Assembly: GCA_025284135.1 (NCBI GenBank)
Contig: GCA_025284135.1_3646.2
Length of the DNA stretch: 41,948 bases
Source of the DNA: a phage
Reading direction: 5' to 3' (one strand)
The translations under genes and the position numbers were made by a program. A model generated the notes under the pieces. The model was given only the letters and a program-made list of their open reading frames with translations, was not told where the DNA came from and made no database searches. Of this stretch, positions 1 to 41,948 are shown in pieces (the first letter of the stretch is position 1; each line of letters begins with the position of its first letter).

Positions 1-60
1 TCCATGGTGAACATAAAACATACAAATCCTTATAGTACAGATATTTAAGTTTTTACTGGT

Positions 61-411
61 CTAACCAGTTGTTGACATTCTAATAACTTCTTCTGGCGGC
101 AAAACTTTGGAAAATGTACATCTTTTACCTCTCCCTTGTGTGGATGTTTCAACCACCCCTGCACACTCTAAAGTTTTAACGCACGCTGCTGCTTTTGTTT
201 TCTTTATCCCAACATCTGCTGCAATTTTCCTTGTGCTGGGTGTGAAGCGTGAATTTCCTCCAAGCTTATACCAGTTGTGCAGGTAGCAGTATACAATCTT
301 GTCATACAAGTCAAGAACAACAACCTCTCCAGTTGTGTCATTCAAAACTTTTGACATAGACAGTATTTCAAGGGGGACTTTAAGATATAGCAGCTTATCC
401 CCATCTTTCAT
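61..411 (-). CDS. hypothetical protein, possible HTH DNA-binding
   Basis: 116-aa ORF, ATG at 409-411, AGGAG just upstream on minus strand; no recognisable catalytic motif. Confidence 0.4.
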   Translation of the reverse strand: MKDGDKLLYLKVPLEILSMSKVLNDTTGEVVVLDLYDKIVYCYLHNWYKLGGNSRFTPSTRKIAADVGIKKTKAAACVKTLECAGVVETSTQGRGKRCTFSKVLPPEEVIRMSTTG

Positions 412-458
412 ATCTCCTGATTCTCCTTGTGTGGCAATTTTCTTTAAAATAGCAGGGA

Positions 459-1013
459 TTACTCCCCGCTGTCAATAGCAAAACTCATTGCAATACGGTA
501 TGCCTCTTCTAATGGTAAGAGTCTCCCCCACACATCCCAACCGACATCAAGCTGCCTGCCAAACAACTGTTGTGTGGTTCCGTGAGCATGACCGAACAGT
601 TGGACTGATCCGTGATGCTTTCTGTTCCACTTTGCAAATTGGTAATGGCTCATACAGATCAAATTCTTGTTGTGGCGAAGCTCGTAATAATCTACAACCT
701 CATGATAGAACTCTTTCATAATTCTGACAGTCGTCCTTGTGTCATGGTTGCCACGAACAAGAATAATATGTCCGTTCAACATATTTAGAATATCTGGAAG
801 TAAGTTGTTGATATTCTTATCATTAGTGCACGCAATATCCCCCAAGTGGAACACAGTGTCTGCAGGTGACACAACAGAGTTCCACTCGGCGATGATTCCC
901 GCATTCATACTGTCAAGATTGTGATCATACTGAGATCTGTGTTTTTGACATGAATCAAACTCCATGACCCGCTGGTGGAGAAAGTGTGTGTCGCTTGTTA
1001 CAAAGTATTTCAT
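459..1013 (-). CDS. calcineurin-like metallophosphoesterase (lambda-phosphatase-like), candidate polynucleotide 2',3'/3'-phosphatase
   Basis: Motifs SDTHF (DxH), HLGDIA (GD), GNHD, GHAHG; start chosen at internal MKYFVTSDTHF ATG (1011-1013), 8 nt after stop of upstream kinase gene. Confidence 0.7.
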   Translation of the reverse strand: MKYFVTSDTHFLHQRVMEFDSCQKHRSQYDHNLDSMNAGIIAEWNSVVSPADTVFHLGDIACTNDKNINNLLPDILNMLNGHIILVRGNHDTRTTVRIMKEFYHEVVDYYELRHNKNLICMSHYQFAKWNRKHHGSVQLFGHAHGTTQQLFGRQLDVGWDVWGRLLPLEEAYRIAMSFAIDSGE

Positions 1014-1020
1014 ACATTCC

Positions 1021-1428
1021 TCATTTAAGTTTAATGCAGTTTTTAAGTTGGCGTTCCATACGATCCACAACCTCGTCTGAAGCATGAATGCTTTTATTAC
1101 CGTGGCGGTTTTCAACCACGATTACGGTATAACTATACCCATAACTGATTGCCATGTCAATATATTTTTGCACATATTTTTCTTTTGTAAACGTATTACT
1201 TACCACGATACGGTCGTATCCCATACGCATCATATCTTCTACGTTATCTTTGCACCATTTTGCTGCAAGTGTGACTTTACTTGCATCCCAGTTGTAATTT
1301 CCATCATCGTCGTACCAGAACATGTCGTTCTCAAAATGTGGATACAGACCCTCTAAAGATAGCGCATTTGCCAGTGTTGATTTGCCAGACCCTGGTAGAC
1401 CACGCACGATATATAGCATTTTAGACAT
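1021..1428 (-). CDS. P-loop polynucleotide 5'-kinase-like protein (T4 Pnk kinase-domain-like)
   Basis: Walker A GLPGSGKST and IVVSNT block resembling T4 Pnk GCPGSGKST / IISDTN; start at MSKMLYIVRG (ATG 1426-1428) preceded by GGAGGGTCAC. Confidence 0.55.
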   Translation of the reverse strand: MSKMLYIVRGLPGSGKSTLANALSLEGLYPHFENDMFWYDDDGNYNWDASKVTLAAKWCKDNVEDMMRMGYDRIVVSNTFTKEKYVQKYIDMAISYGYSYTVIVVENRHGNKSIHASDEVVDRMERQLKNCIKLK

Positions 1429-1456
1429 AGTGACCCTCCGTTTTAATTTCAACGAT

Positions 1457-1485
1457 AGTATACCTAACTGTTTTGTTAATTTCAA
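1457..1485 (-). promoter_or_regulatory. sigma70-like promoter for minus-strand kinase/phosphatase operon (-35 TTGAAA, 17 nt, -10 TATACT)
   Basis: Reverse complement of 1457-1485 reads TTGAAATTAACAAAACAGTTAGGTATACT, about 30 nt upstream of ATG at 1428. Confidence 0.45.
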
Positions 1486-1528
1486 GTGTTGACACTAGGT
1501 TATTTGTGTGGCAGGATAGACTGACAAA

Positions 1529-2464
1529 ATGACAAATGAGGAACGTATGATGAAGTATTTTAATGCAGACGACCTAGTTGACAAAGGTCTTGTAACCAGC
1601 AGATATTACCCAGATCTCGGGTTAAAGATCTATAAATATGCTAGAAAAGTATTTTACAACAATTTATGGCATTTGTCCCCTCGTTTACTGGAGTGCCGAG
1701 GCATTGTTGTCGGGAATGAAGGAAATGTTGTGGCATGGCCATTCACAAAAGTGTTTAACTTGGGAGAAAACTCCACCAACCTACCGGACAGTAAACTTGT
1801 GACTGCGGTAGAGAAAAAGAACGGATTCCTCGGTGTGGTATCATCTCATAAAGGTGAACTATTGTTCTCAACAACCGGATCTCTTGATTCTCCATATTGT
1901 AACCTCGCAAAGGAAACCATCCAGGAGCAATGTGGTAATTTAGATCTTATCAAGAAGGTTATGGGCAATGAAAACATGACATTCATGTTTGAAATTTGTC
2001 ACCCTTCAGATCCGCATATTGTTCAGGAAGATCATGGCGCATATTTGATAGGTTGCAGATATAATGATTCTGGAATAATGCTACCAGAAGCAGCTTTAGA
2101 TGGGATTGCCAAATACCTTGGCGCAAAACGTCCTCACACTGTGCGTGAAATTCCGTTCAGCTATGCAAAAGAATTGGCTGCAGAAACAAGAGGTGAAGGG
2201 TATATGATTCGTAAGCCTTACTACCCTTATGATCTGCAGCTGAAGATCAAGTCTCCATACTATCTGGCACGGAAGGCCGTAATGAGGGGTAAAGCTTGGA
2301 AGATTTGGGATGATGATATCTTTAAACGTATTGACGAAGAGTTTTACGGCATGATAAACTTCATTCGTAGCAATTACACAGAAGATGTGTGGAACTGCCT
2401 CCTGGAGCAGGAACGCCGTGAGATACTTGACCACTATTTCCACAACGAGGACTATATGCAATGA
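1529..2464 (+). CDS. RNA ligase-like nucleotidyltransferase (ATP-dependent ligase superfamily)
   Basis: Motif I KKNG (KxNG), EGYMIRKP (motif IV-like), KIKSPYY (motif V-like); no OB/DNA-ligase C-domain; better RBS (GAGGAA) supports alternative start at 1547. Confidence 0.5.
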   Translation: MTNEERMMKYFNADDLVDKGLVTSRYYPDLGLKIYKYARKVFYNNLWHLSPRLLECRGIVVGNEGNVVAWPFTKVFNLGENSTNLPDSKLVTAVEKKNGFLGVVSSHKGELLFSTTGSLDSPYCNLAKETIQEQCGNLDLIKKVMGNENMTFMFEICHPSDPHIVQEDHGAYLIGCRYNDSGIMLPEAALDGIAKYLGAKRPHTVREIPFSYAKELAAETRGEGYMIRKPYYPYDLQLKIKSPYYLARKAVMRGKAWKIWDDDIFKRIDEEFYGMINFIRSNYTEDVWNCLLEQERREILDHYFHNEDYMQ

Positions 2465-2508
2465 AGAAGTGGAAAGTTCTTTTTAATCATTCAGCTTAAG
2501 GGGGCTGT

Positions 2509-3117
2509 ATGAAACTTGTGCATGGTGTTGGTATTAATGATGCAGACTATCCTGTCAGGGTTTTAGACAAGGATACTGGAAAGAGAATCATGTGTCCTTT
2601 TTATATGACATGGTCAAATATGCTAGGAAGGTGTTACCTTAAAAACAAGAAATTTGAAGCTTATGCTATGGTAGAAGTTTGTGAAGAATGGAAAATCTTC
2701 AGCAACTTCAAGCGTTGGATGGAAAAACAAGATTGGCGGGATAAATTTTTAGATAAAGATATCCTCTTTGAAAATAATCTTGTATACTGTCCAGAAGCGT
2801 GTATTTTTGTTCCCCGTGAAATAAACAACTTCTTTGTAGCAAGGGTGCCACAAAGAGGTGAGTGTTTGATGGGGGTAAGAAGAAAAGGCCCCTCTTTTGC
2901 TGCCTATTGCAAAGATGGGGTTAAGGACACGCGGGTTTATCTTGGAACCTTCCCCACGCAGATTGAAGCACATATGAGATACTTAGAATATAAACTGCAA
3001 CTTCTTAGAGACTTGATTGGAACTGTAGATGACAGTAGGTTGCTATTAGGATTACGAAGAATTGAGAATAAGATAGTTTTAGCTTTATCTTCAAAAACAC
3101 CGATAGAAAATTTTTAG
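2509..3117 (+). CDS. free-standing homing-endonuclease-like DNA-binding protein (AP2-type domain)
   Basis: W-x2-M-x2-RC ... EW motif common to phage HNH/AP2 endonuclease-like proteins, YLGTF AP2-like segment; RBS AAGGGGG. Confidence 0.45.
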   Translation: MKLVHGVGINDADYPVRVLDKDTGKRIMCPFYMTWSNMLGRCYLKNKKFEAYAMVEVCEEWKIFSNFKRWMEKQDWRDKFLDKDILFENNLVYCPEACIFVPREINNFFVARVPQRGECLMGVRRKGPSFAAYCKDGVKDTRVYLGTFPTQIEAHMRYLEYKLQLLRDLIGTVDDSRLLLGLRRIENKIVLALSSKTPIENF

Positions 3118-3125
3118 AGGCATGT

Positions 3126-3473
3126 ATGAAAGTTTGGATAGATGATTTGCGTAACCCAGCTGACTACGGACATGTAGATGCAATTTGGTTTAAAACATCA
3201 CAAGAGGCTATGGAGTTTCTCAATAATCCTGCTAAAATGTATCGAAGAGTGACAGAGTGGTTCTTTGACCACGATTTGGGTGAAGACTCTGATCAAGACG
3301 GATATGCTGTTTTATTGCGCCTGGAAGAGCTATTTGTATTTGGTAAGCCTCCTGTAGTTGACAACGTGAAGATTTTCGTGCATACTTCTAATCCATCAGC
3401 GGCTCGTAAATTCATGCTTGCAGCTGACTCGTTTAAAAAGTTTGGAATAGAGATTAAACAAAACATCTACTGA
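3126..3473 (+). CDS. hypothetical protein with WIDDxRxP / DHDLG / HTSNP motifs (possible receiver-like cyclic-phosphate-processing domain)
   Basis: 115-aa ORF, RBS AGAGG; three conserved-looking acidic/His motifs; 9 nt upstream of Sir2 gene. Confidence 0.35.
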   Translation: MKVWIDDLRNPADYGHVDAIWFKTSQEAMEFLNNPAKMYRRVTEWFFDHDLGEDSDQDGYAVLLRLEELFVFGKPPVVDNVKIFVHTSNPSAARKFMLAADSFKKFGIEIKQNIY

Positions 3474-3481
3474 GGGCACTT

Positions 3482-4243
3482 ATGCGACGACTGATTATTA
3501 TCTCCGGTGCTGGTTTGAGCGCTGAATCTGGTATTCCCACTTTCCGATCTGGTAGCACTGCAATGTGGGAGAATTTCAGCATCGATGAGGTGTGCAACAT
3601 CCACACCTTTGCCAAGAACTACTATAAGGTGCATGACTTTTACAATGCACGTCGTGTAGCTCTGGGCAGTGTTGATCCTAACCTTGCACATCTTCGGATC
3701 GCTGAGTGGTATTCCCGCTGGTCTGGTCGTGTGATCAACCTTACCACCAATGTAGATGATTTGCTGGAGCGTGCTGGTGTAAAACATGAAGATATTTTAC
3801 ATGTCCACGGGTATTTGCCTGAAATCACCTACGAAGATGCTGAAGGTAATGATGTAATTAAAAATATCGGATACACGGAGGTAGATACAGGCAAGTATAC
3901 CTGGGTTAAGCCCAATGTAGTGTTCTTCGGTGAGGTTGCTCCTAAGTATACAGACATGTATGACCTGTTGACATCTCTCACAAGCAATGATATGGTGATC
4001 CTGGTAGGTTGTTCTAACACAGTTATTAATTTTAACTGGGAATTGTTTCCTGCTACTTGTAAAGGCACAAAACTGCTGATTGTAAACAAGTATGATTCGC
4101 AGAGTGCAGATGGAAGTGGCATTTCACGTAGCGACCTTTATCAATATGAGGATCGCGGGATCCCTGTATGGTTTAACGGTGCTGTTGACGCTTTCTCTGA
4201 TAAAGTATTTATTGAAACTGTAGAAAACTTTATGGAACTTTAA
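3482..4243 (+). CDS. Sir2-family NAD-dependent protein (sirtuin-like) lacking zinc ribbon
   Basis: GAGLSAESGIPTFR Rossmann motif and HVHG catalytic His typical of Sir2/CobB; no CxxC...CxxC zinc module. Confidence 0.7.
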   Translation: MRRLIIISGAGLSAESGIPTFRSGSTAMWENFSIDEVCNIHTFAKNYYKVHDFYNARRVALGSVDPNLAHLRIAEWYSRWSGRVINLTTNVDDLLERAGVKHEDILHVHGYLPEITYEDAEGNDVIKNIGYTEVDTGKYTWVKPNVVFFGEVAPKYTDMYDLLTSLTSNDMVILVGCSNTVINFNWELFPATCKGTKLLIVNKYDSQSADGSGISRSDLYQYEDRGIPVWFNGAVDAFSDKVFIETVENFMEL

Positions 4244-4256
4244 AAGGAGACCTTTA

Positions 4257-4970
4257 ATGCTGAATACTAAACTGATCGACAACCTGGAAAAACTGTCTCA
4301 GCCTGAAAACTACCTTTGGTCTGCCAACTGGGTGGAAAACTGGAACCGTGTGGCAGCTAAGGTGAAAAAATCATACACACCATTCGAATTACAGCTTAGC
4401 TTCATTGAGGAAGAGTTCAATGAAGTTTTGGAAGAGCTGGAGAAAGGTGATGGTGGAGATCACTTGCTAAAAGAGGCCTGCGATCTTCATGTTGTCACAA
4501 GTTATGCCGCTTATCTTGTTAATGACAATCACGAAAAGTGGTCAAACCTGTTTGATAATCCACGAGGTATTAAGTTCAAGATTGGTGAGTTCTATGATAC
4601 ACTGATCGCTGCGAAAAACACCTCTAAGCAAAGAGCGTCTGCTTACCGCTTAGCAGAGTTGTCAACAGCTTTGCTGTTCCAGCTTCGCGGCGATGTGTGC
4701 GGGATGATGCGTAAGGTTCTCAAATCGAATGACAGCAAGTTTGCACGGGTCAACCATCTACGGTATTCACACGGTGCCAGTGCAGATATGCCTGCTGAAC
4801 AACTCATCGAGTTGGAGATTAAAGATCTTGAGCGACGCTTTGATGGTCGATATGAAGGTTTTGTTGCTAAGGAAGAATTCTACAACGGTAATAAAGTTAT
4901 CATATTCCTTGACAGTAAAGGTAAGATCATGAAGCCTTCAAGCTTCAAGGATGTAACAGAGTATATTTAA
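4257..4970 (+). CDS. putative MazG-like nucleoside triphosphate pyrophosphohydrolase
   Basis: EEEFNEVLEELEKGDGGDHLLKEACD resembles MazG EExxE...ExxD metal-binding helices; RBS AAAGGAGA. Confidence 0.35.
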   Translation: MLNTKLIDNLEKLSQPENYLWSANWVENWNRVAAKVKKSYTPFELQLSFIEEEFNEVLEELEKGDGGDHLLKEACDLHVVTSYAAYLVNDNHEKWSNLFDNPRGIKFKIGEFYDTLIAAKNTSKQRASAYRLAELSTALLFQLRGDVCGMMRKVLKSNDSKFARVNHLRYSHGASADMPAEQLIELEIKDLERRFDGRYEGFVAKEEFYNGNKVIIFLDSKGKIMKPSSFKDVTEYI

Positions 4971-4976
4971 CAACAT

Positions 4977-5000
4977 AGCCGGGATCACCCGGCTTTACTT
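4977..5000 (+). terminator. rho-independent terminator-like hairpin
   Basis: AGCCGGG-atca-CCCGGCT followed by TTACTT, immediately after stop at 4970. Confidence 0.5.
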
Positions 5001-5012
5001 GTTGTGGAAAGT

Positions 5013-5342
5013 ATGCAAGTGAGGCAGATAGTTATGTACAAGCACTCTAGAGATCTTGAAAACGATGCTGTGTTTGGGGATCAGATGAAAGAGTTGGTTA
5101 AACTCATAGGCAGGATAGAGGATAAGTTTGACACTAAAATCTACATCGATAGCAAGATCTTCAACCACAAAATATGGACAAATCTGTGTGTTGGACTACA
5201 TGGAGATAAAGATGTTGTAAATTTAGTTGTAATTAAGTTCATAGTGTGGCAGAATAAAACTATAAATTATTACGATCCACACCTGCTTGTTTACCCGATA
5301 AAAGACCTATTAGATAAGGAGGACTGCAATGCCGTTATTTAA
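5013..5342 (+). CDS. hypothetical protein
   Basis: ORF 5004..5342; first ATG at 5013; weak RBS; start uncertain (5034 also possible). Confidence 0.4.
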   Translation: MQVRQIVMYKHSRDLENDAVFGDQMKELVKLIGRIEDKFDTKIYIDSKIFNHKIWTNLCVGLHGDKDVVNLVVIKFIVWQNKTINYYDPHLLVYPIKDLLDKEDCNAVI

Positions 5343-5598
5343 TCTTGCTAAACCTGTAGAAGCACACCAGTTTGACGGAAGCTCTTCATCAGTATCTGAT
5401 CTGCAACGGTGGATTGATACAGGCGTGTTTACATCGTCACCTGTTCGGACCAGAGATCTTCGTCGTATGTGTGAGCTTGTAGAGCCATTTGGTAACCTAG
5501 TCTTGTACCAGGGTGATTGGCTTGTTGATTTTATGGGGGACTGGTTGGTAATGAGTAAAGAAGAGATGTTTAAAATTTTTAAGGAAGAGGTAGAGTAA
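5329..5598 (+). CDS. hypothetical protein
   Basis: 89-aa ORF with RBS TAAGGAGGA 6 nt upstream of ATG. Confidence 0.45.
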   Translation: MPLFNLAKPVEAHQFDGSSSSVSDLQRWIDTGVFTSSPVRTRDLRRMCELVEPFGNLVLYQGDWLVDFMGDWLVMSKEEMFKIFKEEVE

Positions 5599-6881
5599 TG
5601 CATCAAATCAAAACAACACTGTACGCACTGAACAAAGATGGCAGCTACCAACAGTGGAAAGTATTCACGGATGGTGATAAGGTTATCGTAGAGTTTGGCA
5701 AGCTTGATGGTAAACTGCAATACAAAGAGACGATCTGCACACCTAAGAACGTAGGTCGTGCCAACGAGACTACAGCTGAGCAACAGGCCGAGCTTGAGGC
5801 TATCAGTAAGTGGGAAAAACAAGTCCGTCTGGGGTATGTTGAAAACATGGAAGATTGCGAGCAGGGTGTTGACCTTTTACCCATGCTGGTGCATGACTAT
5901 CTGAAGCGTGGCAAGGCACTTAAATTACCTTGCTGGATCTTGCGTAAGTTAGATGGCCTTCGTCTGCTTGTTGTTTTCCAAAATGGTGAGCCTAAATTTA
6001 TTTCCCGTGGTAATAAGTCCTACCCTATTCAAGGAAAGCTTTTAGAGCAACTTCGTTCTTTCCATTCTACCACTGGGATTAAACAACTTGATGGGGAACT
6101 ATACATTCATGGTCTTCCTTTGCAGAAAATAGTGTCTCTTGCTAAACGGTGGCGCACACAGGAAGAGATTCAGGCCGAGATCGATAAAGACTATGAGGCA
6201 GATAAAAAACGCCGTCATGCCGCAATTAAGGCAGGCTTATCAACATACAAAAACTTCAACAAGGTAGATATTCCTGTCAATGTTGAGCCTGTTCGTGATG
6301 ATTTGCGTTACGGTGGGTACTGTAGCTACGATCTGGAGTATCACATTTTTGATATTCCTAGCGACAAGGTGTGGTGGGATCCAGAAACAGAGTCTGGACG
6401 CTGCAAGGATCTTATGGATGCAGAGGATACCGTTACCACTCTGATGCTTGACCATATCAAGGTTGTTGACGCAGAGCTTGCGTACACAGTTGATCATTGC
6501 GAAGAATCTGTTGGTATATTCATGTCCGAAGGATATGAAGGTACCATTATGCGTAACTTCTGTGGTAAATATGAGTACGGTCAGCGAACATCTGAAGCAT
6601 TGAAATGGAAAAAGTTCAACGACGCAGAGGTGAAAGTTATTGACGTTGAGAAAGATAAGAATGATGAAGGTGTTCTTATCTGTGTTGACAAGGAAGGTAT
6701 TGTTGTTAAAATGAAAATGAAAGGTACGCACGAGGAGCGTAGCTATGACAGAATGCAGGAAATGATCGGCAAGTTTGTCACCTTCAAATATCAAGCAAGG
6801 ACAGAAGACAACAACTACCAATTCCCTGTCGGTATCTGCGTCCGAAATGTTAACCCAGACACTTGGGAGGTGCTGGAATAA
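5598..6881 (+). CDS. ATP-dependent DNA ligase
   Basis: Motif I KLDGLR (adenylation lysine), 427 aa, stop/start overlap with upstream gene. Confidence 0.85.
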   Translation: MHQIKTTLYALNKDGSYQQWKVFTDGDKVIVEFGKLDGKLQYKETICTPKNVGRANETTAEQQAELEAISKWEKQVRLGYVENMEDCEQGVDLLPMLVHDYLKRGKALKLPCWILRKLDGLRLLVVFQNGEPKFISRGNKSYPIQGKLLEQLRSFHSTTGIKQLDGELYIHGLPLQKIVSLAKRWRTQEEIQAEIDKDYEADKKRRHAAIKAGLSTYKNFNKVDIPVNVEPVRDDLRYGGYCSYDLEYHIFDIPSDKVWWDPETESGRCKDLMDAEDTVTTLMLDHIKVVDAELAYTVDHCEESVGIFMSEGYEGTIMRNFCGKYEYGQRTSEALKWKKFNDAEVKVIDVEKDKNDEGVLICVDKEGIVVKMKMKGTHEERSYDRMQEMIGKFVTFKYQARTEDNNYQFPVGICVRNVNPDTWEVLE

Positions 6882-7023
6882 TTTAGGTATGTTTAGTAGC
6901 CAATTGAATAAGTGTTTTCAATTTGCACCTACATATGCCCTGATGTATGAACTGTGCAACCTAGCCACACCACACAGTGGTGCTGATCGGGGCTCGTTAT
7001 GAGTGAACTGGAGAGTATGAAAA

Positions 7024-7512
7024 ATGAAACTTGATAAAAATGTTCAACGAAAGGCTTTCTTGGATATGATCGCATATTCGGAAGGCACAGATAATGGTAG
7101 ACAACCTACCAAGGATCGGGGATACGATGTCATAGTCGGAGGCAAGCTGTTCAGCGATTACAGCAAGCATCCCGGTGTTTACGTTAAGCTAAATGCTAAA
7201 CTTACCTCCTCCGCTGCTGGGCGTTACCAGGTTTTGGAGAAGTTTGCTAAACACTACATGGAACAGCTAGGATTGCCAGATTTTGGCCCTGCCAGTCAGG
7301 ACAAGATTGCGTTGCAACTGATCCGTGAGTGTAAGGCGCTCGATGATATTGATGAAGGTCGTATCCACCAGGCCATTTATAAATGCCGCAGCCGCTGGGC
7401 AAGCTTCCCACCACCGCCGGGGGCTGGAAAGCTGTACAATCAGCGAGCAGAAAGTATAGACAAGATGCTGGATGTCTTTAAGAAGGCAGGTGGAGTTGTT
7501 ACAGATGAGTAA
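7024..7512 (+). CDS. endolysin, lambda R-like lytic transglycosylase
   Basis: QRKAFLDMIAYSEGTDNGRQPTKDRGYDVIVGG...AAGRYQ closely parallels phage lambda R N-terminus as recalled. Confidence 0.85.
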   Translation: MKLDKNVQRKAFLDMIAYSEGTDNGRQPTKDRGYDVIVGGKLFSDYSKHPGVYVKLNAKLTSSAAGRYQVLEKFAKHYMEQLGLPDFGPASQDKIALQLIRECKALDDIDEGRIHQAIYKCRSRWASFPPPPGAGKLYNQRAESIDKMLDVFKKAGGVVTDE

Positions 7513-8188
7513 CGGGATTGACTGGTGGAGTGTCTTTAGATATGATACAGGCACTGGAAGGTTGTTTTGGAAGTCCCCACCAAAAAACAAACCCCAACTA
7601 ATGGGAAAGGAGGCTGGATGTACTAACATGGACGGGTACAGGGATATAATCTATCGTGGCGTGCATTACTACAGGCATAGATTGGTTTGGGAGATGCATT
7701 ATGGGCCCATCCCAGAAGGGTACGAAGTTGATCACATAAAGCCACTTTTCTATTCCGATGGTGTTGCTGATGACAGGATAGAAAACCTGCAACTGTTAAC
7801 ACCAGAAGAAAACGCAAAAAAGGCGGCAGATGACGGATGCCTGGCACGCAAGATACCTAAATCCAACACTGGACACTTGGGTGTATATTTTCATGCTAGA
7901 ACTGGAAGGTATGCTGCTTTTGGTAAGGTAGGTCATTACTATAAGAAAGACCTAGGAGAATACGATACCTTAGAAGAGGCCATTGCTGCTCAAAAGTCTT
8001 TTGAAAGTGGCACGTTTGTCAGGGAATATCGTGGACAGCCTTTAGGGAGGGATAAATCTAGAGGTGTCAGATTTGAAGCAGATAGGGGCAAATGGAAAGT
8101 AACTTTCAGAGGAAAAACGTTAGGCAGGTTTGACACCAAAGAGTCTGCTGAAGCGTGTTACGCAAAGGCTCTTACTGAAAGCTTGTAA
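7505..8188 (+). CDS. HNH homing endonuclease with two AP2-type DNA-binding domains
   Basis: HRLVWEMHYGPIPEGYEVDHI...NLQLLTPEEN HNH core; two GVYF/GVRF...LGxFxTxEEA AP2-like repeats; ATG overlaps endolysin stop. Confidence 0.75.
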   Translation: MSNGIDWWSVFRYDTGTGRLFWKSPPKNKPQLMGKEAGCTNMDGYRDIIYRGVHYYRHRLVWEMHYGPIPEGYEVDHIKPLFYSDGVADDRIENLQLLTPEENAKKAADDGCLARKIPKSNTGHLGVYFHARTGRYAAFGKVGHYYKKDLGEYDTLEEAIAAQKSFESGTFVREYRGQPLGRDKSRGVRFEADRGKWKVTFRGKTLGRFDTKESAEACYAKALTESL

Positions 8189-8196
8189 CAGTATCA

Positions 8197-8225
8197 TTGA
8201 CATAACCACACGGACGTGGTATTGT
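8197..8225 (+). promoter_or_regulatory. sigma70-like promoter (TTGACA, 17 nt, TATTGT)
   Basis: TTGACATAACCACACGGACGTGGTATTGT upstream of 8257 gene. Confidence 0.4.
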
Positions 8226-8256
8226 TACCTCATAAAATGTTTAGGAGGGCTTAACC

Positions 8257-8463
8257 ATGAAAGATTTTCTGTTGGCAATTTTGTTCATGGCAGCATGTCT
8301 GGCCTGTGGTGTCGTGTTTGCAGGTGAAACAGCGTATCTTGTCGATGTATATCGGGACAATGGTAAACGTATTTGCCTTTATGAGACAAGTCAAGGTGAG
8401 CTCTACGAGCTTGTGAAACAAGGCGAGGCTGGATCTTGTCCTCGCACCCATTTCTTTGAATGA
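8257..8463 (+). CDS. small secreted/lipoprotein-like protein
   Basis: N-terminal hydrophobic LAILFMAACLACG signal-like segment; RBS AGGAGGG. Confidence 0.45.
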   Translation: MKDFLLAILFMAACLACGVVFAGETAYLVDVYRDNGKRICLYETSQGELYELVKQGEAGSCPRTHFFE

Positions 8464-8472
8464 GGAGAATAC

Positions 8473-8937
8473 GTGGAAGACGGACGTTTAATGAAGTCTG
8501 AACGCAGGCTTATTGTGCAACTGATCCCAGAAACAGCTTGGTATAATAACCTCCGAAACGCTGTGAAGAAGAGTGAGTGGGATAAGATCCGTAAGAAGTG
8601 CTACAGAGAAGCCAACTACACTTGCGAGGTGTGCGGAGGTAAAGGCAGCAAACATCCAGTGGAGTGTCATGAACTTTACACTTTCGAAGAAGGAGTGATC
8701 CGGCTTGTCGGACTGATAGCGTTGTGCCCAGATTGTCACACATCGGTGCATCCTGGGTTAGCAAATATACGTGGAAAGTATGCTCAGGCAGTTAATCAGT
8801 TGGCTAAGGTGAATAAGATCACCAAGGGTATGGCAGAGGCGTATTACCGAGACTGCTTTGCAGAGTGGCGTGAGCTTAGTAAAGTTCCAGAATGGAAGAC
8901 TGACTTTTCGTGGATAGAGGGTTACCTTGATGGCTAA
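8473..8937 (+). CDS. zinc-binding HNH-like protein
   Basis: CEVCGG...HPVECHE...LCPDCH cysteine/histidine pattern; GTG start with GAGGAG RBS. Confidence 0.4.
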   Translation: MEDGRLMKSERRLIVQLIPETAWYNNLRNAVKKSEWDKIRKKCYREANYTCEVCGGKGSKHPVECHELYTFEEGVIRLVGLIALCPDCHTSVHPGLANIRGKYAQAVNQLAKVNKITKGMAEAYYRDCFAEWRELSKVPEWKTDFSWIEGYLDG

Positions 8938-9220
8938 GAAACCTGTAAAAGAGAAATTTGATAAGACAGCTTTTGTATTCGATACACCTTTGGACGATAT
9001 CATCAGAGGTATGCAAGCCTTGTATCGGAAGTCTGAATCTGAGCAGCTGTCGGAATCAGAGCTTTACTGGTTGGGTTGGTGGGAGCTTAACCTACCTAAA
9101 GCTGAAAGCTCTGATCTAAAAACCGTTAAAACGTGTGCCCAAGAAAATGCTGCACTTGGAATTTACCACAAAAGAAAAAGATCAACAAAAAGCTCTCCAA
9201 GAAAGACTAAAAAGTCTTGA
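8930..9220 (+). CDS. hypothetical protein (basic C-terminus)
   Basis: ORF 8927..9220, ATG at 8930. Confidence 0.4.
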   Translation: MAKKPVKEKFDKTAFVFDTPLDDIIRGMQALYRKSESEQLSESELYWLGWWELNLPKAESSDLKTVKTCAQENAALGIYHKRKRSTKSSPRKTKKS

Positions 9221-9246
9221 CAAATGAGTCTCTGATCTGATATTAT
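9217..9246 (+). promoter_or_regulatory. sigma70-like promoter (TTGACA, 18 nt, TATTAT)
   Basis: TTGACAAATGAGTCTCTGATCTGATATTAT about 35 nt upstream of ATG 9280. Confidence 0.5.
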
Positions 9247-9279
9247 CAGTTAACTATTTATTAACTAGGAGAACTAGGT

Positions 9280-9588
9280 ATGCTTAAAATTTTTATTGTT
9301 GAAGATAAAGATATCGTCCAGTTGTATGCAAACGAGAATCACAAGGGTATGATTCTGAAGAAGGCAAAAAACCTTCATGAAAACACAATTCAACCTGGCG
9401 ATGTAATTAAGATCTGTGGTTATATGATACCAGACTCCTTGATGAAAATAACCCACCACTGGGGGTCTAATCCGTTCCTTTTTGAAAAGTATTGGGATGT
9501 TGAGTCACTTATTGCAGAGAGTGATGATGCATTCCATTACAGCATCCAACCATCTTGCAGAATAACTAACAGGAGGGTCTTTGAGTAG
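9280..9588 (+). CDS. hypothetical protein
   Basis: 102-aa ORF with RBS AGGAGA and own promoter. Confidence 0.5.
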   Translation: MLKIFIVEDKDIVQLYANENHKGMILKKAKNLHENTIQPGDVIKICGYMIPDSLMKITHHWGSNPFLFEKYWDVESLIAESDDAFHYSIQPSCRITNRRVFE

Positions 9589-10720
9589 AGAATATCCACT
9601 TATTGAGTCCATAGATTGTCTGGCTGATCTTCTTGAACCTGACGCTATAGTTTATTATGACTTCGATCAGGTTGCATATCAAGCTGCAGCAAGTTGTGAA
9701 AAAAGGACAATTGAGGTAACACACAAAGCCTCCGGACGTAAGAAGATGTTTAAAACACGAACAGAGTTCTGGGGGCGGCAGAAGAACACCGTTGGTGGTT
9801 GGTTAAAAGCTGAGAATACCAACCGTGAAGCTGCATGTAAAAAGGCTGGCAAGGAGTTTATTCCGTGGACACGAGAAGATTTCGATGTCTTGGATATCCA
9901 AACCCCTGATCCTGTAGAGAACTGCTTGCACACAATTAAGTGTAAAGCTAATGCAGTCCTTAATTATCTCGGTATTCCGGAAGATCGGTGCGTGGGGGTA
10001 CTTGGAGGCACAGGTAATTTCAGACTAGATCTTCCCATGCCGGAAAGATATAAAGCCAACCGTAACAATACTCTTCGACCACTGCTGCTTGGAGATGCAA
10101 GACAGTATCTCCAAAAGCAGTATAATGCTCAAGTGATCAACGGTATCGAGGCTGACGACTGGTTAGCTATTCAGCAATTTGAAGGTTGGAACCACTACCA
10201 AAAAACAGGTAAGTTCAACAAGTTTATTATCTCTATTGATAAGGACCAAAGAACACTACCTGGGCTTGTGTTCGATCCCATGCGAAACGATAAGGGTGAT
10301 TTTGTAAGGGAAACCCCTATGCTGATCGATAACGGTATGGGGAACATCTTCATGAAGCCTAATGGAGAGGTTGGTGGTTACGGGATGCTGTTCTTCGGAT
10401 ACCAAATGCTGTGTGGTGACTCTGCTGACAACATTAAGCCGTATCAAGGACTTATCGGTAAGGGTAAGTTCGGAGATGCCTCAGCATTCTACCTACTGTC
10501 TCAGTGCAGCACTCCAAAGGAGATGTGGGTGGCTATTATTGATCAGTACAAGAAGTGGTTCCCGAAAGGTGTTGTTAAGTATACTGACTTCAATGGTATT
10601 GATCGTAGAATTTCCGTAGGTCAATGGATGAGTATAATTTTTGACTGTTTGTATATGAAGCGGACATTCAATGATCAAACAAAACTTGTTAACGTTCTTA
10701 GAAATGTTGGAGTAATTTGA
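9581..10720 (+). CDS. 5'-3' exonuclease / flap endonuclease (RNase H-like, FEN family)
   Basis: VINGIEADDWLA matches the G(I/Y)EADD motif of T4 RNase H / T5 D15 family; TTG start after AGGAGGG. Confidence 0.55.
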   Translation: MSREYPLIESIDCLADLLEPDAIVYYDFDQVAYQAAASCEKRTIEVTHKASGRKKMFKTRTEFWGRQKNTVGGWLKAENTNREAACKKAGKEFIPWTREDFDVLDIQTPDPVENCLHTIKCKANAVLNYLGIPEDRCVGVLGGTGNFRLDLPMPERYKANRNNTLRPLLLGDARQYLQKQYNAQVINGIEADDWLAIQQFEGWNHYQKTGKFNKFIISIDKDQRTLPGLVFDPMRNDKGDFVRETPMLIDNGMGNIFMKPNGEVGGYGMLFFGYQMLCGDSADNIKPYQGLIGKGKFGDASAFYLLSQCSTPKEMWVAIIDQYKKWFPKGVVKYTDFNGIDRRISVGQWMSIIFDCLYMKRTFNDQTKLVNVLRNVGVI

Positions 10721-11052
10721 TGACTAAAAATTCTGTAGATAGTGCAATTATGGAAGCTGTTTTTGAGGATGATCATACAACAGGGACACTTAAAACAAAA
10801 AATACATTCGTTGTTGCCACAGGTATGTGGCGGTTGTATGAAGATGACACCATTTCATACATCCTGTACACTGATGATTACGCAGATGACCGTGTATGGT
10901 CTGCTGTTTTAAAAGAGGATTGTGAACTGATTGAGGGCGAGCGGTTATGCATGTTCACCAGTGTGGAAACAGATGTTAAGCTTTGCTCTCTCGTCTTGTT
11001 CAAAGATAAGGCTTATGCTCCTGATGAAGGAGAGGAGGATGAGGGAGTATGA
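10720..11052 (+). CDS. hypothetical acidic protein
   Basis: ORF 10717..11052; ATG at 10720 overlapping upstream stop. Confidence 0.45.
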   Translation: MTKNSVDSAIMEAVFEDDHTTGTLKTKNTFVVATGMWRLYEDDTISYILYTDDYADDRVWSAVLKEDCELIEGERLCMFTSVETDVKLCSLVLFKDKAYAPDEGEEDEGV

Positions 11053-11678
11053 GAGAGCGTCTATTATCCATAGACCAGTCGTTGACACACACAGCTTGCG
11101 TTGTATGGGACGATGGAAAGCCTGTTCATAAGGTTGTGTTACGAACTCAAAGCTCATCTGCAAAAGAGAAGAAACCAGGGACGGTTTCTTTTGCAACAGC
11201 TGCTGAGCGTATTGACTGGATCTGCAAACAGGTCAGATATTATATCCACACGCACGGAGTGGACACCGTGGTTATGGAAGGGCTTTCCTTTGGATCACGC
11301 GGGGATGCCACACGTGAACTGGCCGGGTTGTTTTACGGTCTTGAAATTATGCTTTGGGATGCCTTAGCTGATTGTGCAAATGACGGCCTGTTTAAGGTCC
11401 ACACAGTGACACCAACAACCGCCAAAAAGTTTGCTCGCAGTCATCTTCCTGAAGAACTTGCTTTTGAGGAGAAGAAAAAGCTTGACAAAAAGACAGGTAA
11501 AGAGCATACTGTGAAGAAACCTGTTACAATGGATAAAAAGTTGATGGTTAAGGCCTGCGAAGTATCTGAACCTGGGTTCCTAGACGGAATCAATTTGGTA
11601 CAAGGTAAGGCCGATCTCGCAGATGCTTATTGGATAGGCAGGGCTCATCTGGAGGGATTATCGCAAAGCGTAAAATAA
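11049..11678 (+). CDS. putative RuvC-like Holliday junction resolvase
   Basis: N-terminal LSIDQSLTHTACVVWD, MEGLSF, ADAYWIGRA acidic residues in RuvC-like spacing. Confidence 0.45.
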   Translation: MRERLLSIDQSLTHTACVVWDDGKPVHKVVLRTQSSSAKEKKPGTVSFATAAERIDWICKQVRYYIHTHGVDTVVMEGLSFGSRGDATRELAGLFYGLEIMLWDALADCANDGLFKVHTVTPTTAKKFARSHLPEELAFEEKKKLDKKTGKEHTVKKPVTMDKKLMVKACEVSEPGFLDGINLVQGKADLADAYWIGRAHLEGLSQSVK

Positions 11679-12235
11679 GAAAGAAAGCTGTCAAAGCCCC
11701 AGTTCATAACGGGTGGTTAAAAGATTCTAAGGACATAGCCAACTTTCGAAAAGAATTGTCAGAGGAGCAGGATGGTCTTGATCCGATCTTGTGCGAGCCA
11801 CTTCGTAAGCCTTGTTTAGATCATGATCATCTGACTGGTCGTTGCAGGGGTGTTTTGTCTCAATGCACTAATACCTTTGAGGGGTATGTGCTTAAATACT
11901 GGATGAAGTACTGTAACGAGTATACAGATTGCAGTTTATCAGAGGCGTTGCGCCGGATGGCTGACTATTTGGAGAAAGACTACAGCGACTTCCCGCTCCA
12001 CAAAAACTACAGAGATGATATGACAAAGTTCTTGAGGAGATGCTCTAAAGCTACGATTATTGCACGAGCAGAATCAGATCTCAATCTTGTCATTAATCCG
12101 GAGTGCACCAAGCATGAGGCTATTGAGTTCTACATGCAGGAGTTTATAAAGAAAACTGAGGAGAGAGATTTCTATGGGGATGAAAAAGGTATTCAATCCT
12201 TGCGACTCAGTCCTGATCAGGATGAAATACCGTAA
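11630..12235 (+). CDS. endonuclease VII-like junction-resolving enzyme (T4 gp49 family)
   Basis: PCLDHDHLTGRCRGVLSQCTNTFEG matches endo VII zinc/HNH signature; no in-frame ATG, TTG at 11630 overlaps upstream gene by 49 nt. Confidence 0.6.
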   Translation: MDRQGSSGGIIAKRKIRKKAVKAPVHNGWLKDSKDIANFRKELSEEQDGLDPILCEPLRKPCLDHDHLTGRCRGVLSQCTNTFEGYVLKYWMKYCNEYTDCSLSEALRRMADYLEKDYSDFPLHKNYRDDMTKFLRRCSKATIIARAESDLNLVINPECTKHEAIEFYMQEFIKKTEERDFYGDEKGIQSLRLSPDQDEIP

Positions 12236-12395
12236 CTGGAAAGGTGTTGTTGCAGATCGCTGCGTTACTGAGCCTAATTTATGGTTTGGCTCTACAGAGT
12301 ATCATAAAGAAGAGCAGTGGTTGATGCGTGCCTTCGATGTAGACAAGGGCGAATATCGTGACTTCGCTTTAAAAGACATTCTTCAGTTTTACTAA
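12174..12395 (+). CDS. hypothetical protein
   Basis: 73-aa ORF overlapping end of previous gene. Confidence 0.35.
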   Translation: MGMKKVFNPCDSVLIRMKYRNWKGVVADRCVTEPNLWFGSTEYHKEEQWLMRAFDVDKGEYRDFALKDILQFY

Positions 12396-12407
12396 GGAAT
12401 CTTAACG

Positions 12408-13391
12408 ATGATGACAAAGTTAACTCTTGAGCAAATTTTAACACTAAAGCAACAGGGATACACTAATAGACAAATTGCTCGTGAATTTTTAGGCCGTGAG
12501 TCACGTGAGAGCTGGATCCGACTACAGCTTAAACGTGCACAAGAGAATCTGTCAGAGATTGTAGGAGAAGCAACGGAGCGCTTCCTTGAAGAGCACAAAG
12601 GTGCTAAAGTTTGGGTGTATGATACAGAGACATCCCCAACAAACGGCTGGTTCTTTGGGCACTATAAGACCAACATTCAAACCTGTGGTATTGAAGTTAT
12701 GCCCTATATGCTAACTTTCGCAGGTAAGTGGTTAGACAGTCCTAGTGTGGTTGACTGTGCTCTTCCTGATTATAAAATGTGGGGCGAAGATATTCACAAT
12801 GATCTCGAATTGATTCAGGATTTGTGGTATTATCTGGATAAATGTGATGTCGCAGTAGCCCACAATTCAGGTTTTGACTGTGGGTGGGCCAACCAACGAT
12901 TTGCATTTCACGGGTTGCCGCCAACAAGCCCATACAAAGAGGTTGACACCCTCAAAATGATCAAGAAGGCATTCCGTTTGAATGCAAACACTTTGGAGTA
13001 TGCATGCAAATACTTCCAACTTGCCAGACAGAAACTGATTGACCACACATTTGAAATGTGGATCAAGTGTGTTCACGGCGATCTTGAGGCGTTCAAACAG
13101 ATGCGGGAGTACAATGTCGGTGATATCTTATCTCTGGAAGGCCTGTATTTGCTGGCTCGCCCGTTTGCTAAGCAGCACCCAAACATGTCATTGTACTACC
13201 AGGACGAGGAGCCAAAGGTTCGTTGCCCACGCTGTGGTGGAGAACACCTTCACGAGGAAGAGGCTTTGGCGTATACTCAGCTGAGTGCATTTAAAACATA
13301 CCGCTGCGAAGGTTGTGGATCTGTTGTTCGTGACCGTAACAACATCCGTACCAGGGAAGAAATGAAAAACACTCTGATTCAGATAATCTAA
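12408..13391 (+). CDS. DnaQ-like 3'-5' exonuclease (DEDD family) with N-terminal HTH and C-terminal zinc ribbon
   Basis: VWVYDTETSP (Exo I), AHNSGFD (Exo II), YNVGDILSLEGLY (Exo III); CPRCGG...CEGCG. Confidence 0.55.
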   Translation: MMTKLTLEQILTLKQQGYTNRQIAREFLGRESRESWIRLQLKRAQENLSEIVGEATERFLEEHKGAKVWVYDTETSPTNGWFFGHYKTNIQTCGIEVMPYMLTFAGKWLDSPSVVDCALPDYKMWGEDIHNDLELIQDLWYYLDKCDVAVAHNSGFDCGWANQRFAFHGLPPTSPYKEVDTLKMIKKAFRLNANTLEYACKYFQLARQKLIDHTFEMWIKCVHGDLEAFKQMREYNVGDILSLEGLYLLARPFAKQHPNMSLYYQDEEPKVRCPRCGGEHLHEEEALAYTQLSAFKTYRCEGCGSVVRDRNNIRTREEMKNTLIQII

Positions 13392-13399
13392 CAAGTAGA

Positions 13400-13427
13400 G
13401 GGAGGCTTGAGCCTCCCTTTTCCTTTT
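13400..13427 (+). terminator. rho-independent terminator-like hairpin
   Basis: GGGAGGC-ttga-GCCTCCC followed by TTTTCCTTTT. Confidence 0.5.
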
Positions 13428-14255
13428 GGAGGCACTTTGAGCAAGAAAGAGTCTAACGACAAATACTACACAAACCCTGAGTATGCAGAATATCTTGTTG
13501 GCAGAGTAAAAGACAAGTATGGGAATTGTGCATACGTTGAGCCTTCTGCTGGAAGGGGTTCTTTTTCAAAACTATTTTCAGAGATACTGTCGTACGATCT
13601 AGTACCAGATCCTGAATTTGAAGGACCAACACCGTGCATTCAGGCAAACTTCTTGGAGGTGCATCCCAAGGCAGATGTCTTCATAGGTAACCCACCATTT
13701 GGCAAGAATTCATCTTTAGCTTGCAAATTCTTTAACCATTGTGCATCATTGCTAGAGCTTGGCGGGGCTATAGCCTTCATCTTGCCACGGACATTTGAAA
13801 AAATATTTTTTGCAAACAAACTGGACATGTCTATGCACCTTGTCTACAGCGAAAGGTGCCCTAAGAACTCGTTTTTACTTAATGGCAAACCTTATGACGT
13901 GCCATGTGTTTTCCAAATTTGGGAGAAAAAGGCGTGTAATAGGGATCCTGTAGAGATTGGAGAGAATAAGTTATTTTCTTTTAGCACTCCAGATGACTAC
14001 GACTTCTGTGTAAGACGTGTTGGGTATAATGCTGGAAAAGTATTGGGGGATGATGACCCAAAATCTGAAGAATCGACATATTTCATAAAATCTTTAGTTG
14101 ACGGTGTTGACAGAGTGTTTGCTGAATGCTATTCTTCTTTTCAAGAAGAAGCAGGTAAGACTGCTGGAATGAAGAGTATAGGCAAGAAAGAACTACAATA
14201 CATTTTGGAGACCAGGTATGATCAAAAGCATAGACTTGACCAAAGAACTCACTGA
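13407..14255 (+). CDS. DNA N6-adenine methyltransferase
   Basis: EPSAGRGSF (SAM-binding motif I) and IGNPPF (motif IV); no in-frame ATG, start uncertain (TTG 13407 or TTG 13437 after GGAGG). Confidence 0.6.
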   Translation: MSLPFPFGGTLSKKESNDKYYTNPEYAEYLVGRVKDKYGNCAYVEPSAGRGSFSKLFSEILSYDLVPDPEFEGPTPCIQANFLEVHPKADVFIGNPPFGKNSSLACKFFNHCASLLELGGAIAFILPRTFEKIFFANKLDMSMHLVYSERCPKNSFLLNGKPYDVPCVFQIWEKKACNRDPVEIGENKLFSFSTPDDYDFCVRRVGYNAGKVLGDDDPKSEESTYFIKSLVDGVDRVFAECYSSFQEEAGKTAGMKSIGKKELQYILETRYDQKHRLDQRTH

Positions 14256-14298
14256 TGCGAAAGCTTTTGGTGAGACAGCGGTACAAAGGGGGCAGGCG

Positions 14299-14676
14299 AT
14301 GGGACTGGCACTACCTTTTGTCTTAAAAGAGCACTTTACAGATTTTCAACTTATCAAGGGCGATAAGGGAATGCTTATCCTGGAGCATAAGTTGAGTAAG
14401 AAACGCTACAAAGTTGTTTTTAATTCTAAAGCTCCAACAAAACTTGGATTCAGAACTTACAATCTCAACCCATCCTATACTAAGGGTGTTGGAAGGGTAG
14501 AACAACAGCATTTCAGTGCTAGAGCTTCTTTAGCCCCTTTGATGCTAAATTTCTCAGGGGTGGCTTTAGGATACCTTGACAAGAAAAGAGTTCTTCATGT
14601 CCGTTTCACAGACTTTGTAACGCTTTTAGCTAACAACGAAGTTGATGAAAAGGGACGTGTAAAAACAAACTTCTAA
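14299..14676 (+). CDS. hypothetical protein
   Basis: ORF 14218..14676; ATG at 14299 preceded by AAGGGGG RBS. Confidence 0.4.
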   Translation: MGLALPFVLKEHFTDFQLIKGDKGMLILEHKLSKKRYKVVFNSKAPTKLGFRTYNLNPSYTKGVGRVEQQHFSARASLAPLMLNFSGVALGYLDKKRVLHVRFTDFVTLLANNEVDEKGRVKTNF

Positions 14677-14703
14677 TAACGCATAGTATGATTGGAGACC
14701 GCA

Positions 14704-14895
14704 ATGACACTAAAGTTAACAATTCCAGACAGCTTTTCAGAAAACTTTATCCCAGAAATGATGGGTAAGATGCGATCATTGCTTGATCAGATTGAGGAAG
14801 CTGTTTGGGAAGACGATGCTGTAGTGGCTAACGAGCTGGTAGATAAGTGTAAAAGTATTATTGATGCAGTTGAAGAATACCACGGAGGTTTTTGA
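14704..14895 (+). CDS. hypothetical small acidic protein
   Basis: ATG 14704 after GGAGACC RBS. Confidence 0.4.
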   Translation: MTLKLTIPDSFSENFIPEMMGKMRSLLDQIEEAVWEDDAVVANELVDKCKSIIDAVEEYHGGF

Positions 14896-15509
14896 TGGAT
14901 ATTATTGTTCTTAACGCCCCACCCAGCAGTGGTAAGGATCACATTGCAGATCTCTTGTTGGAAGCTATTCCTAACTCACACCACCGTGAGGTTAAGGAGA
15001 TGCTCTTCAGTGTGGCAATTAAGGCAGCTGGTGTAACTCCTCAACTCTGGAATGCACTTTATGACCGTCACTACAAAGAAGATCCTTGCCCTTTCTTAAT
15101 GATAGACGGCAAGCATGTTTCTCCTAGAGAATGGATGATCCATTGTAGTGAAAATCTGATTAAACCTATCTTTGGTGAAGATGCTTTCGGTAAGGCCGCA
15201 GTCACATCCTTGAAGAAAGATTTCCCTAAAGGTAAAGGGGTTGTTGTTTACTCCGATGGTGGATTCAAAGAGGAGCTGGCATGCCTTAGTGAGTACGCAT
15301 ACAGCACAGGTGGAGATTTGTTGTTGTTCCGTATTCACCGTGTAGGATATGACTGGGGAAATGATTCCAGAACCTATCTAAGTCTGGAAAAGAGCGGAAT
15401 AAAAGGGGTTGAGTTTGATGTTGTAAACCCTGAAGGTGCACCTTGGGAGTGTGCATCGGAGATTGTGTGCAAGTATATTGATGCTAAAGAGGCCCAAGAA
15501 GAATGTTAA
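14895..15509 (+). CDS. putative deoxynucleoside monophosphate kinase (T4 gp1-like)
   Basis: N-terminal VLNAPPSSGKDHIADLL resembles T4 dNMP kinase LSGVKRSGKDTTADFI P-loop variant. Confidence 0.5.
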   Translation: MDIIVLNAPPSSGKDHIADLLLEAIPNSHHREVKEMLFSVAIKAAGVTPQLWNALYDRHYKEDPCPFLMIDGKHVSPREWMIHCSENLIKPIFGEDAFGKAAVTSLKKDFPKGKGVVVYSDGGFKEELACLSEYAYSTGGDLLLFRIHRVGYDWGNDSRTYLSLEKSGIKGVEFDVVNPEGAPWECASEIVCKYIDAKEAQEEC

Positions 15510-16096
15510 TCGGAATTGATGTAGATCTGACACTGGTAGACTCAGGAACAGCATGGTGGGAGTGGTTGGAGCGTTTGTATGGTCCAGCCAGTAAGACAGT
15601 CGCTAAACCTTCTAATGGGCTAATGTATTACGATCTGTCAAAGTATTGGCCTGATCGCCCCAAAGAAAACATCATAGGGCCTTTTGATTTCTGGAGTGAC
15701 CCGTTCCTCTACGACTTCCTTAAGCCTGAAGAGGGGGCTATCGAGGTTATGAAGGATTTGGTGGCTCGTGGTCACAAGCTTGCATTTATCTCGGTATGCA
15801 AGAAAGGTCACCTTGCATCTAAATCAAGGTTCTTAAAGCGTTGGACCAGTGATTTTATGGATCTGGACGATCACACCCAGGGTCACGGCTTCTACGCCAC
15901 ACATTTCAAAGGAAATGTGGCTGTAGATGTTATAATTGACGACAGGCATGAATACCTGAACCAATTCGCTTCACGACCTGAAGTTATTAAAATCCTAAAA
16001 GATACGCCTTATGAGCAATTCGAGGAGTTAAAGGTCAGTGTTGACTATACCGCTAATAGCTGGTATAAAATAGGAAAGTTTTTAGAAGGTATTTGA
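15503..16096 (+). CDS. HAD-superfamily hydrolase, possible 5'(3')-deoxyribonucleotidase
   Basis: IGIDVDLTLVDS (DxDxT motif I) and VIIDDR (motif IV). Confidence 0.45.
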   Translation: MLIGIDVDLTLVDSGTAWWEWLERLYGPASKTVAKPSNGLMYYDLSKYWPDRPKENIIGPFDFWSDPFLYDFLKPEEGAIEVMKDLVARGHKLAFISVCKKGHLASKSRFLKRWTSDFMDLDDHTQGHGFYATHFKGNVAVDVIIDDRHEYLNQFASRPEVIKILKDTPYEQFEELKVSVDYTANSWYKIGKFLEGI

Positions 16097-16097
16097 A

Positions 16098-16298
16098 ATG
16101 GGCAGATGTTCTAAAGGTGGCGATCCTGTAGTCAGATACGGTGACTGGCTAGAGGTGTATGATCTGGGAGGTAAGCTGGTGTATGCCTCCAGGATCACCC
16201 AAGACATGTGCTCCGATATGTTCAACAGATACCTTGCATTTAAGGCCAACATAAACCCAGACGAAATTTCCAAAATTAAAACAAGGAGAGCTAAATAA
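16098..16298 (+). CDS. hypothetical protein
   Basis: 66-aa ORF tightly packed between neighbours. Confidence 0.4.
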   Translation: MGRCSKGGDPVVRYGDWLEVYDLGGKLVYASRITQDMCSDMFNRYLAFKANINPDEISKIKTRRAK

Positions 16299-17281
16299 TG
16301 CTAAAACTGTGCACTGCAAAGATCATTGCTGACAGCATTTCCGAGAAAGGTAAGCGCATCACCACTTTTGAGCTAGAGTATCCTCGAATTATTCACTCAG
16401 AGCTTATGACGCATCGAGTATTCAGCCGAAACGCCATGTCTTCCCGTGCAGTTCCTGTCGGCAAGATGCTGCAACAGATTGTGGAGAATCCTGCAATGCC
16501 AGTTCGCTTCGGTGCAAATAAGCGAGGGATGGAAGATGGTGGGGAACACGATCAAAAGATCCGTGTAGAGTACACTGACATGGAGTTAACTCCTGAAGAA
16601 TTTTGGAAAGAAGCTGCAAAAAACGCCGCTTGGCATGCAGAGAAGTTCGCCCTTGCTGGTTACCATAAGCAAGTATGTAACCGCTTAGTGGAGCCGTTTC
16701 AGCGCATGAAAACAGTTGTAACAAGCACCGAGTGGAATAATTTTTTCCACCTCCGTTGCTGGCACGATGCGGATCCTACGATTCAGATGTTGGCTAATTG
16801 CATGTGGGAAGCTCTTGTGAATAGCACCCCTGAGATCCTTAAACCGGGTCAATGGCACACCCCATATGTAGAGCACGTTTATTTGGACGGAGAGTTTAAC
16901 TACGCTGTACGTGACACAGAAGGAAAGCTCTGCATCCTCGATACTAAAGAAGCTCTGTCTATCAGTGCTAGTTGCTGTGCACAAGTATCTTATCGAAATA
17001 TTGACAGCACGTTTGAAAAGGCAGACAGTGTGGCTAAAAAATTGATTGGTGGGGATCGTATTCATGCAAGCCCTTACGAGCACCAGGCAACACCTATGGA
17101 TCACGATAACGCAATGGAACGTTTAAACTACTATCTATCTTCATGTGAAATCACACAAGACAGCTGTGTTTGGCAGGAAGGTGTAACCCATCAAGACCGT
17201 GATGGTAAATTCTGGTCTGCCAACTTTTGTGGGTGGGTTCAGCACAGACAACTGCTTAATAACCACTTCGTGAAAGGTTAA
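16298..17281 (+). CDS. ThyX-like flavin-dependent thymidylate synthase family protein
   Basis: ELMTHRVFSRNAMSSR resembles the ThyX RHR-x7-S signature, with T in place of the first R. Confidence 0.5.
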   Translation: MLKLCTAKIIADSISEKGKRITTFELEYPRIIHSELMTHRVFSRNAMSSRAVPVGKMLQQIVENPAMPVRFGANKRGMEDGGEHDQKIRVEYTDMELTPEEFWKEAAKNAAWHAEKFALAGYHKQVCNRLVEPFQRMKTVVTSTEWNNFFHLRCWHDADPTIQMLANCMWEALVNSTPEILKPGQWHTPYVEHVYLDGEFNYAVRDTEGKLCILDTKEALSISASCCAQVSYRNIDSTFEKADSVAKKLIGGDRIHASPYEHQATPMDHDNAMERLNYYLSSCEITQDSCVWQEGVTHQDRDGKFWSANFCGWVQHRQLLNNHFVKG

Positions 17282-17310
17282 TCCTATCACAGCGATAGGT
17301 AACTTTTGTG

Positions 17311-17339
17311 TTGACTAATAGTATCAGATAATCTATAAT
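17311..17339 (+). promoter_or_regulatory. sigma70 consensus promoter (TTGACT, 17 nt, TATAAT)
   Basis: TTGACTAATAGTATCAGATAATCTATAAT; hairpin CCTATC-acagc-GATAGG at 17283-17299 just upstream. Confidence 0.6.
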
Positions 17340-17379
17340 AATGGCTCACTTTGTTGGTGAGCCAGAAATGGAGACAGAT

Positions 17380-17841
17380 ATGAGTAATGTTATGATTCCT
17401 AAAAAGACATTTATTTCAGTTACTTTGGATTTCCTATCTACCGTCCCTGGGTTTAACGTTCGCACACGAAACGGTCTCCGAGCTGCACTCTTTGCCGTGG
17501 GGTTTGATTTAAAAAATATCGATGTTCTTCGTGGAAAAAACGTTCGATGCAAAAATAAGCCAACACATTATCGAAAGGCAGATGTATTTGCTGGTGTCAT
17601 GCGTGCAGACTTTAGATACCCACAAATGTATAACGGTGTAGATATTTTAGATGTAGATAAAGCACCCGGTGAGGCAATGCTTGTTCAAGATCTTCCGTAT
17701 GATATCCCTGTAGAGGATCGTGTTAATGTAAGAAAGTATACAAAACAATCTGAAAAGGCTGAAGATATTCATATTGTTGATGAACCTTTCAATTTTGAAG
17801 ATCTGCATCGCCTGGAAAAATTATTCGGTATTGAAAGCTAA
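17380..17841 (+). CDS. hypothetical protein
   Basis: ORF 17341..17841; ATG 17380 has GGAG 6 nt upstream. Confidence 0.45.
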   Translation: MSNVMIPKKTFISVTLDFLSTVPGFNVRTRNGLRAALFAVGFDLKNIDVLRGKNVRCKNKPTHYRKADVFAGVMRADFRYPQMYNGVDILDVDKAPGEAMLVQDLPYDIPVEDRVNVRKYTKQSEKAEDIHIVDEPFNFEDLHRLEKLFGIES

Positions 17842-17851
17842 GGTGGTGAAG

Positions 17852-18082
17852 ATGAGTCATAACTCCAAGTGGAAGGATCTTGGTTTTGCAAGTCGGGCAG
17901 AATATATTGGTTGGCTTTGGTTCAACGGTCTGACAAACGATATTAAAATGTATGATGATGTTTATTATGACGAGTATACAGGTAAAATTATAAATATCTC
18001 TGTAGAAGAGGATACCTTTATCCAGCAAGATACTGATACCTGCCTTGATAAATACGTTAATGAAGTGGAGGAAGCAAATTGA
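17852..18082 (+). CDS. hypothetical protein
   Basis: ATG 17852 after AAGGTGG RBS; stop overlaps nrdA start. Confidence 0.4.
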   Translation: MSHNSKWKDLGFASRAEYIGWLWFNGLTNDIKMYDDVYYDEYTGKIINISVEEDTFIQQDTDTCLDKYVNEVEEAN

Positions 18083-20394
18083 TCACCAAGGTAATTAAAA
18101 GTAACGGATGTGAAGTGGCATTCGATCCAGAACGTTTAAATAAGGCAGCTATTTTCGGTGACGACGGTAACGGCAATTGGTCACATATTGCACTGGATGC
18201 ATACAAACGACTGTATGATGGATGTACAACCAAAGAAGTTAACCAAGCTATTATAGACTCCTGTGTTAGCCGTAAAGACGAAGCACATTCCCGTATGGCT
18301 GGTCGTGTTCTTATTGGTCAGATTTATAAAGAGGCTTTTGGAGGGTTTACAAAGATCCCTTCCTTACCATCATTTTACAACGACATGGTTGAGAAAGGGT
18401 ATTGGGAGGATATGGGTTATAGCTTTACCGAGTTAAACACTTTAGGCACTGTTATTGATCACAGTAAAGATCTCGGTTATGGCTATGCAGTCCTTAAACA
18501 GTTTCGCGACAAATACGGGATCAAGGATACTCTTAAAGACACCTTGTTTGAATCTCCTCAGATGATGTTTATGGGGATAGCAATGGCTGTCATGAAGAAT
18601 ATGCCGAAAGAACGTCGTATCAACGATGTTGTAAAATTATACACTTATCTGTCCGACTTAAAGATCAATGCCCCGACACCGTACTTAAACGGGCTGCGAA
18701 CAGGTAAGACAGGGTATGCATCTTGTTGTGTAATAAAAGCTGACGATACAGCAAAATCTATTGGTGTGGCACGTGAAGTTGCGTACACAATGACGGTTAA
18801 CCAGGCAGGTATCGGCTACTACTTATCCTCAAGATCTGCAGGCGATGGTGTTCGTGGTAACACTATTAAACATATGGGTAAGATTCCATATTATCGAGGT
18901 ATTGATGCTGGTGTTAAGGAGAACAGACAACAATCACGTGGCGGTTCTGCAACAGTATCATTCCTTGCACTGGACCCGCAGATTGATGAGCTAATCCGTT
19001 TGAGAAACCCTATGACTGTTGCTTCAAAAAGAATCAACACCATGGACTACTCCATCGGTATTAATAGGTCGTTTATCAACCGTGTGGCTAAGAATTTGGA
19101 TTGGATGCTTGTTTCTTATAAGCACGCGCCTCAACTGCATGAGGGTATCTTCACCATGTCTATGGAGGAGTTTGATGCAGAGGTTGATCGTATTGCTAAA
19201 GATGACAGTATTCCTAAAACATGGATCCGGGCCAGAGATCTTGCTGTTGAACTGATCACGCAGCGTACTGAGGTGGGAAGGCTGTATGTATACTGGACAG
19301 ATGAGATGAATAGACATACACCTTTTAAAGATGTGATCTATTCAAGTAACCTGTGTGCAGAAATAGCCCTCCCGACAAAAGGCTATTCAGATATGCGTAA
19401 TATCTTCAAGTACGATGCTGATGATGGAGAGGTTGCATTGTGCTTCCTGTCATCTCTTGTAGCTGGGAGGGTTACTCCAGAGGAGTATGAGGATGTTGCA
19501 TACTATACGGTGCTTATGATTGACAATGTTATGGAAATCATGACATATCCGTATGAAAATATGGAAAGCACAGTTAAAAAACGCAGATCCATCGGGGTTG
19601 GCCTTACCAATGTTGCACATTTTATTGCCAGCCACAAGGTTACTTACGGATCTCCTGAAAGTAAACAGCTCGTTCACGATCTTGCAGAACTTCACAGCTA
19701 CAGCTTGCATAAGGCAAGTTTACGGTTGGCAAAAGAGCGTGGTGTCTGCGAGTGGATGCATAAAACAAAATATCCAGAAGGTTGGTTACCAATCGACACC
19801 TATAACAAAGAGGTCGATAGCGTGGTGAAAGATCCTTCTCTTAAACAGGATTGGGAAGGGTTACGTAAAGAAATCGTTGAAAATGGTGGGCTACGTAATA
19901 GCGTTCTTGAAGCATATATGCCTAATGAAAGCTCTTCGCTGGCAACAAACACCACTAACGGGGTTTATCCTGTCCGTGAGCACATTATCTTTAAAAAGTC
20001 GCCACAAGGGCAGGTGCTGTTTATCGTTCCTGACTATGATGAGTTGAAAGAGTATTACACTTCGGCTTGGGACGTTGATACTAACGACATGATCGATATG
20101 TATGCTGTGATTCAAAAATTCACAGGTCAGGCAATCAGCGCGGATTTATACATAGACTACACCAAGTTGAAAGATGGTAAAATTTCAATGAAGGAGCAGC
20201 TAGGGTACCTTATCCGTGCCACTAAATTCGGAATGAAGACATGGTATTATTTAAACTCTAGGGTTGGTGCTGGTGACTCCTTGGCAGAGGAACTTCATGC
20301 CAAGAAACAGGCTGAAGATGAAACCAGAAAGAACTATCCTTTGATTGCAGATAGTTCAGTTGAAGATCCGTATTGCGAAAGCTGTGCACTATAA
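18079..20394 (+). CDS. nrdA: ribonucleotide reductase class Ia large subunit
   Basis: N-terminal ATP-cone (VIKSNGCEVAFDPERLNKA), active-site SNLCAEIALP, C-terminal CESCAL; 771 aa. Confidence 0.9.
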   Translation: MITKVIKSNGCEVAFDPERLNKAAIFGDDGNGNWSHIALDAYKRLYDGCTTKEVNQAIIDSCVSRKDEAHSRMAGRVLIGQIYKEAFGGFTKIPSLPSFYNDMVEKGYWEDMGYSFTELNTLGTVIDHSKDLGYGYAVLKQFRDKYGIKDTLKDTLFESPQMMFMGIAMAVMKNMPKERRINDVVKLYTYLSDLKINAPTPYLNGLRTGKTGYASCCVIKADDTAKSIGVAREVAYTMTVNQAGIGYYLSSRSAGDGVRGNTIKHMGKIPYYRGIDAGVKENRQQSRGGSATVSFLALDPQIDELIRLRNPMTVASKRINTMDYSIGINRSFINRVAKNLDWMLVSYKHAPQLHEGIFTMSMEEFDAEVDRIAKDDSIPKTWIRARDLAVELITQRTEVGRLYVYWTDEMNRHTPFKDVIYSSNLCAEIALPTKGYSDMRNIFKYDADDGEVALCFLSSLVAGRVTPEEYEDVAYYTVLMIDNVMEIMTYPYENMESTVKKRRSIGVGLTNVAHFIASHKVTYGSPESKQLVHDLAELHSYSLHKASLRLAKERGVCEWMHKTKYPEGWLPIDTYNKEVDSVVKDPSLKQDWEGLRKEIVENGGLRNSVLEAYMPNESSSLATNTTNGVYPVREHIIFKKSPQGQVLFIVPDYDELKEYYTSAWDVDTNDMIDMYAVIQKFTGQAISADLYIDYTKLKDGKISMKEQLGYLIRATKFGMKTWYYLNSRVGAGDSLAEELHAKKQAEDETRKNYPLIADSSVEDPYCESCAL

Positions 20395-20401
20395 TTTTAA
20401 A

Positions 20402-20420
20402 GGGGCTTCGGCCCCATTTT
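20402..20420 (+). terminator. GC hairpin with UUCG loop between nrdA and nrdB (partial terminator / RNA stability element)
   Basis: GGGGC-ttcg-GCCCC followed by ATTTT. Confidence 0.3.
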
Positions 20421-20432
20421 AGAGGTAGAATA

Positions 20433-21521
20433 ATGGCTGTATTTAATGCTGAGAACACCGCTCATAAAACTGGTGACTATCCGCTGTTTCTGGGACAGCA
20501 AATGGGTATGTACGACTCTATCAACAAAAAATATCCGCAACTGTTCGAACTGTACAAAAAACAAAAAGAACAAGACTGGGCAGAGGATGAAGTGGATTTG
20601 TCGCAATCTATTTCAGATTTTGTAACATGCTCCAAGTCAACTTATGATGTAATGGTGCAGACCTTGATGTGGCAATGGGAGGCTGATAGCGTTGCGGCAA
20701 GATCGATCATCTGCCTCTTTTCACCATTCATCACTAATAGTGAGCTTTTCACTCTATTGATGAAACAGTCAGAGATTGAAGTTCTTCACGCACTAACTTA
20801 CTCAGAGATTGTTAGACAATGCCTCCCCAATGCCCGTGAGATTATAGAAGAGATTCAGGAAAACCAAAACGTTCTGAGCAGATCTGGCGTTATTGTCAAA
20901 TACATGCAAGAGCTTGAGGTTATTGGTGCAAAATACCGACTGGATCCTTCTAGTGTTGAAGAAGATATTGTGCGGAAATGCATTCTTAGAGCGCTTTTTG
21001 CACTTTTAGCTCTGGAAAGTATTGAGTTTATTGCAAGTTTTGCATGCACTTTCGCAGTAGCTGAACAGGGTATTTTTGTTCAGGTGGCACAGCTTGTTCA
21101 AAAAATCATGCTTGACGAAATGCTACATTCGAAAGGTGATTTTGCCATCATTGATATCCTGCTTAACGATCCAGCATGGGAGAAAAGCTTCCTGGAGATA
21201 AAAGGGGAGTTAAAAGAGATTCTTGATGAAGTACGAACCAAGGAGTACGGTTGGAGCGACTATATTTTCAGCGAAGGAAGAGCGATTATAGGCCTTAACT
21301 CACCGTTGCTTAAAGAATGGGTTGACTATAACTGCTCACCGATTTATGATTACTACGATATCGACAAAGACTTTGTGCCGCCAACAAAGGACCCGCTACC
21401 GTTTATGCAGGTGTGGATGAAACCTTCATTGCAACAGACGGCGAACCAAGAAATGTCGAACACTGACTACCGAGTCAACACAACTGTTAACGACGCTGAA
21501 GAAGAAATTTGGGAGTTTTAA
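20433..21521 (+). CDS. nrdB: ribonucleotide reductase class Ia small subunit
   Basis: Ferritin-like di-iron helices (ESIEFIASF etc.); ATG at 20433 with RBS; ORF-track start 20373 is inside nrdA. Confidence 0.9.
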   Translation: MAVFNAENTAHKTGDYPLFLGQQMGMYDSINKKYPQLFELYKKQKEQDWAEDEVDLSQSISDFVTCSKSTYDVMVQTLMWQWEADSVAARSIICLFSPFITNSELFTLLMKQSEIEVLHALTYSEIVRQCLPNAREIIEEIQENQNVLSRSGVIVKYMQELEVIGAKYRLDPSSVEEDIVRKCILRALFALLALESIEFIASFACTFAVAEQGIFVQVAQLVQKIMLDEMLHSKGDFAIIDILLNDPAWEKSFLEIKGELKEILDEVRTKEYGWSDYIFSEGRAIIGLNSPLLKEWVDYNCSPIYDYYDIDKDFVPPTKDPLPFMQVWMKPSLQQTANQEMSNTDYRVNTTVNDAEEEIWEF

Positions 21522-21524
21522 TAC

Positions 21525-21803
21525 ATGAGCTGTGAAAAATCTTTTTTCTTTATTATTTACGGTAAAGATAACTGCCCACATTGTGTAAGAGCAAAAGAAT
21601 TTGCAGTCAGTAAAGGTCTACCTTTTGTATATAAGACACTTGGCGAGGGTTACACAAAAGAAGAGCTTATTGAGAAGTGCAGTCCAATCGTACCCAGAAC
21701 GTTGCCGCAGATCTTCTTAGAAAGTAATCTTGAAAGTGCCCATATAGGCGGTGCCGATGATTTCATCTCTTTTGTTAAGAATGGTTTTGGAGAGAAAAAG
21801 TGA
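21525..21803 (+). CDS. glutaredoxin (NrdC/NrdH-like)
   Basis: CPHC redox motif and HIGG motif resembling T4 NrdC. Confidence 0.7.
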   Translation: MSCEKSFFFIIYGKDNCPHCVRAKEFAVSKGLPFVYKTLGEGYTKEELIEKCSPIVPRTLPQIFLESNLESAHIGGADDFISFVKNGFGEKK

Positions 21804-22960
21804 AAGTTGTAAAACGGGACGGTAGAGAAGAGGTCTATAACGGAATTAAGGTGATCAAGGCGGCAGAGTCCGCCTTACTTGAGTCTGGACATACTGAAGA
21901 AGAAGCTTACCGGATCGCCTGCGCGGTTAATGAAGTTGTTGCTAACAATCTACCAACCGACCAGTGCACGATCTCTGTAAAAAATATCCATATCCTTGTT
22001 GAAGACGCTCTTATGGATATGGGTTTAAAATGTGCAGCCAGAGAATACATCCAGTATAGGCAGACAAGAGATAATAACAGAGAGGCAGGTGGAAAACTGC
22101 TTGCAGATATTAGTGGCTTCTTGGATCGCACTTGTGATGAATTTACAAAAGAAAACGCAAATAAGCCTACCAATCATGTACACACTCATCGTGACCTGCT
22201 TGCAGGCATCCTTAGCAAACACCTTGCATCAACACAGATCCTGCCAGACCGTGTCTCAGAAGAGCACAATAAAGGCTTCATCCATGTGCATGATCTTGAC
22301 TATTTGATCAGTCCGTTAACAAACTGTTGTTTGGTAAATTATCCAGATATGTTGGAAAACGGATTCAACATTGGTAACGCCCATGTCAGTAAGCCGAAGT
22401 CAATAGGGGTTGCAACAACAATCCTTAGCCAAATCTCTAGTGCAGTAGCTAGTGCTCAATATGGAGGTCAGACTATGAGCCATATTGATCATTATCTGGC
22501 ACAGTATGCTGAAGCGACCTATGAGAAGAACCTTAAATTTTGCCAGGAACATTGGTTGCCAGATGCTGAGACTGTTGCAATGCAAATGACAGATAAAGAC
22601 GTATTTGACAGCATGCAGACTTTACTCTATCAAATCAATACGTTAACTTCTGTCAACGGGCAAACTCCATTTATCACATTAAGTTTAGGACTGGATACCT
22701 CGGCCTTTGGTAGAATGATTACCAAAAATTACTTGAAAGTCCACAAAATGGGTCTTGGTGAAGAACGTATCACACCTGTGTTCCCTAAAGTGCTGTTCTT
22801 CCTAGAAGAGGGTGTCAACATGAACCCTGGAGATCCTAACTATGATTTGAAACGATTAGCTCTGGAATGCTGTGCAGAACGTATCTACCCTGACTTCGTA
22901 TCTGTACCACTAAATAGAAAAGTGACAGGCTCGACAGATGGCAAAGTAACGAGCATGGGT
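21800..22960 (+). CDS. nrdD: anaerobic ribonucleotide reductase class III, exon 1
   Basis: ATP-cone N-terminus, NPGDPNYDLKRLALECCAERIYPD...KVTGS matching NrdD; exon predicted to end at U 22960 (...KVTSMG). Confidence 0.85.
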
Positions 22961-23722
22961 AAACTATAACTGCTCATGTAAAATCTATCTAAACGGGGAA
23001 ACTCCAGAACGGACAACCCCGTGCTAAACGTAACAGAACTCCTGACCAAGAGGAGTCCTGAAATGAGAAAACAAATTCGTGATTTTGAAGGTTATGAAAT
23101 TGACGAGATGGGCAATGTTTATTGCACCCGCTACGAAAATGAAAGAATTATTCATTCGTGGGAAGAGATAAACACAGGTTACCGTCTTGTCAGGATACGC
23201 AAGAACAAAAAGACTGTTTGCCTAAGGGTTCACAGACTTGTTGCTGAAGCGTTCTTACCAAATCCAGACAATTTACCCTATGTTAAGCACAAAGGGGACA
23301 ACAGGAAAGATAACAGTGTATACAACCTTGAGTGGGGAGCTTGCCCAGACAATACGCAAGAAGGATACAACAACAACTGTTATGCTTTTTACACAAGATG
23401 CCACGGTGTGAAAGCCACCAACAAATTAACTGGTGAGGTTTTCCACTTTAAAAGTCTGAGATGTTGTGCTGATGTTTTAGGAGTAGATAGAAAAAGAATA
23501 TCTGCTATCCTGAAACGTGGTGCGCCTAATAACTATGATTACGAGTTCTGTTACGAAATGCCTAACGACTAACCGTGATGAATGTAGCGGTGTAGGGTGT
23601 AAGCCGATGACACTCGAAATGGTAGACACACTAAGTGTGAAGATATAGTCTGATCTGCATGGGGACATGCAGCAGCACGTAAAGGTGCGGGGGTGGACTT
23701 GCGAACCACCCTGAACATAATG
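22961..23722 (+). mobile_element. group I self-splicing intron (T4 td/nrdD-like) carrying an HNH homing endonuclease ORF
   Basis: Exon ends in U; intron GCTCATG (22972-22978) pairs with exon CATGGGT (P1 with U-G); AAGATATAGTC at 23639-23649 matches conserved group I S element; intron ends in G at 23722. Confidence 0.75.
23063..23572 (+). CDS. intron-encoded HNH homing endonuclease (HNH_3 / NUMOD4-like)
   Basis: GNVYxxRYENERIIHSW...GYRLVRIRKNKKTVCLRVHRLVAEAFLPNPDNLPYVKHKGDNRKDNSVYNLEWG; ATG 23063 after AAGAGGAG. Confidence 0.8.
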   Translation: MRKQIRDFEGYEIDEMGNVYCTRYENERIIHSWEEINTGYRLVRIRKNKKTVCLRVHRLVAEAFLPNPDNLPYVKHKGDNRKDNSVYNLEWGACPDNTQEGYNNNCYAFYTRCHGVKATNKLTGEVFHFKSLRCCADVLGVDRKRISAILKRGAPNNYDYEFCYEMPND

Positions 23723-24700
23723 TGTAGAAGTTTCTTATCGAAATATAGCGACCCTGTAACAGGTGAGGAGAAATACCTTGGCAGATTTAACTTAGGCGTT
23801 GTTAGCCTTAACCTGCCAATGATTGCGGCAAAAGCTAAAACGGAAGGTGTTGATTTCTTTGCAGTTCTTGACGAATACCTGGATCTTGCATACGAGGCTC
23901 ATCTTGTAAGGGTTAACCGTCTAAAAGGAACAAAGGCAGGGCAGAACCCTATCATGTGGTGTGAAGGCGCTCTTGCTCGCCTGGATCCTGAAGAGAGTAT
24001 TGATAAACTCTTCTATGACGGGTACGCTTCCATTAGTATTGGGTATATCGGTGTGTATGAAACCTGTCAGATTTTGGGTAGGGAGGGTGACAAGGCTTTA
24101 GCTCTTGGAATCCTTCAGCACATGAGAGATGCTTGTGAGCGATACAAGAAGGAAAGTAGACTAGCGTTTAGCTTATACGGCACCCCTTCTGAGAGTCTAT
24201 GCTATAAAGCTGCAACCTGCCTGGATCGTGAATATCCTGAAGTGTTGAAGCACGAGCATGAATATCTCACCAACAGTTTCCATCAGCCAGTATGGATCAA
24301 TAGCTCTCCTTTTGATAAGTGGAAGTATGAGGAAGGTTTTGCTATGATCTCCTCTGGTGGCAACATCGGATACGTAGAGACACCAAATCTGAAAAACAAC
24401 TTAGATGCTTTGGAAGCTCTTGTGGATTTCGGATATAAACACATTATGTATTTTGGTATTAACCAACCTGTGGATAAATGTCTCAAGTGTGGTTTCTCTG
24501 GTGAGTTCAGTGCAACAGCTAAAGGGTTCTGCTGCCCTGCGTGCGGATGCCACGATGAACGATATATCTCAGTGATCCGAAGAGTGTCTGGCTATCTCTC
24601 CAGCCCGAACAGTAGACCGTATAACACAGGTAAACAAGCAGAGGTTATCGAACGTGTTAAACATATTGGGAATGTAGACTGTTGTCCGTTGAGTAAATAA
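23723..24700 (+). CDS. nrdD: anaerobic ribonucleotide reductase class III, exon 2
   Basis: Begins CRSFLSKY; contains zinc ribbon CLKCGF...CPACG and glycyl-radical motif RRVSGYL. Confidence 0.85.
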   Translation, partial: CRSFLSKYSDPVTGEEKYLGRFNLGVVSLNLPMIAAKAKTEGVDFFAVLDEYLDLAYEAHLVRVNRLKGTKAGQNPIMWCEGALARLDPEESIDKLFYDGYASISIGYIGVYETCQILGREGDKALALGILQHMRDACERYKKESRLAFSLYGTPSESLCYKAATCLDREYPEVLKHEHEYLTNSFHQPVWINSSPFDKWKYEEGFAMISSGGNIGYVETPNLKNNLDALEALVDFGYKHIMYFGINQPVDKCLKCGFSGEFSATAKGFCCPACGCHDERYISVIRRVSGYLSSPNSRPYNTGKQAEVIERVKHIGNVDCCPLSK

Positions 24701-24711
24701 GGAAAGAGATT

Positions 24712-24741
24712 GAGAGCAAGGATGCTCTCATTTTTGTTTTT
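24712..24741 (+). terminator. rho-independent terminator
   Basis: GAGAGCA-aggat-GCTCTC followed by ATTTTTGTTTTT. Confidence 0.5.
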
Positions 24742-24742
24742 A

Positions 24743-24771
24743 TTGACTTCTATTCCTCTTTTCTATAGTAT
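24743..24771 (+). promoter_or_regulatory. sigma70-like promoter (TTGACT, 17 nt, TAGTAT)
   Basis: TTGACTTCTATTCCTCTTTTCTATAGTAT. Confidence 0.4.
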
Positions 24772-24809
24772 GCAATATAAAGTGAATAGCGGAAGGGCCT
24801 GGTCTGGTA

Positions 24810-25742
24810 ATGAGGAGACTAACAACCGAAGAGTTTATAGAAAAAGCTCAGACTATACATGGTGACAAATATGATTACTTCAAAGTGGAGTATAAAAACA
24901 ACAAGACACCTGTGTGTATAATTTGTCCTGAGCACGGTGAGTTCTGGCAAACCCCTGTGGCACATGCTTTCAAGAAGCATGGTTGTCCAAGGTGTGGTGG
25001 GTCAGCGAAAAAGAACACTGAAGAGTTCATAAAAGAGGCTATGGCTGTTCATGGGGACAAGTACGATTACTCATTAGTCAAATATGCGAACATGAGAACG
25101 CCTGTAAAAATTGTTTGCCCTGAACACGGTGTGTTTGAACAATACCCTGAAAACCACTTATACCAAAGAAACGGCTGCCCAGAGTGCTATGACTTAAGAC
25201 GTGGGCAAAGTCAAGCGTTAACCCATAAGGAGCATGCTGCAATTATCCACAAAGCCAACCCAGACATAGAAATATTAGAGAAAATTGCCAATGATAACAC
25301 AAAAGTGCAATGTAGGTGCAAAATTTGTGGGTATAAGTGGTCTGCTAAACCTAATAACCTAAAAAGTGGTCGTGGCTGCTGTAAATGCGCACAAAATGGA
25401 TTCTTATCTCATGAGTACGGTAAACTCTACATTATGGTTGATGACTTAGAAGTGCCAACACTTATGAAAATCGGTGTATGCGTTAAAATGCACAGGAGGA
25501 AAAATGAGGTGCTTAACAGTGCTCGTAAATCTGGCGCAGGTGTCCACACTCTTCACGTAGTAAAAACATGGAGCGGATCAACTCAAAACATGGTAGATTT
25601 AGAAAAATCTGTGCATAAGGCCTTCAGCAAGTATAAAATAAACTTTCCTGTAAAATTTGACGGTAGCACTGAGTTTTTCTACTACAGGCCTGAAGTGTTT
25701 GACACGGTAGAGGAGGTATACAAGAAGATTTGTGGTAAATGA
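24810..25742 (+). CDS. T5orf172-domain (GIY-YIG superfamily) protein with N-terminal tandem zinc-ribbon repeats; putative mobile endonuclease
   Basis: C-terminal GKLYIMVDD...KIGVCVKMHRRKNEVL...GSTEFF resembles T5orf172; three repeats with CPEHG...GCPxC. Confidence 0.5.
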   Translation: MRRLTTEEFIEKAQTIHGDKYDYFKVEYKNNKTPVCIICPEHGEFWQTPVAHAFKKHGCPRCGGSAKKNTEEFIKEAMAVHGDKYDYSLVKYANMRTPVKIVCPEHGVFEQYPENHLYQRNGCPECYDLRRGQSQALTHKEHAAIIHKANPDIEILEKIANDNTKVQCRCKICGYKWSAKPNNLKSGRGCCKCAQNGFLSHEYGKLYIMVDDLEVPTLMKIGVCVKMHRRKNEVLNSARKSGAGVHTLHVVKTWSGSTQNMVDLEKSVHKAFSKYKINFPVKFDGSTEFFYYRPEVFDTVEEVYKKICGK

Positions 25743-25794
25743 TCGTAGAAAGATATGCATATCTTAAACATGCTATTAACTAAGGAGGTACAGT

Positions 25795-25911
25795 ATGTCT
25801 ACAGGTATTTATAAAATTTGCAAGTGCGGATGTCGTTGCAATCTTCGTTGGTGCAAGGCACTGGACGATTTTATTTGGCATTGCCCTGAATGCGATGCGG
25901 AGTATCTATGA
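25795..25911 (+). CDS. small cysteine-rich protein (38 aa), translationally coupled to nrdG
   Basis: Strong RBS TAAGGAGG; MSTGIYKICKCGCRCNLRWCKALDDFIWHCPECDAEYL; stop overlaps nrdG ATG (ATGA); below ORF-track length cut-off. Confidence 0.4.
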   Translation: MSTGIYKICKCGCRCNLRWCKALDDFIWHCPECDAEYL

Positions 25912-26381
25912 ACATTGTCGGATACACAGAAATATCTTACACCGAAGGGCCAGGTATTAGAACTGCCTTGTGGGTATCTGGGTGCCCACACGCTTGCCCT
26001 GGTTGCTTTAATCAGGCATTTTGGTCAAAAGATAAGGGGAGAGAGTTCACCGAAGAAGATTTGCAGAAAATTTTGTCGGATTTAGACAATGAATCTGTAT
26101 GCGGTATTTCTTTACTTGGTGGAGAGCCTTTGGCTACTTATAATGAGCCAGGTATTATAGACCTTATGAGGAGAATTAAGGAAAAGTTTGGTGACAAGAA
26201 AACTATTCTTGTGTATACTGGGTTCACATTTGACCATATCTCTAGTGATGTTCTTAAACTGGCTGATATCATCATTGACGGTAAGTATGTAAAAGATTTA
26301 CCAACCAAGAAACCGTTCCGAGGCAGTGATAACCAAAGAATGTTTAAAAAAGTATCGGGCGGTTGGGTCCAGGTAGACTAG
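25908..26381 (+). CDS. nrdG: anaerobic ribonucleotide reductase activating protein (radical SAM)
   Basis: GPGIRTALWVSGCPHACPGCFN cluster-binding motif; ATG 25908; ORF-track start 25890 is likely too far upstream. Confidence 0.85.
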   Translation: MNIVGYTEISYTEGPGIRTALWVSGCPHACPGCFNQAFWSKDKGREFTEEDLQKILSDLDNESVCGISLLGGEPLATYNEPGIIDLMRRIKEKFGDKKTILVYTGFTFDHISSDVLKLADIIIDGKYVKDLPTKKPFRGSDNQRMFKKVSGGWVQVD

Positions 26382-26384
26382 CTG

Positions 26385-26414
26385 TTGACAAAGCTTTGTT
26401 TAGATAGGTATAAT
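26385..26414 (+). promoter_or_regulatory. sigma70 consensus promoter (TTGACA, 18 nt, TATAAT)
   Basis: TTGACAAAGCTTTGTTTAGATAGGTATAAT. Confidence 0.6.
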
Positions 26415-26445
26415 TATCGTAAAATGAAAGCAGAGGAGGTGCCAA

Positions 26446-26559
26446 ATGGCTAAAAAAGCCTTGAAGAAGGCGTACAAAAAAGAAATTGCGCTTGAGCTCA
26501 AGAAAAAACACAAGCGTGAAAAGAAACATCATGAGGATGAAGAGGGGGTGCAACAGTGA
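26446..26559 (+). CDS. small lysine-rich basic protein (37 aa)
   Basis: RBS AGAGGAGG 6 nt before ATG; MAKKALKKAYKKEIALELKKKHKREKKHHEDEEGVQQ; stop overlaps GTG of next ORF. Confidence 0.4.
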   Translation: MAKKALKKAYKKEIALELKKKHKREKKHHEDEEGVQQ

Positions 26560-26906
26560 CACAAGAACGTATCGATTTGGCTAATAAGTTTGTAGATCTC
26601 ATTTTGCCACGGTTAGTTACTCAACATGCAGACGCTATTTCTACTAATCTTGATGGCTTACGCCTAATGCTGAATCGCACAGATGACCCTCGTATTCGGG
26701 CTGATTTAGAAGCCTCTGCCAACAAACTGGAAAAGTTCTTGCAAGTAGACACGCAAGAAGCCTTACACAAGATTATGGTGGAAGGTTTCTCTAAAGAATT
26801 TACCATTAAAGAGCTTAAGGAGCTGATCCACCAAGAAGAGATGAATATCCGAGTTCAGGCTGTTGCAAGCAGCATGGAAGCGGCTATTGAAAAACTGTTG
26901 CAGTAA
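26556..26906 (+). CDS. hypothetical protein
   Basis: GTG start with GGGGGTG RBS; 116 aa. Confidence 0.45.
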   Translation: MTQERIDLANKFVDLILPRLVTQHADAISTNLDGLRLMLNRTDDPRIRADLEASANKLEKFLQVDTQEALHKIMVEGFSKEFTIKELKELIHQEEMNIRVQAVASSMEAAIEKLLQ

Positions 26907-26944
26907 AAGTACTTGGCACATCTCAATCTGAAAGGAGTCCCAAC

Positions 26945-27733
26945 ATGGGTCGAGCTAAAGAAACAAAACGCATGCGTGATGAAGCTAGAGAGGCTCGCAA
27001 ATCTGATCGCCTGCGTAAGGCTGCTGAGAAATTTGCTGACGAAAGAGAGCACACCGCTCCAGCTCTCCGACCAATGAATAAGAAGCAGCAAAAGTATCTT
27101 GATTATCTAGGGTCACGTAAGATTATCATTGTAAACGGTGTGTTTGGATCTGGTAAGACATTCATGGCATCTGCCTATGCAGGTGATCTTCTGCGTAAGA
27201 ACGAGATTGATAAGATCATTGTTGCACGTCCTTACGTTCAGACAGGAAAGACTTCAGGATTTAAACCTGGAAATGCAATGCAGAAACTGTGGCCCTATCT
27301 TCGAAGCATGATGGACACGATTTGTCGTCGTGTTGGCAAAGGTGCTTTTGCCGCAATGCTGGGAGACGGTCAGAACAGCCGTATCGAGATTTGTGAGGTT
27401 GAAAGCATTCGTGGTCGTAGTTTCGATGAGCGATGCTTTGTCCTGATTGACGAGGCACAGCAAACTAACCCTGAAGAAATGTTGTCAATTATCACAAGGA
27501 TCTCTGATCAGGCCACCCTTGTAATTATGGGCGATAATAGCCAACGTGACATCCCTGGTAAATCTGGCCTTGCATGGGTGACGGATTTCTTTACTCGTCA
27601 TCCAGATCCTGAGGTTGGAATGATCAGCTTTGATAGTCCAGACGATGTTGTTCGTTCCGGGTTGGGTCGTCAGATTGCACTCAATCTTATTGAGGATCGT
27701 GCAAATCATATTTGGACCCCTGTTTCCGAGTAA
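26945..27733 (+). CDS. phoH: PhoH-like ATPase
   Basis: Walker A GVFGSGKTF, ARPYVQTGKTSGFKPG and DEAQ motifs. Confidence 0.85.
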   Translation: MGRAKETKRMRDEAREARKSDRLRKAAEKFADEREHTAPALRPMNKKQQKYLDYLGSRKIIIVNGVFGSGKTFMASAYAGDLLRKNEIDKIIVARPYVQTGKTSGFKPGNAMQKLWPYLRSMMDTICRRVGKGAFAAMLGDGQNSRIEICEVESIRGRSFDERCFVLIDEAQQTNPEEMLSIITRISDQATLVIMGDNSQRDIPGKSGLAWVTDFFTRHPDPEVGMISFDSPDDVVRSGLGRQIALNLIEDRANHIWTPVSE

Positions 27734-27777
27734 TACAGAAGGGTGGTTATTCCACCCTTAAATATCTAAAACAGTTG

Positions 27778-27806
27778 TTGACAAATAGGCAAGCTTTAGA
27801 TATTAT
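27778..27806 (+). promoter_or_regulatory. sigma70-like promoter (TTGACA, 17 nt, TATTAT)
   Basis: TTGACAAATAGGCAAGCTTTAGATATTAT; preceded by hairpin AAGGGTGG-ttatt-CCACCCTT (27739-27759). Confidence 0.55.
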
Positions 27807-27836
27807 TATCGGACAAGACAAGGAGAAGGAGATAGT

Positions 27837-28148
27837 ATGGCTACAATACAAGAGAGACTGAATAAAATATACTGCCTGTTCGTCTATAACGGCGAGACAA
27901 TTTTGGCAAATAAAGGATCCAAGAATGTGTGGATCAAGGACAGTGGTGGTAATATAATCAACTTAGCGTTGCTACGTGAGCGCCGACACAGATTCTTTAT
28001 CGAGTCTCGGATTATTGAAAGCAGCACCTGCTACAGAACAGGCGATAAAGTAATTGTTGACAATGATACGTGGTATGTGGTAGACTGGCAATCATTGAGC
28101 TGTGATGCTTCTGACAATCGTAAGTACTCTATAGTGATTGCTAAATAA
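27837..28148 (+). CDS. hypothetical protein
   Basis: RBS AAGGAGAAGGAGA; 103 aa. Confidence 0.5.
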   Translation: MATIQERLNKIYCLFVYNGETILANKGSKNVWIKDSGGNIINLALLRERRHRFFIESRIIESSTCYRTGDKVIVDNDTWYVVDWQSLSCDASDNRKYSIVIAK

Positions 28149-28208
28149 AGGTAAATGTGAATCAGGTTTAAATAAATAGCTTTCAACTTCCAATATTAAG
28201 GATTTCTC

Positions 28209-29255
28209 ATGAATTTAACACCTCGCAGCACCATGGTACACGGCATGAAAGAAAAACAGAACGGTTTTGAACCTATGAGTAATAAAATGTTCGGTATGCC
28301 GGGTGGTATTATGGAAACATACAGCTACCCAACACCTGTTGTTGACCACGTTCTTTATATCGACGATTTGGAAGACTTACAAGATCATATGTCTCGTCTG
28401 CAGACGATCCGTATGGCTCAGCCGGAAGAAAGCATTCGGGTGATCATCAATAGCCCTGGGGGTTGCGTGCACATTGCAATGGCTTATCTGCAGGCATTCC
28501 GCGAGTCTCAGGCAAGCGTTGTTGCACATGCTGAAGGGATGTGCTGCTCTGCTGGAACAATCCTATGGCTGGGTTGCAAAGAACGCACTGTGGCTCCGGA
28601 CACAGAGTTTATGTTCCACTACTATCAAGGTGGCACTTATGGTAATGGTGTGAACATGAATACTCAGGTCAGCTACTGGAAAAAACGTTTTGAACGTCTG
28701 ATCGAAAAATACTACGGTGGGGTGCTGACAGAAGATGAGATCGCATCCATCACAACTGGTGGCGAAGTGTGGTTGGACGGAGAAGAGCTGGCAGCACGCA
28801 CTGGAGCTATTATTCTGGATGAGGGCAACATACAACGCATCCAGAACGGACAAAAACCTAAAAAGCTTCTGGCAAAAGGTGATGAAGGCGTGTTAGGTGA
28901 AGCAGGTCTTCCGGAGATTCACCAGTGCACCTCTTTAGATGAGTTAGTTCATGCTGTTGAATCTGCGAAAGCGGTTGGTTCGAAAGGTGATGTTCACACT
29001 GTGTTCCTGAATCTGCAGATGGAAAGTGGCGAGACCGTCCGGATCGCCCTGGGTGAAATTACTTCAGAAGATCTGCAGCGATTCTCTGTCGTCGAACTTC
29101 AGGATATTCTGTCTCAATTGAAGACTACTCTGAACGGCGGTGAAGAGGTTAAGGTGAAAGACAAGACCCGCAAGCGTCTGATGGACAATATCATTAAAAC
29201 AGCAAAAGAGCTCAATGAAAAAATCCTGGGTGCAGGAATTGTCGAAGAAGCTTAA
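28209..29255 (+). CDS. ClpP-like serine peptidase (S14 family-like) with long C-terminal extension
   Basis: INSPGG, GMCCSAG (Ser nucleophile context), FMFHYY; start may be an internal Met. Confidence 0.5.
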   Translation: MNLTPRSTMVHGMKEKQNGFEPMSNKMFGMPGGIMETYSYPTPVVDHVLYIDDLEDLQDHMSRLQTIRMAQPEESIRVIINSPGGCVHIAMAYLQAFRESQASVVAHAEGMCCSAGTILWLGCKERTVAPDTEFMFHYYQGGTYGNGVNMNTQVSYWKKRFERLIEKYYGGVLTEDEIASITTGGEVWLDGEELAARTGAIILDEGNIQRIQNGQKPKKLLAKGDEGVLGEAGLPEIHQCTSLDELVHAVESAKAVGSKGDVHTVFLNLQMESGETVRIALGEITSEDLQRFSVVELQDILSQLKTTLNGGEEVKVKDKTRKRLMDNIIKTAKELNEKILGAGIVEEA

Positions 29256-29266
29256 ACATTAATTCT

Positions 29267-29290
29267 AAAGCCCTCTTCGGAGGGCTTTTA
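29267..29290 (+). terminator. rho-independent terminator (possibly bidirectional)
   Basis: AAAGCCCTC-ttcg-GAGGGCTTTT. Confidence 0.6.
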
Positions 29291-29306
29291 TGATCTGGAG
29301 ATTTGC

Positions 29307-29840
29307 ATGACTTGTGCTAGAAAACCTGATGAACAACGTAACGCATACGATGAGTATGTGACACCGGAGTGGTGTGCAGAAGGGCTGTATGACCTTATTC
29401 CGTTCCCAGAGGACTGGACCTACTTAGAGCCTTGCAGGAATAGTGCCTCAGGTGTGTTCTACTCCCGTATGCCGTTAGGATCTGCATGGGGAGAAATCCA
29501 AGAAGGTGTTGACTATCTGAATACAGAATACAACCATGTTGACTGTATTATCACCAACCCACCATACAGTCTGGCCCGTGAGTTCGTAGACAAGGCGTTG
29601 AAAGATGCTGACGTAGTTATTATGCTTTTGCGTCTTAATTTTCTGGAAAGCAAGGCCAGATTTGAATGGTGGCTTGATAATGCACCTACCACTGTGATCA
29701 CAATATCTAAGCGTCCGTCATTCCAATCCAACGGTAGAACGGATGGGCAGGCATATGCCTATTTTGTATGGGACAAGAAAAACCGTCTAGACTTGCCGCC
29801 ATTTATGTGGTTGGCACCACCAGAGGTAGACTTGAAATGA
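29307..29840 (+). CDS. small DNA N6-adenine methyltransferase-like protein
   Basis: DCIITNPPY motif IV; 177 aa. Confidence 0.55.
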   Translation: MTCARKPDEQRNAYDEYVTPEWCAEGLYDLIPFPEDWTYLEPCRNSASGVFYSRMPLGSAWGEIQEGVDYLNTEYNHVDCIITNPPYSLAREFVDKALKDADVVIMLLRLNFLESKARFEWWLDNAPTTVITISKRPSFQSNGRTDGQAYAYFVWDKKNRLDLPPFMWLAPPEVDLK

Positions 29841-30121
29841 AAATGAGTGCTAAGGACAAGTTGCACCAGTTGGCGCTAAAACGTCCTGTAACGCTCCCTG
29901 ACGAGCTTAACTCCATTTATGATGCGATTGTAGGGGAGATACAAAATAAAGCGTTAGCAGGCTTTCTGGGATGCGGATTTTCGATAAATCTACCCTCGCA
30001 TCTCTCAGATTACTTCCCGCATATTGTTGGGGATTTGAGGGCAGGAGGTCTGCAGGTAGATGTTGTTGGCATCTCTCCAGAGAAAAATAACACGGTTGCC
30101 TACTTGACAGTAACTTGGTAG
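29837..30121 (+). CDS. hypothetical protein
   Basis: ATG 29837 overlapping upstream stop (ATGA); ORF-track start 29768 is likely inside the methyltransferase gene. Confidence 0.4.
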   Translation: MKMSAKDKLHQLALKRPVTLPDELNSIYDAIVGEIQNKALAGFLGCGFSINLPSHLSDYFPHIVGDLRAGGLQVDVVGISPEKNNTVAYLTVTW

Positions 30122-30155
30122 TTGTGTATTGTTGTTATCAACAAGGGGGTCATTT

Positions 30156-30395
30156 ATGTACAAGTCATTTTCAATTTACTCAAGACAGGCGAAACACTAC
30201 ACAGAGATTCTGATCACTCAGAAAAAATCTGTAGAAGGTGAGTGGGAATATCATCATAAAATGTTGCGTCCAGACTGGGTTTTTGATAGGCTTATTGCTA
30301 TGATCCCTCTTGGAGAAGTATACCCTCTGACAGGTCATAGGGATGCTTGGGATTTAATTGATTACATAGATTCATTTAAGGAGCCTAGTGTATGA
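30156..30395 (+). CDS. hypothetical protein
   Basis: ATG 30156 after AAGGGGG RBS. Confidence 0.4.
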   Translation: MYKSFSIYSRQAKHYTEILITQKKSVEGEWEYHHKMLRPDWVFDRLIAMIPLGEVYPLTGHRDAWDLIDYIDSFKEPSV

Positions 30396-30790
30396 AGATT
30401 GAGATCACTAAAGAAGGTAAGAAAGTGTCTGGCGATTATGCAACAGTAATTCGGGATGTAATGTTTGAAGTAACCCAGACTGGTACTTCTAAGGTTGGTC
30501 AAACGGTAAGTGTGCAAGGTAATATTGCCGCAGGTGAAAAGATAATCATCGTGATCAAAGGACAAGACCCTGTGGAAGGAACAGTGGGCCGAGGAGGCTA
30601 CCTATGCATTTCTGAAGAACCGCGTATGCTGGTTGCTGATAACTCCACAGGTAAAAAGCGGGTATGTAACACGGACGAGGTGATGATTATCTATCCAGTC
30701 AACCAAGATGATCCGGCAACATGGATTGTGGGAAATGAAATCTTCTCTTTAGAAGAGTTATCCTTCCCAGCTCCGCGCTCTGTTCAGTAA
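30392..30790 (+). CDS. hypothetical protein (MKIEIT N-terminus)
   Basis: RBS TAAGGAG; N-terminus shared with 37897 and 41340 ORFs. Confidence 0.45.
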   Translation: MKIEITKEGKKVSGDYATVIRDVMFEVTQTGTSKVGQTVSVQGNIAAGEKIIIVIKGQDPVEGTVGRGGYLCISEEPRMLVADNSTGKKRVCNTDEVMIIYPVNQDDPATWIVGNEIFSLEELSFPAPRSVQ

Positions 30791-30829
30791 TAATTTATCT
30801 TACCAGGGACGGTAGAAGTAGGAGGTAGC

Positions 30830-31063
30830 ATGAAAGTTAAATTTCTTACAGATTTAGGATACCCTTCCTTGGTTGACTGCATCGGTAAAATTGTGGAAGC
30901 AAAACGGCTATCTGCAAACGATAATGTTGTCATGGTTAAGGGAAAAGATTTATTAGCTGCAGGTGCAGAGTCTGGCAGGATCTCTCCTGACTATACGTAT
31001 TACCTGTCTTTAAGTAATCTACCAGAACGAGGCGGCAAAGGCCTTGAAGTTGTGGAGGAGTGA
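30830..31063 (+). CDS. small acidic protein, member of tandem paralog family
   Basis: RBS AGGAGG; MKVKFL...KGKDLLAAGA...LEVVEE shared with 34487 and 34701 ORFs. Confidence 0.5.
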   Translation: MKVKFLTDLGYPSLVDCIGKIVEAKRLSANDNVVMVKGKDLLAAGAESGRISPDYTYYLSLSNLPERGGKGLEVVEE

Positions 31064-31068
31064 CAGGT

Positions 31069-31593
31069 ATGCTTCTGATTAACTGGGAATACCTCTATGG
31101 GGACAACGATCCTGTTGCGTTTGTTGATCGTAGATGGAGATATACTGAAGAACAACTGGCTGCAAAAAATTTAACTGCAAAACGCAGAAAGATCATCCAG
31201 TGCAAGTATAAATACGCACAGTTTGCTGCAAAAGTGTCTCCACAAATCGAGAGCTTTGTGCTTAAATTGTATGACGAGTACCTCAAATTCAAATTGGATT
31301 TTGTACAGGTATACCGTGCACAGATACGACCAGATACCAGCATTTGTAGATGGAAGGTTGTTTGTGACGGTAAAGATTTGCCACTCAGCTTGACAATTGA
31401 GCAGCGTTGGGGGTATCATGAGTGTGGTCTGTATGAGACTTGGGATGTCATTGTAGATCCTGCTAAGTACCTGAACACAGAGGAGCTGGAATATATCAAT
31501 AAGGTTATTCTAGATATGTTTTTCAACTACACCCGTGAAAACTCCGAGAAAGAACGAGATAATTTTCTTGACACCATCAGCAACCATCTGTAG
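31069..31593 (+). CDS. hypothetical protein
   Basis: ATG 31069 after GGAGGAG; 175 aa. Confidence 0.45.
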   Translation: MLLINWEYLYGDNDPVAFVDRRWRYTEEQLAAKNLTAKRRKIIQCKYKYAQFAAKVSPQIESFVLKLYDEYLKFKLDFVQVYRAQIRPDTSICRWKVVCDGKDLPLSLTIEQRWGYHECGLYETWDVIVDPAKYLNTEELEYINKVILDMFFNYTRENSEKERDNFLDTISNHL

Positions 31594-31596
31594 TAT
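31568..31596 (+). promoter_or_regulatory. sigma70-like promoter (TTGACA, 17 nt, TAGTAT)
   Basis: TTGACACCATCAGCAACCATCTGTAGTAT overlapping the 3' end of the upstream gene. Confidence 0.45.
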
Positions 31597-31623
31597 ATAA
31601 TTTAACCTACAAAGGGAGGGCTA

Positions 31624-31860
31624 ATGAGTATAAATGTTGTGCTAATAGGTTACCTGGTAATAGCCGTTATAACAGCGGTATTCTTGACAGGTGTATGCAT
31701 CGTGTCTAGACGAAGGGTGAAGTTTGATGATTTTATCACCATCATCACTGCTGCACCTTTTTGGCCTATTGTTATCTTCATCGTAATAATGTGCCTAGTT
31801 GATTACTACAAGAATATCCGTAAGGAGAAAAAGGGGAGTAGGGATGGAGACCGCACCTAA
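31624..31860 (+). CDS. small membrane protein with two predicted TM helices (holin-like topology)
   Basis: RBS AAGGGAGGG; hydrophobic VVLIGYLVIAVITAVFLTGVCIV and FWPIVIFIVIMCLV, charged C-terminus. Confidence 0.5.
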   Translation: MSINVVLIGYLVIAVITAVFLTGVCIVSRRRVKFDDFITIITAAPFWPIVIFIVIMCLVDYYKNIRKEKKGSRDGDRT

Positions 31861-31996
31861 AACTGTTTATACTGTTCTTAAAGAGATTGCGTTCTACGCA
31901 GATCTTAGCCAGGCACCTTTATGGGAAAAGAGCATGTATTTAAAGTGGTGCGTTAATTTAGGGAGACCTTCCAGTGTTTCAAGCCATGTTTATTGA
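31844..31996 (+). CDS. hypothetical small protein
   Basis: ATG 31844 after AAGGGGAG; overlaps neighbours. Confidence 0.3.
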   Translation: METAPKTVYTVLKEIAFYADLSQAPLWEKSMYLKWCVNLGRPSSVSSHVY

Positions 31997-32079
31997 GATG
32001 CTATCTGGGGTATTGTTACTGGTAGCCATCTTAGGTGGTGCAGTTCTGATGTATAAATATCTTGAAAAAGGAGACAGCA

Positions 32080-32265
32080 ATGGCAAAAAATAAATCTTTA
32101 GAGCAGGCTGAAAACCTTCTCCACGAGCTGGTAAAGGAGTGGAAAGTTGAATACTCAGATTTTAATGCACGAGAGGGTGAAGATTATTGGCCTACGGAGC
32201 GCTCAGAGGGCGAATGGTATCAAGATTTTATAGAGTGGTTATATCAGACGTGCGATGAGGGGTGA
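32080..32265 (+). CDS. hypothetical small acidic protein
   Basis: ATG 32080 after AAGGAGA; ORF-track start 32062. Confidence 0.4.
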   Translation: MAKNKSLEQAENLLHELVKEWKVEYSDFNAREGEDYWPTERSEGEWYQDFIEWLYQTCDEG

Positions 32266-32267
32266 CG

Positions 32268-32723
32268 ATGTTTGTTAAATATGTAAAAACGTGCCTCAAC
32301 AGTCTTGGCAGAGAGCATTGGTACACCTTACTTGAAAAAGGAGAGATTTTAACAAAATCTGGAAAGATAACTTTGATGCCTCTTGATGGTAAAGACCCGT
32401 CACTACTTGTCATAGATGATTACGTTACAGGTGTGACGTTCGAGGTCTCTGTGGAGAGGTTAATACGCAGAGCTGGCGGCCCTTATGATCAAAGAGAGTA
32501 TGTTTTCGATTCCGTTACAGAGAGGGATCATCCGTCTTTAATGTTCAGGATGGTAATCAGAGATATGAGATCATCTATAGATAGGATCGTAAAGGACATT
32601 AAGAAACCTTTTAGGGTAAAAGTTAAGAAGTTTTTTGATTCTAAGATTAACATACTTGCCGTTGTGCTGGGCGTAATTCAACTTCTGTTAATTTTGCACT
32701 ATTTTGAACTGTTGTTTAAGTAG
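32268..32723 (+). CDS. hypothetical protein with C-terminal TM anchor
   Basis: ATG 32268 after GAGGGG; C-terminal ILAVVLGVIQLLLILHYF. Confidence 0.45.
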   Translation: MFVKYVKTCLNSLGREHWYTLLEKGEILTKSGKITLMPLDGKDPSLLVIDDYVTGVTFEVSVERLIRRAGGPYDQREYVFDSVTERDHPSLMFRMVIRDMRSSIDRIVKDIKKPFRVKVKKFFDSKINILAVVLGVIQLLLILHYFELLFK

Positions 32724-32783
32724 TGTGTAACAAGGCACAAAGGATGTGCCATAATTAAACAAATTAAGAAAGAGGTAGAGAGA

Positions 32784-33131
32784 ATGTCAAAGATTAAATC
32801 GATATTGATGTGGGTAGCTGTTGTGGCTTTTATAGGGTACTGGACTTGGGAAACTGAATTAAAAGATATCGGATATACCAGTCTTGAGAGCAAGGCGTGC
32901 ATTGGCATAACCGATGCGTTCAGGCAAAATGCTATGGATCACGAATGTGTTGATGCAGATATAGATGAGAAACTGTCTAAGGACAAAGATTTTTACCATG
33001 GTCATGCCTTGCTTGATAGTGGTGACACTGTAGAATTCTGGTCGTGGTTCCGTGAAGATGGGACAATAAAGACAGCAGTAAAGATTTCCAACAAAGAGTT
33101 GATGCTGTTGCAGCAGAAGGAGGTGCAATGA
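32784..33131 (+). CDS. hypothetical protein with N-terminal signal-anchor
   Basis: RBS AGAGGTAGAGAG; ILMWVAVVAFIGYWTW. Confidence 0.5.
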   Translation: MSKIKSILMWVAVVAFIGYWTWETELKDIGYTSLESKACIGITDAFRQNAMDHECVDADIDEKLSKDKDFYHGHALLDSGDTVEFWSWFREDGTIKTAVKISNKELMLLQQKEVQ

Positions 33132-33415
33132 TCTGGATATCCTACGCTGATGGCACCATGCTGTATACTGCAGGTACTAGATATGAAGTTAAGGAGGACG
33201 ATAAAAAATTTATCGTAAAAACATTTGACAAGGACGACAACCTTTTGCTAGAATTGACTTACAAGGTTGGGGATGTATCTAGCATCCAATTGGATTGCGG
33301 TCATAAAGATAACCCGCTCAAGAAACCTGGGGTAGGTAAAGCTTCAGAAGAACGCCTGTCTCGTATTGCAGAAAGCGTTTCTGCACAAAAATCTAAAAAG
33401 GGGACTAGAAAATGA
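33128..33415 (+). CDS. hypothetical protein
   Basis: ATGA start/stop overlap with upstream gene. Confidence 0.45.
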   Translation: MIWISYADGTMLYTAGTRYEVKEDDKKFIVKTFDKDDNLLLELTYKVGDVSSIQLDCGHKDNPLKKPGVGKASEERLSRIAESVSAQKSKKGTRK

Positions 33416-33606
33416 AAAACTTACGTTTTAACACTTATTACTACAACACTTTGAATGATTTGTATTATATTGTTCGAAGTAAAAATCCTGAAACAGTCCT
33501 ATTCTGCCGCGAACCTTTCAAAGGAGAGGAAGTGGAGTCTGAGATGAATGTTAGCCAGATTACCTCTTTGTTGCTCTCAGGTGCAATGGAAGAAGCAATA
33601 TTCTAA
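33412..33606 (+). CDS. hypothetical protein
   Basis: ATGA overlap; 64 aa. Confidence 0.4.
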   Translation: MKNLRFNTYYYNTLNDLYYIVRSKNPETVLFCREPFKGEEVESEMNVSQITSLLLSGAMEEAIF

Positions 33607-33624
33607 ACCAGGCGGGAGGGTTTT

Positions 33625-33810
33625 ATGAAGCACTATTGTCTGTCTGGTAGGATGGGGGTGGATTGTGATTGGGTTTTCTTAAAACTTGTCAGCGTTCGAG
33701 AGTCCATCCCAGAGGAAGAGCAAGAAAGTGAGCTGATGTCATGGATCAACTATTACGGCAACACTTTCCGGTATGTCAAAATGGAAGAGCTGCCAAACGA
33801 GGCTGATTGA
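33625..33810 (+). CDS. hypothetical protein
   Basis: RBS GGGAGGG; 61 aa. Confidence 0.45.
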   Translation: MKHYCLSGRMGVDCDWVFLKLVSVRESIPEEEQESELMSWINYYGNTFRYVKMEELPNEAD

Positions 33811-33905
33811 TTATGGTCACATCAATATTAACGTTTATGGGTGGCGTGGCATTCGGATTCATTATTTGTCTGTTTATAGTTATTATGGCTATGCGAGGCT
33901 GAATT

Positions 33906-34190
33906 ATGAAACTGTTCGAGTGGTTTAAAAAGTTTAAATACCAGGCTGTTGCTGTATCGAAATGGACCGTCCGCTGGGTGGATGATGATGGAACACAAAT
34001 TCCCGGTGATCAGGATACCGGATACTGGGTTATGATGGAGAACGGATTTGGGAAAAGGAAGTTTAAATGTGTTGGTGCTCCTACTCTTTTAAATGTTAGA
34101 AGTGTGCCAGGGTACAGCACTATGGTTGTTTGGGAGCTATCCGGTGTTCCTCCTGCTAATGTGCAATATCTGCCAAACCCAGAAAAATAA
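33906..34190 (+). CDS. hypothetical protein
   Basis: 94-aa ORF with GAGG upstream. Confidence 0.45.
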   Translation: MKLFEWFKKFKYQAVAVSKWTVRWVDDDGTQIPGDQDTGYWVMMENGFGKRKFKCVGAPTLLNVRSVPGYSTMVVWELSGVPPANVQYLPNPEK

Positions 34191-34202
34191 AAGGAGAAGA
34201 TA

Positions 34203-34487
34203 ATGAGCAATAGTGTTAGCAATAGTGCTGCAGAGTTTAAAGTGATCTGTAAAGGAACTTATTGGATAGTGAAACAGAAAGTGTACCTATTCGGTTTCAT
34301 ACCGTTTTGGCAGAGATTTTGCTGGGGAGCTAACGAGCTTAAGAGATACGCAACCAAGGCTATGGCACTTATTGGTATAGCTGAATACATTGCTGCCAGA
34401 GACAGAGAGGGGAAAACTTGTTACTACACTGCTGACGAGATTCGTAACAGTGTTTACGTCCCACAACCACCTGATGGAGACCGTTGA
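34203..34487 (+). CDS. hypothetical protein
   Basis: RBS AAGGAGAAG. Confidence 0.45.
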   Translation: MSNSVSNSAAEFKVICKGTYWIVKQKVYLFGFIPFWQRFCWGANELKRYATKAMALIGIAEYIAARDREGKTCYYTADEIRNSVYVPQPPDGDR

Positions 34488-34711
34488 TGAAAGTTAAAGT
34501 TTTAGATTCAAGCTTCTATATTGGTCAGGAGCCTTTAGTAGGGAAAGTGTTTACTGCTGTCCCTAACGAAGATTACCCTGACCTTTTAAAAATAAAAGGG
34601 GCAGATCTTATTGCAGCTGGTGCATCTCAGGAATGCTTTGACAGTCAGTGGACCTACAACTTTGCCCTAGGAGAGGATGTGGAGATAGTGGAGGACGATC
34701 ATGAAGGTTAA
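34487..34711 (+). CDS. small acidic protein, tandem paralog family
   Basis: MKVKVLDS...KGADLIAAGA...DVEIVEDD; overlapping start/stop. Confidence 0.5.
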   Translation: MKVKVLDSSFYIGQEPLVGKVFTAVPNEDYPDLLKIKGADLIAAGASQECFDSQWTYNFALGEDVEIVEDDHEG

Positions 34712-34955
34712 AATTCTTGACTCTAACGTCTACTTGGGACAATCCTTCCTGAAAGGAAAGGTCGTACCTGCGGTATACTTCGAATGGTTGCCTGACAACG
34801 ATCCTGTGCGTCAGAAGCATTCCACTGTATCACACTGTGTGGTATTTATTCGCGGGTCAGATCTGATCAAAGCTGGTGTCCCCAAGTATTACTTTGGGGA
34901 AGAACATTACTATGCCTTCGGTGTAGGAACAGATGTAGAGATTGTAGAGCGGTAG
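34701..34955 (+). CDS. small acidic protein, tandem paralog family
   Basis: MKVKILDS...RGSDLIKAGV...DVEIVER. Confidence 0.5.
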   Translation: MKVKILDSNVYLGQSFLKGKVVPAVYFEWLPDNDPVRQKHSTVSHCVVFIRGSDLIKAGVPKYYFGEEHYYAFGVGTDVEIVER

Positions 34956-34956
34956 T

Positions 34957-35355
34957 ATGAAGAACAAGCTTTTCAAAGTAACAATGAAAATTCGCGGAGC
35001 TTGGAGCGTAAAGCAAGGACGTATTCCAGAATTTGAGAAAGACTTCTACGTAGTCTCCACATCTGAGGAGGCTGCATGCTGGCAGGCTGGCTATGCCTAT
35101 GCAAGAACATGGTACGAAGGGTACCAGACTGGTGGCTATGACGGAGAAATTATCAGCAAAGGTGTAGAAGAAATTAATGTGTTGACAAGTGAAAAAGTTT
35201 TTGTTATAGTGCATCCAGATTCCAGAGTGAAGCATTACTGGAATGCCAGAACAAAAACTTGGACACCGTTTGCAGATTCTGCTACACCACTTTTAAACCA
35301 AAAAGCTCTTGACTCTGCCCCGAGCTATGGGGTTGTTGAAGAAAAGCTAAACTGA
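34957..35355 (+). CDS. hypothetical protein, paralog of 37164..37559
   Basis: Shares HPxS...YW...WTP...L C-terminal pattern with 37164 ORF. Confidence 0.5.
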   Translation: MKNKLFKVTMKIRGAWSVKQGRIPEFEKDFYVVSTSEEAACWQAGYAYARTWYEGYQTGGYDGEIISKGVEEINVLTSEKVFVIVHPDSRVKHYWNARTKTWTPFADSATPLLNQKALDSAPSYGVVEEKLN

Positions 35356-35372
35356 AACAGTGAGGTGCCACT

Positions 35373-35663
35373 ATGATGGATTTAGTTCTGAATATTGATA
35401 ACGCAGGAGAGGTTAAAGACGATGGTGTAACAAGCATGGACCAACCATGCCCTGCCAAGATTGACTCAAAATGGACCTATAAGTTTGACGGAGAGATCTT
35501 TGCAAATGATGAAAAGGTTGTAGATGCTGCAGCCATTTTGAACGCTCTAGGGTACGACCCTGTGAATTCTTTGATCAAGGATCCTGTTGAGTTTGCAGAG
35601 TATGTTCGAAAAATGGCAGATCTTGCTGTAGATATTTTAGATACTATCGACAACAAGCTGTAA
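35373..35663 (+). CDS. hypothetical acidic protein
   Basis: RBS GAGGTG; 96 aa. Confidence 0.45.
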   Translation: MMDLVLNIDNAGEVKDDGVTSMDQPCPAKIDSKWTYKFDGEIFANDEKVVDAAAILNALGYDPVNSLIKDPVEFAEYVRKMADLAVDILDTIDNKL

Positions 35664-35669
35664 AAACTG

Positions 35670-35698
35670 TTGACACAACGCTTCAGCTATAGTATTAT
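35670..35698 (+). promoter_or_regulatory. sigma70-like promoter (TTGACA, 17 nt, TATTAT)
   Basis: TTGACACAACGCTTCAGCTATAGTATTAT. Confidence 0.55.
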
Positions 35699-35745
35699 TG
35701 TTTTCAAAGAGAGAGTTATTCCCTCTTCTTTAAAAGGAACACGTT

Positions 35746-36062
35746 ATGCAAATTGAGATCACTGGCAACGTAGAAATCACCGAAGGTATGGTGTCTTTCA
35801 TTCCCACAAAATGTCAAAACTGGAGCGTCTACATCCTTCTGTAAATCATGCACGTGTGAGTGTAAAAGTTGAAAATGATCACCAGGAAGTTATGGCGTTC
35901 ATTTTTGACACTTCTGGAAAAGAAGTTATTGCCAAAGCCAAAGGCAGTGATGCTTACGAGGCAACTGACCGTATGGTAGATGTTGCAGCACGTCAGCTGG
36001 CTAAATGCGGTGGCAAGAAAGGTAAAGGGAAAGGAAAAGTAAAGATTGACTTTGGAGAATGA
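35746..36062 (+). CDS. hpf: ribosome hibernation-promoting factor (Hpf/RaiA/YfiA)-like protein, interrupted by an apparent -1 frameshift near 35815-35820
   Basis: Frame A (ATG 35746, RBS AAAAGGAA) encodes MQIEITGNVEITEGMVSFIPTKCQ, like Hpf N-terminus MQLNITGNNVEITEALREFVTAKFAK; frame B (35811..36062) encodes KLERLHPSVNHARVSVKVEN...ARQLAK, like the rest of Hpf. Confidence 0.55.
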
Positions 36063-36199
36063 GGTGCTACAATGGGTGTGATTAAGAAATCAGTCCCAAG
36101 TGTAGAGATTGCATGCTTTGAAATTATGTTTGCAATCGCAGTTGTAGTTAATGTGTTAGGTTACGGCTATTAATATCAAATAATTGAGGAGACCTCTAA

Positions 36200-36469
36200 A
36201 TGAAAATTAAATTATTCAAAACTGAGCTGGCAGACAAAAATTGTGGTCTGGTTGAAGGCATGATTGTTGAAGCACAACCAGTGGACTATATGAAGGTGGT
36301 TCGTGATGCCCTTGGTGAAGGTTTTGATCTGATGGAGCCAGCTCTGCGGGAAGATGTTATCGAGATGGCTAAAAAGCACACACCTGAAGGCTTGGTGGTG
36401 TTTGTTGCACCAGGTAACGGAGAAGAGTTGATTGTAACTCCTGATGTGTATGAGATTGTAGAAGAGTAA
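36200..36469 (+). CDS. small acidic protein, tandem paralog family
   Basis: RBS GAGGAGA; C-terminal VYEIVEE. Confidence 0.5.
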   Translation: MKIKLFKTELADKNCGLVEGMIVEAQPVDYMKVVRDALGEGFDLMEPALREDVIEMAKKHTPEGLVVFVAPGNGEELIVTPDVYEIVEE

Positions 36470-36563
36470 TCCTGCTTGGATTAGTATACTCCTTTAATAA
36501 AAAGAAAAGTTTGTAATTATTTGTGGGAAAGGAATCCCCATCTCTTGCCAGAGGTGATACTAT

Positions 36564-36827
36564 ATGATTGTTTATTTTAAAACTTCAGGTGGATACCCTG
36601 ATTCTCAAAGCTTGATCGGAAAAACGTGCACAGCATACTCACCTCTTGATGAGGAGGTAAGCGATATCCTACGAGATATGTATCGGATTGATCCTCAAGA
36701 AGCTTTTGATCAAAACCTTGTATTTGTCAAGGGCTCAGACATGAAGTCTTTGGGAGCATTTCCTGAAGCAGATGATGATGCCGTTTATTCGTTCATGACT
36801 CCTTTTGAAGCTATGGTTGTTGGGTGA
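36564..36827 (+). CDS. small acidic protein, tandem paralog family
   Basis: KGSDMKSLGAF motif parallel to KGADLIAAGA. Confidence 0.5.
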   Translation: MIVYFKTSGGYPDSQSLIGKTCTAYSPLDEEVSDILRDMYRIDPQEAFDQNLVFVKGSDMKSLGAFPEADDDAVYSFMTPFEAMVVG

Positions 36828-36831
36828 GAAT

Positions 36832-37164
36832 ATGAAAGTACGCTTTATTGGTGAAACAATTCCTGTGCATCTCCGGTCGCCTGAAGATTCTGCAGATCTT
36901 GCATCTCAGAAGGCGAGAGGTTATGATAAGAAAGTAATCTCAACCGATGTAGAACTTGAGGCTACTAGTTTACCTGACCCTGCTGCATTCTTTAATCATT
37001 ATGGATACTATTTCAGCAATCTGATGAATATCGGTGAGCTTGTGTTTATTAGTGGTGGAGAAATTGTTAGCAAGCTTGGCGGCGATCCGGATGTCTTTCA
37101 TGAAACCTGTCCTTTTGCATTTGTGGTAGGTTCAGATGTGGAAGTTATTGAGGAGGTGCGGTAA
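36832..37164 (+). CDS. small acidic protein, tandem paralog family
   Basis: ATG 36832 after GGGTGAG; C-terminal VVGSDVEVIEEVR. Confidence 0.45.
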   Translation: MKVRFIGETIPVHLRSPEDSADLASQKARGYDKKVISTDVELEATSLPDPAAFFNHYGYYFSNLMNIGELVFISGGEIVSKLGGDPDVFHETCPFAFVVGSDVEVIEEVR

Positions 37165-37559
37165 TGGTAAGCCTATACCGTGTTGAGTATAGCTCAGATA
37201 CTGTGTACAACGTAAGAAGCAAAGATCGCAGCGACAGAGTGCAAGAAATGTATGTTCTTGCCGACAGTCCGTTATCTGCAGCGTTCAAGGCAGGGGCTCT
37301 TGCATCTCGTTGGAAATTTGAAGGCGGATCTTTCTATGAAGAAACCCTTGAAGATTCTGTTGTTATTTCTTCTGTAGGGGTTTCAGATGACTACGAAGGG
37401 AAAAAGTTCGTAATGCGGCACCCGCACAGCAACATTGCGTACTACTGGGATGTTCTGAACAACGAGTGGACCCCAGATCTTCAGAAGGCTACTGTACTAA
37501 CACCGTTTTTGGCAGATAAGTTCCCACCAGAAGGTAATTTATCCGCACTGTTTCAGTAA
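37164..37559 (+). CDS. hypothetical protein, paralog of 34957..35355
   Basis: RHPHSNIAYYWDVLNNEWTP vs VHPDSRVKHYWNARTKTWTP. Confidence 0.5.
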   Translation: MVSLYRVEYSSDTVYNVRSKDRSDRVQEMYVLADSPLSAAFKAGALASRWKFEGGSFYEETLEDSVVISSVGVSDDYEGKKFVMRHPHSNIAYYWDVLNNEWTPDLQKATVLTPFLADKFPPEGNLSALFQ

Positions 37560-37577
37560 TTTTCTTGCACACAGGTG

Positions 37578-37607
37578 TTGACAACGCCAACCCTGTGTGA
37601 AATAATA
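37578..37607 (+). promoter_or_regulatory. sigma70-like promoter (TTGACA, 17-18 nt, AATAAT/ATAATA) embedded in an inverted repeat
   Basis: TTGACAACGCCAACCCTGTGTGAAATAATA; flanked by CACACAGG (37568-37575) / CCTGTGTG (37592-37599). Confidence 0.45.
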
Positions 37608-37635
37608 CCTTCATCTTAACAAGATAGGAGACTGA

Positions 37636-37896
37636 TTGGTGAAGATTAAATTGAAAAACCTTGAAATGGCAGAGATTCAGGATGGTGTTGATTTCCGCTC
37701 TAAAGATGGTGACATCTTAGAGGTAAATCTTCCAACCTACAAGCTGATTAAAGGTTTTGGCAACGTTCCGGAAGAGGATATTCAAGAAATTCTTATGATG
37801 TTGATTCTTGACGGAACTGTGTTTGTAGGTGAAGGTGAGAACGCTATTGCAATCCCAGGCCATTTTTATGAAGTAGTTGACGAAGAGGTGCTGTAA
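37636..37896 (+). CDS. small acidic protein, tandem paralog family
   Basis: GTG start after AGGAGA; C-terminal FYEVVDEEVL. Confidence 0.45.
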   Translation: MVKIKLKNLEMAEIQDGVDFRSKDGDILEVNLPTYKLIKGFGNVPEEDIQEILMMLILDGTVFVGEGENAIAIPGHFYEVVDEEVL

Positions 37897-38247
37897 ATGA
37901 AAGTAGAAATTACTGGTTTTGATGTTAATGTGGTTCCGGAAGATATTTTAGCTAAACTTCCGGAAGGTTTTGGTAACGGTGTTGTGGTGGATGCTGTTCC
38001 TCCTACCAAAGACATTCTGCTGCAGTATGGTGTAGCAGAGGAAGATGTTGATAAAGTTCTTACAATGATGGCAATCGATCGTGTTGTCGTTGTTAAAGGT
38101 CTCGATAATTTTGAGAGTGATCCTCTGATTATTCGTGGAGATGACTACAAAATCATCGATAATGAAGGCCAAGAGTTCTATGAGCCTTGTGCAGAAGATA
38201 TTCTTAACTTATTACTGGAAGCAGGCACCGAAGAGGGGGACGAATAA
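37897..38247 (+). CDS. small acidic protein (MKVEITG N-terminus)
   Basis: TAAATG start overlap; acidic C-terminus. Confidence 0.45.
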   Translation: MKVEITGFDVNVVPEDILAKLPEGFGNGVVVDAVPPTKDILLQYGVAEEDVDKVLTMMAIDRVVVVKGLDNFESDPLIIRGDDYKIIDNEGQEFYEPCAEDILNLLLEAGTEEGDE

Positions 38248-38576
38248 TGAAGATTGACCAGTTACTGAAGGCTCGTGCAGAAAAGGCGTACACCATTAAG
38301 CTGACCAACCTGGTTCCTACTTGTCATCCAGATGTAGGTTGGCCCGAAGGTTTGGTGGAGGGAACTGTAACAGCTGCATACCTTCCTAACATCAAATACC
38401 TTATGGAAATCTTGGAGCTGGATGAGGAAACGGCAGAAGAGTTCCAGTTGGACATGAAACAAAGTGGGACTCTGGTTATTCATGGGTGGTACAATACTAA
38501 AGATGCAGAAGATCCTCTGGTAACTTCTAATCTGGCATATGAAATCTTAGGACCTTTGAACCTGGAGGAAGACTAA
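38247..38576 (+). CDS. small acidic protein
   Basis: TAATG overlap; C-terminal AYEILGPLNLEED. Confidence 0.45.
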   Translation: MKIDQLLKARAEKAYTIKLTNLVPTCHPDVGWPEGLVEGTVTAAYLPNIKYLMEILELDEETAEEFQLDMKQSGTLVIHGWYNTKDAEDPLVTSNLAYEILGPLNLEED

Positions 38577-38863
38577 TGAAAGATCTGGTTAAGATTAAGA
38601 TTAAAGATACCAATGGAGAACTCAGCCATTTTGGAATTAATGATGGTGACGAGCTGATCGCACACCTGCCTACCAAGGAGGTTGTAAGCAAAGCAGTTGC
38701 CGGAGAAGAAGCTGCAATGCAGGCTGCAGGTGTGGATGAAAACTATGTAGCTATGTGCATGTGCCGAGATCAGGTTGTTCTGTATAAAGCGTATCGACCA
38801 AACGGAGCCACGGAGTGGCTTGTATTCCGACCAGATGGATATGAAATCTTAGAGGCACTATGA
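38576..38863 (+). CDS. small acidic protein
   Basis: TAATG overlap; C-terminal DGYEILEAL. Confidence 0.45.
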   Translation: MKDLVKIKIKDTNGELSHFGINDGDELIAHLPTKEVVSKAVAGEEAAMQAAGVDENYVAMCMCRDQVVLYKAYRPNGATEWLVFRPDGYEILEAL

Positions 38864-38952
38864 TAAATCTTGCCAAGGTTGCAACGGTCCTGCTAATTAT
38901 TTGCTGGTCAGTAACCTTAACACTGTGTCTTGTATTTCAGTAAGGTGCTTGT

Positions 38953-39216
38953 ATGAACATCCTGATGTGGGTTGTAGTAGCGGCGTTTGTTGCATGTTTT
39001 TGCTGCTGGGTTGCGGTGAGGATTTCTGTAGCTACCCTTCGGAAGTTGGGGTTCTCAGAGTGGGATATTAATATCCTTTCTTTTCGCAATGAAACAATCT
39101 CAGCCGCCCTGCTCTGTAAGAAATTCAAGTGGGAACCTTGTGAGGTCATGAACTATCTAAGAACGGGTGATATCCCTGAAAGATTTAAAAAAGTTCTTGA
39201 CGGCGAGGATAAATGA
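38953..39216 (+). CDS. small membrane protein (N-terminal TM helix)
   Basis: RBS AAGGTG; ILMWVVVAAFVACFCCWVAV. Confidence 0.45.
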   Translation: MNILMWVVVAAFVACFCCWVAVRISVATLRKLGFSEWDINILSFRNETISAALLCKKFKWEPCEVMNYLRTGDIPERFKKVLDGEDK

Positions 39217-39371
39217 CAGTATAGTGACTAACAAGAGGTGAGGAATGACTGATTTTACTGAAGCTTTAATGATGGCCTTGTCTGTTTTAGCGCTATCGGT
39301 GTGTTTTGGGGCGTTATTCACATCTCTGGTTAAAGTTTTACATACAGTATTATTACCCAAGGAGCGCAGTA

Positions 39372-39623
39372 ATGACGAAGATTGACTTGAATGCTGGTGA
39401 TCATGTTGTTGTCAAATGCATTGGAGATTATCTTGGATTCACAATCGGCAATACTTACGAGGCGGTAGTGGCGAAAGTTTATCATGATAAAGTCCTCAGT
39501 CTTGTATTTGACTGCGATGATGATGGGGATGACCGATACGTCTGTGAGGTGCTGGCACGAGACGATAGTGAAGACCAGAAATTCCTGGTCATCGAACTGA
39601 ACGGTATTTTTGTAGAACGTTAA
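39372..39623 (+). CDS. hypothetical acidic protein
   Basis: ATG 39372 after AAGGAG; ORF-track start 39306 lacks RBS. Confidence 0.4.
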   Translation: MTKIDLNAGDHVVVKCIGDYLGFTIGNTYEAVVAKVYHDKVLSLVFDCDDDGDDRYVCEVLARDDSEDQKFLVIELNGIFVER

Positions 39624-39651
39624 TTTAAAACAACATAAGGAGACTCTTACT

Positions 39652-39957
39652 ATGGCTAAATCTAAAGTTGAACTGTTCACCTCTCTTCCTTCTGACACTG
39701 CAGAGCGTGATCGCCTTCGCAAAACAATCGAAGAACTGGTGGAACTCCAACTTCAGATTAAAGATCTGAAAGATGCCATCAAGGATATCATTCTTGTTGA
39801 GAAGCAGGATCATCTGTATTCTCCTAAATTCATCAAATCTCTGGTGGCTACCGAGTTCGATATTCGATATGAGGCTGAAAAACGTCGAGCTAAAATCGAA
39901 GAAGAGGTTGAGCACATGTCTGAGGCAGACATTCTTTTCAAACGCTCTGTAGAATAA
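39652..39957 (+). CDS. hypothetical coiled-coil protein
   Basis: RBS TAAGGAGA; heptad-like EELVELQLQIKDLKDAIKDI. Confidence 0.5.
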   Translation: MAKSKVELFTSLPSDTAERDRLRKTIEELVELQLQIKDLKDAIKDIILVEKQDHLYSPKFIKSLVATEFDIRYEAEKRRAKIEEEVEHMSEADILFKRSVE

Positions 39958-39961
39958 TGGC

Positions 39962-39987
39962 AAAGAGGGGCTTGGGCCCCTCTTTTT
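39962..39987 (+). terminator. rho-independent terminator
   Basis: AAAGAGGGGC-ttgg-GCCCCTCTTTTT. Confidence 0.6.
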
Positions 39988-40010
39988 ACTATCTATGAAG
40001 GAGATTTGAG

Positions 40011-40337
40011 ATGGGTATACCGATTACTGTAAAAGAATTGAATGAACGTGATGCAGGTGGTCTATGGCCTGCACGAAAAATACGCTGCGTCTACATGAAA
40101 GAGAACCTTGAACATCTTGATCAACAGATCAAGGTCGGTGATATTTTCGAGGTCTTCTATTCCAATCGTCGCAACTGGGAAACCATTCAGCCTTCTGGTT
40201 TTGTTCTTGCAAAACTTGACACTGGAGAAGTGATTATCCCAGGGTTGGATATTGTCTTCGAAATTATCCAGGAGTGGGATCCGGATAAGATTAGATATGA
40301 AGAGTTATTCGGTGAAGGTATTATCAAACCTGTGTGA
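40011..40337 (+). CDS. hypothetical protein
   Basis: RBS AAGGAGA; 108 aa. Confidence 0.5.
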   Translation: MGIPITVKELNERDAGGLWPARKIRCVYMKENLEHLDQQIKVGDIFEVFYSNRRNWETIQPSGFVLAKLDTGEVIIPGLDIVFEIIQEWDPDKIRYEELFGEGIIKPV

Positions 40338-40345
40338 GGTGGATT

Positions 40346-40645
40346 ATGTCTACAAAGACGGCTAAATACTCCTATATGCCATCAACCTCTGCAGAGGTAG
40401 ACTTTAGTTTCGATGTATTTCCACTGTTTGAGGTGGTTCTGGCATACCCTACAATACTATCTACTCCTGAATCACTTGTACCTGTTAAGTTGCAGAACGC
40501 TATGCATTCTATGCACTACAACAATAAATGTAGGCACAGATGGTGTCAGGACGAGGAAAAAGATCTGGATAGTTTGAGAGATTTTGACAATCACCTTTTG
40601 ACACCTTTCAGCTACTCCAACCTTGATAAGCCCTCATGGGTATAG
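40346..40645 (+). CDS. hypothetical protein
   Basis: ATG 40346 after GAGGTGG; ORF-track GTG 40334. Confidence 0.45.
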   Translation: MSTKTAKYSYMPSTSAEVDFSFDVFPLFEVVLAYPTILSTPESLVPVKLQNAMHSMHYNNKCRHRWCQDEEKDLDSLRDFDNHLLTPFSYSNLDKPSWV

Positions 40646-40669
40646 CAAAATATCAAATTTAAGACACCT

Positions 40670-40696
40670 AGGACGCTCTGTGGCGTCCTTTTCTTT
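40670..40696 (+). terminator. rho-independent terminator
   Basis: AGGACGC-tctgtg-GCGTCC followed by TTTTCTTT. Confidence 0.55.
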
Positions 40697-40858
40697 ATCT
40701 GGTGCACGATTGCATACCTTGGGTAGTTAATCTCATTACAGAGCGTTTAAGAGCTTCCTACAAACAAATCTCTCTTTCGAGCGTAGCGAGAACGCACGTC
40801 CGTTTTGACCCAAATCACCATACGCTCGGATTTTAACCAAACCCTCGCGGCGTTTCTG

Positions 40859-40887
40859 TTGACACATTGCCGCTCCAGTGATAGTAT
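40859..40887 (+). promoter_or_regulatory. sigma70-like promoter (TTGACA, 17 nt, TAGTAT)
   Basis: TTGACACATTGCCGCTCCAGTGATAGTAT in an apparently non-coding stretch. Confidence 0.45.
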
Positions 40888-41339
40888 CCACACATCGTTT
40901 GGAGAATATGGGATACACAATGAAAACATTGTCAGAGGTTTTGGTGGTGATCCTGATGATCATTACGTCCATAGCGGCTGTTGCCGGAATACTCACGGGT
41001 GGAACATGATAAACACACATGCATCTGAAGAGACATCCAAAGGAGTGACTATATGTCCCTTGACTGAGCCAGTGCAAGAGGAAAACTTCGATTCTGAAGA
41101 TTCTCCATCTTCGCTCCAGGTAGATCCTGAGGCTGATGACTTAACGTGGGAAGACATCGTAGATATCTGGTTCTCTATTATGCCTGAGCACGAAGAGTTC
41201 AGTGGTGGTAGACTATGAAGCACCGAGCCCACACAGGTTCCTCATGCTAAAGCATGGCCTGAAGAGGCAAACGTGTATAATTCTAGCGTATTGGAACGTA
41301 TAAAACCCTGTTCACACTCTCATTCACAGAGGAGATTTT

Positions 41340-41555
41340 ATGAAGATAGAAATATTTGGTGGAGCTGACAACACTCGTGGCCTGATTTACCTTGAATTCG
41401 ATGAATCATACCTGCCAGAGGTGTTAAATATAGACTCTGTTGCTGAGGCTTTGGGAGTAAACCCTAAAGAACTCCACTCTTGTGCCGAGATCGATGGTTG
41501 GGAAGAGACCATGAACATTGATTTCAGTGAAGTAGAGGATGAACCGCTGGACTGA
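41340..41555 (+). CDS. small acidic protein (MKIEIFG N-terminus)
   Basis: RBS AGAGGAGA; 71 aa. Confidence 0.45.
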   Translation: MKIEIFGGADNTRGLIYLEFDESYLPEVLNIDSVAEALGVNPKELHSCAEIDGWEETMNIDFSEVEDEPLD

Positions 41556-41948
41556 CACACAATTAGCTGCCCAGCTAAAGTGCTGGAAGCACCTATAACA
41601 CATCTTTCAACTAAATTTCCCACCACCACAATCACTTACCTCCCACACATGGCTGTTTGCTTGTTTAGTGAGCAGTCATGCCTTGACATTCTTGCCTATC
41701 CTGATAAAATTAAGTTCTTCTCTTTTCTTTTACCGAGTAATTCGGGTTTTCTGTTCTCTTCGGTTTGAAGGGGTATGGAGATACACCTGAGTGAACAGGG
41801 TGAACAACCGAACCATTGGCTATGGCATTAGCATGGCGAAGCGGACGGGTGACGAAAGAGGGGCCGGAGGACACCAGTCACTGACATATGATATATGGGT
41901 GATAACCTGAAGAGTCTGAATAAGTGTTTAAGTACCAGTCAGAGGAAA

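Follow-up and report, generated by a model that had tools for sequence, protein, structure and literature searches.

Closely packed genes at positions 459–4970 of a Vequintavirus (an rV5-like E. coli phage) raise the question of whether they form one pathway for the repair of broken RNA and, if so, what an NAD-dependent enzyme contributes to it. The first-pass annotation of the window (the whole stretch of DNA analysed, 41,948 nucleotides) had read them as a kinase, a phosphatase and a ligase joined to NAD-dependent processing of a 2'-phosphate or cyclic phosphate. All the genes and motifs that it listed were found at 459–4970, but it overlooked an ORF of 202 aa between the ligase and the small protein that follows it (2509–3117, plus strand). 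Searches of Pfam, PHROG and NCBIfam, the HMM check that had been proposed, assigned each cassette protein to its family and confirmed each domain, with matches far above chance level. The features are:

459–1013, minus strand: calcineurin-type metallophosphoesterase, 184 aa (motifs, Pfam Metallophos, PHROG 547)
1021–1428, minus strand: P-loop polynucleotide 5'-kinase-like protein, 135 aa (GLPGSGKST; Pfam AAA_33, 6e-10)
1429–1528: divergent intergenic region between kinase and ligase, about 100 bp (promoter-element search)
1529–2464, plus strand: T4 Rnl1-family ATP-dependent RNA ligase, 311 aa (EKKNG, Pfam RNA_lig_T4_1, PHROG 562)
2509–3117, plus strand: free-standing HNH homing endonuclease, 202 aa (PHROG 953 'HNH endonuclease', 7e-70)
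3126–3473, plus strand: cREC (cyclic-phosphate-processing receiver-like) protein, 115 aa (DD, DHDLG, HTSNP; PF20274)
3482–4243, plus strand: Zn-less class III-like sirtuin, 253 aa (Pfam SIR2, 7e-28)
4257–4970, plus strand: all-alpha NTP pyrophosphatase superfamily ('MazG-like') protein, 237 aa, with an extra C-terminal beta domain (PHROG 671)
4977–4994: GC-rich hairpin, terminator-like on both strands (7-bp stem, 6/7 G-C, then a T-rich tail)
5598–6881: conserved ATP-dependent DNA ligase

A published and conserved gene cluster

The region is a conserved rV5-like cluster that combines an RNA end-repair kit with a sirtuin, cREC and a MazG-like pyrophosphatase. It is kept at 90–99% identity in 118 GenBank phage records, whose annotations name RNA ligase, Sir2, phosphoesterase and polynucleotide kinase. 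The very same neighbourhood, 'prototyped by Escherichia phage V5', was described in an independent comparative-genomics study that gives the same model for phage V5 and proposes that the sirtuin acts on RNA 2'-phosphates in the manner of KptA/Tpt1 (Iyer, Burroughs, Anantharaman & Aravind, Viruses 2022;14:1977, PMC9503650, section 3.7.3, Fig. 5f). Compared to that rV5/Mydo-type neighbourhood, the region comes from the same phage genus, has the same parts (sirtuin, T4-like tRNA ligase, cREC, nucleotide kinase, MazG-superfamily pyrophosphatase and calcineurin-like phosphoesterase) and the same proposed role in NAD-dependent clean-up of RNA 2'/cyclic phosphates, and shows no essential difference; what is particular here is an extra HNH gene inserted where ligase and cREC meet, and a cREC gene that is chimeric. 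Both the neighbourhood and the proposal of an NAD-dependent role in RNA repair, by way of 2'-phosphates, were published in 2022 (and the genes annotated in GenBank), so that the inference drawn in the first-pass annotation is a rediscovery and its suggestion of an undescribed counter-defence module is wrong. A literature search found no experimental test of the cluster or of the activities of its proteins. What we observe here is the identity of the domains, the conservation of their catalytic residues and the linkage of their genes.

RNA end-repair enzymes

The kinase gene lies 7 nt upstream of the phosphoesterase gene in a single minus-strand unit, which in relatives is oriented towards phage tRNA genes clustered about 3 kb away. 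The divergent arrangement of this unit and the ligase gene is real, but the shared promoter region assigned to them is unsupported, because a sigma-70-like site (10/12 matches, 1485–1457) was found for the minus strand, whereas the plus strand of 1429–1528 carries a lone TTGACA (1489–1494) and no good −10 element. The identification of the kinase as Pnk-like holds: the top PDB matches of its family profile (A6) are Pnkp1 (4xrp, 3e-6), T4 Pnk (1ltq, 1e-5) and C. thermocellum Pnk (4gp6, 1e-5), all of them RNA-repair polynucleotide kinases, and its invariant D35 aligns with the catalytic Asp of T4 Pnk (D35).

The ORF call for the phosphoesterase reaches 1115 (TTG start); the conserved ATG start is at 1013. 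The calcineurin-type assignment was borne out by the motifs SDTHF, HLGD, GNHD and GHAHG, by Pfam Metallophos (27.5 bits, cut-off 21.5) and by PHROG 547 'phosphoesterase' (1e-52), and none of the metal ligands (D8, H10, D59, N89, H90, H142 and H144) varies among 10 relatives. The sole match of the family profile (A7) is Aquifex aq_1665 (1xm7, 3e-15). We predict that this protein is an end-healing enzyme for 2',3'-cyclic or 3'-(2'-)phosphates.

The RNA ligase, which has an alternative start at 1547 preceded by GAGGA, matches Pfam RNA_lig_T4_1 (9e-15, 55.5 bits, cut-off 28.3) and PHROG 562 (5e-66). The call of an RNA ligase-like nucleotidyltransferase stands, although the likeness to tRNA-ligase-type enzymes drawn from its KxNG motif does not: this form of motif I resembles Trl1, but the ligase-family profile (A4) matched T4 Rnl1 only (2c5u and 9do4, 6e-12), with no Trl1 structure among its matches. 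Residues R57, K74, F76, K96, G99, E155, E223, G224, K239, K241 and Y245 are all invariant, and the sequence supports a T4 Rnl1-family ligase with complete catalytic residues. Profile comparison detected no similarity between its C-terminal 66 residues and the tRNA-binding domain of T4 Rnl1.

What the enzymes do, what they act on and whether a step uses NAD are matters of inference. The P-loop kinase (1021–1428) would place a phosphate on the 5'-OH end, the phosphoesterase (459–1013) would open and strip the 2',3'-cyclic or 3'-phosphate, and the Rnl1-family ligase (1529–2464) would adenylate the 5'-phosphate and close the break. The trio would be equivalent in function to the T4 Pnkp/Rnl1 pathway, with its three activities on separate polypeptides, and we hold this RNA-repair role with good confidence. 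As a whole, the region is probably the form that a cassette conserved among phages takes in Vequintavirus; it would heal and seal RNA breaks, and its most plausible substrates are tRNAs whose anticodon loop has been cleaved by host abortive-infection nucleases. Because a kinase, a phosphoesterase and an Rnl1-type ligase make up a complete pathway that leaves no 2'-phosphate, the sirtuin would be dispensable for repair; T4 Pnkp and Rnl1 can substitute for yeast Trl1 and bypass Tpt1.

Sirtuin, cREC and MazG-like proteins

The genes for the ligase, cREC, the Zn-less CobB-like sirtuin and the all-alpha NTP pyrophosphatase lie close together on the same strand, in a unit that ends at the terminator-like hairpin (4977–4994), and the initial calls of a small DD/DHDLG/HTSNP protein, a Sir2-like protein and a MazG-like protein for the last three were right. 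The 115-aa protein matches Pfam cREC_REC PF20274 (2e-16, 60.8 bits, cut-off 27), and D6, D7, D48, D50, H86, S88, N89, P90 and K95 are invariant in 8 relatives. The MazG-like protein matches PHROG 671 'nucleotide pyrophosphohydrolase' (5e-22) and has itself no Pfam match; PF01503 is matched by 36 of its 50 relatives.

In the sirtuin, the NAD-binding and catalytic His motifs are invariant (GAGxS, TNVD, H109-G110, FFGE, GxS, N202 and FYNARR), and the alignment contains no Zn-binding cysteines. A Foldseek search with its AF2 model (pLDDT 89.7) gave E. coli CobB as the best match (3e-19, 27% identity), followed by SIRT5 and Af1 Sir2. The protein is a CobB/SIRT5-like class III sirtuin that retains all the hallmarks of such protein deacylases, with an intact deacylase pocket (the Tyr and Arg of FYNARR), and it shares GAGxS, NxD, HG and FGE motifs with these deacylases. 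Its nearest NCBIfam models are those of 'NAD-dependent protein deacylase', under their cut-offs (122.6 vs. 243). Unlike CobB and SIRT5, it lacks the four Zn-binding cysteines and belongs to a phage-restricted clade linked to RNA-end-processing genes. The family is acidic (median pI 5.1), which is atypical for an RNA-binding enzyme.

Linkage across phage lineages

Examination of gene neighbourhoods, also proposed at the outset, shows these genes together in several phage lineages, even where their order has changed. Vequintavirus, Mydovirus-like and Hena1-like phages, which account for 6 of the 26 sirtuin-clade groups, have retained the block phosphoesterase-ligase-(cREC)-kinase-sirtuin-DNA ligase-MazG through rearrangement; part of this synteny reflects inheritance and not selection, because the phages with full linkage are all fairly close relatives. 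Phapecoctavirus SKA64 keeps a cREC-phosphoesterase-ligase-kinase-DNA ligase-pyrophosphatase block from which the sirtuin is absent, and in Phapecoctavirus ECO340P2 we recognised no RNA-repair gene within 6 kb of the sirtuin. The T5 sirtuin belongs to the same clade (57% identical), and T5 lacks homologues of the ligase, the kinase, cREC and the MazG-like protein throughout its unique genome. In T5-like phages, this sirtuin clade is linked to an RNA-repair 'Swiss-army-knife' HAD phosphatase (HAD_SAK_2, 4e-20).

Comparison with known systems

Like T4 Pnkp and Rnl1, which repair tRNA cut by the anticodon nuclease PrrC, the cassette joins a kinase, a 3'-end phosphatase and a ligase, with a ligase of the same family (Rnl1) and a kinase of the same P-loop type. 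We know of no cognate host nuclease that would correspond to PrrC here. In contrast to T4, the kinase and phosphatase are separate proteins, the phosphatase is calcineurin-type and not HAD/DxDxT, ligase motif I is KxNG and not KxDG, a T4-type C-terminal tRNA-binding domain is not recognisable in the ligase, and cREC, sirtuin and MazG-like genes are added. The separate polypeptides and the different phosphatase fold had been pointed out from the start; both differences are real, but they do not amount to a new design, since the bacterial Pnkp phosphatase uses a calcineurin-type fold (PMC2190708).

With the Pnkp/Hen1 and Pnkp1-Rnl-Hen1 systems of Clostridium thermocellum and Capnocytophaga gingivalis, the source of the best solved relatives of the kinase profile, the cassette shares a P-loop polynucleotide kinase, a dinuclear metallophosphoesterase and an ATP-dependent RNA ligase. 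There the activities are fused in one polypeptide and accompanied by the 2'-O-methyltransferase Hen1, whereas here the proteins are separate, Hen1 is absent, and the phosphoesterase is closest to Aquifex aq_1665 and not to the Pnkp or lambda-phosphatase branch. Compared to fungal and plant tRNA splicing by Trl1 and Tpt1 (KptA), the ligase is Rnl1-like by profile and not Trl1-like, the putative cyclic phosphodiesterase is cREC and not 2H, and the NAD enzyme has a sirtuin fold, whereas Tpt1, whose reaction steps are set out in PMC11417386, has an ART fold.

The proposed NAD step and alternative explanations

The chemistries of sirtuins and Tpt1 run parallel: a nucleophilic oxygen attacks C1'' of NAD, and the 2''-OH of ADP-ribose then attacks. 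Nevertheless, that the sirtuin is an analogue of the 2'-phosphotransferase appears doubtful. NAD-dependent processing of a 2'- or cyclic phosphate was drawn from gene context, and it is weakened by the complete CobB/SIRT5-type deacylase site and by the T5 and Phapecoctavirus genomes; the NAD branch is weaker than the repair trio, given an acidic, deacylase-type sirtuin, its clade in T5 without an RNA ligase and a dUTPase-like 'MazG' protein. There is a fair possibility, though it is not the reading that we favour, that two unrelated modules simply share an early/middle operon. One would be the RNA-repair trio; the other would remodel proteins of the host or the phage, either as a CobB-like NAD-dependent lysine deacylase (a desuccinylase or a deacetylase) or as a protein ADP-ribosyltransferase. 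The similarity to CobB and SIRT5, the invariant FYNARR pocket, FGE loop and catalytic His, the acidity, the nearest NCBIfam models (though under their cut-offs), the T5 genome and the position of the Phapecoctavirus sirtuin away from the repair cassette all point this way. However, chance alone hardly explains a sirtuin beside RNA-end-processing genes of different folds in three lineages (the Rnl1/cREC/kinase set, and HAD_SAK_2 in T5-like phages), canonical deacylases keep the Zn-binding cysteines that this protein lacks, and we know of no acyl-protein target for it. In the published proposal (Iyer et al. 2022), the MazG-like pyrophosphatase would break down the resulting ADP-ribose derivative. 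There is a substantial possibility, somewhat short of an even chance, that it instead serves as a dUTPase-type or house-cleaning (d)NTP pyrophosphatase of the adjacent DNA-metabolism block (DNA ligase, exonucleases, thymidylate synthase, ribonucleotide reductases). Its closest structures are dimeric dUTPases, including those of phages, among the best Foldseek matches, although the likeness is at the fold level (8–15% identity), its sequence profile matches no solved relative, and its relatives match HisE/PRA-PH and MazG models and not a dUTPase model. Because the gene lies beyond the DNA ligase in Mydovirus-like phages, and in Hena1-like and Phapecoctavirus genomes as well, in all three 2–3 kb from the sirtuin, the protein may belong to DNA metabolism; genes of nucleotide metabolism follow in the window, and the annotation of a relative shows no dUTPase over the corresponding 42 kb. 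Conversely, the Vequintavirus gene is directly 3' of the sirtuin with the hairpin after it, and jumbo phages have a Nudix pyrophosphatase in the analogous place by the sirtuin and cREC (PMC9503650).

Alternatively, the kinase and phosphoesterase could heal DNA, preparing nicks with 5'-OH and 3'-phosphate ends for the DNA ligase at 5598–6881, which would make the cassette chiefly a unit for repairing DNA nicks. T4 Pnk works on DNA as well as RNA, the DNA ligase belongs to the conserved block in all cassette-bearing lineages, and the phosphoesterase faintly matches the model of the ligase-associated PdeM (7e-4, far under its cut-off). This reading is improbable given that an Rnl1-family RNA ligase always accompanies the kinase and phosphoesterase, that the nearest solved kinase relatives come from RNA-repair systems, and that the literature ties the contexts of cREC and HAD_SAK to RNA. 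Far less probable still is that the RNA ligase is mainly a tail-fibre attachment catalyst like T4 gp63, with unrelated neighbours: the label 'RNA ligase and tail fiber protein attachment catalyst' appears in PHROG 562 and in many GenBank records, but it is inherited from T4 gp63, the nucleotidyl-transferase catalytic residues are all invariant, and the gene lies among early/middle nucleic-acid enzymes and not among tail genes.

HNH insertion

The overlooked HNH ORF was absent from all 118 Vequintavirus records compared, and its product is 87.6% identical to a copy in Phapecoctavirus SKA64, where it likewise lies upstream of the cREC gene. It is a strain-specific insertion outside the repair system. 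The adjacent cREC gene is chimeric in the alignment (A9), with a Phapecoctavirus-type 5' half and a Vequintavirus-type 3' half.

A divergent, probable RNA-repair cassette shared by Vequintaviruses

Between positions 459 and 4970, the six-frame ORF list contains two minus-strand genes and a row of plus-strand genes diverging from them, which ends at a GC-rich hairpin.

Genes and boundary of the cassette, with the best family-model matches
459-1013, minus strand: calcineurin-like metallophosphoesterase (Pfam Metallophos, 27.5 bits, cut-off 21.5; PHROG 547, 1e-52)
1021-1428, minus strand: P-loop kinase (AAA_33, 6e-10; PHROG 'polynucleotide kinase', 5e-10)
1529-2464, plus strand: RNA ligase (RNA_lig_T4_1, 9e-15; PHROG 562, 5e-66)
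2509-3117, plus strand: HNH endonuclease, 202 aa (PHROG 953, 7e-70)
3126-3473, plus strand: cREC (PF20274, 2e-16)
3482-4243, plus strand: sirtuin (SIR2, 7e-28)
4257-4970, plus strand: nucleotide pyrophosphohydrolase, MazG-like (PHROG 671, 5e-22)
4977-4994: GC-rich hairpin, end of the plus-strand gene row

The cassette reported in the first-pass annotation is real: every motif quoted there was found in the translations, and Pfam and PHROG searches assigned each of its six proteins to a family, although the HNH ORF had been overlooked. The shared promoter region that it proposed corresponds to a divergent spacer of about 100 bp with a reasonable sigma-70-like site on the minus strand; on the plus strand, however, the spacer contains only an isolated TTGACA, and a sigma-70 scan found no convincing promoter for the ligase operon on that strand. 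Scans of the entire window for tRNAs and for Rfam families gave no matches, indicating that neither an RNA substrate nor an RNA regulator is encoded in it.

A megablast search of the cassette region against GenBank phages matched 125 records, of which 118 contained a single match with at least 80% query coverage and 90-99% identity. All 118 are Vequintavirus (rV5-like) coliphages, among them JES2013, FFH2, Murica, the BASEL phages and V5, the prototype from which the genus takes its name and with which the phage of the window is thus congeneric. The part of the query left uncovered by these records (19%) consists of the HNH ORF and the first ~200 nt of cREC. The GenBank relatives already carry the annotations phosphoesterase, ATPase or polynucleotide kinase, RNA ligase, Sir2 and nucleotide pyrophosphohydrolase, and the window contains, in a stretch of 4.5 kb, all six genes of the rV5/Mydo-type RNA-repair neighbourhood built around a sirtuin, as published by Iyer et al. 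2022 (PMC9503650). The neighbourhood and the NAD-dependent idea being in print, the module cannot be called undescribed, as had been suggested; the earlier reading correctly re-derives a neighbourhood and a mechanism already predicted in print for this genus. Apart from two surveys by the Aravind group, literature searches gave no experimental study of cREC, of sirtuins in phages or of RNA repair by Vequintavirus. Separately, 18 GenBank records labelled 'Campylobacter phage' (MG0656xx, host C. jejuni) are 97-98% identical to the cassette region and look like mislabelled or contaminant genomes.

Kinase, phosphoesterase and ligase

Searches of the single ligase and kinase sequences against solved structures returned nothing useful, so that family profiles were needed. 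The ligase scores 55.5 bits against PF09511 (Pfam cut-off 28.3), which places it in the T4 Rnl1 family, and a profile built from 39 relatives matched only T4 Rnl1 among solved structures (2c5u and 9do4; 6e-12). Ligase residues R57, K74, F76, K96, G99, E155, E223, G224, K239 and K241 are invariant in the 39 relatives and align in 2c5u with T4 R54, K75, F77, K99, G102, E159, E227, G228, K240 and K242, which count among the essential residues of T4 Rnl1; the counterpart of T4 Y246 is likewise invariant. The ligase therefore has the N-terminal residues specific to Rnl1 as well as motifs I, III, IV and V of the nucleotidyl transferases. The window ligase differs from T4 Rnl1 in that T4 D101 is replaced by N98, which creates the KxNG motif, and T4 K119 by T116, and the profile alignment ends at T4 residue 250, leaving the last 66 residues of the ligase unaligned with the T4 tRNA-binding domain. 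The ligase is not an equivalog of T4 RnlA (38.2 bits against TIGR02308, cut-off 242). The KxNG motif had been likened to that of tRNA-ligase-type enzymes; given the exclusive match of the profile to T4 Rnl1, we rejected a Trl1-like identity for the ligase.

The kinase contains a P-loop, G10-LPGSGKST-18, that conforms to GxxGxGK(S/T), together with an invariant D35 aligned to the catalytic D35 of T4 Pnk. Among solved structures, a profile from 11 relatives best matched Pnkp1 from the RNA-repair system of Capnocytophaga (3e-6), T4 polynucleotide kinase and the kinase domain of C. thermocellum Pnkp (both 1e-5), and a Rhizopus kinase. In T4 Pnk, arginines R38 and R126 bind the phosphoacceptor and the NTP. 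Position 38 is Trp in the window kinase; R108, within an ENRHGN motif, is invariant and might correspond to one of these arginines. In the phosphoesterase, the Pfam score and the invariant metal motifs D8/H10, G58-D59, G88-N89-H90-D91, H123 and G141-H142-x-H144 (DxH, GD, GNH(D/E), H and GHxH) identify a calcineurin-like metallophosphoesterase. Neither the single sequence nor a profile matched the CthPnkp / lambda-phosphatase branch, to which the known RNA 2',3'-cyclic phosphodiesterases belong, and the sole solved relative is the uncharacterised Aquifex protein aq_1665 (1xm7).

Profiles and residues thus agree with the earlier RNA-repair reading of a Pnk-type kinase, a metallophosphoesterase and an Rnl1-family ligase. 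A role of these three proteins in RNA repair is well supported by homology and probable, and together they would form a complete pathway of the T4 kind for healing and sealing, with each activity on a polypeptide of its own. A calcineurin-type phosphatase is already found in bacterial Pnkp (PMC2190708), so the design of the cassette is not new.

In Vequintavirus relatives, a tRNA cluster (Pro, Ile/Met, Thr, Lys, Tyr, Arg) lies ~3 kb beyond the kinase-phosphoesterase-HTH minus-strand genes and is co-directional with them (relatives' loci L001, 546-1082, and L002, 252-1063; to the left of the window and outside it), which would place tRNA supply and putative tRNA repair side by side.

A sirtuin without a zinc module

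Of the 949 homologues of the sirtuin that we identified, those nearest to it make up a phage clade. In an alignment of 54 sequences, GAGxS, TNVD, H109-G110, FFGE, GxS and N202 are invariant, as is FYNARR, the Tyr-x-x-Arg motif known from class III enzymes; the NAD-binding GAGxS/NxD, the catalytic His, the FGE loop and the Tyr-x-x-Arg pocket of a class III (CobB/SIRT5-like) sirtuin are therefore all retained. In SIRT5 and CobB, the Tyr/Arg pocket accommodates acidic acyl groups. The Cys4 zinc module is missing, as no member of the clade has a cysteine from HG to FGE, and in a confident AlphaFold model (pLDDT 89.7) a three-stranded sheet stands at its position. The best structural matches of the model are E. 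coli CobB (E 3e-19, 27% identity), followed by SIRT5 and Af1 Sir2; the family has an acidic median pI of 5.1. The SIR2 match and the structure comparison give the protein a sirtuin fold, not the ADP-ribosyltransferase fold of KptA/Tpt1, with which only a functional analogy has been proposed.

Gene context of the sirtuin across phages

We searched the ORFs of 64 viral-contig loci encoding the sirtuin clade, together with reference loci, with family models derived from the window. The clade comprises 26 groups at 80% identity, and the block phosphoesterase-ligase-(cREC)-kinase-sirtuin-DNA ligase-MazG occurs in 6 of them, which are Vequintavirus, Mydovirus-like and Hena1-like; the kinase-phosphoesterase pair is inverted in Vequintavirus. 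In T5-like groups, the sirtuin is linked instead to HAD_SAK_2, an RNA-repair 'Swiss-army-knife' phosphatase, whereas Phapecoctavirus-like groups have neither the repair block nor HAD_SAK_2 beside it. Phage T5 (NC_005859) encodes a sirtuin of the same clade, 57% identical, at about 56.4 kb, with HAD_SAK_2 ~1 kb downstream; in a search of its whole unique genome, a distant phosphoesterase was the sole further counterpart, and Rnl1 ligase, kinase, cREC and MazG-like protein were all without a homologue. Conversely, Phapecoctavirus SKA64 has a cREC-phosphoesterase-ligase-kinase-DNA ligase-pyrophosphatase block with no sirtuin within it. The sirtuin is thus separable from the ligase.

These contexts bear in both directions on the published model, in which accessory enzymes open a cyclic phosphate or process ADPr>P (Iyer et al. 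2022, PMC9503650). The recurrence of the sirtuin beside RNA-end enzymes of different folds supports the model, and its 2'-phosphate idea, drawn from genomic context alone, is plausible in view of the parallel chemistries of sirtuins and Tpt1. The separability of sirtuin and ligase, however, makes a strictly Tpt1-like function after ligation less likely, and the lineages with full linkage are fairly close relatives, so that their synteny is partly inherited. Compared with a functional deacylase, the loss of the zinc ligands is the only distinction of the phage sirtuin in sequence. We regard as doubtful both the published, hypothetical NAD-dependent 2'-phosphate step and the reading in which the Zn-less sirtuin, instead of being a protein deacylase, would act as an RNA 2'-phosphotransferase that stands in for Tpt1/KptA without homology to it. 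The T5 sirtuin without a ligase and the intact CobB-like pocket suggest that the sirtuin may operate independently of the ligase.

If the published model holds, large virulent coliphages would possess a second, NAD-consuming way to mend tRNAs cut by host defence nucleases, a yeast-type (2'-phosphate) route that Vequintaviruses would have beside the T4-type route, and the sirtuin fold would gain a new substrate class, the phage protein being the first sirtuin with a nucleic-acid phosphate as substrate. Vequintaviruses are common in phage cocktails, and both consequences would matter for the host range of phages and for selecting phages for therapy. Because the 2'-phosphotransferase idea is in print as a prediction, novelty would lie in its demonstration. 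As a finding of a scan, the cassette adds little, since over 100 genomes already carry annotations of its genes and its mechanism has been proposed; the useful additions are the arguments for a ligase-independent sirtuin and for the 'MazG' protein as a possible dUTPase-like enzyme.

In Mydovirus-like loci of the Klebsiella phage KpS8 group (L003/L004), the cassette is preceded, 5 kb upstream, by genes for a 559-aa NAPRTase-family and a 266-aa PRPP-synthetase-like protein (1-1133) and followed, 5 kb downstream, by a NADAR gene (12023-12720), all within 6 kb of it, which suggests an NAD-centred island; the NAPRTase/PRPP-synthetase-like pair resembles the NARP1 NAD-reconstitution pathway. Hena1-like Erwinia phage loci (L049, 9302-9790; also L050 and L058) lack cREC and have a conserved 162-aa ORF between kinase and sirtuin, which had no Pfam match, matched only PHROGs of unknown function, and reached no better than E 0.01 in pairwise BLASTP with a NADAR protein.

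The MazG-like protein

A helical bundle, EExxE...ExxD metal-binding motifs and family-model matches assign the last protein of the cassette to the all-alpha NTP pyrophosphatase superfamily. It belongs to a small family, with 16 clusters at 90% identity and 163 representatives at E <= 1e-3, in which the acidic motifs are conserved. The window protein itself has no Pfam match, but of 50 relatives 36 match PRA-PH and 11 MazG. The structures closest to its model (pLDDT 78.9) are dimeric dUTPases, a likeness that Foldseek supports weakly, and in phages other than Vequintavirus its gene is found on the far side of the DNA ligase. Likeness and position together make a role in DNA metabolism, as a house-cleaning enzyme or a dUTPase, a serious alternative to the clean-up of ADP-ribose derivatives, and 'MazG' may be a dUTPase-like enzyme.

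cREC and the HNH insertion

The cREC protein belongs to PF20274 (60.8 bits, cut-off 27), and has a receiver-like acidic active site in which D6, D7, D48, D50, S88 and K95 are invariant. The domain was defined in 2021 by the group of Iyer et al. 2022 (PMC9503650), who predict a cyclic-phosphate hydrolase activity for it and term it 'experimentally uncharacterized'. The 202-aa ORF that precedes it can be ruled out as a part of the repair system, being an HNH homing endonuclease without counterpart in any close relative. This free-standing endonuclease is inserted exactly at the overlap of ligase stop and cREC start and is missing from the 118 Vequintavirus records. Window positions 2466-3328, which contain the HNH ORF and the 5' ~200 nt of cREC (3126-3328), share 87.6% identity with Phapecoctavirus SKA64, which likewise has this HNH gene in front of a gene for cREC. 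The cREC protein encoded in the window is chimeric, with residues 1-65 of SKA64 type and residues 73-115 of Vequintavirus type, which indicates a textbook homing event with co-conversion between phage subfamilies.

Genes following the cassette

Two small ORFs of 112 and 89 aa (PHROGs 7684 and 14585, function unknown) and an ATP-dependent DNA ligase (5598-6881) occupy window positions 5004-6881, and all three accompany the RNA-repair genes in every cassette-bearing lineage. A second homing-endonuclease-like ORF, of 238 aa on the plus strand (7472-8188), comes directly after the ORF for the endolysin (7024-7512) and contains the HNH-type motif EVDHIKPL...ENLQLLTPEEN; homing endonucleases around the endolysin sit at differing positions among relatives.

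Follow-up and report, generated by a model that had tools for sequence, protein, structure and literature searches.

The gene neighbourhood analysed here has been described by Iyer, Burroughs, Anantharaman & Aravind (2022; Viruses 14:1977; PMC9503650) as "prototyped by phage V5". Their 'type 2' arrangement comprises a sirtuin, a T4-like RNA ligase, a cyclic-phosphate processing receiver (cREC), a nucleotide kinase and MazG, with or without a calcineurin-like phosphoesterase, and its sirtuin was proposed to remove RNA 2'-phosphates in a Tpt1-like reaction (PMC9503650). The same authors also counted cREC among the processors of ADP-ribose derivatives (PMC9503650). Phage Sir2 proteins without a zinc site had been remarked on by Skliros et al. 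(2016; PMC5107563), who argued for a deacylase role in Vibrio phages and reported expression of the Sir2 gene 20 min post infection. Neither the gene cluster nor the absence of zinc ligands is a new finding. Our literature search found no experimental test of phage Sir2 or cREC activity and encountered cREC in comparative genomics only.

The window, a stretch of 41,948 nucleotides of phage DNA, belongs to a Vequintavirus, and the two genes under study are standard Vequintavirus content. They encode a cREC protein of 115 aa (3126..3473, + strand) and a Sir2 protein of 253 aa (3482..4243, + strand) from a phage clade of class III-derived sirtuins devoid of zinc ligands, and both are part of a conserved Vequintavirus unit. 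The two open reading frames are as originally described: the Sir2 ATG begins at the ninth base past the cREC stop, leaving a spacer of 8 nt (3474-3481), and the GAGGG Shine-Dalgarno sequence serving Sir2 (3472-3476) overlaps the upstream cREC TGA. The first gene of the + strand unit encodes an Rnl1-type (T4 RnlA-like) RNA ligase (1529..2464; Pfam RNA_lig_T4_1, 9e-15; PHROG 562, 5.5e-66) that scores far under the cut-off of the TIGR02308 equivalog (38 versus 242 bits). It is followed by an inserted HNH homing-endonuclease gene (2509..3117, + strand; PHROG 953 HNH endonuclease, 6.6e-70), cREC, Sir2 and, as last gene, a MazG-superfamily-like nucleotide pyrophosphohydrolase (4257..4970, + strand; PHROG 671, 5.4e-22). 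Acidic motifs of the EExxE...ExxD type can be read in the latter, for which no significant Pfam match and, by sequence search, no solved PDB structure were found. Right after its stop lies a terminator-like GC-rich hairpin with a T-rich tail (4977..4994, + strand), recognized by consensus scan only; the annotation of phage Murica has a terminator at the equivalent place.

Two divergently transcribed genes adjoin this unit on the - strand. One encodes a P-loop nucleotide/polynucleotide kinase-like protein (maximal ORF 1021..1485; Pfam AAA_33, 6e-10; PHROG 2071, 3e-55; PHROG 505 polynucleotide kinase, 5.5e-10) whose likely start yields 136 aa at about 1021..1431. The other encodes a calcineurin-like metallophosphoesterase (maximal ORF 459..1115; Pfam Metallophos, 5e-06; PHROG 547 phosphoesterase, 1e-52), a candidate RNA 3'-end healing enzyme that is 97.7% identical to gp074 of phage JES2013 and whose likely start yields 184 aa (459..1013), a call also found in a Logan contig. 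All six components of the 'type 2' neighbourhood could be located with Pfam and PHROG within 459..4970. Gene content and order match gp076-gp079 of Escherichia phage rV5/JES2013, annotated as Rnl1, a hypothetical protein that corresponds to cREC, Sir2 and a nucleotide pyrophosphohydrolase, with amino-acid identities of 98% for Rnl1 and 100% for both Sir2 (gp078) and the MazG-like protein. Scans of the window for tRNA genes and Rfam families found none.

The 115-aa protein, which the original prediction had called receiver-like, is a member of a family that bears the very name 'cyclic-phosphate processing receiver' (PF20274, cREC_REC; 60.8 bits for a cut-off of 27; 2e-16), a match far beyond chance. 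It displays the receiver-type (beta-alpha)5 fold with the DD, D and T/S active-site residues, and D6, D7, D48, D50, H86 and N89 are invariant or nearly so across a family sample of 730 clusters at 50% identity. These invariants argue for catalysis or ligand binding. Compared with receiver domains such as those of CheY, NtrX and Spo0A, cREC carries no output domain and no beta5 lysine equivalent to CheY K109, no position past residue 99 reaching at least 50% conservation in 116 family members; it possesses instead specific invariants (R9, [H/N]49, D50, H86 and N89) that generate a DxD pattern recalling that of HAD phosphatases. Its company also differs from that of two-component receivers. Contexts beyond the window, read from individual phage records, place cREC with Rnl1, kinase, metallophosphoesterase, Sir2 or Nudix genes in every examined lineage with identifiable neighbours, and no histidine kinase was seen near it at any examined locus. 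No solved structure was found for cREC by sequence search. Phage PR1 has a distant cREC located within its array of tRNA genes, and the protein P0284 is a fusion of cREC with a calcineurin-like phosphoesterase. P0284 was not accepted as direct Rosetta-stone evidence on the phosphoesterase of the window, the two being related at the superfamily level only (BLASTP not significant). Another candidate, P0155 (2443 aa, eight apparent cREC stretches), turned out to be a false positive, namely an Ig-like repeat protein that PF20274 does not match.

The Sir2 protein matches PF02146 far beyond chance (98.2 bits for a cut-off of 24; 7e-28) and no other Pfam family, the Tpt1/KptA profile included. It is a single-domain protein encoded within a phage early-gene operon and carries no sensor domain fusion. 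The motif GAGLSAESGIPTFR occupies aa 9-22 and the catalytic His-Gly pair aa 109-110; seventeen positions (G9, A10, G11, F21, R22, Y54, R57, N90, D92, H109, G110, F148, F149, E151, G176, S178 and N202) show no variation among 52 diverse homologues, and the set of residues for NAD+ binding and catalysis (GAGxS, FR, the N/D of TQNxD, His-Gly, GxS and the terminal Asn) is complete. The closest sequences are CobB (1s5p; 3e-21 with phmmer) and SIRT5, with which the phage protein shares GAGxS, FR, the N/D of TQNxD, HG, FGE, GxS and the class III Y-x-x-R motif, its invariant Y54/R57 aligning with CobB Y92/R95 in FYNARR. The AlphaFold model (pLDDT 89.6) likewise retrieves CobB with Foldseek (E 1.8e-18, TM 0.74-0.84), and the top 50 matches are all sirtuins with a probability of 1.00. 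By its sequence, the phage protein is a derived class III sirtuin of the CobB/SIRT5 type with predicted catalytic competence. The class III acyl-lysine pocket is mostly retained (Y54, R57, V91, V146, F148/F149). The clade departs from CobB/SIRT5 in several respects: the zinc cysteines are lost, TQN[IV]D reads T[TA]NVD with Thr or Ala in place of Gln, CobB A76 becomes an invariant Cys38, the tunnel V-Y-P becomes V-I-N-F and the proteins are acidic (median pI 5.1, range 4.6-6.05). In the neighbourhood found in the window, the gene moreover stands in an RNA-repair rather than a metabolic context. Scores against the NCBIfam CobB models are well below their cut-offs (NF040867, 104 versus 320 bits; NF001753, 122.6 versus 243 bits).

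The original prediction described the protein as a phage Sir2 with no CxxC...CxxC and lacking the zinc ribbon. The first part is borne out: only three cysteines are present (C38, C177 and C193), none in a CxxC, and neither CxxC nor a conserved Cys occurs between residues 110 and 146 in any of 120 homologues of 46-93% identity. The cysteines of the CobB zinc site align with Tyr or gaps, and they are likewise absent from the Sir2 homologues of T5-like phages, Klebsiella phages, KVP40 and jumbo phage BF. A cryptic zinc site is ruled out, since the clade holds no conserved Cys or CxxC anywhere. The second part was overstated, because AlphaFold still predicts a three-stranded ribbon-like module at residues 110-146 with a pLDDT of about 95; according to this model, the module would still fold; only its ligands are gone, throughout the clade. 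Loss of the zinc site had further been taken to point to Sir2 variants of the NADase or ADP-ribosyltransferase type. This pointer is weak, with CobB and SIRT5 as nearest relatives, Y-x-x-R and pocket kept, and no PADLOC defence Sir2 model matched at E <= 0.01. A defence-type NADase origin was rejected given these relatives and the lack of a PADLOC match, and the protein stands apart from the Sir2 NADases of defence systems (ThsA, DSR1/2, SIR2-HerA, SIR2-pAgo), whose profiles it does not match. It also differs from SirTM, the macrodomain-linked ADP-ribosylating sirtuins: its neighbours are HNH, cREC, MazG-like and Rnl1 genes, and no Macro family match was obtained with Pfam or PHROG among the ORFs scanned between 459 and 6881.

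The pairing of Sir2 with cREC, presented at first as a coupled system, is not obligate. The Sir2 clade was found in 1023 phage records and cREC in only 347, and cREC lies within 10 kb of Sir2 at only 8 of 64 IMG/VR Sir2 loci, a distribution that rules out an obligate two-gene system. Conversely, 12 of 13 viral contigs with cREC also carry a Sir2 of this clade. A 4-nt overlap between cREC and the Rnl1 stop is present in two lineages; in this ancestral arrangement, translational coupling joins cREC to Rnl1 and not to Sir2. An RNA-end-processing gene neighbours Sir2 at 41 of the 64 loci, in several orders: Rnl1-cREC-Sir2 in rV5-like phages, Rnl1-cREC-kinase-x-Sir2 in Mydovirus-like phages, and Sir2-x-HAD_SAK_2, the latter a 'Swiss army knife RNA repair' phosphatase (1.8e-20), in T5-like phages (28 of the 64 loci). 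In Phapecoctavirus-like phages, Sir2 and cREC are separated by about 31-33 kb. In the Serratia jumbo phage BF, which represents the 'type 1' neighbourhood, the order is reversed: a zinc-less Sir2 of the same clade (AQW88637, 40% identity) is directly followed by a cREC (AQW88638) fused to a Nudt16-like Nudix domain. In place of Rnl1 and a kinase, the neighbours here are genes for Nampt, NMNAT/ADPRase, an Acb1-like 2H protein and PhoH.

The reading that best accommodates these data, to which we assign a probability of about 0.4, is that Sir2 assists the repair of tRNA/RNA ends as an accessory that uses NAD+. This option had been mentioned in the original prediction, whose interpretation is partly supported overall; genomic context favours it above the other options, and it coincides with the published prediction (PMC9503650). 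The module would assist the phage in repairing tRNA or other RNA cut by metal-independent host nucleases, whose products end in a 2',3'-cyclic phosphate and a 5'-OH. The kinase would phosphorylate the 5'-OH; cREC, a putative phosphoesterase relying on aspartates with D48-x-D50 at the phospho-acceptor position of receivers, and/or the metallophosphoesterase would open the cyclic phosphate; Rnl1 would seal the break; and Sir2 would remove a residual 2'-phosphate with NAD+. In this last reaction, a phosphate oxygen would attack C1'' of NAD+ with release of nicotinamide, after which the ribose 2''-OH activated by His109 would attack phosphorus to form ADP-ribose 1'',2''-cyclic phosphate, which cREC might also linearize. 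Such chemistry would parallel both the two-step sirtuin deacylation and Tpt1/KptA, the proposed functional analogue, also NAD+-consuming and associated with RNA ligation; the two are likened in their supposed working only, their folds being unrelated (Sir2 Rossmann versus ART-type) and not homologous. Tpt1, an enzyme of ART-type fold, operates in two steps via a 1'',2''-cyclic ADP-ribose product, in parallel with sirtuin chemistry.

Several lines of evidence speak for the repair reading besides the match with the V5-prototyped neighbourhood (PMC9503650): the invariant NAD-binding and catalytic residues together with a confident CobB-like model, the repeated association of the Sir2 clade, in varying gene orders, with enzymes that process RNA ends, the near-constant presence of Sir2 on viral contigs that carry cREC, the Rnl1/cREC overlap, the invariants of cREC, its occurrence in the PR1 tRNA array and its fusion to a phosphoesterase in P0284. 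The clade-wide loss of zinc ligands fits an altered substrate-binding module. Against it, the Sir2 clade is acidic, as RNA-binding enzymes seldom are, the acyl-lysine pocket is mostly retained, 23 of the 64 Sir2 loci have no recognizable RNA-repair neighbour, the genes lie far apart in Phapecoctavirus-like phages, and the BF Sir2 has as immediate neighbours genes for NAD salvage and for an Acb1-like, anti-CBASS 2H enzyme, with no RNA ligase. In addition, kinase, metallophosphoesterase and Rnl1 already constitute a complete healing-and-sealing set. A kinase/phosphatase of the T4 type acting with Rnl1 yields a normal 3'-5' junction, which makes removal of a 2'-phosphate unnecessary. Should the published prediction be true, this would be the first sirtuin acting on a nucleic-acid phosphate, a convergent replacement of Tpt1/KptA, and cREC would be a receiver domain turned phosphoesterase. 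The chemistry of two well-studied superfamilies would be extended and steps added to phage counter-defence against tRNA-cleaving immunity, by a zinc-less sirtuin present in more than 1000 sequenced phages, T5-like, rV5-like, KVP40-like and jumbo phages among them.

It is doubtful, although this is the strongest of the alternatives, that Sir2 has remained a protein lysine deacylase comparable to CobB/SIRT5, possibly favouring acidic acyl groups, that resets the acylation of host or phage proteins (acetyl-CoA synthetase is the example put forward for Vibrio phages), cREC being functionally tied to Rnl1 and only a genomic neighbour of Sir2. Proximity to CobB and SIRT5 in sequence and structure, conservation of Y54, R57, V91, V146 and FFGE, the invariant catalytic His109 and the predicted folding of the ribbon module all speak for this role, as do the absence of cREC from the majority of Sir2-bearing phages, the Nampt/NMNAT nicotinamide-recycling genes next to the BF Sir2 and the argument of Skliros et al. 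with its expression datum (PMC5107563). However, all four zinc ligands have disappeared across the clade, the scores fall far under the CobB cut-offs, the motif changes (T[TA]NVD, Cys38, V-I-N-F) are specific to the clade, and linkage to enzymes of RNA terminal phosphates is kept across several unrelated gene orders.

The BF island lends itself to another explanation, which we consider unlikely: Sir2 and cREC would act, as a counter-defence, on small molecules derived from NAD+ or ADP-ribose, or on NAD-capped RNA, so that NAD-derived immune signals such as cyclic ADP-ribose isomers would be destroyed, sequestered or diverted, and the products degraded by cREC and its fused Nudix domain. In this block, Sir2 and the Nudt16-like Nudix-cREC fusion are found with an NMNAT/ADP-ribose pyrophosphatase and Nampt, which match NAD reconstitution of the NARP2 type (summarised in PMC13464706), and with the Acb1-like 2H protein (PF23474, 3.6e-15). 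The Nudix domain fused to cREC is of the decapping type, an acidic Sir2 surface suits small molecules better than RNA, and cREC was listed among ADP-ribose-derivative processors by Iyer et al. (PMC9503650). The BF context, however, represents a single lineage; in that of the window, Sir2 and cREC are accompanied by RNA ligase, kinase and phosphoesterase, and no likeness to known defence or anti-defence Sir2 models was detected. No sirtuin is known to hydrolyse cyclic ADP-ribose signals. Less likely still is the stricter version, suggested by the location of the BF pair within an island of NARP2-type NAD salvage and Acb1-like anti-CBASS genes, in which Sir2-cREC would not be an RNA-junction 2'-phosphotransferase at all but a counter-defence device with NAD-capped RNA or small molecules derived from NAD as its targets; it might, for instance, consume or re-route signals of the cyclic ADP-ribose type, and cREC and the Nudt16-like Nudix would degrade the products.

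Finally, the leading idea of the original prediction, a NADase or macromolecular ADP-ribosyltransferase serving host takeover or superinfection exclusion with cREC as regulator or antidote, is improbable: Sir2 domains without zinc occur commonly in NADase effectors, the phage protein keeps an intact NAD site and the KVP40 Sir2 was first annotated with ADP-ribosylase or NAD-hydrolysis roles, but no PADLOC Sir2 model was matched, fold and sequence are those of class III deacylases, the unit holds no macro, ARH or NADAR antidote gene by Pfam and PHROG, cREC cannot be an obligatory antidote since most Sir2-bearing phages do not have it, and a lytic phage with no NAD-salvage gene annotated in the window or the matching JES2013 stretch would itself suffer from constitutive depletion of NAD.

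Between Rnl1 and Sir2, the window departs from JES2013 by an HNH gene, a chimeric cREC and a lost 4-nt overlap. The HNH gene, specific to the window and absent from JES2013, is outside the functional module. Direct comparison of the two sequences reveals a remnant of the ancestral rV5-type cREC start, ATGAAGAAGT, that overlaps the Rnl1 stop (2461..2470, + strand); the HNH insertion has broken this ancestral overlap. A blastn search of 2474-3331 against JES2013 gave no match, and the sole full-length match for the HNH cassette is in Phapecoctavirus SKA64 (87.6%). Codons 1-69 of the cREC allele are Phapecoctavirus-like and the remainder rV5-like; the protein is 72% identical to JES2013 cREC and exceeds 80% identity in no GenBank phage. 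The origin of this chimeric allele from a homing-endonuclease cassette is new in the present analysis.

The window belongs to a Vequintavirus (an rV5-like Escherichia coli myophage) and shares 99.5% identity with phage JES2013 by megablast. Two open reading frames lie on its forward strand where the original prediction had placed them, encoding a protein of 115 amino acids (3126..3473) and a Sir2 protein of 253 amino acids (3482..4243; Pfam PF02146, 7e-28). They are separated by an 8-nt spacer and the upstream stop codon is overlapped by a GAGGG ribosome-binding site. The smaller protein, at first described as having receiver-like acidic motifs, is cREC (Pfam PF20274 'cyclic-phosphate processing receiver domain', 2e-16), a name introduced by Iyer et al. 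2021 (PMC7824862). The local unit starts with an Rnl1-type RNA ligase (1529..2464), carries an HNH endonuclease gene (2509..3117) between Rnl1 and cREC and continues downstream of Sir2 with a MazG-like pyrophosphohydrolase (4257..4970) and a terminator-like hairpin (4977-4994). JES2013 gp078 and gp079 are 100% identical to Sir2 and the MazG-like protein, respectively. A calcineurin-like phosphoesterase (459..1115) and a P-loop kinase (1021..1485) adjoin the unit on the opposite strand. [quoted passage not shown] The Sir2-cREC feature is standard, previously described Vequintavirus content.

The closest solved structures to Sir2 are the class III sirtuins E. coli CobB (phmmer 3e-21) and SIRT5. 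Its AlphaFold model, computed from 52 homologues, is confident (pLDDT 89.6), CobB being the structure on which it superposes most closely (Foldseek E 1.8e-18, TM 0.74-0.84). None of the residues for NAD binding and catalysis varies (G9 A10 G11, F21 R22, N90, D92, H109 G110, F148 F149 E151, G176 S178 and N202), nor does the class III Y54-x-x-R57 pair. Unlike CobB, the clade displays T[T/A]NVD where TQN[IV]D is expected, an invariant Cys38 at the position of A76 and V-I-N-F instead of V-Y-P. No CxxC or conserved Cys occurs at residues 110-146 in any of 120 homologues (46-93% identity). The zinc cysteines are likewise absent from the Sir2 proteins of T5-like phages, Klebsiella phages, KVP40 and the Serratia jumbo phage BF, the CobB cysteines aligning to Tyr or gaps. 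Since this segment is still modelled as three beta-strands (pLDDT about 95), a ribbon-like module is predicted to be retained, with the metal ligands alone lost. The missing zinc ligand had already been noted in the Sir2/CobB of KVP40-like phages, for which deacetylation of host enzymes was proposed (Skliros et al. 2016; PMC5107563). Because the window protein matches none of the PADLOC defence Sir2 models and scores far under the NCBIfam CobB cut-offs (104 versus 320 bits and 122.6 versus 243 bits), it is not a NADase of the defence type, nor is it a CobB equivalog; it belongs to a separate clade of phage proteins that derives from the class III sirtuins.

The cREC family comprises 730 clusters at 50% identity in an exhaustive profile search. 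Across the 116 clusters compared, D6, D7, R9, D48, [H/N]49, D50, L51, G52, G59, E67, H86, [T/S]87 and N89 show little or no variation and no conserved beta5 lysine was found, a pattern indicating that the acidic pocket and Thr/Ser of receivers were kept and the Lys lost. The phospho-acceptor position bears a D-x-D motif, which we infer to resemble the paired nucleophile and general acid found in HAD phosphatases. In another protein (P0284), cREC is fused to a calcineurin-like phosphoesterase related to that of the window at the superfamily level only. A distant cREC (32% identity) is encoded in Providencia phage PR1 (KY363465; positions 3986-4342 of the locus analysed), in the middle of an array of about 20 tRNA genes.

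The gene order is Rnl1-cREC-Sir2-MazG in rV5-like phages and Rnl1-cREC-kinase-(74 aa)-Sir2-DNA ligase in Mydovirus-like Klebsiella and Salmonella phages. The stop of Rnl1 and the start of cREC share 4 nt in each of these lineages, which makes Rnl1 the tightest partner of cREC. On Phapecoctavirus- and Justusliebigvirus-like contigs, cREC is grouped with the phosphoesterase, Rnl1 and kinase, and Sir2 is found about 31-33 kb away. The Sir2 clade is also encoded on 12 of the 13 cREC-bearing IMG/VR contigs. An obligate Sir2-cREC pair is contradicted by the distribution of both genes: only 8 of 64 IMG/VR Sir2 loci have cREC within 10 kb, and GenBank phage records number 1023 for the Sir2 clade and 347 for cREC. 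T5-like phages encode Sir2 without cREC, followed by a 60-aa ORF and a HAD_SAK_2 'Swiss army knife RNA repair' phosphatase. In the T5-like phage poul124 (MF431735; positions 5985-6491 of the locus analysed), GenBank lists the latter as a hypothetical protein of 98 aa, a truncated call of a 168-aa ORF that matches HAD_SAK_2 at 1.8e-20 and begins MEISNTPIIFLDIDGV, including the HAD DxD motif. In 28 of the 64 IMG/VR loci, Sir2 is followed by a HAD_SAK_2 homologue at a distance of ~1.3 kb or less, and an enzyme acting on RNA terminal phosphates is found near Sir2 in 41 of the 64, in at least five different arrangements.

Earlier authors proposed a KptA/Tpt1-like action on 2'-phosphates for the sirtuin and, for cREC and comparable enzymes, the resolution of cyclic phosphates carried by RNA or ADP-ribose>P (PMC9503650). 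A literature search for experimental characterisation of phage Sir2 or cREC found none. The RNA-repair option of the original prediction fits best, and we tentatively favour, with a probability of about 40%, a module supporting the repair of RNA, probably tRNA, cut by host metal-independent nucleases, through steps that we infer as follows. Healing of the 5' end would fall to the kinase and opening of the 2',3'-cyclic phosphate to cREC, the metallophosphoesterase or both, and Rnl1 would seal the break. The sirtuin would strip a residual 2'-phosphate using NAD+, His109 activating the ribose hydroxyl, a reaction that would parallel both Tpt1 chemistry and the normal two-step reaction of sirtuins; the resulting ADP-ribose cyclic phosphate could possibly be linearised by cREC too. 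However, 2'-phosphate removal is unnecessary in the T4-type pathway, the sirtuin clade is acidic (median pI 5.1) and about one-third of the Sir2 loci show no recognisable RNA-repair neighbour. The acyl-lysine pocket, moreover, is mostly intact, as in a CobB/SIRT5-like deacylase, a rather unlikely identity for a clade departing from CobB at the motifs described. The gene block of phage BF (KY630187, 53.7-61.4 kb) also counts against RNA repair: it encodes NMNAT/ADPRase, Nampt, an Acb1-like 2H protein (PF23474, 3.6e-15), Sir2, directly followed by a fusion of a Nudt16-like Nudix with cREC, and PhoH, and therefore the pair appears to be set there within a NAD-salvage and anti-CBASS counter-defence island. 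Counter-defence acting on NAD/ADP-ribose small molecules or on NAD-caps is doubtful, since RNA ligase, kinase and phosphoesterase are the partners in the window's own lineage and BF is a single lineage. A NADase or ADP-ribosyltransferase, originally suggested from zinc loss, is improbable, since that argument does not hold for a protein that matches no PADLOC model and is nearest to CobB and SIRT5.

The region 2474-3331, containing the HNH gene and cREC codons 1-69, is missing from JES2013 and other vequintaviruses. Its sole full-length match (87.6%) is in Phapecoctavirus SKA64, whose cREC likewise comes after this HNH gene, and an identical HNH-cREC arrangement was found in Logan assembly SRR35925715. 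Ahead of the HNH gene, positions 2461-2470 preserve the initial 10 nt of the ancestral cREC ORF of rV5 type. The pattern suggests a homing-endonuclease invasion across phage subfamilies, in which co-conversion would have generated a chimeric, motif-intact cREC. This cassette replacing the 5' two-thirds of cREC is the sole window-specific novelty.

Compared with JES2013, the window has a second insertion of its own (7401-8192), which carries a forward-strand ORF (7472..8188) encoding a 238-aa homing-endonuclease-like protein with HNH_3 (3.9e-14) and AP2 (1.3e-05, under the Pfam cut-off) domains. The endolysin gene (7024..7512) shares its 3' end with this ORF, and the C-terminus of the endolysin is altered as a result (162 aa versus 156 aa). 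The ATP-dependent DNA ligase (5598..6881, 427 aa) matches Pfam DNA_ligase_A_M over the last ~55 profile positions only, plus an OB domain, and its adenylation domain is therefore very divergent. The gene for this ligase stands immediately after Sir2 in Mydovirus-like phages. Finally, some 18-25 unannotated GenBank records (MG0656xx) entitled 'Campylobacter phage', with C. jejuni as host, match this region of an E. coli Vequintavirus at 97-99% identity and probably represent wrong host labels or contaminants.

Follow-up and report, generated by a model that had tools for sequence, protein, structure and literature searches.

Why is nrdD, the class III ribonucleotide reductase gene of this phage, laid out as several reading frames? 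The locus occupies positions 21800..24700 of the window, the whole stretch of 41,948 nucleotides that was analysed, and all features of the locus described below lie on its plus strand. The preliminary description had recognised NrdD as two ORFs, which we find at 21800..22969 and 23693..24700, with an ORF for an HNH protein between them (23021/23063..23572). The interruption amounts to 762 nt (22961..23722), and the sequence comparisons described here indicate that it is very probably a mobile, self-splicing, T4-like group I intron of subgroup IA. Three lines of evidence identify it: its presence or absence relative to loci L001 and L002, its homology to the T4 nrdD and td introns, and covariation in its helices.

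Joining U22960 to T23723 produces an open frame of 2139 nt and 712 codons, which reads ...KVTSMG|CRSFLSKY... across the junction. The sister Vequintavirus phages PMBT16 and I29 carry intron-less alleles of 2139 nt that are collinear with this join and exactly 762 nt shorter than the interrupted locus. These alleles bear out the earlier proposal that the join restores the GCRSFL motif, the reading frame and a product of 712 aa. The predicted spliced junction reads ...AGCATGGGT|TGTAGAAG..., and the uninterrupted junction of PMBT16 and I29 is GGGT|TGCCGGAGTTTTCTTAGCAAATACAATGAC (around GGGT|TGCCGG). If either boundary is moved by a single base, the agreement with these alleles is lost, and the insert can therefore be placed at exactly 22961..23722.

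Exon 1 (21800..22960) comprises 387 codons that encode the ATP-cone and the N-terminal half of the NrdD barrel, matching the Pfam ATP-cone profile and positions 1-263 of the 562 positions of the NRDD profile. Exon 2 (23723..24700) comprises 325 codons and a stop codon; it starts with the codon of the catalytic Cys388 and contains the glycyl-radical domain. It matches NRDD positions 264-562 and the Gly_radical profile, leaving the NRDD profile unbroken over the junction. The insertion site thus falls between Gly387 and Cys388, in phase 0 and within the finger loop, and the spliced NrdD has a contiguous fold with the finger-loop Cys, the C-terminal glycyl-radical domain and the ATP-cone. Aligning the spliced translation to T4 NrdD, a check suggested beforehand, yields 273 identities in a global alignment with MGCRSFL aligned and Cys388 corresponding to T4 Cys290. 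The junction restores PMGCRSFL as in the T4 enzyme. Further downstream in the window lies an ORF for an NrdG-like activase (25890..26381).

The insert contains a complete set of group I helices. P1 (22954..22978) forms between the last seven bases of exon 1, CATGGGT (22954-22960), and the internal guide sequence GCTCATG (22972-22978), enclosing the loop L1 (22961-22971). All seven pairs of this helix, as first described, are present, including the U22960-G22972 wobble at the 5' splice site, and the helix is 93.7% paired across 9 introns. Within L1, the sequence CTATA (22964..22968) is a candidate P10 strand that could pair with TGTAG (23723-23727), the five bases that open exon 2. This candidate is short, with 5 bp, and lies 3 nt away from the guide sequence; the equivalent P10 in REP8 and in Vibrio F99 is 8 bp long and shows covariation with exon 2.

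Downstream of P1, the 5' strand of P3, TCTATC (22984..22989), has its partner GGTAGA at 23621-23626; every cell of this helix is paired (100%), with compensatory changes in 5 of its 6 pairs. P4 (22993-22998/23017-23022) encloses P5 (23003-23005/23011-23013), together spanning 22993..23022. The 5' strands of P6 and P6a follow at 23023..23041 (P6 23023-23024/23560-23561; P6a 23029-23041/23543-23555), and P6a brackets the ORF; the same P6 and P6a appear in the Rfam alignment of an ORF-less homologue. The 5' strand of P7, GACTA (23567..23571), belongs to the R element (23560-23572), pairs with 23646-23650 and contains part of the ORF stop codon (23570-23572). P7 is 100% paired, with one compensatory pair. 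P7.1 (23572-23576/23587-23591) and P7.2 (23595-23600/23610-23615) occupy 23572..23615 and show compensatory changes in 4 of 5 and 3 of 6 pairs, respectively.

The segment 23621..23650 comprises the 3' strand of P3 (23621-23626), P8 (23627-23631/23635-23639) and the S element. The motif AAGATATAGTC that had been proposed as the S element is indeed present and corresponds to J8/7 plus the 3' strand of P7, but it lies at 23640-23650 and not at 23639-23649. P9, P9.1 and P9.2 complete the structure at 23655..23711 (23655-23661/23666-23672, 23675-23678/23685-23688 and 23691-23696/23706-23711). The 3' splice site is marked by the terminal guanosine (omega-G) G23722, at the end of a tail ...TGAACATAATG that is common to the T4 td intron. 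Exon 1 ending in U and the intron ending in G are as noted initially.

We scored a 12-helix model, including the P3/P7 pseudoknot, as 62 pairs over nine related introns. Overall, 97.1% of the cells were paired, and 33 of the 62 pairs showed compensatory changes on both sides. None of 500 shuffles equalled this result, and slid controls were 35-44% paired with at most 10 such pairs. Unconstrained minimum-free-energy folding independently gives P1, P4, P5, P6a, P7, P8, P9, P9.1 and P9.2. Support for the helices is well above chance, from both covariation and homology to experimentally characterised T4 introns. The placement of P7.1 and P7.2 between P7 and the 3' strand of P3 and the homology to the T4 td and nrdD introns are traits of subgroup IA; the GenBank record of T4 labels its nrdD intron 'group 1A'. 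In the Michel-Westhof classification, T4-like introns are usually placed in IA2.

Searching the whole window with Rfam at the gathering score of RF00028 (Intron_gpI), which is 50 bits, returned no match. In E-value mode, the intron gave a partial match only (33.2 bits, E=1.9e-6, 23567-23672), and no further group I signal was found within the 42-kb window. The covariance search proposed in the preliminary description thus gives nothing at the gathering score and a partial match below it. The window copy stays under the gathering score because the 510-nt ORF in the P6a loop splits the core. In line with this, the natural ORF-less homologue L008, with a core 89% identical to that of the window, reaches 70.4 bits, and 105.3 bits are obtained for the T4 nrdD intron. 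A missing covariance-model hit had been named beforehand as an outcome that would speak against an intron; here it applies only superficially, as the core is split by the ORF and not absent.

The low Rfam score could also be taken as a sign that the intron has decayed and lost splicing, which would make nrdD a pseudogene in this phage. The gene is dispensable in aerobic culture, and a copy that fails to splice might survive for a while. Decay of nrdD is also seen in the lineage: in phage V18 the gene is frameshifted and unannotated. However, the ORF insertion accounts for the score, and every core helix of the window copy is intact. J6/7-P7, J8/7-P7' and P9 are almost identical in sequence to the T4 introns. 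Moreover, neither exon is disrupted, and strong purifying selection acts on both, with a dN/dS of 0.07 between intron-plus and intron-less alleles. We consider a decayed intron highly improbable.

A different explanation is that a free-standing HNH cassette cut nrdD into two genes and that the two products assemble without RNA splicing. GenBank records do divide the locus into two or three CDSs, each called 'anaerobic ribonucleoside-triphosphate reductase', plus an HNH gene, and an in-frame GTG at 23693 lies upstream in the exon 2 region. A functional precedent for a split reductase exists in Aeromonas phage Aeh1, where nrdA is split by mobE (PMC3653736). However, the 252 bases of the insert outside the ORF make up a complete group I core with strong covariation and homology to the self-splicing T4 introns. 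Other phages carry ORF-less versions of the insert (252-316 nt) at the same site, which shows that the insert is more than an endonuclease cassette. The split would also fall inside the finger loop, between the Gly and the catalytic Cys, and inspection by eye revealed no ribosome-binding site upstream of GTG 23693 (gtaaaggtgcggg). A split gene at this locus is therefore hardly credible. An intein or another intervening sequence at the protein level, which could be considered given that ribonucleotide reductase genes often host inteins (PMC3653736), is refuted by the reading frames, as the exon 1 frame is closed by TAA at the third codon of the insert, the HNH ORF uses a different frame with a start of its own, and the insert has RNA structure and no intein motifs.

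For a group I intron at this position, the following course of events can be proposed from the anatomy and the homology. The nrdD pre-mRNA would fold into P1 and P3-P9.2, and P7 would bind an exogenous guanosine. This guanosine would attack after U22960, which would be held in P1 by GCTCATG via the U-G wobble. Exon 1, now with a free 3'-OH, would then attack after the terminal G23722, possibly aided by the short P10 (CTATA/TGTAG), and the ligated mRNA would encode the intact 712-aa NrdD. The in-frame TAA (22967..22969) precedes the guide sequence and ends the ORF 21800..22969 as ...SMGKL*; it would halt ribosomes coming from exon 1.

The intron ORF (23063..23572) encodes 169 aa, and the earlier assignment to HNH endonucleases can be refined to a predicted I-HmuI-like HNH homing endonuclease. 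I-HmuI, along with I-HmuII and I-BasI, is one of the HNH nicking endonucleases associated with group I introns within the DNA polymerase genes of Bacillus phages. The window protein matches I-HmuI (PDB 1u3e) over its full length (residues 3-166 vs 4-172; 169 vs 174 aa) and collinearly, and it also matches phrog_59 'HNH endonuclease' with E=2.8e-32. As with I-HmuI, its gene sits in a group I intron of a phage. The protein combines a putative N-terminal HNH nuclease, in which the His and both Asn align with I-HmuI His75, Asn87 and Asn96, with a C-terminal NUMOD-like, helix-turn-helix DNA-binding region. However, similarity to I-HmuI is low (E=1.8e-7), and target gene and host clade differ. The Pfam matches are below their curated cut-offs, with 19.7 vs 24.8 bits for HNH_3 and 20.2 vs 27 bits for the NUMOD-like match of I-HmuI at ORF residues 124-151. 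At the position of I-HmuI Asp74, a metal ligand, the window ORF has Lys and the Vibrio homologue has Cys. The active site may thus differ from that of I-HmuI. Compared with nepoznato, the ORF has a dN/dS of 0.044, indicating that it is under purifying selection.

The ORF has its own ribosome-binding site, as first reported: the Shine-Dalgarno sequence GAGGAG (23050-23055) lies 7 nt ahead of ATG 23063. It falls within a predicted sequestering hairpin (23034..23060; local fold -10.6 kcal/mol) with a 5' arm that overlaps the 5' strand of P6a, and in the fold of the full-length intron a 9-bp P6a is stacked on the 6-bp core of this hairpin. At the other end, the last ~10 codons of the ORF (..YEFCYEMPND*) double as the 3' strands of P6a and P6, J6/7 and the 5' strand of P7. 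Because of this overlap, translation of the ORF and folding of the ribozyme should be mutually exclusive on a single RNA molecule. A sigma-70 scan for a promoter of the intron ORF found 5 sites, compared with a mean of 6.9 in shuffled sequence; as such sites are no commoner than in shuffled sequence, we claim no promoter here. A tRNA scan found none.

Comparing the intron with those of T4 supports the resemblance noted from the 5' core, with ~71% identity to both nrdD and td over the whole core. In BLAST, identity of the 3' core is 80% to T4 nrdD and 72% to td. The T4 nrdD (sunY) intron, annotated in the T4 record as a group IA intron encoding I-TevII within a two-piece join, shares the host gene and the intron family; its identity reaches 80% in P7-P9. 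Both introns have the identical guide GCTCATG, lack P2, have P7.1 and P7.2 and end in a similar 3' tail, TGAACAnAnTG. However, the sites differ. The T4 intron interrupts AYE|YEV at nt 538 in phase 1, whereas the window site corresponds to T4 Gly289|Cys290 in phase 0. We therefore rejected a common insertion site, the T4 site lying ~110 codons upstream in window numbering. I-TevII is a GIY-YIG enzyme encoded after P9, unlike the HNH ORF in the P6a loop of the window intron.

The T4 td intron (I-TevI), represented by the RB9 copy, has ~70% core identity, an identical P3 (TCTATC) and an identical 3' end GAACATAATG. Its ORF is also located in the P6 region, with the stop codon within the conserved core segment AAATGCCTAACGAC. 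It differs in its host gene, thymidylate synthase, in having P2 and another guide sequence, and in its GIY-YIG endonuclease. From the boundaries inferred here, the T4 introns measure 1033 nt (nrdD) and 1016 nt (td).

Within the Vequintavirinae, the introns of rV5 terL and of Certrevirus CB7 show the same architecture of an intron plus HNH ORF but reside in other host genes (in CB7: terL, DNA polymerase, nrdA and nrdB). The HNH-bearing introns of CB7 splice in vivo according to RT-PCR (PMC7344957). For rV5, introns have been reported only in the terminase (PMC3606486), and rV5 itself has the uninterrupted nrdD allele type (rV5_ev records); for Felix O1, no introns were reported (PMC3185647). 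Full-text literature searches returned no description of this nrdD intron, and none reported for rV5-like phages.

The intron is present in ~29 deposited phage records, and ~99 have an uninterrupted junction. The same Gly|Cys site is also occupied in Phapecoctavirus, Justusliebigvirus, Avunavirus, Felixounavirus and one Vibrio phage. Intron-plus and intron-less alleles are separated by 16 fixed differences in a short tract of exon 2 (+3 to +35; 23725..23757); the other 943 nt of exon 2 contain 10, and exon 1 contains none. We read this tract as co-converted and/or as a putative endonuclease-resistant variant of the homing site, the first bases of which create P10. The sole intron-less carrier of the tract in the population search is V18, the phage with the frameshifted nrdD. 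A donor of the tract was not found among the other intron-plus lineages, which share only its first 14-17 nt (TGTAGAAGTTTCTT..). A recent transfer from a T-even phage is not supported, as identities to all T4-type cores are uniformly ~70-76%.

Mobility of the intron is supported by its patchy occurrence at one exact site, by selection on the ORF and by the exon 2 tract, which resembles co-conversion. Enzymes of the I-HmuI type recognise ~24 bp and nick a single strand, 3 nt downstream of where the intron is inserted (PMC3017599, PMC3428280), and exon co-conversion accompanies homing (PMC2988022). By analogy with I-HmuI, the HNH enzyme would nick the intron-less nrdD of co-infecting phages at a point a few bases past the start of exon 2, and recombinational repair would then copy the intron together with a short flank of exon 2 into the recipient. 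Both splicing and endonuclease cleavage are inferred from sequence. The sharp 33-nt tract provides a prediction of where this I-HmuI-like enzyme may bind and cut. Such endonucleases have recently been tied to interference between co-infecting phages (PMC11620839).

These findings bear on annotation. Most deposits of rV5-like phages, Phapecoctavirus, Justusliebigvirus, Felixounavirus and Vibrio phages break nrdD up into two or three fragments named 'anaerobic ribonucleotide reductase', with an HNH gene or a hypothetical protein; the correct annotation would be a single joined nrdD CDS with an intron. The nrdD intron leaves current understanding unchanged and is a well-resolved addition to the T4 td/nrdD intron family beyond the T-even phages. 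It is an example of an intron placed at an enzyme's most conserved codons, directly ahead of the thiyl-radical cysteine. Together with its relatives it forms a handy set of variants, with the ORF, with the ORF deleted and at different sites of one gene.

It is conceivable, if rather unlikely, that one intron lineage moved between nrdD sites by means of its guide sequence (reverse splicing or guide-selected ectopic insertion) and not of its endonuclease. The guide GCTCATG occurs in introns at two non-homologous nrdD sites, that of T4 (..TATGAGT) and the Gly|Cys site (..ATGGGT), the latter in the window phage and five other phage groups. The endonucleases encoded by the introns at the two sites are unrelated (GIY-YIG or HNH), and their ORFs occupy different loops. 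Only two 6-mers of T4 nrdD fit the guide sequence, and these are exactly the two intron sites.

The window derives from an rV5-like myovirus (Vequintavirus), and by BLAST its nrdD region is 94–98% identical to those of many Escherichia phages of Vequintavirus. The nrdD intron is surrounded by a nucleotide-metabolism block that comprises a ThyX-like gene, nrdA (18079..20394), nrdB (20373..21521), glutaredoxin (21525..21803), nrdD itself (21800..24700), an endonuclease-like ORF (24810..25742, + strand), an NrdG-like radical-SAM activase (25890..26381) and phoH. The preliminary description had read two NrdD ORFs and an intervening HNH ORF as a single gene interrupted by a group I intron. All three ORFs are present in the ORF listing at the positions it gave, and our analysis shows that its interpretation of the insert was right and the finding real.

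Exon 1 (21800–22960) encodes an ATP-cone and positions 1–263 of the 562-position Pfam NRDD profile, and exon 2 (23723–24700) encodes positions 264–562 and the glycyl-radical domain. The profile thus crosses the proposed junction with nothing lost and no overlap. BLAST revealed an uninterrupted nrdD in many sister phages (73% query cover), measuring exactly 2139 nt, or 2901 minus 762. The spliced window gene has the same length as the intron-less alleles of PMBT16 and I29, with 59–75 of 2139 nt and 8–10 of 712 residues differing and the 30 bases upstream of the junction identical. As a one-base shift of either boundary abolishes this match, the insert spans exactly 22961–23722, with its junction between Gly387 and Cys388. 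Global alignment of the spliced translation bears out the proposed restoration of the conserved motif: PMGCRSFL is common to T4 NrdD, and Cys388 pairs with T4 residue 290, which we take to be the finger-loop radical cysteine. The RNR finger loop holds a critical conserved radical cysteine (PMC4493059).

Searching with the insert by BLAST yielded three classes of match: the whole element in about 29 records, shortened copies lacking the ORF at the equivalent position in phages of other genera, and, from the T4 nrdD (80% identity) and td (72%) introns, the 3' core. Aligning the window intron with the ORF-containing copy of Phapecoctavirus nepoznato, the 290-nt ORF-deleted copy of Justusliebigvirus pEC-M2929-1AR.1 and the T4 nrdD intron showed the core to be collinear on both sides of the ORF. 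The Rfam Intron_gpI search suggested in the preliminary description returned no match in the window at the gathering score (50), and only a partial, sub-threshold one below it. The T4 nrdD intron scores 105.3 bits and an ORF-less homologue 70.4 bits, whereas ORF-containing copies, the window's among them, reach only 33–39 bits as partial matches. The low score of the window is due to the inserted ORF and is not evidence against an intron.

Our model of the window intron comprises P1, including a U22960–G22972 wobble, P3, P4, P5, P6, a long P6a bracketing the ORF, P7, P7.1, P7.2, P8, P9, P9.1, P9.2 and the terminal G23722; like the T4 nrdD intron, it has no P2. Unconstrained minimum-free-energy folding recovered most of these helices, both in an ORF-deleted construct and in the full 784-nt precursor. 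Covariation was assessed over nine introns (window, nepoznato, pEC-M2929, Avunavirus 19-1-2, Felixounavirus REP8, Vibrio phage F99, T4 nrdD, RB9 td and Tequatrovirus SP21535 nrdD), using a MAFFT alignment made blind to structure after the P6 loops and, where needed, the P9.1 loops had been cut out. The 62-pair model shows standard pairs in 97.1% of cells, a figure somewhat favoured by the derivation of the model from the window sequence, and changes on both sides in 33 pairs, a measure that is not so favoured. None of 500 shuffled controls reached any of five measures, and sliding the partners by 1–3 columns lowered pairing to 35–44% with at most 10 compensatory pairs. Compensatory changes are particularly frequent in P3, P7.1, P8 and P9.2. 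The predicted P10 likewise conforms to expectation: in the introns of REP8 and Vibrio F99 it forms 8 bp adjoining the guide sequence and pairs with the differing exon-2 starts TGTAGAGC and TGCCGATC, and in the window lineage it forms 5 bp (CTATA with TGTAG) with a 3-nt spacer.

The intron ORF (23063..23572) has GAGGAG 7 nt before its ATG at 23063, and deposited homologues are annotated from the same start. Its 169-aa product aligns over the whole length with I-HmuI (PDB 1u3e; E=1.8e-7), including the catalytic His and two Asn, whereas Lys replaces Asp74. It matches PHROG family 59 (HNH endonuclease; E=2.8e-32), with Pfam matches below cut-offs. Comparison with the nepoznato copy gave a dN/dS of 0.044 (dS saturating), showing that selection maintains the ORF.

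Two features of this ORF bear on regulation. In the predicted full-length fold, a local hairpin (23034–23060) stacked on P6a contains the Shine-Dalgarno sequence of the ORF. Its last ten codons (..YEFCYEMPND, stop) double as the 3' strands of P6a and P6, J6/7 and the 5' strand of P7, with the stop codon inside P7 and the core-overlapping end at 23543..23572. Judging from these coordinates, a ribosome completing the ORF would have to unfold the catalytic core, so that translation and splicing would be in competition on each individual RNA. An identical EMPND-stop C-terminus is found in the distant homologue from Vibrio F99 (L010, about 1790–1818), because the conserved RNA core dictates the peptide, making this a case of RNA-structure-dictated protein sequence.

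Only a minority of these otherwise nearly identical genomes carry the intron; a junction search returned about 99 records with the uninterrupted junction, and 93 of these reached ≥95% identity. Comparing four intron-plus with two intron-less nrdD alleles revealed 26 fixed differences. Exon 1 (1161 nt) has none; sixteen fall at +3 to +35 of exon 2 (23725–23757), three amino-acid changes among them, and ten are scattered across its other 943 nt. When the spliced intron-plus junction was used as a query, V18 was the only phage in which this tract directly adjoined exon 1, and it is accompanied there by a 2-nt scar and further frameshifts. The tract thus goes together with the intron. P10 is created by the first bases of the tract, and the remainder coincides with the region bound and nicked by I-HmuI-type enzymes, whose nick lies 3 nt 3' of the insertion site and whose recognition sequence spans ~24 bp (PMC3017599, PMC3428280, which disagree on the nicked strand). 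We infer that the tract is co-converted donor sequence, and it may also protect the intron-plus allele.

The T4 nrdD intron sits elsewhere, interrupting the T4 coding sequence behind nt 538 (AYE|YEV), a point equivalent to roughly residue 276 in the window protein, and encodes a GIY-YIG enzyme downstream of P9. The window relatives navn and phita32 carry an additional group I intron, inserted behind Gly287 and absent from the window (empty site 22660|22661). It is 257 nt and ORF-less in navn (L005, 1161–1417) and 797 nt with a 534-nt ORF in phita32 (L004, 1161–1957), with a P1 of AACGGT with GCCGTT and sub-threshold Rfam matches (29–30 bits). Together with the Gly|Cys site, these phages thus have at least three nrdD intron sites. 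Gly|Cys-site introns homologous to that of the window occur in three more phage groups, represented by Felixounavirus REP8 (L012, 1384–1699), Vibrio phage F99 (L010, 1173–1991) and Avunavirus 19-1-2 (L013, 601–852); all are annotated as split nrdD. An ORF remnant is present in one of them and an HNH ORF in another, and the third lacks an ORF. The guide sequence GCTCATG (22972–22978 in the window) is found in the T4-site and the Gly|Cys-site introns alike and fits the exon ends at both sites, and in T4 nrdD no 6-mers other than those at these two sites are compatible with it. Guide-directed relocation between nrdD sites is only suggested by this, because chance alone would give about one guide-compatible 7-mer per gene and the intron cores are all mutually about 70–76% identical.

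V18 (L014, Escherichia phage, KY683736) has an unannotated nrdD without introns and with the intron-type exon-2 tract (about 1500–1613 and upstream). Each of the two intron sites is marked precisely by a 2-nt scar (coding nt 861–862 are deleted at one, and GGGT|TGT has become GGGATATGT at the other), and there is an additional 1-nt deletion at 1089. The scars reflect either imprecise intron loss or an assembly/editing artefact.

HNH-bearing group I introns are well documented among phages; Vequintavirinae examples are those of the rV5 terminase (PMC3606486) and of CB7 terL, polymerase, nrdA and nrdB, the latter with RT-PCR evidence of splicing (PMC7344957). In the BASEL collection, the nrdD of one Vequintavirus is annotated as a join of two pieces, to account for the upstream intron. 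Within the searchable literature we came across no account of the Gly|Cys-site nrdD intron, and in most records the interrupted gene is annotated as fragments; it is a so far largely unannotated intron of a very well known type. Its splicing and the activity of its HNH endonuclease are predicted from sequence.

The 310-aa endonuclease-like ORF (24810..25742), located between nrdD and the NrdG-like activase gene, contains DUF723, CapR, treble-clef zinc-finger and T5orf172 domains and matches phrog_681 'endonuclease' (E=3e-65). It looks like a free-standing homing-endonuclease-like insertion, at the same position as T4 mobC. PMBT16 lacks it, with hypothetical proteins annotated after its nrdD, and in nepoznato nrdG lies directly 3' of nrdD. 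Immediately past the nrdD stop codon and before this ORF lies a terminator-like hairpin (24711..24740, + strand; TGAGAGCAAGGATGCTCTCA, then TTTTTGTTTT). About 18–25 MG0656xx records named 'Campylobacter phage' (host Campylobacter jejuni) are 97–99.9% identical to this region of the E. coli Vequintavirus, intron included; the host labels of these unannotated records look doubtful.

Follow-up and report, generated by a model that had tools for sequence, protein, structure and literature searches.

Two small-protein families and a duplicated three-gene cassette in a probable early accessory region of rV5-like phages

The T7 proteins Ocr and Gp5.9 and the acidic anti-CRISPRs are small, acidic, non-enzymatic proteins that are expressed early, are dispensable on laboratory hosts, and act by stoichiometric binding of a host protein. 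In rV5-like phages, which are widely used against pathogenic Escherichia coli, roughly two thirds of the genes have no known function. Previous work on phage Bas54 (MaxBurger) has validated bas54_0140 as a factor against DS-28, a predicted defense system of strain CFE311 (10.1101/2025.11.20.689424). Its ortholog lies at 40346-40645 of the DNA studied here (97% identical), and the early arm therefore carries counter-defense genes. In addition, the protein family phrog_5009 includes a 75-aa protein (P0031; mEp021_40, mEp013_56) that temperate coliphages of the mEp021/mEp013 type and E. coli prophages encode as a single gene, located between a Q-like late regulator and the lysis genes.

Our analysis concerns a window of 41,948 nucleotides, that is, the whole stretch of DNA analyzed, which belongs to a Vequintavirus (rV5-like) contig. 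Positions 30392-38863 correspond to ORF126-154 of rV5. A sequence-only reading had described this region as a tandem array of ten or more small acidic paralogs with a duplicated three-gene block. All ten ORFs that it named are found on the + strand and are real genes under purifying selection, with dN/dS of 0.03-0.5. Nine of the ten starts stand as given, while for the ORF placed at 37636 a GTG at 37639 is likelier, as in the rV5 annotation. Across the 84 + strand ATG-ORFs of the whole 42-kb window, the N-terminal, central, and C-terminal motifs were confined to the named genes, with matches to a single motif at 30392, 35373, and 41340. The ORF at 30392 is no family member. The description as acidic fits eight of the ten proteins, but not 30830 (net charge -1) or 34701 (net charge 0).

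When 36 ortholog profiles were aligned all against all with hhalign, 630 pairs resulted, and all but one of the 21 best-ranked fell within one of three groups. The earlier claim of a single paralog family needs correcting, as the small proteins form two sequence families, A and B, alongside the larger proteins of family C. The central KG(A/S)DL..AG motif, said to be common to all, is limited to family A. Twelve genes that PHROGs divides among nine families are merged here into three. Each small protein was also compared with a profile of its four sister groups, from which its own group was left out, and with 2,000 composition-preserving shuffles. These profiles retrieved all ten proteins at 18 to 56 bits; the best of 2,000 shuffles scored 12.8 bits. 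Since no shuffle reached the real scores, acidic composition does not explain the similarity, which disposes of the objection, anticipated by the sequence-only reading, that the shared motifs might be no better than chance for acidic proteins. Family A has the following members.

30830..31063, + strand: family A, 77 aa, compact, without the insert
34487..34711, + strand: family A, 74 aa, first gene of cassette 1, AlphaFold model of family A
34701..34955, + strand: family A, 84 aa, second gene of cassette 1, insert between strands 2 and 3, 11-nt overlap with 34487
36564..36827, + strand: family A, 87 aa, with insert, first gene of cassette 2
36832..37164, + strand: family A, 110 aa, longest insert, second gene of cassette 2, stop overlapping the start of 37164

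Membership in phrog_5009 covers only part of this family. Full-length matches were obtained for 30830 (E 6e-36), 34487 (E 1e-38), and 34701 (E 9e-28), the last of which is 43% identical to 34487 (E 3e-16). Despite having a phrog of its own, 36564 matches phrog_5009 weakly (E 1.2e-4), and 36832 gave no match to it at E <= 0.01; it joins family A through its hhalign alignment with 34701 (E 5e-6). Leave-one-out scores of 34.3, 19.7, and 22.1 bits for 30830, 36564, and 36832 were each reached by 0 of 2,000 shuffles. The gene 30830 is followed after 5 nt by 31069-31593, and its orthologs are present in mEp021-type prophages as well as in lineages L004 and L014. Family B includes one separate gene and a run of four.

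36200..36469, + strand: family B, 89 aa, apart from the main B array, upstream of cassette 2
37639..37896, + strand: family B, 85 aa, GTG start, opens the four-gene B array, AlphaFold model of family B
37897..38247, + strand: family B, 116 aa, net charge -20, C-terminal acidic tail
38247..38576, + strand: family B, 109 aa, N-terminal extension
38576..38863, + strand: family B, 95 aa, closes the array, without an acidic tail or a coupled downstream gene

PHROGs splits family B into phrog_11868, 12359, 12155, 12457, and 12794. Leave-one-out scores nevertheless ranged from 18.0 to 33.2 bits (36200, 18.0; 38576, 20.3; 38247, 22.5; 37897, 33.2), with 0 of 2,000 shuffles as high. In hhalign comparisons, 36200 was linked to 38576 (E 7e-5) and 37639 (E 4e-4), and 37897 to 37639 (E 2e-6) and 38247 (E 1e-5). 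At E 1e-9 to 1e-22, a family B profile also retrieved four members arranged in tandem on the L014 contig, whose sequences had played no part in building it. The remaining features are the two copies of family C, two promoters, and a gene between the cassettes that is outside the paralog families.

34957..35355, + strand: family C copy 1, 132 aa, HPDS..YW..WTP, third gene of cassette 1
35670..35698, + strand: predicted sigma-70-type promoter, 11 of 12 consensus positions, from a promoter scan, offset as for rV5 P144
35747..36062, + strand: HPF/RaiA homolog between the cassettes, frameshifted in the window
37164..37559, + strand: family C copy 2, 131 aa, third gene of cassette 2
37578..37606, + strand: predicted sigma-70-type promoter, 11 of 12 consensus positions, extended -10 TG, from a promoter scan, offset as for rV5 P150

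The duplicated block proposed earlier was borne out. An A-A-C arrangement occurs twice, as 34487-34701-34957 and 36564-36832-37164, and its C copies are paralogous (28% identity, BLAST E 1e-9, SW z 16.9), each matching phrog_7379 over its full length (E 4e-74 for 34957 and 3e-65 for 37164). Junction gaps are -1, -11, and +1 nt in cassette 1, +4 and -1 nt in cassette 2, and 0, -1, and -1 nt in the B array, so the tight overlaps that had been noted hold, within -11 to +4 nt, and the C-terminal codons of upstream genes contain the Shine-Dalgarno motifs GGAGG or GAGG. By this arrangement, both cassettes and the B array are predicted to be translationally coupled, and the alignments identify the ten small proteins and the two C copies as diverged paralogs within a coupled array. 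The promoter at 35670..35698 precedes a unit of HPF, a 33-aa ORF, 36200, and cassette 2, and that at 37578..37606 precedes the B array; consensus sigma-70 promoters at the positions of rV5 P144 and P150 suggest early expression. The HPF/RaiA homolog matches PF02482 at 32.7 bits (cut-off 23.7), and its frameshift is a 1-nt deletion in a T run relative to V5, EmilHeitz, and L010.

Structure prediction brought the two small-protein families together. The AlphaFold models of 34487 (A) and 37639 (B) are both SH3-like beta-barrels (pLDDT 92 and 90) with the same fold and topology, aligned equivalent elements, and a variable insert at the matching place. The five-stranded barrel is conserved in its first two strands (MKVK/MKIK and G-x-v-x-A), its third strand, and its last hairpin (Y-E-I-V), and the segment between strands 2 and 3 holds an insert of 0 to 40 residues, depending on the paralog. 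In family A, strand 3 is followed by the KGxDLxxAG turn; in family B, the insert is helical. All ten small proteins are predicted to share this scaffold. Whether the scaffold reflects common descent is less clear from sequence, in which homology is not established. In cross-family HMM-against-sequence comparisons, A and B did not reach significance and some control proteins scored equally. In hhalign the relationship was weak (P 0.002-0.003, probability 10-14%), with a score of 22.1 against 7.5 +/- 1.6 for column shuffles. Yet this weak profile alignment pairs the first three strands and the insert of the two independent models, and we infer that A and B share an ancestor. Searches of the array proteins against Pfam, NCBIfam, and PDB sequences returned no match, including none to the SH3, KOW, and PsaE domain models in Pfam, in keeping with the earlier remark that no known catalytic motif is present.

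Comparison with relatives points to an old and stable array. Of 122 matching phage records, 115 keep the 8.5-kb block, with 90-97% identity, so the array is conserved in relatives, whose lack of it would have told against the earlier proposal. Against four Vequintavirus genomes, all twelve genes have dN/dS of 0.01-0.5, mostly below 0.2 and like their neighbors. Conservation holds gene by gene in these records and extends to the diverged lineages L004 and L014, which also encode counterparts of the five B paralogs. No DNA-level repeats remain in the array. Block stability, B counterparts, lack of repeats, and low dN/dS together argue that the diversity reflects old paralog divergence and not current turnover; by these criteria, the duplications are judged to be old and the orthologs to be under purifying selection. 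Some change is nevertheless visible. The A-A pairs are missing from the L014 lineage, 34487 and 34701 also occur fused in natural 70-aa proteins (P0015, P0017), the 34701 ortholog is frameshifted in L004, and the 38576 ortholog is split in rV5. Moreover, 34701 is 81% identical to its V5 counterpart versus 94% to that of L009, with dS about 0.8, which suggests allelic replacement.

Evidence on function comes from existing but undiscussed transposon data, which we connect here to the paralog families. Genes of phage Bas54 correspond to those of the window at 97-100% identity; bas54_0152 is 98.9% identical to 36564, 0151 is 97.3% identical to 36832, and 0150 is 98.5% identical to 37164. In Extended Data Table 8 of the HIDEN-SEQ preprint (10.1101/2025.11.20.689424), mean counts for these three genes were 142, 71, and 108 on K-12 and 0 on the uropathogenic isolate CFE311, with log2FC of -7.16, -6.17, and -6.77 (all q = 0). 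The ortholog of 34957, bas54_0157, was also depleted on CFE311 (log2FC -2.14, q = 0), and that of 36200, bas54_0153, was not significantly so (log2FC -2.78). Altogether, eight of the twelve genes had no significant phenotype on CFE311, namely, the four of the B array, 0153, the A genes 0158 and 0159, and 0166 (10.1101/2025.11.20.689424). On K-12, the array orthologs were classed as non-essential or intermediate (bas54_0150 as non-essential), and HPF had no phenotype on either host (10.1101/2025.11.20.689424). The cassette 2 orthologs are therefore strictly required on one uropathogenic isolate, while their loss is tolerated on K-12. Because the supplement's CFE303 table bears the CFE311 command line, a single clinical host is documented. 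The transposon carries no terminator, the authors dispute widespread polar effects, and insertions in 0153-0155, upstream in the cassette 2 unit, had no significant effect (10.1101/2025.11.20.689424). Through coupling, insertions could have local polar effects that run from 0152 via 0151 to 0150, in which case C, at the end of the cassette, might be the sole gene required; the requirement could also stem from a difference in a host factor instead of a defense system.

Taken together, the proteins of the array are probably host-specific counter-defense or host-range factors. We lean, with somewhat better than even confidence, toward the narrower reading that they are accessory early binder proteins for host-specific counter-defense. 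The region would be part of the early, accessory arm of an rV5-like myovirus, transcribed by host RNA polymerase, and its soluble, mostly acidic small proteins would act as non-enzymatic binders that neutralize or redirect strain-specific host proteins. The barrel would serve as a constant scaffold, with the insert and loops as specificity determinants, and A, A, and C would act jointly as one unit. Binding as the mode of action, a defense system as the target, and formation of an A-C complex are what we infer from these observations. A bolder version, which we consider doubtful, holds that A and B make up one unrecognized superfamily of SH3-like "adaptors," each insert disabling a different host immune or stress protein, that A-A-C is a three-protein inhibitor of a CFE311 E. 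coli defense, and that the array is a built-in multi-target counter-defense panel to which rV5-like phages would owe part of their broad host range. Alternatively, the proteins could be general host-takeover factors, not counter-defense factors, and modulate conserved host machinery (for example, that of translation or transcription), a view prompted by the adjoining ribosome-hibernation-factor gene and the KOW/L24-like fold. Nevertheless, every tested ortholog tolerates insertions on K-12, the HPF gene lacks a phenotype on either host, the requirement for cassette 2 is strain-specific, and most of the proteins are strongly acidic, which speaks against direct RNA binding as in KOW or L24. We consider this explanation unlikely.

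The sequence-only reading had pictured an arms-race locus. The strain-dependent role of one cassette fits that picture; ongoing diversification does not, given purifying selection and a stable block. A current turnover of paralogs, with gain, loss, and positive selection in step with changing hosts, would account for the fusions, the frameshifted and split orthologs, the suggested allelic replacement, and the absent A-A pairs in L014. However, gene-wide dN/dS is well below 1 in every member, the whole block persists in 115 of 122 records, B counterparts span three lineages, nucleotide-level repeats are lacking, and neither raised gene-wide dN/dS nor rapid gain and loss was seen among close relatives in those records, so we regard current diversification as distinctly improbable. 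We give almost no credence to the idea that composition and operon architecture, instead of homology, produced the shared motifs, with MK(V/I)K as preferred starts and EE/ED codons supplying the next gene's Shine-Dalgarno sequence. In at least six junctions, C-terminal Glu/Gly codons do spell GGAGG or GAGG at a distance of 6-12 nt from the start codon that follows, and 38576, which has no coupled downstream gene, also has no acidic tail. Still, the likeness runs end to end and beyond the termini, independent structure predictions converge on one fold, and 36200 retains its EE ending even though the next gene is 94 nt downstream. As a full explanation this idea is ruled out by the composition-preserving shuffles, which never match the real scores, and at most it would account in part for the acidic tail.

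Our findings reduce twelve "hypothetical" genes to three families, with a confident predicted fold for ten, and they indicate that phage paralog arrays can be old and stable and need not be fast-evolving. The array can be compared with several known systems. Its A proteins 30830, 34487, and 34701 resemble the temperate-phage phrog_5009 protein (about E 1e-28 to 1e-39; 36564 weakly), and P0031 is 45% identical to 30830, but that protein has no family C partner and lies outside any early multi-paralog array. Small beta-barrels of the SH3/KOW/PsaE type share the fold at 4-25% identity, with no sequence relationship, and differ in loop layout: in the array models a long loop follows strand 1, strand 3 of A leads into a helix, and B carries a two-helix insert between strands 2 and 3. 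Proline-peptide or RNA binding cannot be inferred. T7 Ocr, Gp5.9, and the acidic anti-CRISPRs have other folds, and neither they nor other known anti-defense proteins appeared among the PDB or BFVD structure hits of the array models. Nucleic-acid mimicry by the array proteins would be putative at most, and two A members are not acidic. The cassette 2 phenotype may point to a new phage-host interaction, possibly a new inhibitor-defense pair. A close parallel is bas54_0140, which is unrelated in sequence to A, B, and C and whose target was found by plating on a cloned system, but which belongs to the same early accessory arm, is likewise small and dispensable on K-12, and is lost on CFE311 too.

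Our analysis supports a group of small, related genes in the window, with its members divided into distinct families. The ten small ORFs that the sequence-only reading had listed as one set of diverged acidic paralogs all exist; as a single family of ten, the set is ruled out at the sequence level by non-significant cross-family HMM tests, and two families take its place. A third family comprises the remaining gene of each duplicated cassette. Genes are named by their start coordinates, and all genes of the region are on the + strand.

30830, 34487, 34701, 36564 and 36832, + strand: family A
36200, 37639, 37897, 38247 and 38576, + strand: family B, the last four forming a tandem array
34957 and 37164, + strand: family C
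34487-34701-34957, + strand: cassette 1 (A-A-C)
36564-36832-37164, + strand: cassette 2 (A-A-C)
35747-36062, + strand: homolog of the ribosome hibernation factor HPF/RaiA, between the cassettes
35670-35698: sigma-70 consensus promoter, coinciding with P144 annotated in phage rV5
37578-37606: sigma-70 consensus promoter, coinciding with P150 annotated in rV5

Several comparisons support this division. In all-against-all BLASTP of the 36 proteins encoded at 28-42 kb, significant pairs were confined to A, B, and C. Ortholog alignments were built from the window, rV5, EmilHeitz, two IMG/VR contigs, and one diverged Logan contig, and when all 630 pairs of the resulting profiles were compared with hhalign, 20 of the 21 top pairs fell inside one of the three groups, with almost all within-group alignments running end-to-end. 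Furthermore, each of the ten small proteins scored 18-56 bits against a profile of its family's other four groups, while the best of 2000 composition-preserving shuffles reached 12.8 bits; the similarity therefore exceeds what acidic proteins share by chance. The motifs that had suggested a family were also specific: among 84 + strand ATG-ORFs of the window they were confined to the named genes, apart from single-motif matches in 30392, 35373, and 41340. The PHROGs grouping agrees in part, since phrog_5009 holds three A members with a weak match to a fourth, phrog_7379 contains both C copies, and each remaining array gene has a private PHROG.

Some neighboring genes were also considered. As family members, 30392 and 41340 were rejected (SW z of 0.9 and -0.2; hhalign E > 0.02). 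The 108-aa acidic protein at 40011-40337 matched the A and B profiles weakly (hhalign E of 0.009 and 0.02; shuffle p of ~0.01) and may be another small barrel protein. Just after cassette 1, 35373-35663 encodes a 96-aa protein similar to the last 75 residues of the 174-aa product of 31069-31593 (32% identity, BLAST E of 2e-5, SW z of 10.5), a likeness that was absent from hhalign comparison of ortholog profiles. Gene 31069-31593 itself follows the lone A gene 30830, and its ortholog is called a "putative glycosidase" by BASEL.

The single-family idea survives as a hypothesis at the level of fold. The best cross-family HMM score (37897, p of ~0.002) was equaled by unrelated controls such as 40011. 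Profile-profile comparison of A and B gave P = 0.002-0.003 at a probability of 10-14%, with a score of 22.1 versus 7.5 +/- 1.6 for column-shuffled profiles. Structure predictions for one member of each family gave the following elements.

34487 (A), mean pLDDT 92.3: strands 2-5, 21-26, 33-37, 56-61, and 65-69
34487 (A): helix 38-43, following strand 3
37639 (B), mean pLDDT 90.2: strands 2-5, 26-30, 61-63, 70-72, and 77-79
37639 (B): helices 34-38 and 45-57, between strands 2 and 3

The weak A-B hhalign alignment matches up equivalent elements of the two models, and the longer A members (34701, 36564, and 36832) carry an insert between strands 2 and 3, the same place as the insert of B. A search of BFVD with the B model recovered a 38576-type paralog (TM 0.66) and an uncharacterized 86-aa Vibrio phage protein (TM 0.73, 30% identity). 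We conclude that A and B are two sequence families with one predicted fold, for which common ancestry is plausible.

As had been proposed, the A-A-C block occurs twice, and its genes are tightly spaced. Neighboring genes are separated by -11 and +1 nt in cassette 1, +4 and -1 nt in cassette 2, and 0, -1, and -1 nt in the B array. Codons for the acidic C-terminus often double as the Shine-Dalgarno sequence for the gene that follows, and part of the reason for the common "EE" tail may lie there. Position-matched A pairs align best (hhalign E of 5e-6 for 34701/36832 and 2e-5 for 34487/36564), with cross pairs 1-2 orders of magnitude worse (4e-4 and 1e-3), and at the sequence level these scores are compatible with duplication en bloc. 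Against this, 34487 and 34701 are 43% identical, far above the likeness of either to cassette 2, and C copy 1 or the A-A pair is missing from some relatives. A recent segmental duplication was rejected, as direct DNA repeats of > 40 nt are absent. In two 70-aa metagenome proteins (P0015 and P0017), an N-terminal half of 34487 type is joined to a C-terminal half of 34701 type, suggesting unequal recombination between these tandem paralogs in some phages.

The region belongs to a well-represented group of phages. In the phage collection, 122 records match the 8.5-kb region, nearly all from Escherichia Vequintavirus (rV5-like myoviruses); in 115 of them the match spans 80% or more of the region, with nucleotide identities of 90-97%. 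The region corresponds to ORF126-154 of rV5, annotated as hypothetical throughout with the HPF/RaiA homolog as sole exception, and lies downstream of genes for PhoH, a ClpP-like protease, and an adenine methyltransferase. Given promoters at the positions of P144 and P150, the array genes are most likely early genes read by the RNA polymerase of the host. Eighteen records titled "Campylobacter phage" (host C. jejuni), some without annotation, are ~93% identical to the E. coli Vequintavirus block and are probably mislabeled or contaminant assemblies. Phage Bas54 has no orthologs of window genes 32268-34190, including the "virion structural protein" ORF133 of rV5; the 2 kb concerned are present in some members of the genus and absent from others. 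Genes 33906 and 34203 are only 64-77% identical to each relative compared. In the window, the HPF homolog has lost 1 nt from a T run near 35800 and is frameshifted; it is a pseudogene, or the assembly is wrong at this site. The intact protein has 105 aa in rV5, EmilHeitz, and an IMG/VR contig; the truncated remainder (35811-36062, 83 aa) retains its PF02482 match.

Gene content of three lineages
Vequintavirus (window): A 5, B 5, C 2, HPF present
L004, a diverged Logan contig (30-75% protein identity): A 4, one frameshifted; B 5; C 1; HPF present
L014/L015, a more distant 138.7-kb JGI contig: A 1 (30830 type), B 4 in tandem, C 1
L014/L015: A-A pair absent, HPF absent

By this distribution, the B expansion and the A and C families predate these lineages, and the A-A pairs have been less stable than the rest of the array. 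Family A had Nei-Gojobori dN/dS of 0.05-0.21 against four Vequintavirus genomes, family B 0.03-0.5, and family C 0.01-0.11, values similar to those of neighboring genes. Minor variation includes the 34487/34701 fusions, the split 38576 ortholog of rV5 described below, and a suggested allelic replacement of 34701. Individual loci differ as follows. At 8141-8403 of L004, the 34701 ortholog is split into a 44-aa ORF holding the N-terminus and a C-terminal part in another frame (..VFVKGSDL..YAFQVGTDVSVVEE, then stop). The same contig has an unrelated 96-aa gene at the expected site of C copy 1 and, between family C and the B array, a 98-aa gene (10802-11098; PF27050, Phage_P22_Y8K6) that is absent from the window. 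In rV5, the 38576 ortholog (12201-12471) is annotated as two overlapping ORFs, ORF153 and ORF154; the gene is intact, at 95 aa, in the window and other phages and is frameshifted in rV5 by comparison. In L014/L015, an IS605-type OrfB/TnpB gene (9532-10644; PF01385 and PF07282, Cas12f1-like) lies in the early accessory arm, a few genes past the B array.

Outside this phage group, a clear relative was found for family A only: a single 75-aa gene between a Q-like regulator and lysis genes in mEp021/mEp013-type temperate phages and E. coli prophages. For A and B, matches in word-indexed searches were almost exclusively Vequintavirus-like, as were those from tblastn of the phage collection (119-123 records). 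Exhaustive HMMER of 1.84 billion representative proteins gave 10 matches for C and essentially no relatives; five of these are 30-residue repeats in large Ig/cadherin-repeat surface proteins and are regarded as spurious. The rV5 record mentions a likeness to Listeria A118, which we did not recover.

None of the families matched Pfam, NCBIfam, or PDB sequences. The most informative evidence on function comes from transposon-insertion sequencing (HIDEN-SEQ) of Bas54, phage MaxBurger (10.1101/2025.11.20.689424), whose genes we assigned to window genes at 81-100% protein identity.

Bas54 insertion data (10.1101/2025.11.20.689424): class in K-12, and log2FC in E. coli CFE311 versus K-12 BW25113
bas54_0152, 36564 (A): intermediate; -7.16, q = 0, zero reads
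bas54_0151, 36832 (A): intermediate; -6.17, q = 0, zero reads
bas54_0150, 37164 (C): non-essential; -6.77, q = 0, zero reads
bas54_0157, 34957 (C): non-essential; -2.14, q = 0
bas54_0153, 36200 (B): intermediate; -2.78, non-significant
bas54_0146-0149, B array: non-essential; no effect in CFE311
bas54_0158, 0159, and 0166, that is 34701, 34487, and 30830 (A): no effect in CFE311

The authors of that preprint neither discussed nor deleted bas54_0150-0152. The transposon is without a terminator, the authors argue against widespread polarity, and insertions in the upstream genes bas54_0153-0155, part of the same unit, had no significant effect (10.1101/2025.11.20.689424). Local polarity through translational coupling may still contribute to the phenotype. 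Nearby, window 40346-40645 (99 aa) is 97% identical to bas54_0140, validated as required against the predicted defense system DS-28 of CFE311 (10.1101/2025.11.20.689424). In Extended Data Table 8 of the preprint (sheets Data S6/S7), the sheet titled "K-12 vs CFE303" has the command line of the CFE311 sheet (B54_2_311) and repeats its values, so CFE303 results for Bas54 are apparently missing from the deposited file and the comparison covers one clinical host, CFE311. Papers on Zorya, Druantia, and ARMADA in EHEC and on anthracycline defense name Vequintavirinae but not these genes.

Taken together, the best-supported reading is that the array is a conserved accessory module, expressed early, whose SH3-like proteins would be binders and not enzymes. 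In this reading, cassette 2 at least has a purpose specific to the host strain, most likely counter-defense; its products would act by binding, with a defense component as the putative target, and the A-A-C proteins might form a complex. The suggestion that such arrays reflect an arms race is supported in a functional sense, because the requirement is host-specific, but not in an evolutionary one, as ongoing diversification was not seen. New in this analysis are the assignment of the genes to families and to a fold and their connection with a phenotype that had gone unnoticed; the array itself is real and well defined and belongs to a familiar kind, the small accessory early-gene arrays of large lytic phages.

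Follow-up and report, generated by a model that had tools for sequence, protein, structure and literature searches.

Phage-encoded HPF in rV5-like phages is already published and widely annotated. Mizuno et al. (2019) listed the rV5 protein ABI79209 and five close relatives as phage HPF, and found high sequence conservation between viral and cellular HPF, the coliphage proteins falling in clusters with the gammaproteobacterial ones (PMC6375957). When the rV5 HPF was expressed in E. coli it was present in the crude extract but absent from 70S or 100S ribosomes washed with high salt, and 100S formation was unchanged (PMC6375957). The paper describing the rV5 genome does not discuss the gene (PMC3606486). 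Judged by homology, an intact phage Hpf should bind the 30S decoding region. Since the rV5 protein was absent from salt-washed ribosomes and left 100S formation as it was, the function of even an intact phage hpf is unproven.

Here we analyzed an hpf gene in a stretch of 41,948 nucleotides (the window), a contig of an rV5-like phage (Vequintavirus) filed in an NCBI third-party E. coli assembly. The 1.2 kb around hpf matched 118 phage records at 90-97% identity, all of them rV5-like myoviruses of the genus Vequintavirus, and the window itself was absent from the phage collection, its best match there over 22 kb being about 95% identical. In total 335 phage records matched the surrounding 22 kb and 118 of these carry hpf, which makes hpf an accessory gene within the wider group, a status that fits with its loss being tolerated. 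The closest matches to the window over the 22 kb are 18 unannotated MG0656xx records (e.g. A147, A135 and A142), 95-97% identical to the region, which are entered as 'Campylobacter phage' with C. jejuni as host; for rV5-type coliphages this host label looks doubtful. The record of the window itself (that of HCN6553840.1) places a strictly lytic-type rV5-like contig under Escherichia coli, and several other 'E. coli' records in the protein cluster of HCN6553840.1 are on contigs as long as a whole phage genome (134-136 kb). Contigs of this size in E. coli records suggest that rV5-like phages recur in isolate runs, either in a carrier state or as contamination.

The hpf locus spans positions 35746..36062 of the window (+ strand, 317 nt) and is broken between two reading frames. 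The 5' fragment is an ORF of 32 codons (35746..35844, + strand; MQIEITGNVEITEGMVSFIPTKCQNWSVYILL) with its stop codon TAA at 35842-35844, and of its residues the first 19 are native (MQIEITGNVEITEGMVSFI) and the following 13 are out of frame. The 3' fragment is an ORF of 83 aa (35811..36062, + strand; MSKLERLHPSVNH...KVKIDFGE) that starts 65 nt past the start of the 32-codon ORF and therefore lies in the -1 frame. As the -1 frame is open from 35757, the two frames are both open over 88 nt (35757-35844). Direct reading places a Shine-Dalgarno sequence, AAGGA (35734..35738, + strand), 7 nt 5' of the ATG at 35746, and an RBS is annotated at the homologous position in the record of phage Mangalyan. 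Upstream of this is the sigma-70-type promoter driving hpf (TTGACA-17 nt-TATTAT; 35670..35698, + strand), which agrees with the consensus at 11 of 12 positions, is conserved across an alignment of five phages and corresponds to the annotated promoter P144 of the rV5 record DQ832317. A preliminary description, made from the letters alone, had reported a good RBS, a 32-codon ORF with a continuation in the -1 frame and a strong consensus promoter ahead of the gene, and the sequence is exactly so.

Two further elements lie close to these signals. Between the promoter and the RBS, the 5' UTR of hpf contains an imperfect inverted repeat (AAAGAGAGAG...CCCTCTTCTTT; 35706-35731) with arms that vary among the relatives, being perfect in rV5 (AGAGGG/CCCTCT) and changed by a 2-nt insertion in naswa. 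The hairpin is weak in the window, with a predicted energy of -5.3 kcal/mol and a z-score of +0.21 against shuffled sequence. Another promoter-like site, TTGACT-16-TACAAT with a TG-extended -10 (10/12), is present at 36046-36073, where it overlaps both the end of hpf and the start codon (ATG, 36072) of a 33-aa ORF (36072..36173). If this site is real, its transcripts would start inside or after the 33-aa ORF and serve the gene at 36200.

In the related phages hpf is a single uninterrupted CDS (rV5 ORF144, DrSchubert bas50_0153, Mangalyan_146 and naswa_174) of 318 nt in rV5, DrSchubert and Mangalyan and 321 nt in naswa, i.e. 105-106 codons. It is labelled 'sigma 54 modulation factor' in rV5, 'ribosome hibernation factor' in DrSchubert and 'ribosome-associated translation inhibitor' in Mangalyan. 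The five-phage alignment located the break: where the relatives read TTTCATTTCCCACAAAATG the window reads TTTCATTCCCACAAAATG, with one T missing. This 1-nt deletion in codons 19-20 (35801..35802, + strand), defined by the alignment and the junction strings, shortens a T3 run to T2, so that every readable relative has CATTTCCC and the window has CATTCCC. When the T was restored the sequence read MQIEITGNVEITEGMVSFISHKMSKLERL... and encoded a protein 100% identical to the HPF of DrSchubert and Mangalyan and 97% identical to that of rV5. The deletion is the sole defect of the window hpf, and the gene is otherwise undamaged. The preliminary description was right that a -1 shift, equivalent to one added base, is needed to read through the gene; its proposal that the indel is in one of two A4 runs (35808-35811 or 35816-35819) was rejected, as both runs are unchanged in relatives with intact genes.

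That the window copy alone is broken was further supported by a broader comparison of the homologous locus, which the preliminary description had suggested and in which the relatives had hpf in one frame. The repaired protein was searched with tblastn and matched 118 Vequintavirus records, each covering at least 80% of the protein in one place; in the 60 of these 118 rows that were sampled across the ranking, each match was a single piece. The label 'sigma 54 modulation factor (x2)' in naswa, navn and magaca hinted at a split gene shared between phages, and this was rejected as annotation carry-over. In naswa hpf is one 321-nt CDS, and the second label belongs to an unrelated 89-aa ORF downstream. 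The 89-aa ORF is the homologue of 36200..36469 in the window, and the same mislabel is presumably found in navn and magaca. Labels vary in other records as well: many enter hpf as 'hypothetical protein', and vB_EcoM_12A_SA_NWU, bov10K2 and bov22_2 enter it as 'ATP-dependent protease La Type I'.

Membership of the encoded protein in the HPF/YfiA family was settled by curated HMM thresholds together with homology to proteins in the PDB. The joined protein scored 49.2 bits (E 9e-13) against Pfam PF02482 (Ribosomal_S30AE; cutoff 23.7), with residues 3-88 aligned to profile positions 1-83 of 88 and the alignment spanning the junction. Against TIGR00741 (HPF/YfiA family; cutoff 40.9) the repaired protein scored 50.0 bits, residues 1-91 being aligned to positions 1-94 of 102, and residues 1-89 of the HPF protein aligned to residues 1-89 of E. 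coli HPF in 2RQL, 4V8H and 6H4N with E-values from 1.5e-12 to 3.7e-12. The more specific equivalog models gave scores under their cutoffs, 57.5 bits for the Hpf model NF007780 (cutoff 125) and 20.3 bits for the RaiA model NF007654 (cutoff 158). On these sequence matches the locus is a gene for an HPF/YfiA-family (S30AE) protein, with a similarity far beyond chance, and the preliminary recognition of a phage hpf homologue is borne out by the Pfam, TIGR00741 and PDB matches, the N-terminus included. A single uninterrupted ORF for the whole S30AE domain is absent from the window, where the domain is split between frames at 35801-35802.

In the databases searched, the deletion is private to this strain. 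An 80-nt query was similar enough to seed alignments with 14 phage records, and none of the 14 carried the deletion, each having 81 nt where the window has 80. A 22-mer with the deletion form had no match in IMG/VR and none in the JGI metagenomes, the one IMG/VR contig that matched an adjacent motif derived from the window had hpf intact, and complete E. coli genomes held no copy of the hpf region. An exact look-up of the protein encoded by the upstream neighbour returned ten public contigs, nine with an hpf of 105 aa and the tenth from the window's own strain. One of the nine, contig _794 of run SRR21143905, is a near-identical sister: compared with window 33873-36499 (2,628 nt), its only differences are a synonymous G/A at 35459 and the T in hpf; the remaining eight are about 94-95% identical to the window. 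Based on its accession, which is close to that of run SRR21143357, SRR21143905 probably comes from the same study as that run. Within hpf there are 3 nt differences between the window and Mangalyan and 8 between the window and DrSchubert, all synonymous, and the comparison with rV5 gives 14 nt differences that fall in synonymous codons plus 3 codons that are changed. Because the substitutions relative to the nearest relatives are all synonymous, hpf was under purifying selection until very recently.

The missing T may be a mutation or an artefact. In a Logan assembly of SRR21143357, window 32811-36405 (3,595 nt) is matched at 100% identity, the T2 included, by a contig of 18.6 kb, and the agreement of two pipelines (Logan and NCBI TPA) argues against an assembler artefact, which makes a pure assembly error unlikely. 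How prone the window is to indels was assessed by tblastn with each ORF of 60 aa or more in the 43.5 kb of DrSchubert and Mangalyan that is syntenic with it. About 160 of these ORFs had matches in the 42 kb, and hpf was the only annotated gene split across frames; the further cases flagged were ORFs on the wrong strand and an insertion in nrdD that keeps the frame. Other indels that were not a multiple of three, where mapped, lay in spacers between genes or formed compensating clusters where genes meet. With no second frame-split gene among those annotated, and with the mapped indels intergenic or compensated, an error-prone assembly was rejected.

A read-level or polishing artefact, with TTT in the true DNA and an intact hpf, has more to recommend it. 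The lesion sits in a homopolymer, T2 is unique among the public copies compared, the sister sample has TTT, and the repaired gene is flawless. Moreover, the two agreeing assemblies probably come from the same run and share its reads, so that T2 could have arisen in both from a mixed population or from an error made systematically at the read level, and a lone lesion in 42 kb is by itself insufficient to tell mutation from error. Nevertheless, T2 was called by two different assemblers, T3 is a very short run for a homopolymer error, and an error-prone platform would have left further frame breaks, of which the comparison of about 160 ORFs over 42 kb revealed none. The window and the sister also differ by the genuine-looking synonymous SNP, which suggests that they are distinct populations with real differences. 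NCBI TPA pathogen assemblies use Illumina reads, in which consensus indels at a T3 are rare, and this too counts against an error. We consider such an error unlikely, and of the sequencing indel put forward in the preliminary description this is the part that stands, as the main rival; the A4 location does not hold, and a fault of assembly is improbable given the two assemblers. A very recent loss-of-function deletion of a single T in a known accessory phage hpf is the reading that we favour with good confidence, and it agrees with the 'fresh pseudogene' that had been listed among the first options, the deletion being private and the relatives intact.

Some other differences between the window and its relatives came up in these alignments. 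The nrdD gene is split into 21800..22969, with the ATP-cone and the N-terminal half of the NRDD domain, and 23693..24700, with the C-terminal NRDD half and the glycyl-radical domain. The insert between the halves is 762 nt (22961-23722) and is absent from the uninterrupted 707-aa nrdD of DrSchubert. It contains a 183-aa ORF (23021..23572) with weak, sub-cutoff matches to HNH_3 and to an I-HmuI NUMOD-like domain, and at 23567-23672 a sub-threshold Rfam match to a group I intron (33.2 bits against a gathering threshold of 50; E 1.7e-6). The insert is probably a group I intron bearing a homing endonuclease, similar to the intron of T4 nrdD. The nrdD of Mangalyan carries an HNH gene elsewhere in its sequence. 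At 2474-3331, 5897-8192 and 24664-26269 the alignment to DrSchubert and/or Mangalyan is poor or absent; these stretches are variable islands, and in the relatives homing-endonuclease genes lie near them. Nearer to hpf, an 11-nt indel at 34954-34957 coincides with a change in length of the next-but-one gene upstream, which encodes 132 aa in the window, in Mangalyan and in some Logan contigs and 123 aa in DrSchubert and others.

NCBI annotates the 83-aa ORF as HCN6553840.1, 'TPA: HPF/RaiA family ribosome-associated protein [Escherichia coli]', which implies that 35811..36062 encodes a functional short protein translated on its own. The ORF does start with ATG and by itself passes the PF02482 cutoff (32.7 against 23.7 bits), and ribosomes terminating at 35844 would be at most 31 nt from the ATG at 35811. 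This ATG, however, is preceded by CATTCCCACAAA, in which there is no Shine-Dalgarno sequence, and its Met is an internal residue in all relatives. The ORF also lacks the first 22-24 or so positions of the S30AE domain: its Pfam match covers profile positions 23-84 of 88, with positions 1-22 missing, and its match to TIGR00741 begins at position 25 of 102 and stays below the cutoff (26.9 against 40.9 bits). None of the other public genomes compared encodes this short form. The HPF fold is beta-alpha-beta-beta-beta-alpha, and the 83-aa product would miss strand 1 and about half of helix 1, which makes an independent function unlikely. Altogether we regard an independently translated and functional 83-aa protein as very improbable. 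The preliminary description had allowed that the ORF at 35811 might stand alone and the N-terminal similarity be a coincidence; with a Met that is internal in the relatives and an Hpf similarity far beyond chance, this is not supported.

Expression by ribosomal frameshifting had also been proposed. The 88-nt overlap contains two Z_ZZN tetramers in the 0 frame, both considered as possible -1 slip sites: U_UUC (35796..35799, + strand) and, in the first A4 run, A_AAA (35808..35811, + strand). A slip at either one would restore the native length of the protein, with one or two residues substituted. Rescue of this kind, 'savior' frameshifting on indels, is a known concept (PMC5009743). In E. coli, Sharma et al. 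measured all Z_ZZN tetramers, and unstimulated ones gave a shift of 0.147% compared with a background of 0.112% (PMC4066793), i.e. a rate near background. Codon-by-codon reading of the overlap (35757-35844) in the 0 frame revealed no slippery heptamer X_XXY_YYZ. The RNA downstream of U_UUC and A_AAA had predicted energies of -7.3 and -6.3 kcal/mol, with z-scores of +1.16 and +0.57 versus shuffles, and is thus no more stable than random folding of the same bases, and a scan of the whole window at Rfam gathering thresholds gave 0 matches. Among the hpf homologues there was no conservation of a two-frame arrangement, the relatives being in frame. The A_AAA tetramer is identical in intact relatives, and since both tetramers and their flanks also occur where the gene is in frame, they did not evolve for shifting here; we judged both to be background only. 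Productive transcriptional slippage requires runs of about 7-9 identical bases, and the runs of 3-4 found here are far too short. Programmed frameshifting was accordingly rejected, for want of a heptamer, of a stimulatory structure and of a conserved split. As for a functional recoding at low dose, in which full-length Hpf arises by -1 slippage at U_UUC or A_AAA or by transcriptional slippage, we give it a minimal chance, because with no heptamer, structure or long homopolymer run full-length Hpf is expected at background level only.

If the deletion is real, as we favour, ribosomes that start at the ATG at 35746 would make 19 native and 13 out-of-frame residues and stop at 35842-35844, and the remaining 75% of the domain would lie in the -1 frame behind an internal ATG that has no Shine-Dalgarno sequence. 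From this truncation, little or no functional Hpf would be made. Unprogrammed slippage at U_UUC or A_AAA may yield at most about 0.1% of full-length product, and possibly there are traces of an 83-aa fragment devoid of the N-terminal strand and half of helix 1. As hpf is accessory, its loss is presumably tolerated by the phage. In itself the lesion matters little, since it is routine to meet a frameshift of one base in a draft contig. Still, the 83-aa 'HPF/RaiA' annotation should be flagged as a frameshifted pseudogene fragment, and a real deletion would make the window strain and the SRR21143905 sister a natural knockout/wild-type pair in which the role of phage Hpf could be addressed.

Set beside the described HPF proteins, the window protein has the S30AE domain in common with the short Hpf of E. 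coli (YhbH; 2RQL, 4V8H and 6H4N), end to end over residues 1-89, and differs from it in the C-terminal tail, which is Lys/Gly-rich in the window protein (KCGGKKGKGKGKVKIDFGE) and KHKDKLKQH in E. coli Hpf. It falls under the equivalog cutoffs that define E. coli Hpf and RaiA, yet passes the family-level model TIGR00741. The genes for the HPF of rV5, DrSchubert and Mangalyan (ABI79209, QXV77619 and WNM70573) share with it the locus, the promoter, the RBS and the neighbours, and what sets the window copy apart from the other public copies that could be read is the loss of one T, which splits it into ORFs of 32 aa and 83 aa. With genes that are expressed by programmed -1 frameshifting, such as dnaX (A_AAA_AAG), the IS3/IS911 transposases and the tail-assembly chaperone G/GT, it has in common overlapping ORFs in the 0 and -1 frames and the presence of Z_ZZN tetramers, whereas the heptamer, the stimulatory structure, the upstream SD element and the conserved split are features of those systems and not of the window.
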